Shown: positions 1 to 44,659, counted from the first letter of the stretch. The stretch: 44,659 nucleotides of DNA from Nitrospinota bacterium (GCA_038108555.1 JAYNIA010000018.1:1-44659); one strand, 5' to 3'. Notes: generated from the sequence alone by a model not told the origin. A program made the numbers and translations.

Positions 1-1187
1 GCTCCGGTAAGAAGGACAATATTTAAAGACAATGCAATGACCGCAATGGCACCGGACAATTTGTAATAAATAAGGATGAACACAATGACCAAAGCCCCGC
101 CAAAAATGATGGAGTTAATTCCCTTGTTGATAGAGTCCTGCCCCAGGGAAGGTCCCACCGTCCGGTTTTCCAGAATTACCACGGGAGCCGGCAAAGCCCC
201 TGCCCGTAAAACTATGGCCAGGTCACGTGCGTCTTCGGATGTGAACTGACCGGTTATCTGTGCCCGGCCACCGGGAATTGCATCTTGAATCACAGGAGCT
301 GAGTAGACATTATCATCCAAAACGATTGCCAGTCGTTTCCTTATATTCTCTCTCGTTACTTCATGAAAGATCATGGCCCCGACACTGTTAAAATTAAGCG
401 CTACATAGGGCTCATTGAAATCGCCATCAAACCGAACTTCTGCACCCGTCAACGTTTCCCCGGTCAACACGGTACGTTTCTTCAACAGGTAGGGTTCTTT
501 TGTAACTTCTCCGGTTTCTTTATTTTCTTTACGTGTGTAAAGAACTTCTGATTCTTCAGGAACTCTTCCAGACAAGGCTTCCTGCAGGCTGTTTTCTTCG
601 TCAACCAGTTTAAATTCCAACCTTGCGGTCTTTCCAATCAGGTTAATAGCCCGTTCAGGATCTTTCACTCCAGGAAGTTGAACCAGAATGCGTCTTTCAC
701 CCTGCACCTGAATCGTTGGTTCTGACACACCAAACTGGTCCACCCGGTTGCGGATGGTTTCCAGCCCCTGACTCACTGCATTCTGCTGGATTTGCTTTAC
801 CTGATCCTGATCCAATTCAAAGACAAGTCCCAATCCATCCGAGTCCTCCTCAACCATTTTGAAGAAGGGATAGCTCTCCATTACCTTTTTAACGGGCGGG
901 AGATCCAAAGTGTCCACCATGCGAATGTTGATTTGCAGGTTTTCAAAATTTGCTTTAATGCGGTCAACTTCTAAATCCTCTTCGCCGATAGCACGCTTGA
1001 TGTCATCTGCCAAACGCTCCAGACTGGCTTCGACCGCTTTCTCCACTTTAACCTCGAGAACCAGATGCATTCCACCCTGCAGGTCGAGGCCCAGGGCAAT
1101 CTTCTCCTTTAAAGGATAAGCCAATGCCACAGCCCCCAGGACAGTCACGAGGATTAAAAGGATTCTCCATTTAAGATTCTTGTACAT
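1..1187 (-). CDS. secD: Protein translocase subunit SecD (C-terminus runs off the left edge)
   Basis: Manual minus-strand translation from ATG at 1187: MYKNLKWRILLILVTVLGAVALAYPLKEKIALGLDLQGGMHLVLEV, later IRNRVDQFGVSEP and LAIVLRAGALPAP. Lies directly downstream of yajC. Missing from the ORF track because there is no stop in the window. Confidence 0.97.
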   Translation of the reverse strand, partial: MYKNLKWRILLILVTVLGAVALAYPLKEKIALGLDLQGGMHLVLEVKVEKAVEASLERLADDIKRAIGEEDLEVDRIKANFENLQINIRMVDTLDLPPVKKVMESYPFFKMVEEDSDGLGLVFELDQDQVKQIQQNAVSQGLETIRNRVDQFGVSEPTIQVQGERRILVQLPGVKDPERAINLIGKTARLEFKLVDEENSLQEALSGRVPEESEVLYTRKENKETGEVTKEPYLLKKRTVLTGETLTGAEVRFDGDFNEPYVALNFNSVGAMIFHEVTRENIRKRLAIVLDDNVYSAPVIQDAIPGGRAQITGQFTSEDARDLAIVLRAGALPAPVVILENRTVGPSLGQDSINKGINSIIFGGALVIVFILIYYKLSGAIAVIALSLNIVLLTG

Positions 1188-1202
1188 TCGGTCTTTCTTT
1201 AA

Positions 1203-1514
1203 TTATTTTTTATTTCCAATGGAGGAACGATTGACTTTTACCCGGACATTATCGGCAATCTGCAACATAACCGTATCATCTTTTATTTTCTTGATAGTTC
1301 CGTGAAAACCGCTCAACGTAACCACCTGATCTCCCTCTTTCAATTCGTCCAGCATCTTCCGGGCTTCCTGCTGCTTTTTCTGTTGCGGGCGAATCAATAT
1401 AAAATAGAAGATCAAAAACATCATGATCATCGGAGGCAGCAAAGCCAACAAACTACCACCCCCGGCTTCGCCTCCCTCAGGAGGAGGAGCCATTGCGAAA
1501 GCCAGTTCAAGCAT
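1203..1514 (-). CDS. yajC: Preprotein translocase subunit YajC
   Basis: FLIFYFILIRPQQKKQ and LKEGDQVVTLSGFHGTI motifs; adjacent to secD. Confidence 0.97.
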   Translation of the reverse strand: MLELAFAMAPPPEGGEAGGGSLLALLPPMIMMFLIFYFILIRPQQKKQQEARKMLDELKEGDQVVTLSGFHGTIKKIKDDTVMLQIADNVRVKVNRSSIGNKK

Positions 1515-1760
1515 AATGATTCCCTCTATTTAACACGATTTTGCCTCTCATATTTTCCGTAAAACGAAAAACCCTGAAAAGCTTCCCCGTTTTTTAATTC
1601 AAAGGTTTAGCTTCTATCAAATCCCAATCCATTTGTCAAACGCAGCCCACCGGTAAAAAATTGTCAGATTCTCCTCGTTCCGGTGTTGCCCGGTCATCTT
1701 TTTTATAACCCCAGGAGTATTTTTTAGAAATTAAAAAGAAGCAGGTTGTCTCCAGACACT

Positions 1761-2312
1761 CTAATAAAATTTATTTTGGACGTTGGCCTCATTGGTGAGT
1801 TCATAATAAAGAGAGTGGAACTCTTCCGTCGTCAATTTTGGGTCCCGTAACCGTTCCAAATCTTTTTCAGTAATTGGAATTTGTGATAATTCATCCCACG
1901 CAGATGTGGCAATGGCAGCATAATTTGGAGGATTGAGCGGACGAAGAACCAAAAGATCGACCCGATCATTATATTTCAGAGCCAGTTCAATGACAAAACG
2001 CGCGTCCTCAGCACTAACGGCACTGCCTATGGCAATATTCGTCGGTGGATGCCCTCCTTTTGGACGCCAGTATTGAACCGTATGCCCTAAAACTTTTAAC
2101 GATTTGGATTTTAAAAATTTTTTCAGTTCCCTTTTATTCTTTTTATGCTTATACGCCAGCCAGATTTCAATAGTACATATAGTGGTTTTTGAAGTATCGC
2201 AAGGAGGCTTGTAGTCCGGACCAGGAAATAAATATTTTTTCGAAACCGCTGAAGCCGTACCATTGAATAGAAAAACAACCAGCAAAGCACAAATCAATAC
2301 AAAACGTTTCAT
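1761..2312 (-). CDS. Hypothetical exported protein
   Basis: 183-aa ORF with signal peptide (MKRFVLICALLVVFLFNGTASA); family not recognised. Confidence 0.8.
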   Translation of the reverse strand: MKRFVLICALLVVFLFNGTASAVSKKYLFPGPDYKPPCDTSKTTICTIEIWLAYKHKKNKRELKKFLKSKSLKVLGHTVQYWRPKGGHPPTNIAIGSAVSAEDARFVIELALKYNDRVDLLVLRPLNPPNYAAIATSAWDELSQIPITEKDLERLRDPKLTTEEFHSLYYELTNEANVQNKFY

Positions 2313-2545
2313 CTTATTACTCTCTCCAAAATTTCAATTCTCTGAAAGAGAATTATTGTAATGCATTTATTCCTTGGATTGTAAGAAAAGCCTGAGCCAT
2401 TAATTATAAATAAACCCTTTTGAAAACAGCATAGTCCGACATACGGATATTTCAATGATTTTCTGGAATTCCGGCTAATCTAATTGCCGAAAATAGGTAT
2501 AATCAGGCGATTCAAAGATCGCCAAATGGAAGGCATGGGAAAATA

Positions 2546-3328
2546 ATGGATTTTGACTTGGTGGGGATGAAGGTTCTGATTGTTGAAGATATCCCAGACA
2601 ATGCAGAGCTGATCCATAAAATCTTAAAAAGGCTTGGACTCAAAATAACCATTGTCGGTACAGGCGAAGAAGCCCTGGAAAAAATTCCGGAATTTCAGCC
2701 AGATGTTATTCTCCTGGATGTTGGCCTTCCAGGAATAGACGGATTCGAAGTCTGCCAACGCCTCAAACAAGATCCCATTCATAAAGATATCCCCATTATA
2801 TTTCTAACGGCCTTCTCCGAGTCCTCAGATATTTCCAAAGGATTCCAATTAGGGGGAATTGATTACATCACCAAACCCTTTCGCAAAGAAGAGGTATTCA
2901 TTCGCATCACCAACCAGTTGAGGTTGATTAGCGACCACAGGAAATTACTCGGAAAAAATTTCTCTTTTAAAACGATTCTGGAAACCATCCCCGATCTGGT
3001 TTTCCAATTGGATCCGGACAGGAAAATAACATTCGCCAGTTCGACCTTTGAAACACTGGGCTATACCCCCGAAGAGCTCGAAGGCCAGGTCATCGAAGAT
3101 CTGGTAGCAGAGAATGACAAGGAAATTCTGGTCTCTCAAATATCAGGAAGAGAAGTCGAATCATTAATCATCCGCGATATCAAAACCCACTTTATTTCTA
3201 AAAAAGATTCGAGCGAAAAAATGTTTTCACTCGATGTATTTGGAATCTGGGATATTCCTCCTGATGCGGTTTTTGAAAGCGACTCCAAAAAAAATTTCCT
3301 AGGGACCCTTTGCATCGGTAAAAACTGA
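2546..3328 (+). CDS. Response regulator, REC + PAS domain
   Basis: VLIVED, ILLDVGLPGIDG, DYITKPF receiver motifs; PAS-like segment ILETIPDLVFQLDPDRKITFAS...LGYTPEELEG. Confidence 0.88.
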   Translation: MDFDLVGMKVLIVEDIPDNAELIHKILKRLGLKITIVGTGEEALEKIPEFQPDVILLDVGLPGIDGFEVCQRLKQDPIHKDIPIIFLTAFSESSDISKGFQLGGIDYITKPFRKEEVFIRITNQLRLISDHRKLLGKNFSFKTILETIPDLVFQLDPDRKITFASSTFETLGYTPEELEGQVIEDLVAENDKEILVSQISGREVESLIIRDIKTHFISKKDSSEKMFSLDVFGIWDIPPDAVFESDSKKNFLGTLCIGKN

Positions 3329-3420
3329 ACGACCCATCTTATCACCTCAAATGCCCGCCCTCACCGATTAACAAATTAACTGCCGGTTTTAAAATCTATT
3401 AAAATTTTTACCCATTAGGC

Positions 3421-3447
3421 TAAAGTTTAAAAGTTTTCCTCCGATAC
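3421..3447 (+). promoter_or_regulatory. Sigma28 (FliA)-type promoter
   Basis: TAAAGTTT-N11-TCCGATAC vs consensus TAAAGTTT-N11-GCCGATAA, ~40 nt upstream of the yjfB-like ORF. Confidence 0.75.
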
Positions 3448-3485
3448 GGTCTTTAAGGATAACTTTAACCCGAGGAAATTTCAGT

Positions 3486-3668
3486 ATGTCACCCGTTAGC
3501 AGTTCAAGTGCCACGCAAGGTTTAAGCCCGCAATATCAAATTGCAGCTTTAAAGACAGCACAAGACACTCAAAAGCAAGAGGGTGAAGCCGCTGTGAATC
3601 TCATCCAAGAGGCGATTCAGGCGACTGAACATGCGATCACCGGGAATAACATAGATGTAACAGCCTAA
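3486..3668 (+). CDS. YjfB-family putative motility protein
   Basis: 60 aa with the pattern 'IAALKTAQDTQKQEGEAAVNLI...GNNIDVTA'; GAGG RBS; sigma28 promoter upstream. Confidence 0.75.
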   Translation: MSPVSSSSATQGLSPQYQIAALKTAQDTQKQEGEAAVNLIQEAIQATEHAITGNNIDVTA

Positions 3669-3695
3669 TATTTTCGATCAGGCCCTGACCTGGGA

Positions 3696-4244
3696 CTATC
3701 GTTTTTGCAAAGCCTTTATTATTTCATCCCGTCTGTCCTTTGACAGGCGGGATGTTTTATTTTGGGCAATAAAATTTTTCAAGCCACCCAACCCCATCAC
3801 ATTTTCCCCAAAATCACCTTTCAATTTTCCACTTGGAAATACGACAACAGAAATAAAAGGGGTAGGCCCAATCACTTTTTCCAATGCATTCACATGCTTG
3901 CGATTTTCCCAAAGTGGATTAAAAATTAGATCCTTCTGTCTTCCTGATTTCACTTCCCATTCCCTGTCCCCTTCCCGTCCTAAAATTTTCCCACGGTTCC
4001 TTTTTACGGTAATCACAAAAACCCCATACGGTGAAATCAAAACATTTCCAAGATCGAACATTCCCCGGTCCCCCGGCACCACCACATCAGTAACAATGTC
4101 ATAGTCCGAACCCAACTCTTTCAACACATTCATGACTGCCTGGGGATCTGCATTGGCTTTGTCCCGGTTTTTTCGAATAAACATCACAACCAACGCGACA
4201 AAAATGGCAAGGGAAAGAAAAATTGTTATCCCGTTTTCAGACAT
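3696..4244 (-). CDS. NERD (nuclease-related domain) membrane-anchored protein
   Basis: N-terminal TM helix; ISPYGVFVITVK and NPLWENRKHVNAL are NERD-like, though degenerate. Confidence 0.75.
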   Translation of the reverse strand: MSENGITIFLSLAIFVALVVMFIRKNRDKANADPQAVMNVLKELGSDYDIVTDVVVPGDRGMFDLGNVLISPYGVFVITVKRNRGKILGREGDREWEVKSGRQKDLIFNPLWENRKHVNALEKVIGPTPFISVVVFPSGKLKGDFGENVMGLGGLKNFIAQNKTSRLSKDRRDEIIKALQKR

Positions 4245-4255
4245 ATTGGAAATTA

Positions 4256-5917
4256 TTAGCGGGCAAAGGGATCGGGAGGTTCAAAGCCACCTGACGACTC
4301 GGAAGAAGTTAAACCTGTTTTTTCCACTTCAGACTCGGGTTTATCGAACTTCAGTTTTATTTTTGATGCTACCGGAAAAAACAGGGGGGAGGATAATGAC
4401 TTCAATTGTTTTTTTCTAAATTGGTTTAAGTTGTTTAATGTCAGGGCACCTCGTTCGGGAAGGTCTTCTTTGACAGATTCTGCCGCACGTTGACCGAACA
4501 CAAGAATATCCAGCAGCGAATTTCCCATAAGACGGTTTTTTCCATGCAATCCTCCGGTTACCTCGCCACAGGCCCACAAACCCTTCACTTCAGTTTTGCA
4601 TTTGGAGTCGATAACAATTCCACCATTCTGGTAATGCAGGGTCGGGTAAATCAGAATCGGTGTTTTGATGGGATCTATTTTGTAACGCTCAAACCGATGA
4701 ATCAGTCCCGGGAACTGTTCCTTCAGGGTACCTTCTCCATTTTTAATATCTATCATGGGAGTGTCGAGCCAAACCCCCAATTTTCCTGTAGGAGTTTTAA
4801 CCCCTCGGCCTTCCCGGGTTTCTCGGATGATCGCCCCCGCCAAAACATCGCGATAGGCCATCTCGTTAATAAAATGAACCCCCTCAGCATTGACCACTTG
4901 TGCCCCTGCGGAACGGATGGCCTCGGTCACCAATTGACCTGCCAAAGCTTCTGGATAGCAAGCACCGGAAGGATGATATTGATAGCTATCCAAAAATATC
5001 AGACGGCACCCCTGTCGATAAGCCAAAACCAGTCCATCCCCTGTCGCCCCAACATGATTGCTGGTCGGGTATCCCTGCAAACGTAACTGTCCGCTTCCTC
5101 CCGTTGCAAGTATCACCGCCCGCGCCGAAACATTAACCAGACATCCTTTCTTTCGGTCATGCAAAACCGCGCCGGCGACCTTTGAGTTGCCATCATCTAA
5201 AAGTTCTACCGCAGAATGTTCTTCCAGAATATTTGTGGAACTCAATCTCACCGCATCTTTCAAAACCCGCATGATTTCCAAACCGGTGTAATCGCGGCAG
5301 GCCAACACACGCGGAACAGAGGTTCCTCCGCCTCCCCTTAATCGAAAGGTGCCATCTGGGTTTCGGTCGAATAAACATCCGAGTTGGCTGAGCCATTGAA
5401 TTCTTTCCGGTCCGCTTTCACAAAGGATGCGTAAAAGTTCAGTTGTATTCTCCCCATGGCCGCCGACCAGTGCGTCTGCAAAATGCCTCCTTGGAGAATC
5501 GTTTTCTGCCAATGCCGCTTGAATTCCCCCTTCCGCCATTACCGTATTGGAATCACCCAAACGCAGTTTTGTTGCGAGATGGGTTGTTAACCCCGAGCCC
5601 TCTAATGCCAGGGCAGCTGCAGCTCCTGCACCTCCTCCACCAATGATCAGCACATCGGTTTCTATATCAGTTTGTGTTGAATGTGAGCCTGGCAGTGGGC
5701 TGTCTGCTTCCAGTAAATCTGCAAGCTCTAAAGGGAATTTTTGTTGTCCGGCATTAGGACCGACTGCTACAGTTCGTTCTTTTCCAGAGTAGTCAGGATG
5801 AAAATTCTTCAAAAGGTCTTGGGATTCCTTTTCATCCAGAACAGGTGCGTGATTTTTCAGACGCGATTCGCGGGAGCTTTCCAATTTTTCCAGAGATTCT
5901 TTTGCCCAATCCATCAT
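4256..5917 (-). CDS. Fumarate reductase/succinate dehydrogenase-family flavoprotein subunit
   Basis: IGGGGAG FAD motif, SNTVMAEGGI, QYHPSG, TEAIR, RD, HYQNGG, HGKNRLMGNSL. Confidence 0.92.
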   Translation of the reverse strand: MMDWAKESLEKLESSRESRLKNHAPVLDEKESQDLLKNFHPDYSGKERTVAVGPNAGQQKFPLELADLLEADSPLPGSHSTQTDIETDVLIIGGGGAGAAAALALEGSGLTTHLATKLRLGDSNTVMAEGGIQAALAENDSPRRHFADALVGGHGENTTELLRILCESGPERIQWLSQLGCLFDRNPDGTFRLRGGGGTSVPRVLACRDYTGLEIMRVLKDAVRLSSTNILEEHSAVELLDDGNSKVAGAVLHDRKKGCLVNVSARAVILATGGSGQLRLQGYPTSNHVGATGDGLVLAYRQGCRLIFLDSYQYHPSGACYPEALAGQLVTEAIRSAGAQVVNAEGVHFINEMAYRDVLAGAIIRETREGRGVKTPTGKLGVWLDTPMIDIKNGEGTLKEQFPGLIHRFERYKIDPIKTPILIYPTLHYQNGGIVIDSKCKTEVKGLWACGEVTGGLHGKNRLMGNSLLDILVFGQRAAESVKEDLPERGALTLNNLNQFRKKQLKSLSSPLFFPVASKIKLKFDKPESEVEKTGLTSSESSGGFEPPDPFAR

Positions 5918-6570
5918 TCAGGAAGACCTCCTGCGCTACGAAACATTTTTGCCCGTTCCATTCTCTCCTGCTTGTCGCCTGCGAGGAGATATTCCCATTC
6001 CCTTTCAATCTGATCCTTATCATGGGCAGAAATCTCCGGTTTCTCCTGACTTTGTCCCAGGGAACGACGGATCCAAAGTCCCATATTATGAGGTTTGACT
6101 TTATCCTCACAAACAAATCGGCAAAGTCCGCAATGAATGCAAGTGGTGAAGTCTTCTGCAACTTCTTCAAAATTTCCCTGCTGCATGCGCATGACAGAGT
6201 CCATCACAGGAATGGACATGGGACAAGCGGTCGTGCAACTACCACACTTCGTGCATCGGTTGACCGTTGGAAAAACCGATTGCAACGTCAAAGCATCTGC
6301 ATTGGCGACCGGTTCAACTGCTTTGTCGGTTTCTACGGGACAAGGAAATATTTCCATCCCTGCCTCAACCGGTTTCATACAGGCCAGTTCCGTCCCTCCG
6401 GGTTTTCCGTCTGCATAACGAACCGTAACCGTGCAGGCACCGCAAACGCCACCGGCGCAACCTGTTTGCACAGACTCCGCCATTCCTGCGGCCCAAAGTG
6501 CCTGGACAATGGTTTCCCCTTCCTGAGCGGATATGGGCTCTCCTGCAATTTTTATTTCAATGTTTTTCAT
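5914..6570 (-). CDS. Fe-S subunit (2Fe-2S + 2x4Fe-4S) partnering the flavoprotein
   Basis: CAGGVCGAC...[24 protein letters not shown]; 4-bp overlap with the flavoprotein gene. Confidence 0.9.
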
Positions 6571-6637
6571 ACTTTCAAATTATGTTAGATTAAGCCGTAG
6601 TTCGCAACTCAAACGCAACAAAAGGATTAAAAGTAAC

Positions 6638-7393
6638 ATGTCAGGTCATTCCAAGTGGGCAAGTATAAAACATAAAAAGGGCGCTTTGGACGCCAAGCGC
6701 GGAAAAATTTTCACCAAGATCATCAAAGAAATCACCGTGGCAGCCCGACTGGGCGGTGGTGATCCGGATGGGAACCCACGACTGCGAACCGCTATCATGT
6801 CTGCGAAGAGCCAAAATATGCCTCAGGACAATATCACCCGCGCCATTAAAAAAGGCACCGGGGAGTTGGAAGGCGTCCAATACGAAGAAGTCACTTACGA
6901 AGGCTACGGTCCCGGTGGTGCTGCTATTTTTCTGGAAGCAATGACCGATAACAAAAACCGTACGGTGAGTGAAATCCGCGCCGCCCTGGGTAAAGCCGGC
7001 GGCAACCTGGGTGAGAACGGATGCGTCAGCTGGATCTTTGAACAAAAGGGATTGATTCGGGTTAAAACCGAATCCAAAGATGAAGATGAACTCATGGAAC
7101 TCGCCATCGACGCCGGTGCTGATGATATGCAGACGTTGGACGACTTTTACGAAATCACCACAGCTGTTGAAAGCTTTGAAGAGGTAAGAAAAGCATTGGA
7201 AGATGCAGGTATCCCCATGGAAAGTGCTGAAGTAACCCGCATTCCCGGAAACACAGTTTCTGTGGATGAGAAGAAAGGCAAGGCACTATTGAAATTGATG
7301 GATATTCTTGACGACCACGACGATATTCAAAAAGCTTATTCAAACTTCGACATCCCGGATGATGTCATGAACGCCATCCTCGAAGGAAATTAA
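6638..7393 (+). CDS. yebC: YebC/PmpR family regulator
   Basis: [15 protein letters not shown] start (ATG 6638), [15 protein letters not shown]; upstream of ruvCAB. Confidence 0.97.
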
Positions 7394-7441
7394 AACTCCG
7401 GTTTGCATTTGCAAATCGGCCCAACCCCAAGGTTACCACCA

Positions 7442-7936
7442 ATGCGTGTGATGGGAATCGACCCAGGAAGCAATTGCACCGGATTCGGCATTGTCGAAGA
7501 GGTGAAAGGCAATTTACATGCGGTCCATTGGAGCAGCGTGCGAAACTCTTCCAAAGATGCGTTTCCTAACCGTCTCAAACGGATTTATGAAGAGTTGACT
7601 CTGGCTATGGAAAAATTTTCTCCTGATGTGGTCGCCGTGGAGGACCTGTTCTACGCAACCAATGTCAAAACCGTCATCAAGCTGGGACAAACCAGGGGAG
7701 TTGCCATTCTTGCGGCTGTGAATCGTGGACTCCCTGTTGCAGAATACAGTCCACTTGAAATCAAGCAGTCGGTAGTGGGATATGGCCGTGCAGACAAAAA
7801 CCAGGTACAAACCATGGTCACTACCCTATTACGGCTCAAAGAAAAACCCGATCCGTTCGATTCTTCCGATGCATTGGCCGCAGCCATTTGCCATATTCAT
7901 CACGACGGACTGCAACAGAAAATCAAACAGGGATGA
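7442..7936 (+). CDS. ruvC: Crossover junction endodeoxyribonuclease RuvC
   Basis: MRVMGIDPG, VAVEDLFY, KLGQTRG, DSSDALAAAICH. Confidence 0.97.
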   Translation: MRVMGIDPGSNCTGFGIVEEVKGNLHAVHWSSVRNSSKDAFPNRLKRIYEELTLAMEKFSPDVVAVEDLFYATNVKTVIKLGQTRGVAILAAVNRGLPVAEYSPLEIKQSVVGYGRADKNQVQTMVTTLLRLKEKPDPFDSSDALAAAICHIHHDGLQQKIKQG

Positions 7937-8526
7937 TCGCCCACCTAAAAGGTCCATTAACATACAAATCCCCCGACCATTGCATTGTCGATGTAAATGG
8001 TGTCGGCTATAAAGTCTTCACACCGCTTTCGACTTACTACGCCTTACCCAAACCGGGAGAAACCGTATCACTGAGAATTTATACCCGTGTCCGCGAAGAC
8101 GAATTAAAATTGTTTGGATTTCTTACGGAAGAAGAACAGGCGATTTTTGAAAAATTGATCACCATCAATAAGGTAGGACCCAAACTGGCACTTGGCATCC
8201 TTTCCGGAATGTCGCCTTCTGACTTGCTTGCTGCGGTAATGAATAATGACGCAGCGCGATTGAGCGCCATTCCCGGAGTTGGAAAGAAAACGGCTGAGAG
8301 ATTAGCGCTGGAAATGAAAGACAAACTTTCCGATCTGGCATTGGAAATGGAGCATCAACCGGATGCTGAAGCGCCCGGAGGATATTATGAAGATGCATTG
8401 TCCGCACTGCTCAATCTGGGTTATAAAAAACCGCAGGCGGAAAAAGCATTGAAAACCGCTTATAATGAAAACGGCAAAGAAAGCTCCCTTGAAGATTTGA
8501 TCAAGGAAAGTTTGAATAATTTGTAA
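7933..8526 (+). CDS. ruvA: Holliday junction branch migration protein RuvA
   Basis: MIAHLKG, DVNGVGY, VREDELKLFGF, VGPKLAL, IPGVGKKTAERL; ATGA overlap with ruvC. Confidence 0.97.
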   Translation: MIAHLKGPLTYKSPDHCIVDVNGVGYKVFTPLSTYYALPKPGETVSLRIYTRVREDELKLFGFLTEEEQAIFEKLITINKVGPKLALGILSGMSPSDLLAAVMNNDAARLSAIPGVGKKTAERLALEMKDKLSDLALEMEHQPDAEAPGGYYEDALSALLNLGYKKPQAEKALKTAYNENGKESSLEDLIKESLNNL

Positions 8527-8574
8527 AACCCAATATTTGTTTTGAGAAAAAATTTAGAATAATTTTAATAATCA

Positions 8575-8656
8575 CCCTCACCCCAACCCTCTCCCCTCAA
8601 GGGAGAGGGAGCCAAAGTCCCTTCTCCCCTGGAGGGAGAAGAATAGGATGAGGGGG
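8575..8656. repeat. REP/BoxC-like palindromic doublet between ruvA and ruvB
   Basis: ccctcaccccaa-[ccctctccc ctcaa gggagaggg]-spacer-[cttctccc ctgga gggagaag]-aataggatgagggg; two hairpins plus complementary outer tails. Confidence 0.8.
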
Positions 8657-8671
8657 AAAAGAATAAATCCT

Positions 8672-9697
8672 ATGGAAGAAGACAGACTGATCGATTCGGA
8701 AATGAGCGGTGAAGAGGTTCAGTTCGACAACAAACTGCGACCCAACCAACTCAAGGAATACATTGGTCAGGAAAAAGTAAAAGAAAACCTGGAGGTTTTC
8801 ATCTCAGCCGCAAAAATGAGAAATGAGTCTTTAGACCACGTCCTTTTCTATGGGCCTCCCGGCCTTGGCAAAACCACCCTCGCAAATATCATTGCTGAGG
8901 AAATGGGAGCCAATATCAAAAGCACTTCAGGTCCGGTGATCGAAAAATGCGGCGATCTTGCTGCTCTGCTGACAAATTTAAAACACGGCGATGTGTTGTT
9001 CATTGATGAAATTCACCGGCTCTCCAACGTCATTGAAGAAATTCTGTATTCCGCCATGGAAGACTATAAGTTGGATATCATGATCGGCCAGGGTCCAAGC
9101 GCGCGTTCCATCAAACTCGATCTGCCTCCCTTCACTTTGGTCGGAGCGACAACGAGGGCGGGACTCCTCACCTCACCTCTTAGAGACCGTTTTGGAGTAG
9201 TGCATCGACTCGATTATTACAATGAAAAGGAATTGGAGACCATACTCACCCGTTCCGCATTCATTTTGGAAATATCCATTGTTCCCGATGGGGCCAATGA
9301 AATCGCACGCCGCTCACGAGGCACTCCAAGAATTGCGAATCGCCTTTTAAGACGTGTGCGCGACTACGCCCAGGTCAAGGCAGACGGAGTCATCAACCGC
9401 GATGTTGCCAGTAACGCACTGGAAATGATGGAAGTCGATGATAAGGGTTTGGATAAAATGGACCACAAACTGTTATTGGCGATGATCGAGAAATATTCCG
9501 GTGGACCGGTAGGCATTGAAAGTCTCGCCGCTTCCATCAGCGAAGAGAAAGACACCATCGAAGATGTTCTGGAACCTTATTTGATCCAGACCGGATTCAT
9601 CCAGCGCACACCCCGGGGCCGGGTAGCAACTCCCATGGCCTACGAGCATTTCAAAAAAATTCCCCCCAGCCAGGGCCAGCAGGAAAAATTGTTCTAG
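8672..9697 (+). CDS. ruvB: Holliday junction branch migration helicase RuvB
   Basis: [47 protein letters not shown]; start at 8672 preferred. Confidence 0.98.
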
Positions 9698-9719
9698 CAG
9701 GCTTCGGTTGATTACCTGA

Positions 9720-9841
9720 AGTAGGTTTTATCCCCCCTGATAAGGGGGGACATAGGGGGGTTCCAAATCTCTAAATTCAACCCCAAAAACAACCCCCTCA
9801 TTCCCCCTTAACAGGGGGAGGATTATTGACAACCCCCTCCA
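9720..9841. repeat. Direct repeat copy 1 (REPIN-like inverted hairpin doublet)
   Basis: agtaggttttatcccccctgataaggggggacataggggggttccaaatctctaaattcaaccccaaaaacaaccccctcattcccccttaacagggggaggattattgacaaccccctcca; recurs at 11254-11378. Confidence 0.95.
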
Positions 9842-9844
9842 ACA

Positions 9845-9873
9845 TTCCAAATATTTTGGATTACTGATATAAT
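9845..9873 (+). promoter_or_regulatory. Sigma70 promoter of the cassette
   Basis: TTCCAA-17 nt-TATAAT with extended -10 TGn, ~30 nt before ATG 9905. Confidence 0.65.
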
Positions 9874-9904
9874 TTAGTACATCCTTAACTTAGGTGAGAA
9901 ACCA

Positions 9905-10303
9905 ATGCAATTAAAGAAAATAGTTTTACATTCCACTATTTGGTTTTTGTCAACGTTTCTTACACAACCGGCATATTCTCATTCTGGGCGAACCGATTCC
10001 AGCGGTTGCCACACGAACCGCAAAACAGGGCAATACCATTGCCACAGTAAAAAATCAAAACCAACTTATCAAAGGTATAAATCCCGGGCACTAAGAAATA
10101 CTGCAAAACCACCAAATCCAAAACCTAAACAAAAATTAAAACCCAAGCCCACTAAATCCAATGCAATAAACATTGATAGTGGACCAAACGGAAACGGCCC
10201 CTATAATTGGGAAGATGAAAATGGCATACATATTGTTTTTGATATAAACAGAGTTCCAAAACATTTAAGAGAGAAAATTAAGAAAAGAAGTCATGCCAGA
10301 TAA
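9905..10303 (+). CDS. Secreted YHYH-domain protein with Lys/Pro-rich linker and DUF4124-like C-terminus
   Basis: Signal peptide ending AYS, HSGRTDSSGCHTNRKTGQYHCH motif, C-terminal YNWEDENG...VP. Confidence 0.8.
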   Translation: MQLKKIVLHSTIWFLSTFLTQPAYSHSGRTDSSGCHTNRKTGQYHCHSKKSKPTYQRYKSRALRNTAKPPNPKPKQKLKPKPTKSNAINIDSGPNGNGPYNWEDENGIHIVFDINRVPKHLREKIKKRSHAR

Positions 10304-11258
10304 ATGTCCCGTTTGCACATTCGAATTGAATGGTACTTATCCCGTTAGTGGAACGTATGATTATTCTTTTGATTGCCCTAATTGCGGAAAATATATTCTT
10401 GAAAGTTTGGCAGAATCCTTACTAAAACCAAGCTTGGAGGAACACCCGAACCAGGCGGGGGTAATTAGCCATTATTTGAGAAAAAATCAGAAGGGAAAAA
10501 ACTGGCCTACTTTAGACGATGAAATTTTAAAAAAGCTTGTTGAGGAAGAAATTTATCCAAACCCTGCACAACAAGCAGCCAATTTAATTTTATGGCTTGG
10601 GAAAAACATATCTGCACCAGGAGAAGCTCATCTCATTCAACCCAAAACACATCAAGCAATCATTGGAGCGAGGGATGCAGAGGGCATTGAGTTTGTTTTA
10701 GATTATTTATTCGATAAAAAATTGGTAGAAAATGGTCGCCAATTCGAGATGACGCGCAAAATGGGAGTGGCCTTTGCCACTCTTTCATTTGAAGGTTGGG
10801 CTTATTATGAAGCAATAATGAAGGGCCAAACCATTTCCAAAAAAGCATTCATGGCTATGGAGTTTGGAAACACCGTTTTGGACAAAGTTTTTAGTGAATG
10901 CTTTAAACCCGCAGTAAAAAAAACCGGTTTTGATCTTCAAACTGTACTCGAACAACCTAAGGCTGGGTCCATCGATGATCGGATTAGAGTCGAAATAAGA
11001 AATTCAAAATTCCTTATTGCCGATTTGTCCCATTCCAATAATGGCGCCTATTGGGAAGCAGGTTTTGCGGAAGGATTAGGGAAAATTGTAATTTACACCT
11101 GCCAAAAATCAGTTTGGGAAAATGAGAAAACTCATTTTGATACCAACCATCATCAGACTATTATCTGGGATGAAAATGATCTGGAAAAAGCGGCTGAAGA
11201 TTTAAAAGCCACGATCCGAGCCTCTCTCCCTGAAGATGCGATCATGTCAGATGAGTAG
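10293..11258 (+). CDS. Zn-ribbon + C-terminal TIR/nucleoside 2-deoxyribosyltransferase-like protein
   Basis: CPVC...CPNC; C-terminal AFMAMEF...IRNSKFLIADLSHSNNGAYWEAGFAEGLGKIVIYTC...HFD. Confidence 0.78.
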   Translation: MPDKCPVCTFELNGTYPVSGTYDYSFDCPNCGKYILESLAESLLKPSLEEHPNQAGVISHYLRKNQKGKNWPTLDDEILKKLVEEEIYPNPAQQAANLILWLGKNISAPGEAHLIQPKTHQAIIGARDAEGIEFVLDYLFDKKLVENGRQFEMTRKMGVAFATLSFEGWAYYEAIMKGQTISKKAFMAMEFGNTVLDKVFSECFKPAVKKTGFDLQTVLEQPKAGSIDDRIRVEIRNSKFLIADLSHSNNGAYWEAGFAEGLGKIVIYTCQKSVWENEKTHFDTNHHQTIIWDENDLEKAAEDLKATIRASLPEDAIMSDE

Positions 11259-11378
11259 ATTTTATCCCCCCTGACAAGGGGGGACATAGCGGGGTTCCAA
11301 ATCTCTAAATTCAACCCATAAAAACAACCCTCTCATTACCCCTTAACAGGAGGAAGATTATTGACAACTCCCCCTCCA
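11254..11378. repeat. Direct repeat copy 2 (REPIN-like inverted hairpin doublet)
   Basis: By eye about 8 substitutions and 2 short indels relative to 9720-9841; begins within the last codons of the upstream gene and includes its TAG stop. Confidence 0.95.
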
Positions 11379-11399
11379 CCTTTTTATATTTGACATTTA

Positions 11400-11415
11400 T
11401 AGAATGATCGGTCTA
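11400..11415. promoter_or_regulatory. TetR (NemR-like) operator 1
   Basis: TAGAATGATCGGTCTA, imperfect palindrome overlapping the spacer of a TTGACA(11390)-18-TAATAT promoter. Confidence 0.7.
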
Positions 11416-11424
11416 ATATCAGGA

Positions 11425-12024
11425 ATGGCACGCGGAAGACCACAGGAATTTGATCGAGAAGCTGTCCTCAAAAAAGCGATGGAGCTTTTCTGGGCTCAGG
11501 GCTACCAGGCCGCAGGCATGCAGGCGTTGACCGAGCACATGGGAATCAGCAAGCAAAGTCTATACAACACCTTTGGAGATAAACATCGCCTGCTTCAGGA
11601 AGCCATTGACCATTACAGCAAATATTTATGCCAAAGATGGTCCACCCTGCTGGATGCACCAGGATCTCCATTAAAAAACCTGGAGGAATTTTTTAAATTC
11701 ATTGAGTCTTACCTATTCTCAAAAGATTTTAGAGGCTGCCTGATGGCCAACACAGCGCTGGAAATGGGGCATAAGGATCCGGTAATTCAGAAATTATTAA
11801 AAAAAAGAAGCTCAGATTTGGATAAAGTTATTGAAGGCAACCTGCAACGGGCCATTCAAAAGGGGGAACTCAAAAAATCAACCGACGCCAAGGGCTTAAC
11901 CCTGTTTATTATTAATATTCTTCGCGGCATCATGGTCACTGTGAAAGGAGGGGGATCAAAAGCGGAAATAAAAAATGTTTTAGCCAGTCTTAGAACTCAT
12001 TTAAAGCAGTTTGAACAAAAGTAG
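11425..12024 (+). CDS. TetR/AcrR family regulator (NemR-like)
   Basis: MARGRPQEFDRE, LFWAQGY, GISKQSLYNTFGDK, GCLMAN; start at 11425 preferred over 11404. Confidence 0.93.
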   Translation: MARGRPQEFDREAVLKKAMELFWAQGYQAAGMQALTEHMGISKQSLYNTFGDKHRLLQEAIDHYSKYLCQRWSTLLDAPGSPLKNLEEFFKFIESYLFSKDFRGCLMANTALEMGHKDPVIQKLLKKRSSDLDKVIEGNLQRAIQKGELKKSTDAKGLTLFIINILRGIMVTVKGGGSKAEIKNVLASLRTHLKQFEQK

Positions 12025-12041
12025 TTTTTTTTACCCATTTA

Positions 12042-12057
12042 TAGAACGGACGTTCTA
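12042..12057. promoter_or_regulatory. TetR (NemR-like) operator 2
   Basis: TAGAAC-GGAC-GTTCTA, perfect 6-bp inverted repeat upstream of the tautomerase gene. Confidence 0.75.
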
Positions 12058-12086
12058 CATATATTTCAAACGAAAGGAAATAAACC

Positions 12087-12323
12087 ATGCCATTAATCCA
12101 AATCAAAGGAATCAGCGGAATTTTAAACGATGAGAAAAAGAAGGAGTTGATTGAAAAGGTAACCGATGCGGTGGTGTCGGTCGAAGGCGAAGGTCTGAGG
12201 CCGGTAACCTGGGTACTGGTTGATGAGGTGCCTATGAGCAATTGGGCGGTTGGAGGCAAACAGGTGACTGCCGACTGCATCAAAAAACTGGCTGCCAACA
12301 CTTCAGCGGCTTGTGCAAGCTGA
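12087..12323 (+). CDS. 4-oxalocrotonate tautomerase family protein
   Basis: N-terminal Pro (MPLIQIK), KKELIEKVTDA, NWAVGG; GAAAGGA RBS. Confidence 0.92.
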   Translation: MPLIQIKGISGILNDEKKKELIEKVTDAVVSVEGEGLRPVTWVLVDEVPMSNWAVGGKQVTADCIKKLAANTSAACAS

Positions 12324-12335
12324 TCAAAATGTTAC

Positions 12336-12372
12336 GACAACCTCCTGTGCTTATTTTTGGCGGGGGGTTGTC
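12336..12372 (+). terminator. Intergenic hairpin (terminator or mRNA stabiliser)
   Basis: gacaacctcc...ggggggttgtc followed by atctttt. Confidence 0.5.
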
Positions 12373-12456
12373 ATCTTTTCCGGTGTAAGTTTTATGAATT
12401 TAATTAGACCAAATTAAAATTATTCTTCCTCAATTTCAATAAAGAAAGGAATCACT

Positions 12457-13002
12457 ATGGCAAGGATAGACCCGATTGAACCTGAAAATGCTATGGGCAA
12501 AGCAAAGGATTTATTGAATGCGGTTCAGAAAAATTTTGGCAAGGCCCCCAACATATTTAAAACTATGGCCCAATCTCCTGCAGCTATGGAAGGATTCCTG
12601 CAATTGCATGGGGCATTGGCAGGAGGTGTTTTATCGGAAGCCTTTCAGGAACAAATTGCCCTCTGTGTATCTGAAATCAATGGTTGCAATTACTGTCTTG
12701 CGGCCCACACTGCCATCGGGAAAGGTGTCGGTCTATCTGAGGAGGAGGTCATCTCCAGTCGACAGGGAGAAGCGATGGACCCCAAAATACAGGCGGGGCT
12801 GGAATTTGCCAGGGCCATCATCGCAAACCACGGTTGGGTTTCAGATGAAGAGTATCAAACTGTTCAGCAGGCGGGATACAGTTCCGAGGAAATCATCGAG
12901 ATCATTGCGCAGGTTGCAAAAAATCTGTTTGCGAACTACTTCAATCATATCGCAGGAACTGCAATCGACTTTCCAGCAGCATCGGACTTGAAAAAAGAAT
13001 AG
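12457..13002 (+). CDS. AhpD-like / carboxymuconolactone decarboxylase family peroxidase-related protein
   Basis: PNIFKTMAQSP, EQIALCVSEINGCNYCLAAH. Confidence 0.92.
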   Translation: MARIDPIEPENAMGKAKDLLNAVQKNFGKAPNIFKTMAQSPAAMEGFLQLHGALAGGVLSEAFQEQIALCVSEINGCNYCLAAHTAIGKGVGLSEEEVISSRQGEAMDPKIQAGLEFARAIIANHGWVSDEEYQTVQQAGYSSEEIIEIIAQVAKNLFANYFNHIAGTAIDFPAASDLKKE

Positions 13003-13887
13003 TCAATTATTCCAGATTGATTGGAACTGTTCGAGGAAAACCGGCTCCATCTCGGTGGTGCCGAACACATTGACCTGCTGGTGGTTGTAAAATCCGTGAA
13101 AATCGCGACTTCCGGTTACAATCAAATCAAATTTGTTGGCAAGGTCTATGAAGTATTGCACGGTACCCATCCGTTCCTGATAGGGATAATGACATTCGAG
13201 TCCGAGCAATCCCATTTTTTTTAATTCTTCCACCAAGACCGGAGCGTTCTCCTTTTTCCGGCCTTTTTCAGGACAAATGAGGGAATAGGAACGTTCTCCA
13301 GGGTGAGCCATCACGGGAACCCCCTTACTTTTTCTGATAAGCGATATGGCAGTTTCTGCATCCAGGTTCTCCCGCTGCACATTGTATTTCACCAGGTAAC
13401 GTTCAAAAGCCTGGCTGGTGTTGGAAACAATACCCAAGCGAACCATTTCGCGTGCCAGATGTGGTCTTGCAAGAACACCCTCGGCGGCTCTTTTCACATT
13501 TTCAAATTCAATCTTTCCCTTAAACCTTTCCGGAATGACTCCATCGATCCTCTTGATCAATTCCACCATTCGTCTTTCGCGGGTTTCTGTCATTTCCTGG
13601 ACACGTTGTAACAGTTCGGGATCAATGGATTCATAATCCTTAAAATAAGCCAGCAGGTGGATATTAAAATCGTGAAATTTTACGGTGATCTCGATTCCGG
13701 GAAATGCTTCAATATCGGTTTCTTTTGCGGCTCTTAAAAATTCGGGGACACCGTCAAAAGTGTCATGGTCGGTGAGAGATAAAAGGGTCACATCATTTTC
13801 CCGGGCAATTTCTACCAGTTTTGCTGGAGGAAATTCGCCATCTGAAAATGTGGAATGCATATGAATTTCGGATTTTCGGTTGGGCAT
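13003..13887 (-). CDS. PHP-domain phosphoesterase (TrpH/YciV-like)
   Basis: HMHSTFSDG, LTDHDT, GIEI, RPHLA, MAHP, TGSRDFHG; ATG 13887 preceded by GAGG. Confidence 0.92.
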   Translation of the reverse strand: MPNRKSEIHMHSTFSDGEFPPAKLVEIARENDVTLLSLTDHDTFDGVPEFLRAAKETDIEAFPGIEITVKFHDFNIHLLAYFKDYESIDPELLQRVQEMTETRERRMVELIKRIDGVIPERFKGKIEFENVKRAAEGVLARPHLAREMVRLGIVSNTSQAFERYLVKYNVQRENLDAETAISLIRKSKGVPVMAHPGERSYSLICPEKGRKKENAPVLVEELKKMGLLGLECHYPYQERMGTVQYFIDLANKFDLIVTGSRDFHGFYNHQQVNVFGTTEMEPVFLEQFQSIWNN

Positions 13888-14053
13888 GAGCAACCTCAAA
13901 TTTAAAACACAATCTTAACCGCCCCTGAGGCTCGTGGCAACAATCAATTACCCAAATTACATCTTTGGCACAGAAAAACTCCTAAACAGAAGGGCCATTT
14001 ATTGAAACCCCTTCCGGTTGATTTAGAGTTCTATTTTCGATACCTTAATTGAT

Positions 14054-15373
14054 ATGAATCGATTTTTACTAGTCATCTTGGTACTTCTTACCGCCTGTCT
14101 TTCTCCGCATCCCCCAGTTTCCTCTTCAAGAGCTGCGGCCTCCCAAAGTTTATTAGTAGTTTATACCGGGAATTTACTTGGAGAACTGAAACCCTGCGGT
14201 TGCGCCAAAGAAGAAGATCAAGGGGGTATCGAACGCCGCATGCAATATCTTAATGACTTGAGGAAAAATTATCCTGAAATTTTACTGGTTGATACGGGTG
14301 ATCACTTTAAAGAACCCACGAGGCAGGGGAAACTAAAAGCGGTGACGTTGATGAAAGCCACTGAGAAAATGAACTATGATGCCCTTGCTCTGGGAGGACG
14401 GGACCTGGTCTACGGGTCAAAATTTTTACAGGATCAACCGGTTCCTTTTATTTCTGGAAATATTGAACTTGAAAAATTCTCAATTCCAAAAACTCGCATT
14501 AAAAAATTTAAAAATGGACAAAAAGTCACCCTCTTAGCTGTCGTCGATCCCGACTTTTTTTATGTAAAAAATCATTCTGGACTCAAGATCCTGGATCCAG
14601 ATCAAATCGTTAGTCAGGAAATCCCAAAGATAAAAAAATCCAGTCCCTTTGACCTCACAGTCTTGCTCACTCATATGCGGAAGGAAAAAGCTTTAAAGTT
14701 TCTGGATACTGAGGGGGTGGATATTATTATCAACGGACATATTGATAGCGAAACAGATACGGTGGATATGGAACCGGTCTATAAAAACGGCAAAGTTTTT
14801 GTACAAGCATCGCCCCGAGGCCAGAAAATGGGGGAATTACGGGTAAATTTTGATGACAAGGGAAAATTGTCCTTTGAACATCAAATGGTTCGACTGGATT
14901 CGAGTATAAAAAACGACCCCGGGATGGTAAAATTATACGAAAATTATAACGATCAGATTGAAGCCATGTTTTTTGAAAGCCTGGCTGCCAAGCGGAATAA
15001 GGATGAAGTTTCCGTATTTGCCGGAGAAGCTACCTGCAAAACCTGTCATTCTGCGGCGCATGAAAAATGGTCCTCATCCCGGCATGGTCGGGCTTATGAA
15101 ACATTGAGAAAGAATAACAAGGCCTTTGATCCGGAATGCCTGGTCTGCCATGTGGTTGGGTACAATACCCCCGGTGGGTTTATCAGTGAATTGGACACCC
15201 CGGATTTAAAAAATGTCCAATGCGAAGTTTGCCATGGTTCAGGGAAAAAACATATTTCAGCGCCCCAACCGGGATACGGAAAGGAAGCTCGAAATGCTTG
15301 CAAGAAATGCCATGTTAAAAATCATAGCCCCAGGTTCAACTTCACACAATACTGGCCTAAAATAAAACATTAA
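14054..15373 (+). CDS. UshA/5'-nucleotidase-like domain fused to tetraheme cytochrome c (c554-like)
   Basis: Signal peptide; GELKPCGC...GGIERR; LLVDTGD; INGH; four CxxCH (CKTCH, CLVCH, CEVCH, CKKCH). Confidence 0.85.
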   Translation: MNRFLLVILVLLTACLSPHPPVSSSRAAASQSLLVVYTGNLLGELKPCGCAKEEDQGGIERRMQYLNDLRKNYPEILLVDTGDHFKEPTRQGKLKAVTLMKATEKMNYDALALGGRDLVYGSKFLQDQPVPFISGNIELEKFSIPKTRIKKFKNGQKVTLLAVVDPDFFYVKNHSGLKILDPDQIVSQEIPKIKKSSPFDLTVLLTHMRKEKALKFLDTEGVDIIINGHIDSETDTVDMEPVYKNGKVFVQASPRGQKMGELRVNFDDKGKLSFEHQMVRLDSSIKNDPGMVKLYENYNDQIEAMFFESLAAKRNKDEVSVFAGEATCKTCHSAAHEKWSSSRHGRAYETLRKNNKAFDPECLVCHVVGYNTPGGFISELDTPDLKNVQCEVCHGSGKKHISAPQPGYGKEARNACKKCHVKNHSPRFNFTQYWPKIKH

Positions 15374-15406
15374 TACCTGCAGAAAATAATTATCAAGGAG
15401 AAGTTC

Positions 15407-16030
15407 ATGAAACAAATAGCAGCCATCCTTCTGACTTTCATTTTTATTCTTCCCGGAATCGTATCGGCGGATGAGAAGATCCGCGGCAAATATGAAGTCA
15501 TAGGAGACATGAATAAACTCAAGGGAGTCAAAACCATAAAAATGGTTGAATTTTTCAACTACTCCTGCGGGCATTGCTATCGGTTTTTGGAAACTTCAAA
15601 AAAACTACGTTCAAAATTTAAAGACAAGCTGCATCACAAAAAATATCCTATCTACTGGGGCAACCAGACCCCCTACCCAGCAAAAGCGTTCTATATAACC
15701 GACGAACTTGGGTTGGAGGAAGAATTCACTCAGGAACTGTTTGACACCAATTTCAAACTGAACATCAACATTTTCCAGCAAAAGGTTATTAAATTTCTCG
15801 CAAAAGAATACAAAATTGAAAAAGAAATGACTGCGGGAATGCAATCGGAAGCCATCACCGCGAAAACCAATGAATCCCTGGAACTGGCTAAAAAATATAA
15901 GGCCAACGAAACCCCAACCATCATTATTAATGATGTTTTGAAAGTGGCTCCCAGCATAACCAAGGGAAATGTTGACGAAATGACGGCAAACCTGGAAATT
16001 ATCTTTGAAGATATTCTGAAGAATCAATAA
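15407..16030 (+). CDS. DsbA-family thiol:disulfide oxidoreductase
   Basis: Signal peptide, EFFNYSCGHC, cis-Pro loop ETPT. Confidence 0.9.
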   Translation: MKQIAAILLTFIFILPGIVSADEKIRGKYEVIGDMNKLKGVKTIKMVEFFNYSCGHCYRFLETSKKLRSKFKDKLHHKKYPIYWGNQTPYPAKAFYITDELGLEEEFTQELFDTNFKLNINIFQQKVIKFLAKEYKIEKEMTAGMQSEAITAKTNESLELAKKYKANETPTIIINDVLKVAPSITKGNVDEMTANLEIIFEDILKNQ

Positions 16031-16076
16031 AACTTACCCGGGACATTTTTTCATTCACCCACAATCACATAAATTA

Positions 16077-17654
16077 ATGAAGTTGAAGATTAAAAATAAG
16101 TGGCAAGTATGGATTCTCCTGCCAGCCCTGGTGTTGTTATGGACCCTGCCTGCTCTAAGCTTCAATTTAAACACTCTAAACCCGGCCAACAAATCAGACT
16201 TTTTCAATAAAGACCTGGAAAGTTTTGAAGAAGTCCTGGATTTAGTTACCGAAAAATATGTTTACTCCCCCGATCCAAAGCAGTTATTTTCTGCAGCGAT
16301 CGAAAAAATGGTGAATGCGGGCGATTCCACCAATGCAACCCTGACCACCCATTCTTCTCGAAGCACCGTCACGTTTAATAATAAAACCACTGAATACTTT
16401 TTAAATTACGATATCAGCCATGACCTGGACGAATTGCGAAAGGTTTATTATTTCCTGCGCGACGAATCCAAAAATTCCATATCCAAAGAAGAACTTGAGG
16501 TTGCCGCCATCCGAGGCTTACTAGGCTCACTGGACACCTACTCCTTGTATCTGGATAAATCCGCGTTTGAAAAATCCATGCGGGATACGGAAGGGAAGTA
16601 TGGAGGGTTGGGTATGGTTATCACGATGAGAGACAATCGTCTTTATGTGACCAAAATCATGGAAGACTCTCCAGCAAAAGAAGCGGGCATACTTGCGGAT
16701 GATTCTTTTATTAAGGTGAACGGAAAGGAAATTAAAAACCTGCAAATCGAGGAGCTGGCGAATCTACTCAGAGGGTATCCCAAAACCAAGGTTACTCTAA
16801 CCATGTACCGTCCAAGCGAAAAAAAAGAATATACCCGCACATTAACGCGCAGGATTATTCTAGTGAATACTGTTGAATACGAGCCACTGGACAACGAAAT
16901 CGGGTATTTCAAAATAACCAGTTTTTCCAAGTTAACGGAAAAACAATTGACAAAAAATCTTGGAAAGGCCAAACAAAAGGGAATGAAAGGAGTCATCCTC
17001 GATTTACGTGGAAACCCCGGGGGACTCCTTCATCAGTCCGTGAAGGTTGCCAGCCATTTTCTATTTAAGGGAAGGATGGTGGTTTACACAAAGGGACGCA
17101 CCAAAGAGGATTACCAGGAATATAGAAGCCTCTACAAAAAAAGCCTTTATAAAATGCCTGTAGTTGTTTTAATAAATCAATACAGTGCAAGTGCGGCAGA
17201 AATCGTGGCGGGAGCCTTAAGGGATTCCGGAAATGCCCTGCTTATCGGAGAAAACTCTTATGGAAAAGGGTCCGTGCAAACCATTTTTCGAATCAGCGAT
17301 GGCACAGGCATTCGATTAACCACTTCCAAATATTACACTCCGGCAGGAGAAGACATCACAAAAAATGGAATTACCCCTGAAATAAAGATAATTAATGATA
17401 TAACAGAAAGCTCTGAAATTTCGGATAAGGAAAAGGACAAAACATATAAGAACAATTCCCTTGAGCTAAAAATTTCCAATTTGAAAGCTTTCTTTGAAAA
17501 ACAGGGAATCGAACTCAATAAGTCGCATGACGCAACTGTTGAGTTTGCTCAACGTATCTTGAAAAATTCACATATCGCAAGCAAAAAGAAGTCATTAGAA
17601 AAGGCTCGCGAAATTGCTGCAAATATTAATCAAAAGAAAATAACAGGGCTTTAA
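16077..17654 (+). CDS. S41 carboxyl-terminal processing protease (CtpA/Prc-like) with PDZ domain
   Basis: GGLG, DLRGNPGG, SASAAEIVAGALRD, SYGKGSVQ, YYTPAG. Confidence 0.95.
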   Translation: MKLKIKNKWQVWILLPALVLLWTLPALSFNLNTLNPANKSDFFNKDLESFEEVLDLVTEKYVYSPDPKQLFSAAIEKMVNAGDSTNATLTTHSSRSTVTFNNKTTEYFLNYDISHDLDELRKVYYFLRDESKNSISKEELEVAAIRGLLGSLDTYSLYLDKSAFEKSMRDTEGKYGGLGMVITMRDNRLYVTKIMEDSPAKEAGILADDSFIKVNGKEIKNLQIEELANLLRGYPKTKVTLTMYRPSEKKEYTRTLTRRIILVNTVEYEPLDNEIGYFKITSFSKLTEKQLTKNLGKAKQKGMKGVILDLRGNPGGLLHQSVKVASHFLFKGRMVVYTKGRTKEDYQEYRSLYKKSLYKMPVVVLINQYSASAAEIVAGALRDSGNALLIGENSYGKGSVQTIFRISDGTGIRLTTSKYYTPAGEDITKNGITPEIKIINDITESSEISDKEKDKTYKNNSLELKISNLKAFFEKQGIELNKSHDATVEFAQRILKNSHIASKKKSLEKAREIAANINQKKITGL

Positions 17655-17657
17655 GTA

Positions 17658-17900
17658 ATGAATATCATCAACATCGATTATGAAAAAGGGACGGTTCAAA
17701 GTGATTTTTTCCTTTGGCATATTGTCTCAAACAATAACAATAAATTTTTACTTTTGCAGCGCGAGGAAAACGGAAGGTTCCATGCTGCCGAGGCAGATGT
17801 AAAGGCAAAACAGATCTGGGAGGTGAAGGAAATATCCTACCGTGGACCGGATGGCGACACCTTCTTTTATGACGAGGAATCCGGAATAATAAAAGTCTGA
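17658..17900 (+). CDS. Hypothetical protein
   Basis: 80-aa ORF 3 nt after the S41 protease stop, no competing gene. Confidence 0.6.
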   Translation: MNIINIDYEKGTVQSDFFLWHIVSNNNNKFLLLQREENGRFHAAEADVKAKQIWEVKEISYRGPDGDTFFYDEESGIIKV

Positions 17901-17913
17901 CCCGGAGACCGAA

Positions 17914-18483
17914 TCATTCAGACTGGTAAATACGTAAGGATTTTAGATGGGACAAGGAGGATCTAAGAACCTCCTTGGTTTTTCCTGCCAAAAAATTTCC
18001 CCTCAGATCCAATTTGTTGAGTTTGGGAAAATTTTTAGACTCTGCAAATGCAAGAGCCCCTGCATCCCGGATTTCATTCCACCCGAGCTGTAATTTTTTC
18101 AGATTGCCGTAACTTTTAGAGTTAGCAAGAGCCACCGCCCCTTCATCCGCAAGAAAATTATGTTTTAGGATTAAAGTTTTCAGCTTTTTAAACGGAGCTG
18201 CCTCTGCCAGCAGCTTACCCCCTTCAGGACTGATTGCGTTGTAGCGCAAATCCAGTTTTTTCAGATTTCCCAAAAAATCTTGGCGAAGTAAAACTTTTAA
18301 TCCTTTGTCACCTATTTTCTTTCCAGAAAGGTTCAGGACCCCTCCCTTGAGATTTTCTTTGAATAATTTTTCGAAATCCGGTTCGGAAGAATCAATTTGG
18401 GCCGAAGAAATCGTACTCAAAAGGACAATTGTCGTGACCACAAAAGCAGAAAAAATTCGAAGTCCCGTTTGCATCCCGGTCAA
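17914..18483 (-). CDS. Exported leucine-rich repeat protein (RI/GALA-like)
   Basis: Signal-peptide-like N-terminus; 28-aa repeats LKKLDLRYNAISPEG, LKTLILKHNFLADEG, LKKLQLGWNEIRDAG. Confidence 0.88.
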   Translation of the reverse strand: MTGMQTGLRIFSAFVVTTIVLLSTISSAQIDSSEPDFEKLFKENLKGGVLNLSGKKIGDKGLKVLLRQDFLGNLKKLDLRYNAISPEGGKLLAEAAPFKKLKTLILKHNFLADEGAVALANSKSYGNLKKLQLGWNEIRDAGALAFAESKNFPKLNKLDLRGNFLAGKTKEVLRSSLSHLKSLRIYQSE

Positions 18484-19064
18484 TCCTCCGAATCTTCATT
18501 CTTTGCGCTTAGCGCTTTAAGTTCTTCCCAGCTATTAATCAGGTCAGTATCATCATAATCGTCTTCTTCTTCGTAGTAAAAATCTTTTAAATCGTCCACG
18601 TGCAGATGACATAGCCGCGTCCTGCTCTTTGCATTTTTCAGTGCTTCAATTCCTTCACGTCGGATTCGGTTAGAGGTGATATAAAGATGCTTGAGCTTTT
18701 TAAGGACCTGTGATTCTGCAATTGCAATTGCCCCTTCATCCTCCACAAGGTTTCCATAGAGGCTTAGCTTCTTTAAATTGGACATATAAGGAGATTCGGC
18801 AATCGCCTTGACCCCATCATCACTGATTACATTTCCATAGATATCAAGATCCGTGAGATTTTTAAAGTTCTCCGAGTTGACTATGGCAATGATCCCTTCG
18901 TCACTAATATTGTTATTGGGAAGCATGAGTTTCTTCAAACGTTTGATGCTTCTCGATTTTGACAAGGTAATCGCACCCTTATCACCAATATTCTGGTTAC
19001 TCAAATCCAGATTTTTCTTATCTGGAGTCAAAAATTGTTTTATTAGATATTCAACACTTGCCAC
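18480..19064 (-). CDS. Cytoplasmic leucine-rich repeat protein with acidic tail
   Basis: 28-aa repeats LxxLxLxxNxIxDEG; EEEDDYDD tail; GTG start. Confidence 0.88.
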   Translation of the reverse strand: MASVEYLIKQFLTPDKKNLDLSNQNIGDKGAITLSKSRSIKRLKKLMLPNNNISDEGIIAIVNSENFKNLTDLDIYGNVISDDGVKAIAESPYMSNLKKLSLYGNLVEDEGAIAIAESQVLKKLKHLYITSNRIRREGIEALKNAKSRTRLCHLHVDDLKDFYYEEEDDYDDTDLINSWEELKALSAKNEDSED

Positions 19065-19121
19065 AACATTTACCAGTTAAATTTTTAAAGGTATTGACAA
19101 AGGGTATAACATAAACCTTTT

Positions 19122-21740
19122 CTATTGCTCAAGAAACTCTTTTCTTACCCAGGCCAGTTCCTCTTCACGTGTTTCAACAGAACCTTTCACATGAGCCTCC
19201 CGAAGGCCTTTAAATACAGATTGGAAAACAGGACCCGGTTTCATTCCCAATTCAACCAAATCATCTCCCGTCAAAGAAAGCTCGGCCCGACCATAATATT
19301 GGGTGAAATATATATTTGCGTACTTATTTGCCCTGTCTTTGGATGCCCTTGCCAGGAAATAAATTATCGCTTCGATTGAGAAGTTGGAAAACAGATTGAA
19401 AATGGTCTCCGGTTCCCAATCCTTATCTCTTGCAAGAAGTTCTAACCCTTCTTTGCAGGCATCTCTGTCCCGGGCCAGTGTTTTTTTTAACTTTGCCTGC
19501 ATTTTAAGTCTTTCCGTCACCTGCACAAACGAATTTTCTTCGAGGGAATAAATCAAAGCAAGAAGGTATACATACCAAACTTCAGGTTCCTCCGGCAGGG
19601 AAACCATTTCCCCCCAGGACAAAACCTTTTCAATTCTTTCCAATGCGGAGAAATCACTGGATTCTGCCATCATTGCTGATGAAATAAACTGAAGAAGGCC
19701 AAACTCCTTCATTCTTAAAATACAGTTCAGAGGAGCTTTTTCCTTCAGTATCAATAATATTTCGTTCAACAGACGCGTCCCGCTTAAAGAATCGACCAGA
19801 TTCTTCTTAATGGCGACCTGCATAAACGCTTCTGTCTGTTTGCTGATTTTAAAACCGAACCGCTGTTCAAAACGAATGGATCGAAACAACCTGCAAGGAT
19901 CCTCAATAAAACTCAAATTATGCAAAACATGGATTTCTTTGTTTCTAATATCCCTTTGACCATTAAAATAATCCATCAGGCAAAAGGCCCCGTCCCCATT
20001 GAGTTTTACAGCAATACTATTAATCGTGAAATCTCTTCTGTACAAATCTGACTTCACCGAACTTTGCTCGACTGTGGGCAATGCTGCCGGATGCTCATAG
20101 TATTCCAGCCGTGCGGTGGCTACATCGAGCCTGAAACCATCAGGGAAAATAACAACCGAAGTTCCAAACTTTTCGTGCGACTTTACCCGACCCCCAAACT
20201 CTTCCGCTAGGCGAGAAGCAAATGAAATCCCATCTCCTTCAACAATTATATCTATATCTTTATTTGGAATATTTAAAAGTAAATCACGCACAAAACCACC
20301 AACAGCAAAAACCGTCACCCCGGAATCGCTGGCGACCCGGGATACCCTTTCAAGAATTCCCAACAAGTCTTTTCCAAGTCTTTCCTTAAGCAGGCTTTTT
20401 ACATTTTTTTGACTGCCTATTTTATTCTGACCGGAACCGGCTTTATCGCTGGCATTGGCATGCATGACTCGAAGAATGTCTCCCCGGCTCACAACACCTA
20501 TCAGTTCACCTCCAGGGTCAACAACAGGAATCAGTTTTTGTTTCTCTTCAATTATGATTGGAACTACCGTATTAAAATTTTCTTCTGGCCCGGTAACGGA
20601 AAACTTGCGGATCATTAGTTCTTCAACGCAATCATCCGCCAATTGATGATGAATTGCTTTCTCCACTATCTGCCGGGTAATGAGCCCAACTGGCTTGCCA
20701 TCCTGCAATACTGGCAGTGCATTCAAGTTGTATAGAGTGAGAGAAGATTCCGCTGCCCGGATCGAATCCTTCACCGAAACTGAAACCACAGGAAAATGCA
20801 TAACATGTTTTATGCGATTCGCTGGCTGGACATTTTCTTCCAGGTTTCCCAGAAGTTTTTCACGGGCCTGGACCAGTGTCATATCTTTGATAGTGGCGGA
20901 AGAAGCATTTTGATGCCCCCCTCCCCCAAAAAGCTTGGCCACCCGCCCCACATCGACTTCAGAACCCCGGCTTCGGGCTATCAAATAGCTTTTTTTATCC
21001 ATCCGTATAATGGCAAATAATGCATTCAGATTTTCAAGCTCCAAAATACGGCTCACCACAGTGGCAACGTCATTAATATAGTTTTCCATCGAAGCGGTTG
21101 CCAAAGTAACTTCCACCCCATTGACAATCTGAGTTTCAATATTTGCCACCAACTCATTAAACACATTTAGCTGTCCCTCGTTTAACTCCTGGTGCAAGTA
21201 TCTTGAAATCAGCTCCAGACTAGCCCCTTTTTTCAGAAGGCTTCCTACAGCCATACAATCTTCAGGAGAAGTAGACGAAGACGTTAGAGAACAGGTGTCT
21301 TCATAGATTCCCAAGGCCATCAATGTGCTTTCTATTGGTGTTAAATGGATATTATTTTTTCCCAGCAATTCCGTAAAGATCGTTGAACACGCACCCCTTT
21401 TCTCAATCACAGACTTGCCAATTCTATTATCTAAAATCGGATTTTCATGATGGTCATAAACATGGACCTCAACATTTGGGTCTTTCATTAAAGAGGAAAA
21501 TAACCCTATACGGTCCGGATCGTGTGTGTCCACGACAATCAACAAGTCGACCTTGTCCAGGGCAATGTCTTTGATGCGGACAAACTCCAAAAAAGGTTCC
21601 TCTTGCTCCAGAAAAAGGGTTACTGGCTTTTCAGAGTTTCCTGGCAGAACCAATTGGGCCTCGGGATACAGTTTTTTCGCTGCCATCATCGAAGCGATGC
21701 AGTCGAAATCCGCATTCATATGTGTCGTGATTATTTGCAT
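19122..21740 (-). CDS. DHH-DHHA1-CBS-tRNA nucleotidyltransferase (probable A-adding enzyme)
   Basis: THMNADFD, YDHH, GGGH, CBS pair, GGFVRDLLL..DIDI, DLYRRDFTIN, EDPCRLFR. Confidence 0.92.
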   Translation of the reverse strand: MQIITTHMNADFDCIASMMAAKKLYPEAQLVLPGNSEKPVTLFLEQEEPFLEFVRIKDIALDKVDLLIVVDTHDPDRIGLFSSLMKDPNVEVHVYDHHENPILDNRIGKSVIEKRGACSTIFTELLGKNNIHLTPIESTLMALGIYEDTCSLTSSSTSPEDCMAVGSLLKKGASLELISRYLHQELNEGQLNVFNELVANIETQIVNGVEVTLATASMENYINDVATVVSRILELENLNALFAIIRMDKKSYLIARSRGSEVDVGRVAKLFGGGGHQNASSATIKDMTLVQAREKLLGNLEENVQPANRIKHVMHFPVVSVSVKDSIRAAESSLTLYNLNALPVLQDGKPVGLITRQIVEKAIHHQLADDCVEELMIRKFSVTGPEENFNTVVPIIIEEKQKLIPVVDPGGELIGVVSRGDILRVMHANASDKAGSGQNKIGSQKNVKSLLKERLGKDLLGILERVSRVASDSGVTVFAVGGFVRDLLLNIPNKDIDIIVEGDGISFASRLAEEFGGRVKSHEKFGTSVVIFPDGFRLDVATARLEYYEHPAALPTVEQSSVKSDLYRRDFTINSIAVKLNGDGAFCLMDYFNGQRDIRNKEIHVLHNLSFIEDPCRLFRSIRFEQRFGFKISKQTEAFMQVAIKKNLVDSLSGTRLLNEILLILKEKAPLNCILRMKEFGLLQFISSAMMAESSDFSALERIEKVLSWGEMVSLPEEPEVWYVYLLALIYSLEENSFVQVTERLKMQAKLKKTLARDRDACKEGLELLARDKDWEPETIFNLFSNFSIEAIIYFLARASKDRANKYANIYFTQYYGRAELSLTGDDLVELGMKPGPVFQSVFKGLREAHVKGSVETREEELAWVRKEFLEQ

Positions 21741-21830
21741 CTTTCCAAAAATTGGATTTTAGGGATGTTTAACTATATCACCAAATACCCCTTAATCCTC
21801 GGGGAAATATGGTTTTAGGAAGCTTCCCAC

Positions 21831-22340
21831 CTACATGTGATGGACTTCAATCGATGTATGGAAGGGGATTTCCTGTGGAAGGTTGCAAATTTGATTGTCG
21901 CAAGCACGATAGATCAGCTTCCCCTCAATGGTATATTTCTTTGCGACCGCTTCGGGGGGAACCTGGTAGCTTCTAACAAATTCAATATTACCTTTATGTC
22001 CTTTGACCATTTTCCCGACAGCCCCATCCTGAATTAAAACGGGATTGGGTTCTTCCCAATCACCCACCGCCGTAAAAACAATATTCTCCATTCGTATTTG
22101 TGTTGCCAGAAGTTCGTTTCCTTCCAAGGGATACAAAGAATAAATATGCCATCCCCCTTCCACAAAGATGGACAAATGAAACTTAAACCCTTCACCCGGG
22201 GAAACAACCGATTTACTGGTTAACGCACTAACCTTAATGGGGGCGAGGGAGGATTTTTGCAGCAAACCAAATGGAGATTTTGCAAACAAGGAGGAAGGAA
22301 ACAAAAATAAAAAAAACAGAAAAATTGGGAGTCTTTTCAT
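21831..22340 (-). CDS. Stand-alone DsbD N-terminal (Ig-like) domain protein
   Basis: Signal peptide, GWHIYS, YRACDNQICNLP. Confidence 0.85.
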   Translation of the reverse strand: MKRLPIFLFFLFLFPSSLFAKSPFGLLQKSSLAPIKVSALTSKSVVSPGEGFKFHLSIFVEGGWHIYSLYPLEGNELLATQIRMENIVFTAVGDWEEPNPVLIQDGAVGKMVKGHKGNIEFVRSYQVPPEAVAKKYTIEGKLIYRACDNQICNLPQEIPFHTSIEVHHM

Positions 22341-22367
22341 ATAGAAAGGAAAAGGATTGCGGAGATA

Positions 22368-23438
22368 CTACGGATTGAGTTTGGCTTCTGTTCCAGTTAA
22401 AGCCAGGTACTTCTCAATGGTCTGAACAAATTTTTCTTCTGAAACTGCCCCGGAAAACATTTCGCCGGAAACCATTCCAGATTCATGGTCGTAGGAACCC
22501 AGCAAAAATGTAGGTGTGCCCTGAATTCCAATTTTCACACCATCTTGAATATCTTTTTCCACTCTTCTTTGATACTTGCCGTTTTTCCAGCAGTCCGTGA
22601 ATTTATCGATATCCTTCACCCCAGAAATGCGAGCTGCTTCCAGAACTTCTTCTTTGGTGGATGTTTGGGTCAGGTTCTCATAAAACCAGCGCTGAAGCTC
22701 CCAGAATTTATTTTGATCTCTAGCACACTCCACTGCTTCAGCAAAGCTTTTCGCCGCTTTATGAAAGGGTAGCGGAAAATGACGGTAACCATATTGAACT
22801 GAGTGAGGATATCTTTTTCTTACTTTTTGCAGGGTTTTTTGAACTCTTTTACAAAAAGGACATTGGAAATCTGAAAACTCCAAAACAAAAACGCGAGCCG
22901 TTTTGTTATCCTTCGACCACAGCATCGCAGTTCCTATCCCCGCTGCAAGATGAAAATCATTAGGGGGCGTAAGGTAAACCTTCGCCCATCCCTGTTTAAT
23001 AGCGAACTGATATTGCTGCTCGATATGTATATTTTGAAAACTGTTTCGCAGATGATCCCTGATTGCCCCTCGCATCTCCTGCAGACCTCCTAATTCCTTG
23101 ATACCGGGCGTATTTTCATAGAACTTTTTTATTTCAACATCTGAAATCTTTGGTTCACTTGCGAATGAAATTTCAGGATGAGTCTTTGCAAGAGTTTCAA
23201 GAATCTTTTCTTTCAAGGCACGGGTTTCCATTTGATGGAGCTGCATTAATGCTTCCTGGATACGCACGTGCTTTAAATCGTCACGGTGAATGGGTTGACC
23301 ATCCACTTCAGCAACTATTGGATTGTTGGAAAAATAGGAAAGTGAGGGAGGGTCAGAATAAACCTTCCCAGGCAACAGAATAAGAAAACAAAATAGACTT
23401 ACAAGAGCTGCTTTATTTTTTCGGGAATTTATTAACAC
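22368..23438 (-). CDS. DsbA/BdbD-like thioredoxin-fold protein with SurA-like N-terminal region
   Basis: VAEVDGQPI, EFSDFQCPFC, YRHFPL, GIQGTPTF. Confidence 0.9.
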   Translation of the reverse strand: MLINSRKNKAALVSLFCFLILLPGKVYSDPPSLSYFSNNPIVAEVDGQPIHRDDLKHVRIQEALMQLHQMETRALKEKILETLAKTHPEISFASEPKISDVEIKKFYENTPGIKELGGLQEMRGAIRDHLRNSFQNIHIEQQYQFAIKQGWAKVYLTPPNDFHLAAGIGTAMLWSKDNKTARVFVLEFSDFQCPFCKRVQKTLQKVRKRYPHSVQYGYRHFPLPFHKAAKSFAEAVECARDQNKFWELQRWFYENLTQTSTKEEVLEAARISGVKDIDKFTDCWKNGKYQRRVEKDIQDGVKIGIQGTPTFLLGSYDHESGMVSGEMFSGAVSEEKFVQTIEKYLALTGTEAKLNP

Positions 23439-23662
23439 ACCAGACCTTATAATAAAGAAGAGAAGCTCAAATTCGAGGAAGGGCTATTACGTACAGCCCG
23501 GATTCAAAACCGCTTTCAACTATAGCTTTATTATCCCTCAATCCGCACCCCAAACGCAATCCCTTGTTTCAACTTTGAAAGTACTGGAATACGATCAGGG
23601 TGGGAGAATATTTTAGCTTGCAGAAGATTAAAAAAAATTAATCTACAAAGATTTCCTGAAAA

Positions 23663-24565
23663 TTATTTCTTGAATGTTTCTTCCGGATTTAAAAATTTAT
23701 GACAGTTTTCCGCAAGCTTCATAAATGCCTTGGCTGCAGCTGAATCCGGATAGGAAAGAACCACAGGCTGACCACTATCAGAGTTAGCAACAATATTCCC
23801 ATCCAAAGGAATACTTCCCAGGTAGGGGAGCACCAGTTCTTCCGCTAATTTCTTTCCCCCACCTTTTTTAAATACATCAACTTCCTTATCACAATGGGGG
23901 CAAGTCATGGTACTCATATTTTCAATGACACCCACAATCGGAACATTACTGTCCCGGGAAAATGAAATCATTTTCCTGGCATCCAAAATGGCAAGGTCTT
24001 GAGGTGTGGTCACCACTACCGCCCCATCCACTTCACCAATGAAGTCGATAATTGTTATTTGTTCGTTCCCGGTGCCTGGAGGTAAATCGATCAGGAGATA
24101 ATCTAAGGGACCCCAGTTAATATTTCCCAAAAGCTCAATAATGAAATCATATTTAACGGCATCACGCCAGGCGATATGCATGTTTGGATCTTCGATTAAA
24201 AACCCGAGTGAGGCCACTTTCAAACCATTACTAGTTTCGTACGGATCGATACCCTCATCCGTAGATTTTAAACGTACATTTTCGGCTTGTAACAGTTTGG
24301 GGATATTGGGACCATGTAAATCCGCATCTGCCAGTCCCACCGAATAACCGCTTTCTGCCAAAGCAATTGCCAGATTGGTAGTAACAGTACTTTTTCCTAC
24401 CCCTCCTTTGTTACTGCCAATAATAAGCTTATGCTTAATATCATTCATCCGCTTATTTACAAGCCAGCGGTTATGCTCATTTTTGTCTGCTTTACAATCG
24501 GTTTCATTATTAAATTCACACATCTCACATGTGTGAAGTAACCGACATTCTCCAGTGACAACCAT
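23663..24565 (-). CDS. mrp: Mrp/NBP35 family Fe-S carrier ATPase
   Basis: SNKGGVGKST, DADLHGP, IDLPPGTG, VTTPQ, ENMS...CPHC. Confidence 0.95.
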   Translation of the reverse strand: MVVTGECRLLHTCEMCEFNNETDCKADKNEHNRWLVNKRMNDIKHKLIIGSNKGGVGKSTVTTNLAIALAESGYSVGLADADLHGPNIPKLLQAENVRLKSTDEGIDPYETSNGLKVASLGFLIEDPNMHIAWRDAVKYDFIIELLGNINWGPLDYLLIDLPPGTGNEQITIIDFIGEVDGAVVVTTPQDLAILDARKMISFSRDSNVPIVGVIENMSTMTCPHCDKEVDVFKKGGGKKLAEELVLPYLGSIPLDGNIVANSDSGQPVVLSYPDSAAAKAFMKLAENCHKFLNPEETFKK

Positions 24566-24852
24566 CTAATCCTCCTGAAAAAAATCATAGGGGTTCCCTT
24601 AAAAGTGCAAAATTCGGGGAAACACCCTGAAATAAAATGGGTCTAAACTCTGAGGTTATGTAACTCTGATTTCGATGTCAAGGGAAATAGGGAAAATTCA
24701 AGATTTCCTAAAATAATTGTTCACCTTTTTTCGAAACTTTCTTTCAATATTTTTATCTAAGACCGATGAAGGAGCCACATTTCAAACCCTAAAATTTAAA
24801 GTTTTTACCAAACCGTTTCAAACTAACCATTATTACTTAGGAGCCCTGTTTC

Positions 24853-25599
24853 ATGAAAAACCTTCGTCCAAAACTAGTTTTTCTTACTGTATTGTTTTAT
24901 TCCATGGTCAGTACGGCCGCTTTTGCCAGCAATTCGGTAACTATCACCGAACCTGCAGATGGAGCAAAAATATCCGGCCCTGTAAAAGTCTGCCTTTCCA
25001 CTTCCGGAGTTATGGTAGAGCCTGCAAAAAATGGAGTCCATGAAGGTAAAGGACATCATCATCTCCTGGTGGATGTGGATATTCCCGGCGATTTGAGCAA
25101 ACCTATTGGGAAAGATGCACAGCATGTTCACATGGGCGATGGCTCAAAATGCAAAACACTAAATTTAAAAGCTGGAAAGCACACGATTCGCGCTCTATTT
25201 GCAAAAGGAAACCATGTACCTTATGACCCTGCCATCACTGCAAAGGTCAATGTTGAGGTCCTCTCCAATGTTACAATTACAAGTCCTCCCCATGGAGCTA
25301 TGGTTACCGGACCCGTAAAAGTTTGCCTGGAAACATCTGGTGTTGAAGTTGAACCTGCCAAAAAAGGGGTAAACGAAGGAAAAGGCCATCATCACCTTCT
25401 TGTTAACACGGATGTCCCACGAGATTTGAGTAAACCGATTGGGAAAGATGCCCAGCATGTTCATATGGGCGATGGTTCCACCTGCAAAGAGCTCAATTTG
25501 CCTTCAGGAAAACATACCATCCGCGCTCTCTTTGCAAAAGGAAATCACGTACCTTATGATCCTGCAATAACAACGGCGGTAACCTTTAACGTTAAGTAA
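24853..25599 (+). CDS. Exported protein with two tandem DUF4399 domains
   Basis: Signal peptide AFA; two 111-aa-spaced copies of GHHHLLV...HVHMGDG...GKHTIRALFAKGNHVPY. Confidence 0.85.
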   Translation: MKNLRPKLVFLTVLFYSMVSTAAFASNSVTITEPADGAKISGPVKVCLSTSGVMVEPAKNGVHEGKGHHHLLVDVDIPGDLSKPIGKDAQHVHMGDGSKCKTLNLKAGKHTIRALFAKGNHVPYDPAITAKVNVEVLSNVTITSPPHGAMVTGPVKVCLETSGVEVEPAKKGVNEGKGHHHLLVNTDVPRDLSKPIGKDAQHVHMGDGSTCKELNLPSGKHTIRALFAKGNHVPYDPAITTAVTFNVK

Positions 25600-25608
25600 G
25601 TATAAAAT

Positions 25609-25642
25609 CCCCGGCTCAGCTCTGCTGAGCTGGGGCCTTTTT
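25609..25642 (+). terminator. Rho-independent terminator
   Basis: ccccggctcagc-tct-gctgagctgggg followed by ccttttt. Confidence 0.85.
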
Positions 25643-25771
25643 CCTGCCCCCTGAAGCCCCTCCCCTTAAATTATCATCAAAAAATCTGTTATAATTTAAA
25701 AACAAATTAACTCCTGCGCCATTTTTTCCGGGAAGTTTTTGAAAACCCTGTAATTTATCAAAACTCTCATT

Positions 25772-27127
25772 ATGAGATTTTATAGCAGAAAAATATTAAT
25801 CCTTGCCTTGGCAATTATCCTACTTTCAGGGCACTGGTTAACCGTTTTTGCCTACGAAGCCAACAAAAGTGCTGTCGCCCTGCTGGTGGCTAAAAATGAA
25901 GTGGGTAAAACCGTTGGGACCGGGTCGGGGTTTGTAATTAAACCCGAGGGAACCCTGATAACAAATTATCATGTGCTTGTTGATGCCCACTCGATTAAAG
26001 CCTATTTCCCCAATGGCATTCAAGCAAGGGTTACCGGGATTTTCAAAGTTGACCGCATCAAAGATTTTGCGATTTTAAAATTGGAAGATGGATTTTATTC
26101 AACTCTGGAGTTAGGGGAATCTGCAAATCTAAAATCCTATGACTACAACAGTGCTCTGGGATACCTTTCCGAAAATGTGAAAGAAAATAACGGAATCGTG
26201 GAAGGTGTTGTTGCTCAAACCTACGGATTTATCCTTGGAATTCATCCCCAGGCTTTTTCAAATATCCCTTATTTATACACAACAACAGAGTTTGGTCCGG
26301 GGTTTAGCGGCGGTCCTTTGGTCGATAAAAAAAACAAGGTTGTCGGAATTGCAACTATTGAAGGCCGATCCATCAACCTTGCACTTCCCATTCAGAATAT
26401 TAAGCCTTACCTAAATGAAAAAGAAACCTTTACCTTCAAAGAATTATTGCAACAGGATAAAAATTCAATTGAAGCAAAATATTATCGAGGCAATTTCTAT
26501 TTAAACGGAATGGGAGACCCCAACAAAGCAATCAGCGAATTTGAAAAAATCCTTGCAAAGGATCCCAACTTTACTTTGGCACACTATGACCTTGCTACAG
26601 CTTACGGCGACTTGGGAATGCAAGAGGAAGCCATTCGCCATTATGAAAAAACGATTGAACTGCAACCGCATTTCCCTGAAGCCCTGTCTAATCTGGGGGG
26701 CTTCTATTTTCGTATAGGAAAAATTGAAGAAGCGAAAAACTTGTTTAAAAGGGCCATTGAAGCCTATCCAAATTTCATCCAGGCTCTCTCCAATTTAGGC
26801 GCAGTATTGAATAAGCTCGACCAACCTGAAAAAGCCATCCCACATTTAAAAAAGACTATAGCTTTGAATCCGGAGTTTGCCATTGCTTATTTCAATCTGG
26901 GAAATTCTCAATTTGCCCTGAATCGTTTTGATGAAGCCCAAATTTCTTATAAACGGTCCGTGGAATTGGGGCTTGATTTTCTTTCCACCCACTGGAAGCT
27001 TTATGAAATCCACTTAAAAAACAATGCCCTTAAAAAGGCGGAAGAAGAATTAAAAATCATTCTTGAAATTGATCCTGAAAACGAAAAGGCTCAAAAAAAA
27101 TTATCTAAACTTCCATCCATCCACTAA
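25772..27127 (+). CDS. Trypsin-like serine protease with C-terminal TPR repeats
   Basis: GSGF, TNYHV (His), DFAILK (Asp), GFSGGP (Ser); about 6 TPRs. Confidence 0.9.
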   Translation: MRFYSRKILILALAIILLSGHWLTVFAYEANKSAVALLVAKNEVGKTVGTGSGFVIKPEGTLITNYHVLVDAHSIKAYFPNGIQARVTGIFKVDRIKDFAILKLEDGFYSTLELGESANLKSYDYNSALGYLSENVKENNGIVEGVVAQTYGFILGIHPQAFSNIPYLYTTTEFGPGFSGGPLVDKKNKVVGIATIEGRSINLALPIQNIKPYLNEKETFTFKELLQQDKNSIEAKYYRGNFYLNGMGDPNKAISEFEKILAKDPNFTLAHYDLATAYGDLGMQEEAIRHYEKTIELQPHFPEALSNLGGFYFRIGKIEEAKNLFKRAIEAYPNFIQALSNLGAVLNKLDQPEKAIPHLKKTIALNPEFAIAYFNLGNSQFALNRFDEAQISYKRSVELGLDFLSTHWKLYEIHLKNNALKKAEEELKIILEIDPENEKAQKKLSKLPSIH

Positions 27128-27200
27128 TACCTGAATACCTGCAAAACCTACGGTTTAATTTGGAATATATGACCAAATAGTTTCTCCAGCCCCTTTTTGC

Positions 27201-27398
27201 TATGATGCCTTAATCAGCAAACGCTGTTATAAATCACCCTTCACGCATGAAGCTGCCGTGGATCTCATGGCACAGGGAAAAGGAAGCCATTTTGATCCCG
27301 ATATAATTGATGGCTTTTTAGAAATTCATGAAAATTTTCGATCTATCGCTATTTCAAACGCAGATCATGAAGAGGAGCGTATTCATTTAGCCAAATAA
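27201..27398 (+). pseudogene. C-terminal remnant of an HD-GYP (RpfG-like) c-di-GMP phosphodiesterase gene
   Basis: Manual translation YDALISKRCYKSPFTHEAAVDLMAQGKGSHFDPDIIDGFLEIHENFRSIAISNADHEEERIHLAK*; in-frame TAA at 27156-27158 upstream with no intervening start codon. Confidence 0.85.
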
Positions 27399-27444
27399 TT
27401 TTGGTTTTAAAGAAAAATCTAAAACGTAAAACCACCCTTCTGAT

Positions 27445-28371
27445 TTACAGACTACTGATCGTTTCAGTCACTACCGAGAACACAGAAAACATACTTTCTG
27501 GAGAACATTTGTCCAGGGTATCTTCCTGGGTATGCCAGTAAGGATAGTCAAAATCTATCAAAACGGTCGCAGGAATTCCCAACTTGTAAAAAGGGTAATG
27601 GTCATCGTAAATGGTATATTTTGATTGCGGAATAAAAGAGAATACTTTTTGTTTCTTCGCAACAGAATAAATCCTGTCAAGAAAACGACCGCTGCTTTTA
27701 AGGGAATGTGTCTCTTTGTAAATTTGTAAATCCTTGTCCCCAATCATATCGATAACCAACACCCAATGAGGCCAGGACGCCCGGTCCACCCCCAGCAGAC
27801 TTTGGGCATAATGGGTGGAACCTAATAAATTAAGACCCGATCCTACCGCCCCAAAATCCTCCCCATCAAAAAATACCAGGTGGATGGGTCTTGGAGCAGG
27901 ATGCTGAAAAAGGTATTGCGCCAAGGCCAGCAAGACGGCTGTCGAAGAACCCCCGTCATTGGCCCCGAGAATGGGCTGGGCTCTTTTTTCAGGGTCCTCT
28001 TCCTGATCTGCAAAAGGCCGGGTATCAAAATGAGACCCTATTATTATAGGAGCCCCACCTTTCGTTCCTGAAAACTGCAATTCCAGATTTACCATCCGAA
28101 TATTTTTCCCTTCAGACACCTGAACCTCAAATGGCTTTTCTACAACCTGGTCGGCATACTTTTTCCCCACGCGACGGATAACATCGATCGTCTTGAAATA
28201 ACCCTCACTGCCAGGGTTTCGCGGGCCAAATTCGCAAAGAGTTTCAAGATAATCCCATATGATTCGTGAATATTTTTTACCGTCCATTGCCTCACTGGAA
28301 CCTCCTTGCAAGGAAAACAGGAAAATGCCCAAGACAAAGAACGAGAAGAATTTAAACAATGGTCTTTTCAT
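27445..28371 (-). CDS. M28-family metalloprotein, glutaminyl cyclase-like
   Basis: GSHFDTR, GANDGGSS, FFDGEDFG, IDMIGD, DDHYPF, YWHT..D; signal peptide. Confidence 0.85.
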   Translation of the reverse strand: MKRPLFKFFSFFVLGIFLFSLQGGSSEAMDGKKYSRIIWDYLETLCEFGPRNPGSEGYFKTIDVIRRVGKKYADQVVEKPFEVQVSEGKNIRMVNLELQFSGTKGGAPIIIGSHFDTRPFADQEEDPEKRAQPILGANDGGSSTAVLLALAQYLFQHPAPRPIHLVFFDGEDFGAVGSGLNLLGSTHYAQSLLGVDRASWPHWVLVIDMIGDKDLQIYKETHSLKSSGRFLDRIYSVAKKQKVFSFIPQSKYTIYDDHYPFYKLGIPATVLIDFDYPYWHTQEDTLDKCSPESMFSVFSVVTETISSL

Positions 28372-28378
28372 AATTTCA

Positions 28379-28801
28379 TTAAGGTTTGATCTGGATTCGG
28401 TCGGCCCTACCTGTCTCTATCCATTGAAAATAGTCCCGCAGAATTTTTGCATGGTCAAAAACCAAAGGTTCTGGGAGAGTGTTAAAAATCTCGGCCAGTT
28501 TGGCATCTGAACCGGCCCTAGGTTCCCCATCGGCCCTGGCGATAAAAACAGTAGAAATATTGTGCTGACGTGCATCCCTGGACGGGTCCGAATAGGTGTG
28601 AAATTGACCCAATAATTCAACATTTAACCCGGTTTCCTCAAGCGCTTCCCTACGGGCGGCATCCTCCAGAGATTCCCCGTAGTCCACAAATCCACCAGGA
28701 ATCGCCCACCCCAAGGGGGGATTGGCCCTTTTTATGAGAACAATCCCTGAGCCACATTCAATAATGATATCAACGGTGGGTGTCGGGTTCTTGAAAGCCA
28801 T
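28379..28801 (-). CDS. NUDIX hydrolase
   Basis: [25 protein letters not shown]udix box. Confidence 0.95.
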
Positions 28802-28914
28802 TTAAAATTATCGGAAAAGGGATGTATACCTAAATAGTTGGTTTTTTGTATTAAATTTAAAAACTTTGTTCTCTCCAGGCGCTTTGAAAAATCCTGGAAT
28901 ATCTCCGAGCCGAC

Positions 28915-28943
28915 TTGACACAGTGCAGATAACCCGGTATTTT
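28915..28943 (+). promoter_or_regulatory. Sigma70-type promoter upstream of flgM
   Basis: TTGACA-17 nt-TATTTT. Confidence 0.55.
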
Positions 28944-28988
28944 AAAGGAGTTACGGCTATAAAAAAATTATTTATTGCTCTTTTCAGC

Positions 28989-29015
28989 TAAAGTATCTCG
29001 ATGCAATACCGATAA
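28989..29015 (+). promoter_or_regulatory. Sigma28 promoter of flgM
   Basis: TAAAGTAT-N11-ACCGATAA. Confidence 0.8.
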
Positions 29016-29109
29016 AATCTTTGTAGACCTAGTTCACTCTTGGAGGAGTTAAAGAACAGGCCTTAAGTAACTATCTAATTTACAATACAAAAGAGAAAAG
29101 GCTGGCAAA

Positions 29110-29409
29110 ATGGAAATCCCAGGTAACGATTTTCGAATCAAAGGTAAAACAATTCAGGACCGAGTCAAGGTTGGTGACAAAGCCCCAGTTGCAAAAAGTG
29201 AGGGTGCAAACCCGGCTTCCGGTGGCGAACAAATCAAAATTTCTTCAAAAGCCAGAGATGTCCAACTGGCAAATGAAGTCATCAACACGACACCAAATGT
29301 ACGTGCTAGTGAAGTGGCACGAGTTAAAGCTGCGATTGAAAAAGGGTATAACGTAGACAGCAGAGATATTGCTGAAGGCATTCTTAGAAACTTACTACAA
29401 GAATCCTAA
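29110..29409 (+). CDS. flgM: Anti-sigma28 factor FlgM
   Basis: IKISSKAR...PNVRASEVARVKAAIEKGYNVDSRDIAEGIL; sigma28 promoter upstream. Confidence 0.88.
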   Translation: MEIPGNDFRIKGKTIQDRVKVGDKAPVAKSEGANPASGGEQIKISSKARDVQLANEVINTTPNVRASEVARVKAAIEKGYNVDSRDIAEGILRNLLQES

Positions 29410-29457
29410 AATTTAGATCCACCCAACCCTTTTCTCTTTCCTGCGCAATACAAGTCC

Positions 29458-29479
29458 CCCTTTGTCCAATAACAAAGGG
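29458..29479. terminator. Hairpin between convergent genes
   Basis: ccctttgt-ccaata-acaaaggg. Confidence 0.5.
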
Positions 29480-29540
29480 TACCGCTACTTTTCCAAATAC
29501 GTAAAACCCCTAATAATTTTAAGTTTGATGACAGTTTAGG

Positions 29541-29771
29541 CTATTTTTGCTGCACTGAATCTATAGGTGTGGGGAGTGTCTTCAGGAATTCGTCGAGTTG
29601 GTCTATCAGCACGTTAACCTCCAGGCCATGCATGAGAGCGCCTTTTTCGAGGGTGTCAAAATTAACTGCAAAGCAACTGCTACAGGCCATCTCTTTTTCA
29701 TTAAAAAATCTTTTGGCCTCGGGATAAGCGCTGAGAATCTCATTAATTTTGGAGTTTTTATTGATTATCAT
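29541..29771 (-). CDS. DUF1858-domain protein
   Basis: [23 protein letters not shown]...MACSSC...[13 protein letters not shown]; start at 29771. Confidence 0.85.
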
Positions 29772-29858
29772 AGCTTTACCGGTCAAATAGTCTTGCTCCC
29801 TAAACAGGGTTATGCTAGCATCTACTCTTCTTTTAGACAATATATTTCGGAGTTTGTT

Positions 29859-30056
29859 GTGTCTCAAAAATGTGAAGTTGAAGGTTGTGGTAAAAAACCC
29901 CAGTACGGCAACAATGTAAGCCATGCCAACAACAAAACGCGCAGGGTCTGGAAGCCCAACCTTAAGAAACTGCGAGTTATAGTTAAGGGGTCCATTAAAA
30001 CCATGAAGGTTTGCACTCGCTGCCTGAAAGCAGGAAAAGTCCTAAAAGCGGTTTAA
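29859..30056 (+). CDS. rpmB: 50S ribosomal protein L28
   Basis: GTG start after [30 protein letters not shown]...[11 protein letters not shown]. Confidence 0.96.
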
Positions 30057-32287
30057 TTCACGCTCAGTTTTTTCTCCCCTTTTAGTTCCAGGCTTCCCCC
30101 CATTGCTTCTAATCTGTTTTTCACAGGTGAGTTTTTATTAAACTCTTTCATCCGCTCAAGGTAAATTACGCCTTCCACCTGGCGGATCTTGTCAAGAGTT
30201 TGATTGAGGTGTTCTACATCATGAATCTCAATGGAAAGATCGAAGTAGGCCCTCTTATGGGCTCCCTGTTGAACATTTGCCCGGGTGAGATTAATGCCTC
30301 GCTCAGCAAATGCAGCACCAATGCTTGCAAAAATTCCCGGGTTATCAGCAGCAACAATTGCAATGTGGGCCTGATAGGTGGTTTTATTTCCAGTTTCCCA
30401 TTCAACTCCTATCAATCTTTCCGAGTCATCAATCACCCGACTCACGCTGGGACAATCGATATGATGAACGGTTACCCCCCTTCCTCTCGTCATATAACCC
30501 ACAATGGGTTCTCCCGGTAAGGGGTGACAGCATTTACCAATTCGGATCATTATATTTTCATTAAGGCATTGCACCTTAATGGCATTACCCGGTTTGTTTT
30601 CCTTCAGTTTAATAAGAGTTTCCTCTTTCGGTTTCTTTCCTTCAAGTTTTTCTTTCGGCAAAAGTTTTTCCAATACATGGTAGGAAGAGAGTTTTCCAAT
30701 TCCTATACCTGCAAATAGACTATCGGTAGATTTGAAACCACAGGCGTGGGCTGCTTCCTCCAATTCTTCTTTTCCCAACACATCGAAAGGATCAAAGCCA
30801 TAGTCCCTGATTTCCTTTTCTAACAACTCCCTCCCAAACTCTTGGTTTCTTGCTCTTTCTTCATTATTAATAAAACTCGATATCCGGTTGCGCGCCTTGG
30901 GCGTTTTTACAAAAGACAGCCAGTCTCGACTGGGAGAGGCATCTTCAGAAGTCACGACTTCGACCTGGTCTCCATTCCTTAATTTATAGCGAAGGGGAAC
31001 AGGTTTTCCATTCACTTTTGCGGACTGACAATGGCAACCTAAATCGGTATGAACCTGAAAGGCAAAATCTATAGGAGTGGCGTTATACGGCAAGGCAATG
31101 ACTTCCCCTCCCGGAGTAAAAACAAAAACCTCATGTGGAAAAAGGTTGACCTTAAATGCGTTAAGAAACTCCTTTGGATTCATCAAATCTTTTTGGTTTT
31201 CAAGCAAATGCCGAACCCATAGAAGTTGATTATTTACGTTTTTCTCGCTCTGCCCTTCACTTTCTTTATACATCCAATGGGCGGCGATGCCTTCTTCACA
31301 GGTTTTATGCATTTCCTCGGAACGAATTTGGACTTCCACCCTTTCTCCGCGGGGTCCAATCACTGTTGTGTGAAGTGACTGGTAACGATTGGGTTTAGGC
31401 ATCGCAATATAATCTTTAAATTTTCCCGGTATCGGTTTCCAGACGGAATGTACAAGTCCCAATATGGAATAACAATTCTGTAATGAATCTGTCAAAACCC
31501 TCAATCCAACCAGATCATAAACATCCTCAAAGCTAATGTTCTGATCCATCATCTTTTTGTAGATACTGTAATAGTTTTTAGGACGTCCGGTAACCTTTCC
31601 CTTAATCTGGGCAGATTTCAGTTCCTTTTCCAAACGTTGAATCGATTTTTCCACATACTTGTCTCGATACTCCTGTCCCTTCGCCACCTTTTCCTTTATA
31701 GCTTTATATTCTTCAGGATATAAATAGCGAAACGAGTTGTTTTCCAATTCTGTTTTCAACCAGCCAATTCCCAACCGGTTGGCAATAGGCGCATAGATAT
31801 CTATTGTTTCTCGGGCGATTCTTCTTTGCCTTTCTTCGGAAAGTGATTCGAGGGTCTGCACATTATGAGCACGGTCAGCCAGTTTGATTAGAACCACCCG
31901 GATGTCCTTCGCCATAGCAAAAATCATTTTGCGATAATTTTCCGCCTGATTTTCTTCATGGCTGGAAAATTTCATTTTGCTGATTTTGGTGACTCCATCC
32001 ACCAACTGAAAAATTTCTTCACCAAACAATTCCTGAATTTCTTCAGAGGTGGACAACGTATCCTCAATGGTGTCATGCAACAACCCTGCAGCCAGGGTGG
32101 TTTCATCCATTTTTAATTTTGCAAGATTATTAGCGACTTCTAAAGGATGGGAAATATATGCCTCTCCAGACCTTCGGCTTTGTCCCTGATGGGCTTTTGC
32201 AGAATATTCGTAGGCCCTTTGAACAACACCCACATCGGCATTGGGCAGGTAGTTTGAAAGCGCATCTGTAAGATCTTCAATTTTCAT
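30053..32287 (-). CDS. spoT: Bifunctional (p)ppGpp synthetase/hydrolase (RelA/SpoT homologue)
   Basis: HD domain (LLHDTIED), [23 protein letters not shown] ([10 protein letters not shown]), CCHP, ACT. Confidence 0.96.
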
Positions 32288-32447
32288 ATTGCTTTACCTT
32301 TTAAAGATCGTCCAAATCTGATTCCATTTTCACGCAAAAACACTATTGATGCAAAGCTCCTTAGTGTAAGCATACTTCTACATTTTTTTTCTGTCAATCA
32401 ACAATCAAAGCCTTGCTCCGGTCGGCATGGAAGGCTAATATTGGACC

Positions 32448-34574
32448 ATGAATTCGACAGGATGGAAAAAACCATCATTGGATGACCCCATCCAATATAT
32501 AAAAGGGGTTGGGCCCAAAAAAGCACTCCTTTTGGAAAAGCTGCAGCTGACATCTATAGAAGACTTCCTATACTTCCTGCCATTCCGTTACGAAGACAGA
32601 AGCCAGTTAAAAAAAATTTCCGACCTCATTCCTGGTGAGTTTGCAACTTTTGTCGGCGAAGTGCTCAATTCCGGTGTCATTTATATGGGACGCCGAAAAA
32701 GGGTGTTCGAAGTTATTTTTCAAGATGAAACCGGAACCAGCCGAGCAAAGTTTTTCCGTTTTAATGAAACCTATATGCTGGAAAAGTTTAAGACCGGTGA
32801 AAAACTCATTGTTTCAGGAAAACCCGTTGTCAATAAAAGAAGTGGATTGGAAATCGTCCACCCCGATACAGAAAGGATAACCGAGGGGACAACAACGCTC
32901 CCCGAAGCGGGTAAAATCATGCCTGTCTATCACACCACCGAAGGCCTTCATCAAAAATCTATTCGAAGCATTTTACACAATGTCCTCGACAAGTATTTGC
33001 CCCTGGTCGAAGAAATAATTCCCGAAGAAGTATTACGCCGACAAAATTTTCCTTCCCGGGCAGAAGCTTTTCATCAAGCCCATTTTCCCCCAACAGAGGG
33101 ATTCAAAGCCAGGGAACTGGACGGTTTTAAAACTCCGGCACAAAAAAGGCTGATCTTTGAAGAGCTGTTCCTGATTCAAACCGGTTTAGCATTCAAGAAA
33201 AAACATTCAGATGAAATAAAGACAGGGATGACTTTTAAAACACGCGGCCCCCTAATCAAACAGTTCATAAAACTACTACCTTTCCAATTTACGGAAGCCC
33301 AGAAAAGGGTTTTGTCAGAAATCATGGAAGACCTTGAAAGAGAACAATCCATGAATCGTCTTGTTCAGGGGGACGTGGGTAGCGGAAAAACCATTGTGGC
33401 ATTAACCGCCCTGCTAACTGCGGTGGAAAATAACACGCAAGCCGCATTAATGGTTCCCACAGAAATTCTTGCTGAACAACATTACCTAAACATCCGTCCT
33501 TATTGTGATGATCTGGGAATCGAGCTGGTTCTCGTTACCGGAAACCTGAAAGGAAAAGAAAGACAGATGGTGTATCAGGATATTGAAACTGGAAAAACCC
33601 AAATCATCATCGGCACTCATGCCCTGGTGCAAAAAGAAATTAAATTTAAAAAGTTGGGCCTGGCTGTAGTCGATGAACAACACCGCTTTGGAGTATTGCA
33701 AAGAGAAGCTTTAGGAAAGAAAGGAGACAACCCTCACCTGCTCATCATGACGGCAACTCCCATACCCCGTTCCCTGGCCTTGACTCTGTATGGTGATATG
33801 GATGTATCGTTTCTGGATGAGTTCCCACCCGGAAGGCAACCCATATCCACAAAAGTATATTTTGAAAAACAACAACACAAGGCCTACGAGCTGATGGAAA
33901 AAGAATTGAAGATGGGAAGACAGGCTTTTGTCGTCTGTCCGTTGATTGAAGAGTCTGAGGTCATGGACCTTAAAGCAGCAACCACAGTTTTTGAATCTAT
34001 CCGGGAAAGGTTTCCAGAATTTACTGCCTGCCTGATTCATGGAAAACTAAAAAAGGAAGAGCGTCAGGAAATAATGGCAAAGTTTCTAAAAAAAGAAATA
34101 CATGTTCTGGTTTCAACGACGGTGATTGAGGTGGGAATTGATGTTCCCAATGCAACAGTAATGATCATTGAACATGCCGAGCGATTTGGCCTCGCACAAC
34201 TGCATCAGCTCAGAGGACGAGTGGGTCGGGGACAACATGCTTCCCACTGCCTTTTAGCCGCCTACTTCCCTGTTTCAGATGAAGGCAAGGCAAGAATGAA
34301 CGCCATGCAAAATTGCAGAGACGGATTCGAAATTGCAGAAGAAGATCTAAAGATAAGGGGACCGGGAGATTTTATGGGAACCCGGCAATCGGGAATACCT
34401 ATTTTAAAAATCGCCAATCTGGTGCGTGATATAAAAACCCTTGATATCGCCAGAAAAGAGGCCTTCGCCTTGATCGACCGCGACCCCAATCTTGATAACC
34501 CTGCCAATCAACCTTTAAAAAACGCAGTCCAAAGATTGCTCGGAAAACACCTGCCTTTGATGGATATTATCTAG
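32448..34574 (+). CDS. recG: ATP-dependent DNA helicase RecG
   Basis: QGDVGSGKT, DEQHRFG, MTATPIPRSL, QLHQLRGRVGRG, DLKIRGPG. Confidence 0.98.
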   Translation: MNSTGWKKPSLDDPIQYIKGVGPKKALLLEKLQLTSIEDFLYFLPFRYEDRSQLKKISDLIPGEFATFVGEVLNSGVIYMGRRKRVFEVIFQDETGTSRAKFFRFNETYMLEKFKTGEKLIVSGKPVVNKRSGLEIVHPDTERITEGTTTLPEAGKIMPVYHTTEGLHQKSIRSILHNVLDKYLPLVEEIIPEEVLRRQNFPSRAEAFHQAHFPPTEGFKARELDGFKTPAQKRLIFEELFLIQTGLAFKKKHSDEIKTGMTFKTRGPLIKQFIKLLPFQFTEAQKRVLSEIMEDLEREQSMNRLVQGDVGSGKTIVALTALLTAVENNTQAALMVPTEILAEQHYLNIRPYCDDLGIELVLVTGNLKGKERQMVYQDIETGKTQIIIGTHALVQKEIKFKKLGLAVVDEQHRFGVLQREALGKKGDNPHLLIMTATPIPRSLALTLYGDMDVSFLDEFPPGRQPISTKVYFEKQQHKAYELMEKELKMGRQAFVVCPLIEESEVMDLKAATTVFESIRERFPEFTACLIHGKLKKEERQEIMAKFLKKEIHVLVSTTVIEVGIDVPNATVMIIEHAERFGLAQLHQLRGRVGRGQHASHCLLAAYFPVSDEGKARMNAMQNCRDGFEIAEEDLKIRGPGDFMGTRQSGIPILKIANLVRDIKTLDIARKEAFALIDRDPNLDNPANQPLKNAVQRLLGKHLPLMDII

Positions 34575-34683
34575 CCCTAAATCCTTCTTAGAATTGCTCA
34601 TTTTTTAATCAGTAGTAAACAAAAATATACAGTTGCTAAAATTAGCCTTTTAAAGAAATCGCGGTTATTCAAACCTTTTCTTT

Positions 34684-34699
34684 CGGCATGTAAATTGCT
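34684..34699 (+). promoter_or_regulatory. Possible sigma54 (-24/-12) promoter
   Basis: CGGCAT-GTAAA-TTGCT with correct GG-N10-GC spacing, ~90 nt upstream of the lipoprotein gene. Confidence 0.45.
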
Positions 34700-34791
34700 C
34701 TATAGATTCTCACATCCACAACCAGAAGGTATCACAAGCGGGGAGATTGCGTGTCTGTCTGGTTTTGTAAATTGCAATTTTGGGAGGGAAA

Positions 34792-35211
34792 ATGAGAATT
34801 TTAAGGTTGGGGGTGGCATTAATTTTTGTTTCAATTTTTTCTGGTTGTGCGGCAGTAGCTATAACAGGCGGAAGTCTTGGATTGGGATATTCCGTAACCA
34901 ACGTGGCAAAAAAGACAATCAATCATCCACTTGACAGGGTTGTTGGAGCTGTGATGGATGCGTCCAATAAAATGGAGATTAGAGTCATTGAAAATTGGGG
35001 AAACGAAGAAGGAAGAACAATTAAGGCAACAACCAAAAGCTTAAGTATCTATATTGAACTGGAATCTATTACTCCAAAAACTACCAAGATGACTATTAAT
35101 GCTAAAGAAGGTCTTTTCTTCAAAGATAAGTCGACCGCAAACGCGATCATTCTTGAAGCAGAGAAATTTCTTGTCAAGGAACCCGGTGTGAGGGTTGCGG
35201 CTTATCCGTGA
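34792..35211 (+). CDS. DUF3568-family lipoprotein
   Basis: Lipobox FSGC, GGAGG RBS, I.LESITPKTTKMTI.A...DK.TA..I pattern. Confidence 0.75.
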   Translation: MRILRLGVALIFVSIFSGCAAVAITGGSLGLGYSVTNVAKKTINHPLDRVVGAVMDASNKMEIRVIENWGNEEGRTIKATTKSLSIYIELESITPKTTKMTINAKEGLFFKDKSTANAIILEAEKFLVKEPGVRVAAYP

Positions 35212-35246
35212 TCCCTCGCAAATTTATGGGGACCCTGATTAATCGG

Positions 35247-35819
35247 CTATTCAACCACCAGATGCTGAAGCTTCGGAAAGGTATTGCACTCTTTCAACAG
35301 CTTTTTTCCTTCTTCGGTAAGGCCGCTACCGAAGACCTCCAGATATTCCAGTCCCCCCAAAGTACTGCTTTCTGCCAATGCCTTTGCACCTTCATCCCCA
35401 ATCTGGTTTTGAGCCAAATCAAGGTTCTTAAGGTTGACCAGGTTGGTGGAAGAGGCAATGGCTTTTGCACCTTCGGCCCCTACCCTGTTTTTCCAAAAAT
35501 TGATAAAGCTCAAATAAGAAAAGTTTGAAGAATTGGCAATGGCAATAGCACCTGCATCGCTTATTTCGTTCCGTTCCAGATGCAGTTCTTTCAGATTGGT
35601 AATAATTGTTGAACTGGCAAGGGCCTGAATGCCTTTATCCGTTAATTCATTTCTTTCCAGGTTCAAAACTTCCAGGTCGATCAAGTCCGGGCATTTGGCT
35701 AGAAAATCGGCTCCGTCGTCGCCGATGTATTTTATTCGCAGGTCAAGCTCGGTTCCATTTTTTGCCAGGTGTTTTTTTACAAGAACATCTACAGGTTCAT
35801 CATTAAAGGGTCTATTCAT
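35247..35819 (-). CDS. Leucine-rich repeat protein (RI/GALA-like)
   Basis: 28-aa repeats LEVLNLERNELTDKG, LKELHLERNEISDAG, LKNLDLAQNQIGDEG. Confidence 0.9.
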   Translation of the reverse strand: MNRPFNDEPVDVLVKKHLAKNGTELDLRIKYIGDDGADFLAKCPDLIDLEVLNLERNELTDKGIQALASSTIITNLKELHLERNEISDAGAIAIANSSNFSYLSFINFWKNRVGAEGAKAIASSTNLVNLKNLDLAQNQIGDEGAKALAESSTLGGLEYLEVFGSGLTEEGKKLLKECNTFPKLQHLVVE

Positions 35820-36068
35820 TCTATTTACATCCTTTTGTCAGGAACGGGCTTTTTTGAAGTTTAACATTTGCGGTCTTGCTTGCCAATAAATGCACCGCTT
35901 CAATTCAATAAAAAGAAGGAGTTATTCTATAGTCCCTCCCTTCATTGTCAACCCCTCTATATGATTAGGGTAAAATTTGAAAAAATTAGGGCTGGGGTTA
36001 TAGGTTTTTGTCCTCTTTAATTTTTATGAGACAATGGATTTATTGAGCTCATTTTATTTCAGGAAATC

Positions 36069-36977
36069 ATGGAAGAAACACCACCCAATTATGACCCGCA
36101 GGTTCTTGCACGTATTTCTTCACTGAAAATAACAGCAATGAATTTGGTGGATGGTTTACTGACCGGCCAACACCGAAGCCGCCATAAGGGATCCAGCGTG
36201 GAGTTTGCCGAGTACAAAGATTATTCTCCCGGCGATGAGATCCGGCATATTGATTGGAAGGTGGCAGGAAAAACTGACAAGTATCATGTCAAACAATTTG
36301 AACAGTCCACCAACCTGAAATGCACTATTCTTTTAGATGCCAGTGGTTCCATGGCCTATCAGTCGCCGTTTGATAACGGAGGATCAAAAATTGACTATGC
36401 CCGAAATTTGGTAGCGGGCTTAACTTATTTATTCCTGAAACAATTCGATGCAATCGGGTTGACCCTGTTCAATGACCAAATTATTGAACATATTCCTCCC
36501 CGCTCAAAAGCTTCGCATTTGCAGCATATTCTACATGGTCTTTCTACAATCTCTGCGGAGGGGGTTACCCGGATAGACGATGTTCTCGCTGGCCTTGCTG
36601 AACGGTTGCAGGGTAGAAGCATGCTCATCCTGGTTTCTGATTTTTTAACTCGAGATCAGGATATTCACAAAAGTTTAAAACTATTACGGTCCCGGGGACT
36701 TGAAGTCATTCTTTTTCACATTCTGCATCCTGACGAAATAAATTTACCTTTTGAAGGGGACACCGTATTTGAGTCACTTGAAGATGACCCTATGGTAGGT
36801 TTGGACCCCATAGACATTCGCGAAGAATACCAAAAGGCCATTCAAGAACAAATCGACCATCTAAAAAACGTCAGCAATGGATTGGGAATCGATTATGTAC
36901 TTTTAAACACCTCCACATCATTGCAACAGGCCCTGAGTTACTACCTGCTAAAACGAAAAAGCTTCATCAAATCATGA
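36069..36977 (+). CDS. DUF58 domain protein (MoxR-associated)
   Basis: GQHRS..KGSSVEFAEYKDYSPGDEIRHIDWK, LDASGSM, VSDF. Confidence 0.95.
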   Translation: MEETPPNYDPQVLARISSLKITAMNLVDGLLTGQHRSRHKGSSVEFAEYKDYSPGDEIRHIDWKVAGKTDKYHVKQFEQSTNLKCTILLDASGSMAYQSPFDNGGSKIDYARNLVAGLTYLFLKQFDAIGLTLFNDQIIEHIPPRSKASHLQHILHGLSTISAEGVTRIDDVLAGLAERLQGRSMLILVSDFLTRDQDIHKSLKLLRSRGLEVILFHILHPDEINLPFEGDTVFESLEDDPMVGLDPIDIREEYQKAIQEQIDHLKNVSNGLGIDYVLLNTSTSLQQALSYYLLKRKSFIKS

Positions 36978-39082
36978 GCCTAAACTTTTCCTCACCCCTA
37001 TTTTTATTTGGATTGCTGGGTATCTCCATTCCCATCCTGATCCACCTATTAACCCGAAGGCAGCAAAAACATGTGCTATTTTCTGCCGTTTATTTACTTT
37101 TTCAATCGCAAAAACGTTCAGTAAAAAAATCTAACCCAAACCGATTGTTACTGCTCTTTCTCCGGTGCCTCAGCATTGCCTTGTTCAGCCTTGCTTTGGC
37201 GAACCCGTTTTTTTCAATGGGAAATTCTGAGGCGTTTCGAAGCAGTTCTCCCGGCTCTTATGTTTTCATTGTCGATGATTCCTTCAGCATGAGAACCGAG
37301 GTAAAGGAAAAAAACCTATTTGAGCTTGCGACCCAATTCCTGTCAAAACTTTTAGACCAAATCCCAGAAGGCAGCGAGTTCAGCCTTGTTCTAGCCTCTT
37401 CCCCAGCACAAGTTAGTCAGGGATGGATGGCACAAAAGGACGGTTTTTTTAAATTAGTTCAAAACCAGAAACCCTCTTTTCAAACTACGGACATTGGTAA
37501 TGCTCTCGATAGTGCCGTCGGCCTTTTAAAAACTTCCAACAACAAAGAAAAAGAAATTATCCTCTTAACGGACCTGGACAATAATGGATGGGATAAAGAA
37601 GTCATTTCTGAAATAGAAACTTTAACTAACACCCCTCTGAAGATTTATAATTTCTCTTCTTTAACTACATCGGGAAACAAAATAGCGGTAGAAAATGTTC
37701 AATCTCACCAGGAATTCCTATCCCGCAGCCGGATATTAAAAATAAAAGCACAAATAAAAAATTACTCAAATGAAAACCAACGAGTTCCCATTTCATTAAT
37801 CCTGGATAAAAAATCTGTTAAAGAGCATCTGGTTAATATTCAGGCCGGCCAGACATTCACTCAGGAATTTTCGCTTCCCATCCGCAAAGGAGATCCCATA
37901 AAAGGAGAAATCAGGGCTGGCAAAGATACTTTGCCCACAGATAGCAAACGTTATTTTTCCCACCATCCCAATCAAAACATCAAGGTTTTGGTTGTGGATG
38001 GAGATCCTGGTACGATTTCACACCAAAGCGAATCCTTTTATCTTGAAAGGGCCCTCAATCCCTTTTCGGTCTCCCTTTCCCATATCGATCCAACCGTAAC
38101 AACTCTGGCCGAACTTCCATTGCGAAAGCTTTCCGATTTCGCGGTGGTTATCCTGGCCAATGTACGAGAGCTTCCTGTAAATTTTGAACTGGAACTTGAA
38201 AGCTTTGTATTAAACGGGGGTTCTTTAATATTTGGGATGGGGGATCAGATAAACGCGAGATATTACAACCAACGGCTGGGCAACCTGTTGCCCGTTACCC
38301 TGGAAACAGTACAAAACCAGGAAACGACACATTTATTATTTAAAAATAACAAGCACCCTGTGATGGAAGCGTTTTCCCCTAAAGCCATAGATGAAATGAA
38401 AGAAATACCATTCCGCTCCATATACACCATTCAAGCAAGGGATGAAAAAAATTTCAAAGTAGCCAATTGGTTCAGCAACCAAAATCCCGCAGTATTGGAA
38501 ACTGATTTTGGAAAAGGGAAAATCATCCTTTTCCTCAGTTCCCTGGATCGCGAATGGAACGACTTCCCGATTCAGCCCACCTTCCTTCCCTGGATACAAA
38601 GATGGACCCAATATGCGGCACGCGGATTAAAAAATGTATCTCACCAAAACCTATTGGTCGGCGAAATTTTTAACCAAAGGATGGAAAAAGGTTTATGGGC
38701 CATTCAAGCTCCCGGAGGAATTTTTCATTTGGTCAAGTCGAATGAGGGCCAAATCCGCTTTAATAAAAATGACATTCCGGGAGTTTATACCGTATTTGAA
38801 TTACCGGAAAACTACACTAAAGAAAATATTTCCAGACTGCCATTGGGCTCAGAACCAGTAGGCACCTATACAATAAACGTCGACACCAAAGAATCATCAT
38901 CACAAAAAATTTCTGAGGAAACTATAAAATCTTATTTGCCCAACCTGAAAGTATCTATAAAAAAACCGGAGTTGGATGGAACAAAATCACCTACTTCCGA
39001 GGGCGTGTTGCTGGCGACCCCGTTATTTCTTTTAGTTGCAGGAATTCTTCTTTTGGAAGGATGGATGGTTAGAAGGGAATAA
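36974..39082 (+). CDS. BatA-like N-terminal double-TM + vWA domain membrane protein
   Basis: PILIHLL, LLLFLRCL, VDDSFSM (MIDAS), LLTD, C-terminal TM LLLEGW. Confidence 0.9.
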   Translation: MSLNFSSPLFLFGLLGISIPILIHLLTRRQQKHVLFSAVYLLFQSQKRSVKKSNPNRLLLLFLRCLSIALFSLALANPFFSMGNSEAFRSSSPGSYVFIVDDSFSMRTEVKEKNLFELATQFLSKLLDQIPEGSEFSLVLASSPAQVSQGWMAQKDGFFKLVQNQKPSFQTTDIGNALDSAVGLLKTSNNKEKEIILLTDLDNNGWDKEVISEIETLTNTPLKIYNFSSLTTSGNKIAVENVQSHQEFLSRSRILKIKAQIKNYSNENQRVPISLILDKKSVKEHLVNIQAGQTFTQEFSLPIRKGDPIKGEIRAGKDTLPTDSKRYFSHHPNQNIKVLVVDGDPGTISHQSESFYLERALNPFSVSLSHIDPTVTTLAELPLRKLSDFAVVILANVRELPVNFELELESFVLNGGSLIFGMGDQINARYYNQRLGNLLPVTLETVQNQETTHLLFKNNKHPVMEAFSPKAIDEMKEIPFRSIYTIQARDEKNFKVANWFSNQNPAVLETDFGKGKIILFLSSLDREWNDFPIQPTFLPWIQRWTQYAARGLKNVSHQNLLVGEIFNQRMEKGLWAIQAPGGIFHLVKSNEGQIRFNKNDIPGVYTVFELPENYTKENISRLPLGSEPVGTYTINVDTKESSSQKISEETIKSYLPNLKVSIKKPELDGTKSPTSEGVLLATPLFLLVAGILLLEGWMVRRE

Positions 39083-39099
39083 AAATACTTTAAAATTTC

Positions 39100-40125
39100 C
39101 TATTCATCTTTTTTCCTACGGTCCAGTTCAACATTTAAACGAAGGCTTTGGTCCATAACCACTTCGCCAAGCATATCCAAAGGTAAAACTGCATCCGCTA
39201 CTTTAGTGTCTAATGCCGTTTGTGGCATTGAGGGTGCAGCAGAAGCCTTGGGGTCTTCAATAAATACCGCACCGCCCGCCGCTTTAATGTTTCTTGCTCC
39301 TTGCGATCCATCCCTGCCGACCCCGGAAAGAATCACCCCAATGCAAAACTCGCCAAATACGTTTGCTGCATTTCGAAACATATGATCTGCAGAAGGCCGC
39401 AAGTAATTTTCCTTGGGTTCTTTATTCAGGTCCAACGAGACGGGAGCCCTGGAAAAGGCCAGGTGATATCCTCCCGGAGCAAGATAAATATGTCCCCGGG
39501 CCGGTTGCAAATCCTGATAGGCCAGCATACAGGGAAAACCTGTCTCCTGTTTCAATTGACGGGCCAGCAATTTCATCATCCAATCGGGCCCATGTTGAAC
39601 CACAAAAAAAGCAGCAGGACAATCCCGGTCGATATTTCGAAAAAACTCATGGAGGTCCGAAGGGCCACCCGTTCCCGCTCCAACAACCACACTCACAAAT
39701 GGGGGAAGACCATTGACTTTTACCGGAGTCACCACCCGGTCATCCGCTTCGGGAGCAGGCTGGTTCATTCGAGCCAAACCATCCGACAACACCCTGACCA
39801 CGTCCCCGGAACGGTAGGGCTTTATCAAAAAATCGTCAGCTCCTGCCTGTAAGACCTGCTGCCGGGCATCATCATCGCTGATGGCAGTAATCATAAGAAT
39901 TAACGGAGTCGATTCCACTTCTGCCCGTACTCTTTGAATGAGAGTGATCCCATCCATTTCAGGCATCATCCAATCCGTTAGTAGCGCATCGAACTTTTCA
40001 TCGCGTAAACGCTGCAAAGCTTTTGCACCGTCCTGGACCACTTCTACAGAGTGTTCATTTTTTCTTAAGATGTTTTCCAGAAGACGGGCATTGTCCAAAT
40101 CGTCTTCGGCAACAAGAATTCTCAT
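39100..40125 (-). CDS. REC + CheB methylesterase-like protein (catalytic Ser absent)
   Basis: DWMMPEMDG receiver; GAGTGGP, VVQHG, RPSADHMF, LSGVGRDG, SMP. Confidence 0.88.
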   Translation of the reverse strand: MRILVAEDDLDNARLLENILRKNEHSVEVVQDGAKALQRLRDEKFDALLTDWMMPEMDGITLIQRVRAEVESTPLILMITAISDDDARQQVLQAGADDFLIKPYRSGDVVRVLSDGLARMNQPAPEADDRVVTPVKVNGLPPFVSVVVGAGTGGPSDLHEFFRNIDRDCPAAFFVVQHGPDWMMKLLARQLKQETGFPCMLAYQDLQPARGHIYLAPGGYHLAFSRAPVSLDLNKEPKENYLRPSADHMFRNAANVFGEFCIGVILSGVGRDGSQGARNIKAAGGAVFIEDPKASAAPSMPQTALDTKVADAVLPLDMLGEVVMDQSLRLNVELDRRKKDE

Positions 40126-40230
40126 ATCTAACTTTCAGGCCGTATTGATAAAAAACTTCCGGTTTTCTTGTCTACTCCAAATGGACACATCTGATATAAT
40201 GGAACAAAAACCAAAACTCAGAACCTATAT

Positions 40231-42747
40231 ATGATTTTATCACGTTTCCGATTAATCTCGGCTTTTCTAATCCTGTTTTTCTCCTGTATTTCAACTGACG
40301 CACAAAGTCAAAACTTAAACAGCGAAAATTCAATAGAAAAGGAACTGATCCGCATCTCGGGACAACCTGATTCTGAAATAGATCTGTTCGAAACATTGCT
40401 CCTTATATCCAGACATTGGGACCCATCCCTTCAAACAGAACCCTTGCGCCGGGAAATTAACAACCTGGTTTTGGATGCAAAGAAAGGAATATCAGGAGAC
40501 AGCCAAACCATAATCGACACCCTGCGGAATGCCATTCATACAAAAGCGGGCTACCGCTACACCGAACAAGTGGATGCAAGTGGAATCCCCATAAACAAGG
40601 AAGAGCTTTTTTTGCATGGGATGCTCAAAACCAAAAGAGGCTATTGCATGAACCTGTCCCTGCTTTATCTTATTTTGGGACAAAAATTGGATTTACCTCT
40701 ATATGGGGTTCCGTTACCAAATCATTTTTTCGCAAGGTACAAAAAAGGAAACCAACAAATAAATATAGAAGCAACGGAAATGGGCATAACCCTGCCCAAT
40801 AGTTTTTACAGACAACGGTACCTGCCCCCTTCTGAAAAAAACAGTTCTTATTTTCTGAGCAACCTGAACCACAAACAAAGTTTGGGCGCTTACTTTTCCA
40901 ATGTGGGAATGGTTTACTACCAGAATAAAAAAATAGAACGGGCCGTTTTTTATTTAAACCTGTCTACAAAAATAAATCCAGGCTCCATAGACGCACAAAA
41001 CAATCTGGCAAATATTTATTCAGAGCAAAATAATTTAAAAGATGCCATACATCATTACAACCTGGCTTTAAAAAATTCTCCGGGGAATATAGCCACCCTT
41101 TTCAACCTTGGCCTGGCTTACCAAGATAACGGCAACATCGATTCGGCTATAGAAAGCTTTTTACAGGTTTCGCAAATAAACCCCTCTTTTTTGCCCGTGC
41201 ACCAACGGCTGGCAAACCTGTATTTGAAAAAAAACCGCCTTATTTCATCCTTGTTACACTTGAAAAAACTGGCAAAACTGCAACCTGAAAAAATTCAAAA
41301 CAAACTCAACGTTGCCAATGCCTTCAGTCGATTGGGGCAACACTCCCTTGCAATCCAGGCATTGGAAAGCATAAAAACCCGATTTCCGGGGAATGAACGA
41401 ATTCATGCAGGACTTGCCGAGGCTTACTATAGAATGAACGACTTTTCCCGTGCCATAGAACAATATCAATATCTCATTGATCAAAGTCCAGAAGAACTGA
41501 AAAACTATATCCAACTGGGTTGGACCCATTATCGAAACAACGAGCTTGCAATGGCTTCGGCATGGACCCTGCGGGGATTAAAGAAAAGCAAAAACTCTGG
41601 CAACCTCACAACCCTGGCAATGATGAACCTGGGATTTTATTCTCTGCTGCAAAAAAAATATCCTGAGGCTAAAAACTGGTATCGAAAAGTATTGTCAGAA
41701 AATCCTCCTCAAATCGCTGAAAGTCTGATCGCAGATATCCAAACCTCTACTCATTCACAAAGAGCGGATTTAAAATTTTTTTCCGGCTGGATATACTCCG
41801 AAACCAAACAGAATGAAAAAGCCAAATGGTTTTTAAAATCCTATCTGGAGATGGAAGCGAACGGAGAATTTTCTGAGGAAGCAAGATCCCTCTTAAAATC
41901 ATTTGGCGTGAAGGATGTTTTGTATTTTCGAAACACATCCTCCGCATCGGGAAAAACTTCACCACCACCGGGAATGGCCCTGATCCCATCCGGATTTTTT
42001 AAAATGGGTTCAAACGACGGCCTTGAAGACGAAGGCCCTGAGCATCGGGTTTTCCTGGATAGTTTTTACATAGATAAATTTGAGGTCTCGGCAAAAGAAT
42101 TTTCTGATTTTTTAAACACCAACAATAATCGCAAGGGATACTACCTGGATAATAAATTTGGCACTTTAATCTATGATGGAAAATTTTCACCCAGGCCAGG
42201 ACTGGAAAACTTCCCCATCAATAACGTCTCCTGGCAGGCTGCAAAAAAATATTGTGAATGGAAGGGGAGGCGTCTTCCATCCGAAGCTGAATGGGAAAAA
42301 GCAGCCCGGGGGACAAATGCCAACCTCTATCCCTGGGGCAATCATCCGCCCTCCCCTGACCTCGCGCGTTACCACCAGACCTGGTCTGATGAAATCAAAC
42401 ATAAGGTTCTGGTGCCGGTAGATGCACTGGAAGGAGGAAAAAGCGAATACGGACTTTATAATATGTCCGGAAACGTTAAAGAATGGGTGGACGATTGGTA
42501 TGATCGCGAGTATTATAGGGAAATTGACGAATATGCAAACCCGAAAGGGCCCATTGGTGGAGAGTTCAAGGTCGTCCGCGGTGGATCATGGCGCGATCTT
42601 AAAGGATTTATTTACTCTTCTTTTCGAAACAACGGTAACCCGGGAAGCAGAATGGACGATTATGGGTTCCGTTGCGCACGCAGCGTATCCCCTAATTCCG
42701 AACCCAAAAAATTGACCCGTCTTCAGATTCCTGATCATTCAGGCTAA
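40231..42747 (+). CDS. Exported SirB1/transglutaminase-like + TPR + FGE-sulfatase (SUMF1-like) domain protein
   Basis: GYCMNLSLLY...PNHFF; multiple TPRs; FKMGS, EGPEH, RLPSEAEWEKAARG, MSGNVKEW, RGGSW, GFRCA. Confidence 0.88.
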   Translation: MILSRFRLISAFLILFFSCISTDAQSQNLNSENSIEKELIRISGQPDSEIDLFETLLLISRHWDPSLQTEPLRREINNLVLDAKKGISGDSQTIIDTLRNAIHTKAGYRYTEQVDASGIPINKEELFLHGMLKTKRGYCMNLSLLYLILGQKLDLPLYGVPLPNHFFARYKKGNQQINIEATEMGITLPNSFYRQRYLPPSEKNSSYFLSNLNHKQSLGAYFSNVGMVYYQNKKIERAVFYLNLSTKINPGSIDAQNNLANIYSEQNNLKDAIHHYNLALKNSPGNIATLFNLGLAYQDNGNIDSAIESFLQVSQINPSFLPVHQRLANLYLKKNRLISSLLHLKKLAKLQPEKIQNKLNVANAFSRLGQHSLAIQALESIKTRFPGNERIHAGLAEAYYRMNDFSRAIEQYQYLIDQSPEELKNYIQLGWTHYRNNELAMASAWTLRGLKKSKNSGNLTTLAMMNLGFYSLLQKKYPEAKNWYRKVLSENPPQIAESLIADIQTSTHSQRADLKFFSGWIYSETKQNEKAKWFLKSYLEMEANGEFSEEARSLLKSFGVKDVLYFRNTSSASGKTSPPPGMALIPSGFFKMGSNDGLEDEGPEHRVFLDSFYIDKFEVSAKEFSDFLNTNNNRKGYYLDNKFGTLIYDGKFSPRPGLENFPINNVSWQAAKKYCEWKGRRLPSEAEWEKAARGTNANLYPWGNHPPSPDLARYHQTWSDEIKHKVLVPVDALEGGKSEYGLYNMSGNVKEWVDDWYDREYYREIDEYANPKGPIGGEFKVVRGGSWRDLKGFIYSSFRNNGNPGSRMDDYGFRCARSVSPNSEPKKLTRLQIPDHSG

Positions 42748-42768
42748 ACGGAGTATCTCTGAAAAGAA

Positions 42769-43038
42769 ATGATTGGTGCAATTGAAATACTAATAATCGC
42801 GGTGATTTTTGGAATCATCTATGGTCGCGACGCCATTGACAAAACCTTCAGGAAACATGCAGATGAAGGGGTGGTTGAAAGTATGGCCGGTGACCTGAAG
42901 GAATACTACGAAGAAGACCCGAAACGAATGGTCAAGCTGGCGGTATTCATAATTTCTGCGGTATCATTTCTGGGCCTCGGTGCCTATTGGGCCATCACCC
43001 GCACCGATTTTTTGAAAATGATCGGACTCGATCAGTAA
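42769..43038 (+). CDS. Small membrane protein
   Basis: Two hydrophobic helices; N-terminus MIGAIEILII loosely TatA-like. Confidence 0.65.
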   Translation: MIGAIEILIIAVIFGIIYGRDAIDKTFRKHADEGVVESMAGDLKEYYEEDPKRMVKLAVFIISAVSFLGLGAYWAITRTDFLKMIGLDQ

Positions 43039-43499
43039 TTGAAACCATTGTCCCTTACATGAATATAAGGGTCGCCTCCCTTTAAAGTTTTACCGCCAAC
43101 AATTTCTCCAACGTATAAAACATGATCGCCGGCCTGTATGGAATGCGCCACTTCACATTCGAGATAAGCCACCGCATCGGATAAAATTCTTATACCATCG
43201 AGTCCCTTTCGGGTTTTTACTCCCTTGAAAATATCCTCCGGGGGACGGCTGAAGTGTTTGAGCAAAGTCATATCGTCTTGCGGTAAAACATTTACGATGA
43301 AAGCATCCGTTGCTTCCACCAGCAGCCGAGCCGACCGCAAGGTAGCCAAAGCAATGGTTACCGCAGGGGGATCAAATGAACATTGATTGACCCAACTTGC
43401 CAGCACCGCATCTTCCTTGTCTTCACATTTCGCAGTCACCACATACAATCCACTGGCGACCCTGCCCAAAGCCTTCCCCACTTGTTTCTTGTTTTTCAC
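43032..43499 (-). CDS. Flavin reductase-like protein
   Basis: SGLYVVT, ASWVNQCSFDPP, AYLEC, GDHVLYVGEI; GGAGA RBS. Confidence 0.92.
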   Translation of the reverse strand: MKNKKQVGKALGRVASGLYVVTAKCEDKEDAVLASWVNQCSFDPPAVTIALATLRSARLLVEATDAFIVNVLPQDDMTLLKHFSRPPEDIFKGVKTRKGLDGIRILSDAVAYLECEVAHSIQAGDHVLYVGEIVGGKTLKGGDPYIHVRDNGFNY

Positions 43500-43548
43500 A
43501 AATATCTCCTCTCACCAGCAAAACGCTGGAATCATTAATTAAGATAAA

Positions 43549-43914
43549 CTATTTGGCACAGGCGGTATTATAATCACGCAACACCTGTACCAGTTTGTCG
43601 CGGGACAAGGCCCCCTTGGCCACCAGAAGGTTTCCTAATAACTCGTTGGTCGTATTCTGGGCTTCAATCAGTTCGTCCACCTGCCCCTGATTTAACAACC
43701 CCATTTCCAATGCAAGGTTCCCAAAATCGTTTGCCTCCCGAACTCTTTTTCTCTGCTCGGTTAATATTTTGAACAGCCCCTTGGAATCCAGAAATCCTTT
43801 TTGAACCGCCATTTGCCCCATGGGCATTTTATTCTGCTGCTGTTCATCAAGTGCATTCATCAAATCTTCTTCTTTGACAAGCCCCTGTCCCAGTAAAAAT
43901 TCTCCGAATAGCAT
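43549..43914 (-). CDS. Stand-alone MshEN-like repeat protein
   Basis: Four repeats of the form [FML]G..[LA][LV]..G.[LV]....L...L..Q. Confidence 0.7.
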   Translation of the reverse strand: MLFGEFLLGQGLVKEEDLMNALDEQQQNKMPMGQMAVQKGFLDSKGLFKILTEQRKRVREANDFGNLALEMGLLNQGQVDELIEAQNTTNELLGNLLVAKGALSRDKLVQVLRDYNTACAK

Positions 43915-43926
43915 AAATCCCCCCGT

Positions 43927-44659
43927 TTACTTTGTAGTCATTCCAAACACACCGTCCCAATCATCCGCTGGAGGTTGAGTCTGAAAAGTAATACAACGTT
44001 CGAAATAAGTCAATGAAGGACCATCATCCTCATCAATAGCCAACACCCTTTCAAAGCACTGGATGCCTTCTTCCCACCTGCGGTTCCTATAATGATTCAA
44101 ACCATCATTAAAAATTGGAAGAATTTCACCCATAGGGTCGCTCAACTCGCCTTTTTTAGCAAGCACCTCAAAAACTCGCACAGGCTCATTTTTATCCACC
44201 ACACGGATTAAATCCAATTCCCGAACCTCAATATCTTCCTTTACTTGCTCATAGGTAAATTCACTGATCATGGTATAAGTCCGATACTGCTTGTTTACCC
44301 CTTCCAGACGGGCGGCAAGGTTCACCGAGTCTCCCATCATGGTGTAATCCATTCGACTTTTCGATCCCATATTTCCCACAACCATGGGCCCGGTGTTGAT
44401 GCCAATTCGCATGAACAATTCATGCTTGCCTTCCTTTTTCCAATCCTCGCGAAGCTCCGCCAAACGCTGCTGCATTTCCAATGCGACCAGACAGGTGCGA
44501 CGGGCATGGTCCTTGTGTGGAATGGGTGCCCCAAAAAAAGCGATGATCGCATCGCCCTCAAACTTGTCCACCGTGCCTTCATATCTCATAATGATGTCCG
44601 TCATCTCCGTGAGGTAATGATTCAAAAGATCGACCAGCTCCTCCGGTTCCAAACTCTCT
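43927..44659 (-). CDS. Class III adenylate/guanylate cyclase with C-terminal TPR (N-terminus beyond the window)
   Basis: GTVDKFEGDAIIAFFGAP, RIGINTG, DYTMMGDSVNLAARLE; K and D specificity residues suggest ATP. Confidence 0.93.
   Translation of the reverse strand, partial: ESLEPEELVDLLNHYLTEMTDIIMRYEGTVDKFEGDAIIAFFGAPIPHKDHARRTCLVALEMQQRLAELREDWKKEGKHELFMRIGINTGPMVVGNMGSKSRMDYTMMGDSVNLAARLEGVNKQYRTYTMISEFTYEQVKEDIEVRELDLIRVVDKNEPVRVFEVLAKKGELSDPMGEILPIFNDGLNHYRNRRWEEGIQCFERVLAIDEDDGPSLTYFERCITFQTQPPADDWDGVFGMTTK

Follow-up and report, generated by a model that had tools for sequence, protein, structure and literature searches.

Candidate DUF559-cassette ends in direct repeat bracket two genes, one apparently newly gained, behind ruvB in a Nitrospinota bacterium

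The window, that is the whole stretch of 44,659 nucleotides analysed here, comes from a Nitrospinota bacterium (GCA_038108555.1, JAYNIA010000018.1:1-44659). We refer to its source genome as G000, to the genomes of relatives by other G numbers, and to other loci by L numbers. The conserved left flank of a variable site is formed by ruvB (8648..9697, + strand; Pfam RuvB_N, 2.5e-84), the last gene of yebC-ruvC-ruvA-ruvB, which is found in relatives across the order. Behind it lie a 122-nt repeat (copy 1, 9720..9841, +), ORF1 (9905..10303, +), ORF2 (10293..11258, +) and a 125-nt repeat (copy 2, 11254..11378, +). Then come tetR, a tautomerase gene and CMD (11404..13002, +; Pfam), which are the remainder of an older island between ruvB and a PHP gene. 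The initial annotation had read this arrangement as a self-contained cassette, with two overlapping genes and their own promoter between long same-orientation repeats of about 90% identity and with no integrase or transposase nearby. These elements are indeed present. The two reading frames share 11 nt, and an extended -10 consensus (TGnTATAAT, 9865..9873, +), one of three matches in the whole window, is a candidate promoter ahead of ORF1. A Pfam scan of the 42 ORFs of the window gave no integrase or transposase family, and the three tyrosine recombinases of G000 are all located on other contigs. The unit had also been called visibly AT-rich; the direction of this difference is right (38.3% GC vs 42.6% genome-wide) but its size is modest, 8.3% of 4017 windows of 1.4 kb being equally low. 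We also noted that a TTGACA hexamer in the duplicated flank, at 9826-9855 and again at 11361-11390, pairs with a -10-like hexamer (10 and 11 of 12 matches, respectively), so that the duplication may have brought promoter sequence. Elsewhere in the window, a gene with two DUF4399 domains (24853-25599) explains a 300-nt internal repeat of 73% identity.

Aligned in the same orientation, the two copies are identical in 114 of 125 columns (91.2%), with 8 mismatches, 3 gap columns and a longest exact match of 27 nt. A chance origin of the pair is ruled out because the next-best match to the repeat in the genome is far weaker, with only 75.5% over 94 nt (62.6 bits, vs 170 bits for the pair). Likewise, a collapsed-assembly artefact is ruled out by metagenome contigs from four estuary runs of one study, since depth over the unit is level and two contigs from independent runs extend through copy 2 into the flank on either side. 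In each copy a 29-nt unit occurs as an inverted pair, hereafter a doublet; the unit has a C-rich and a G-rich stem with a loop between them, followed by a mirror G-rich arm. Copy 1, which is lineage-specific, consists of 5 nt of the ORF2 3' end, a left-end-type unit with a six-C stem (9730..9762, +), a 28-nt linker, a right-end-type unit with a five-C stem (9790..9820, -) and about 20 nt of the native flank of the copy-2 site. Copy 2 lies at the ancestral position and is more decayed, with its left-end unit at 11265-11296 and its right-end unit at about 11326-11353. In the ITxF definition, as given in PMC4666352, class II intrastrand-triplex motifs have pyrimidine, purine and reverse-Hoogsteen stems of 6-15 nt, loops of 1-6 nt and at most one mismatch. 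Three of the four units in the window, two in copy 1 and the left one in copy 2, fit this definition, the decayed right unit of copy 2 being the exception.

As expected for this class, the unit is dispersed, intergenic and more frequent than chance would have it: we counted 45 in G000 vs none in one block shuffle. Its exact pattern is present in 24 of 70 genomes of the family, within 2 of 12 genera, while the reversed control pattern occurs in none. Thermodynamic folding of the repeats with ViennaRNA gave hairpins alone and was no better than that of shuffles (z about -1), and the doublet pattern was found in no viral contig. An Rfam scan gave no match at gathering score; the weak match of 9728-9823 in copy 1 to whalefall-1 (23 vs 37 bits needed) leaves room for the idea that this orphan motif may be a repeat of the same class. 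The repeat is thus an abundant dispersed element, which had been named as a possible objection to the cassette reading, but the two copies are far more alike than random members of the family. Among the 1035 pairs formed by 46 related units in G000, one pair on contig C44 scored 208 and the window pair 188 and 179, while the next scored 89 and the median was 39; high scores (179-208) are therefore restricted to neighbouring direct pairs. Nine distinct local direct repeats were found in G000, two of which contain the unit, one being the window pair itself. On C44 (259-761), a 288-nt tandem duplication (95% over 220 nt) carries the same unit with another hairpin family at its end and no gene between. 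Also, between ruvA and ruvB, the window holds an inverted pair of a second, BoxC-like triplex-hairpin family (8575-8654), of the type that flanks another DUF559 clade, and in G001 and G003 this intergenic site carries the unit type of the window repeat.

The two unit types are found at the borders of DUF559 nuclease genes. Of 38 DUF559 genes, 36 have a triplex motif no more than 200 nt away, 30 of them on both flanks, whereas none of 139 control windows has one. By building a tree of 52 DUF559 proteins from across the family (6 of 58 loci were dropped, five as short hits and one without hit), we found four supported clades, each with, by inspection, its own hairpin family. The unit of the window flanks all seven loci of one of them (clade 3), including contig C63 of G000, which carries an intact-looking member, one of two DUF559 genes in this genome. 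At clade-3 genes the six-C unit lies upstream and the five-C unit at the 3' end. Doublets combine a left with a right type; this holds for 10 of 10 in G000 (p 9e-4) and for 9 of 11 at other loci. Moreover, in the copy-2 orthologues of G012 and G003 the linker opens with the exact clade-3 DUF559 leader, which precedes the start codon, and closes like the gene's 3' end. The make-up of a gene-less DUF559 cassette is clearest in these two orthologues, the linker having diverged in G000. Sequence comparison thus establishes that the units are those of DUF559 ends, and from this we infer that a doublet would be a DUF559 cassette whose gene was deleted. The enzyme guess of the initial annotation, a RAYT- or DUF559-like protein acting in trans, therefore holds as far as a link to DUF559 is concerned, but no RAYT was found in G000. 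Genome-wide, G000 also contains nine doublets with the hairpins inside, in which a right end meets a left end with 10-16 nt between them, as would be the case at the junction of a cassette circle. Outside the family, a triplex motif lies about 170 nt downstream of E. coli ycjD (DUF559), and two cyanobacterial plasmid genes are, like ycjD, followed or framed by such motifs. In the openly accessible literature we found no paper linking DUF559/YcjD to BoxC-type repeats.

ORF1 encodes a 132-aa YHYH-domain protein (NF033223, E 2e-13, over cut-off) with a likely signal peptide ahead of the YHYH domain, a linker rich in Lys and Pro, and a C-terminal segment that is conserved; the protein is likely secreted. 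ORF1 was found in none of 16 congeners and, by this comparison, is a newly gained gene at the site. Its donor was not found, the closest homologue (59%) being on a 474-nt contig. Full-length homologues stop a few codons earlier than ORF1, consistent with a junction at which ORF1 was fused to ORF2's leader. In viral contigs the YHYH motif was present in 125 of 151 candidates but never in a full-length homologue, and hence no phage source for ORF1 is shown. In other genomes of the order, none of 15 other matched loci had a G/C-rich triplex motif near the YHYH gene.

ORF2 encodes 321 aa with a four-Cys Zn ribbon, a winged helix and a C-terminal TIR/nucleoside-deoxyribosyltransferase (NDT)-like domain. 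It belongs to a large, unnamed family (4256 matches among 5936 candidates); the four Cys and Glu255 do not vary among 112 sequences. No family over cut-off was found in Pfam, NCBIfam or PADLOC, the alignment gave nothing under E 0.1 against PDB sequences, and ESM Atlas matches were exclusively to unnamed clusters. In the structure model (pLDDT 88.4), the predicted C-terminal domain aligns with 7o62 (Z 13.9, rmsd 3.0, 123 residues aligned) and with TIR domains (Z 11-13.5), the best Foldseek E for this domain being 1.6e-3, and the predicted middle part is a winged helix (Z 9.8 to a MarR protein). The modelled domain would thus combine the flavodoxin-like NDT/TIR fold with the catalytic Glu of TIR/NDT N-glycoside hydrolases, and on this model ORF2 is likely a nucleotide-cleaving defence protein. 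Of 130 listed neighbours of ORF2 relatives, 72 were scanned. A Pfam family was assigned at 1e-15 to 24, several of them from related loci; eight are of defence or mobility type (Cap15, SoFic, Schlafen AlbA_2, Abi_alpha, type I R-M S, DUF4365, IstB and resolvase), the others being housekeeping genes. We observed ORF2 relatives beside or between PmbA/TldD-family genes at L150, L157, L161-L163, L199 and L200, and one between attC-like sites in an integron-like array (L181, 60-1995).

Of the 16 congeners, which are about 20% diverged, 12 are informative at the ruvB site. Since a PHP gene directly follows ruvB in 5 of these and at 9 of 16 loci outside the genus, ruvB-PHP is the likely ancestral state. 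G012 has the order ruvB-ORF2-one doublet-tetR-tautomerase-CMD, with neither ORF1 nor copy 1, and a metagenome locus (L149) has the same order as far as its contig extends, again with no ORF1. In G003 a TfoX_N gene is followed by the ORF2 3' end, one doublet and tetR; G005 and G008 retain a broken ORF2 and CMD, G004 a CMD fragment, and G001 and G010 have a TfoX-like gene and tetR but no doublet. ORF2 orthologues are thus found in the same position in G012, G005, G003, G008 and L149, with frequent decay (G003, G005 and G008), and the single doublet behind ORF2 in G012, G003 and L149 is orthologous to copy 2. Hence, the site is variable as had been predicted, with deletions and other cargo (the TfoX_N gene in G001, G003 and G010), but none of the 12 informative congeners has the expected empty allele with one repeat (ruvB-doublet-tetR), nor copy 1 or any other doublet right behind ruvB. 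Two doublets or an ORF2-doublet tandem were likewise found neither in these congeners nor in L149; at this divergence, short-lived alleles would be missed. Together, these gene orders clearly indicate that the ancestral order was ruvB-ORF2-doublet-tetR and that copy 1 and ORF1 alone are new material, which speaks against the claim that the two genes form one mobile unit.

The relation between the two copies supports the same polarity. The stop codon of ORF2 sits within the first 5 nt of copy 2 and had been regarded as supplied by the repeat. Orthologues terminate at the same place, so that the stop is ORF2's own and it is copy 1 that took a piece of the end of ORF2. The linker and a downstream flank of about 20 nt are common to both copies, and this flank is also present behind ORF2 in G012 and L149. 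The copies, 91.2% alike, are only 79.1% and 73.7% identical to the G012 doublet (ruvB, 80.9%); being closer to each other than to that doublet, they split after the lineages did. Derived changes number four in copy 2 and one in copy 1. A search for circular junctions, proposed as a check of the cassette reading, gave no excision or circle joint in contigs of the four metagenome runs (one study), which drop rare variants. Read joints at 9820-11266, 9825-11262 and 9818-11265 were rejected as excisions: they skip 1436-1446 nt and not the required 1534-1537 nt, and both the letters inserted in them and their loose ends correspond to other G000 doublets (C3 and C8).

Repeat-bracketed cargo is also found at other loci. 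A scan for doublets with the tails inside, in one genome per species, gave 37 loci, 36 of them distinct; five are tandem or clustered without cargo and one (L134, 3546-5954) has cargo. There, between a lysA-hypothetical gene pair and dapF, a DUF559 gene and a doublet come first, then a 556-aa GmrSD_N-HNH-Mrr_N gene (GC 0.35; PADLOC NsnA, 1.6e-91) and a further repeat copy. This distal repeat is a 139-nt copy, at 93%, of the DUF559 3' end with its doublet, the other doublets of that genome being at 79-83%. Of 19 relative loci, 15 have both flanks and 14 of these lack the insert; the remaining one (L261, in genome G106) holds other cargo with no triplex motif. At L400 (3978-6550), a 191-nt direct repeat (96%) of the DUF559 3' end, hairpin and flank encloses about 2.2 kb of lipoprotein-like cargo, with the geometry of the window but mixed with another abundant repeat family; the site is rearranged in congeners and the empty-site picture is not clean. 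Direct-repeat cargo of this type was seen in 1 of 38 DUF559 regions of 5-16 kb. At L077 a whole DUF559 cassette is copied in tandem, and at L246 (770-1686) and L247 (706-2217) left and right cassette ends surround AT-rich ORFs (GC 0.35-0.38, no Pfam family), the nuclease being absent. However, the idea that genes adjacent to the repeat are generally AT-rich cargo was rejected, as in G000 the median GC of the 45 ORFs beside units exceeds that of the other 2499 (0.468 vs 0.433).

We favour, with moderate confidence, the reading in which doublets are joined DUF559-type ends, one of them shared with relatives together with ORF2, the second likely arising by local recombination as the YHYH gene was gained. 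A DUF559 cassette would have inserted behind ORF2 and later lost its gene, so that the doublet remained. At the hairpin, a break or a stalled fork could then have released or duplicated a doublet-ended piece, with ORF1 becoming joined to the leader of ORF2. Finally, host homologous recombination would have set ORF1-ORF2-doublet behind the resident doublet, whose own ORF2 was already, or was then, deleted; integration of a circle, or tandem duplication followed by deletion, would give an identical product. The order of these events, the circle or tandem intermediate and any enzyme activity are inferred, while the alignments themselves display the non-hairpin flanks of the copy-2 site within copy 1 and the recurrence of the bracketing anatomy. 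An exact match of 27 nt is near the minimum for RecA, and the repeats would permit rare RecA-type loss of both genes with no need for a dedicated recombinase. Local recombination is supported by the restriction of near-identical units to neighbouring direct pairs, by the frequent decay of ORF2 and the uptake of other cargo at the site, by the presence of ORF2 with one doublet but no ORF1 in G012 and L149, and by the sequence change that Holder et al. (2015) report near triplex motifs (PMC4666352). It is weakened by the lack of intermediates among the 12 informative congeners and L149, by the missing source of ORF1, and because it leaves unexplained by itself the same anatomy next to intact DUF559 genes at L134 and L400.

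A rival reading gives the nuclease a more active part. Acting in trans, DUF559 would nick hairpin-triplex ends and free circles that carry neighbour genes and one end; re-entering at a resident end, such circles would leave direct repeats of 120-190 nt around accessory or defence genes. This is possible, although we consider it rather unlikely. The bracketed defence gene of L134, missing as a whole insert in nearly all relatives with both flanks, the window-like geometry of L400, the tandem cassette of L077 and the ends around AT-rich ORFs at L246 and L247 speak for it, and both the tight association of motifs with DUF559 genes and the clade-3 gene in G000 fit it. However, cargo between long direct repeats is rare (one of 38 DUF559 regions and one of 36 doublet loci), the ORFs next to units in G000 are not AT-rich, the L134 site accepted triplex-free cargo in G106, and L246 and L247 were chosen by eye from a list rather than sampled at random. 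Also, we know of no action of any DUF559 protein on these repeats. We are similarly doubtful about the wider proposal that DUF559 and its cognate ends constitute an undescribed mobile-element family, which would seed gene-less end pairs and move neighbour genes via circles, the window, L134 and L400 being independent products.

The original model of the initial annotation, in which ORF1-ORF2 is one self-contained cassette inserted or excised between repeats as in an integron array, now seems very improbable. It accounts for the tight fit of the repeats around both genes and for their own promoter consensus, and ORF2 relatives are mobile elsewhere, as the attC-like sites of L181 indicate. Nevertheless, the relatives that carry ORF2 and copy 2 without ORF1 and copy 1 (G012 and L149) largely refute it. 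Moreover, neither a single-repeat empty allele nor alternative cargo between two repeats was found at the site, and of 80 loci with ORF2 relatives the window repeat occurs at one (L149) and brackets none, three being bracketed by direct repeats of other kinds, one of them attC-like. In agreement with the initial annotation, attC signatures are absent: a relaxed attC core pattern gave no match in either copy on either strand, whereas in the control L181 it gave three attC-like sites and three extra ones (a strict pattern missed this control also). The best IntI match in G000, an incomplete genome, reached 101 bits (TIGR02249) vs a cut-off of 265. Little better are the chances that the doublet made a short-distance hop as a MITE- or REPIN-like element, or that an old upstream copy was homogenised by gene conversion, ORF1 having come independently. 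The dispersal of gene-less cassette ends (45 units) and doublets with shared linkers at several sites of G102 would fit such a hop. A precise hop is not expected to include flanks of the copy-2 site on both sides, as copy 1 does (the last 5 nt of ORF2 and about 20 nt), a distant near-identical copy is absent from G000, and no congener has a doublet right behind ruvB. Overall, the locus is likely the result of one local recombination at a repeat already known as unstable, not the work of a dedicated system for two-gene cassettes.

Beyond this locus, our analysis adds three testable points: that doublets are joined nuclease-cassette ends, that enzyme clades track repeat families, and that newly gained genes can come to lie between long duplications with these ends at their centre, as does a defence gene whose site is cleanly empty in relatives (L134). 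If the nuclease does drive the bracketing, this would be an integrase-free route of gene capture. If it is not the driver, the locus amounts to a plain duplication where a repeat is unstable, with ORF2, a member of a large unnamed TIR/NDT-like family, as the chief by-product.

Like integron cassettes, the locus has small accessory genes between structured repeats, and an ORF2 relative is so placed in L181; unlike them, it has its own promoter consensus and no array, and its repeats are duplicates extending into gene and flank sequence. One-ended capture of the ISCR/IS91 type, followed by homologous re-entry, leaves a passenger between direct repeats that include part of a neighbour gene. The anatomy of the product is alike here, but there is no rolling-circle transposase and the repeats are hairpin pairs of 120-190 nt. 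ORF2 itself can be compared with TIR/NDT defence effectors such as SpbK, ThsB and TIR-STING, with which it would share the C-terminal NDT/TIR fold, as modelled, and the invariant Glu. Retron NDT effectors are a further comparison group for this domain. Unlike these effectors, ORF2 carries an N-terminal Zn ribbon and a winged helix and fits no named family. BoxC/triplex repeats have been known for decades and tied to genome variability without a mechanism; Holder et al. (2015) state that they found no mobility genes near their triplex motifs and that sequence around E. coli motifs had changed more than control sites had, the mechanism being unclear (PMC4666352). With BoxC/PIT/TM(ECO) repeats, as described there, the window repeat shares the pyrimidine stem, short loop, purine stem and mirror purine arm, as well as an intergenic, dispersed distribution, often as inverted pairs at variable loci. 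It differs in being another sequence family, and in that its pair of units can be traced back to both ends of a DUF559 cassette and is duplicated around genes. Finally, RAYT-REP/REPIN systems (PMC3116915, PMC3337134 and PMC3733652) also have cognate hairpins in inverted orientation on both sides of a small enzyme gene, with enzyme clades that track hairpin families, as the four DUF559 clades do here, and with dispersed gene-less inverted doublets of short palindromes, which were found here too. A Y1/HUH transposase was not found (PF01797, no match in G000, 91.85% complete), and a GTAG/CGTC tetramer lies within about 10 nt of only 4 of the 45 units. Unlike in RAYT-REPIN, the partner here is a Vsr-like PD-(D/E)xK protein (DUF559), and the units have a third, mirror arm.
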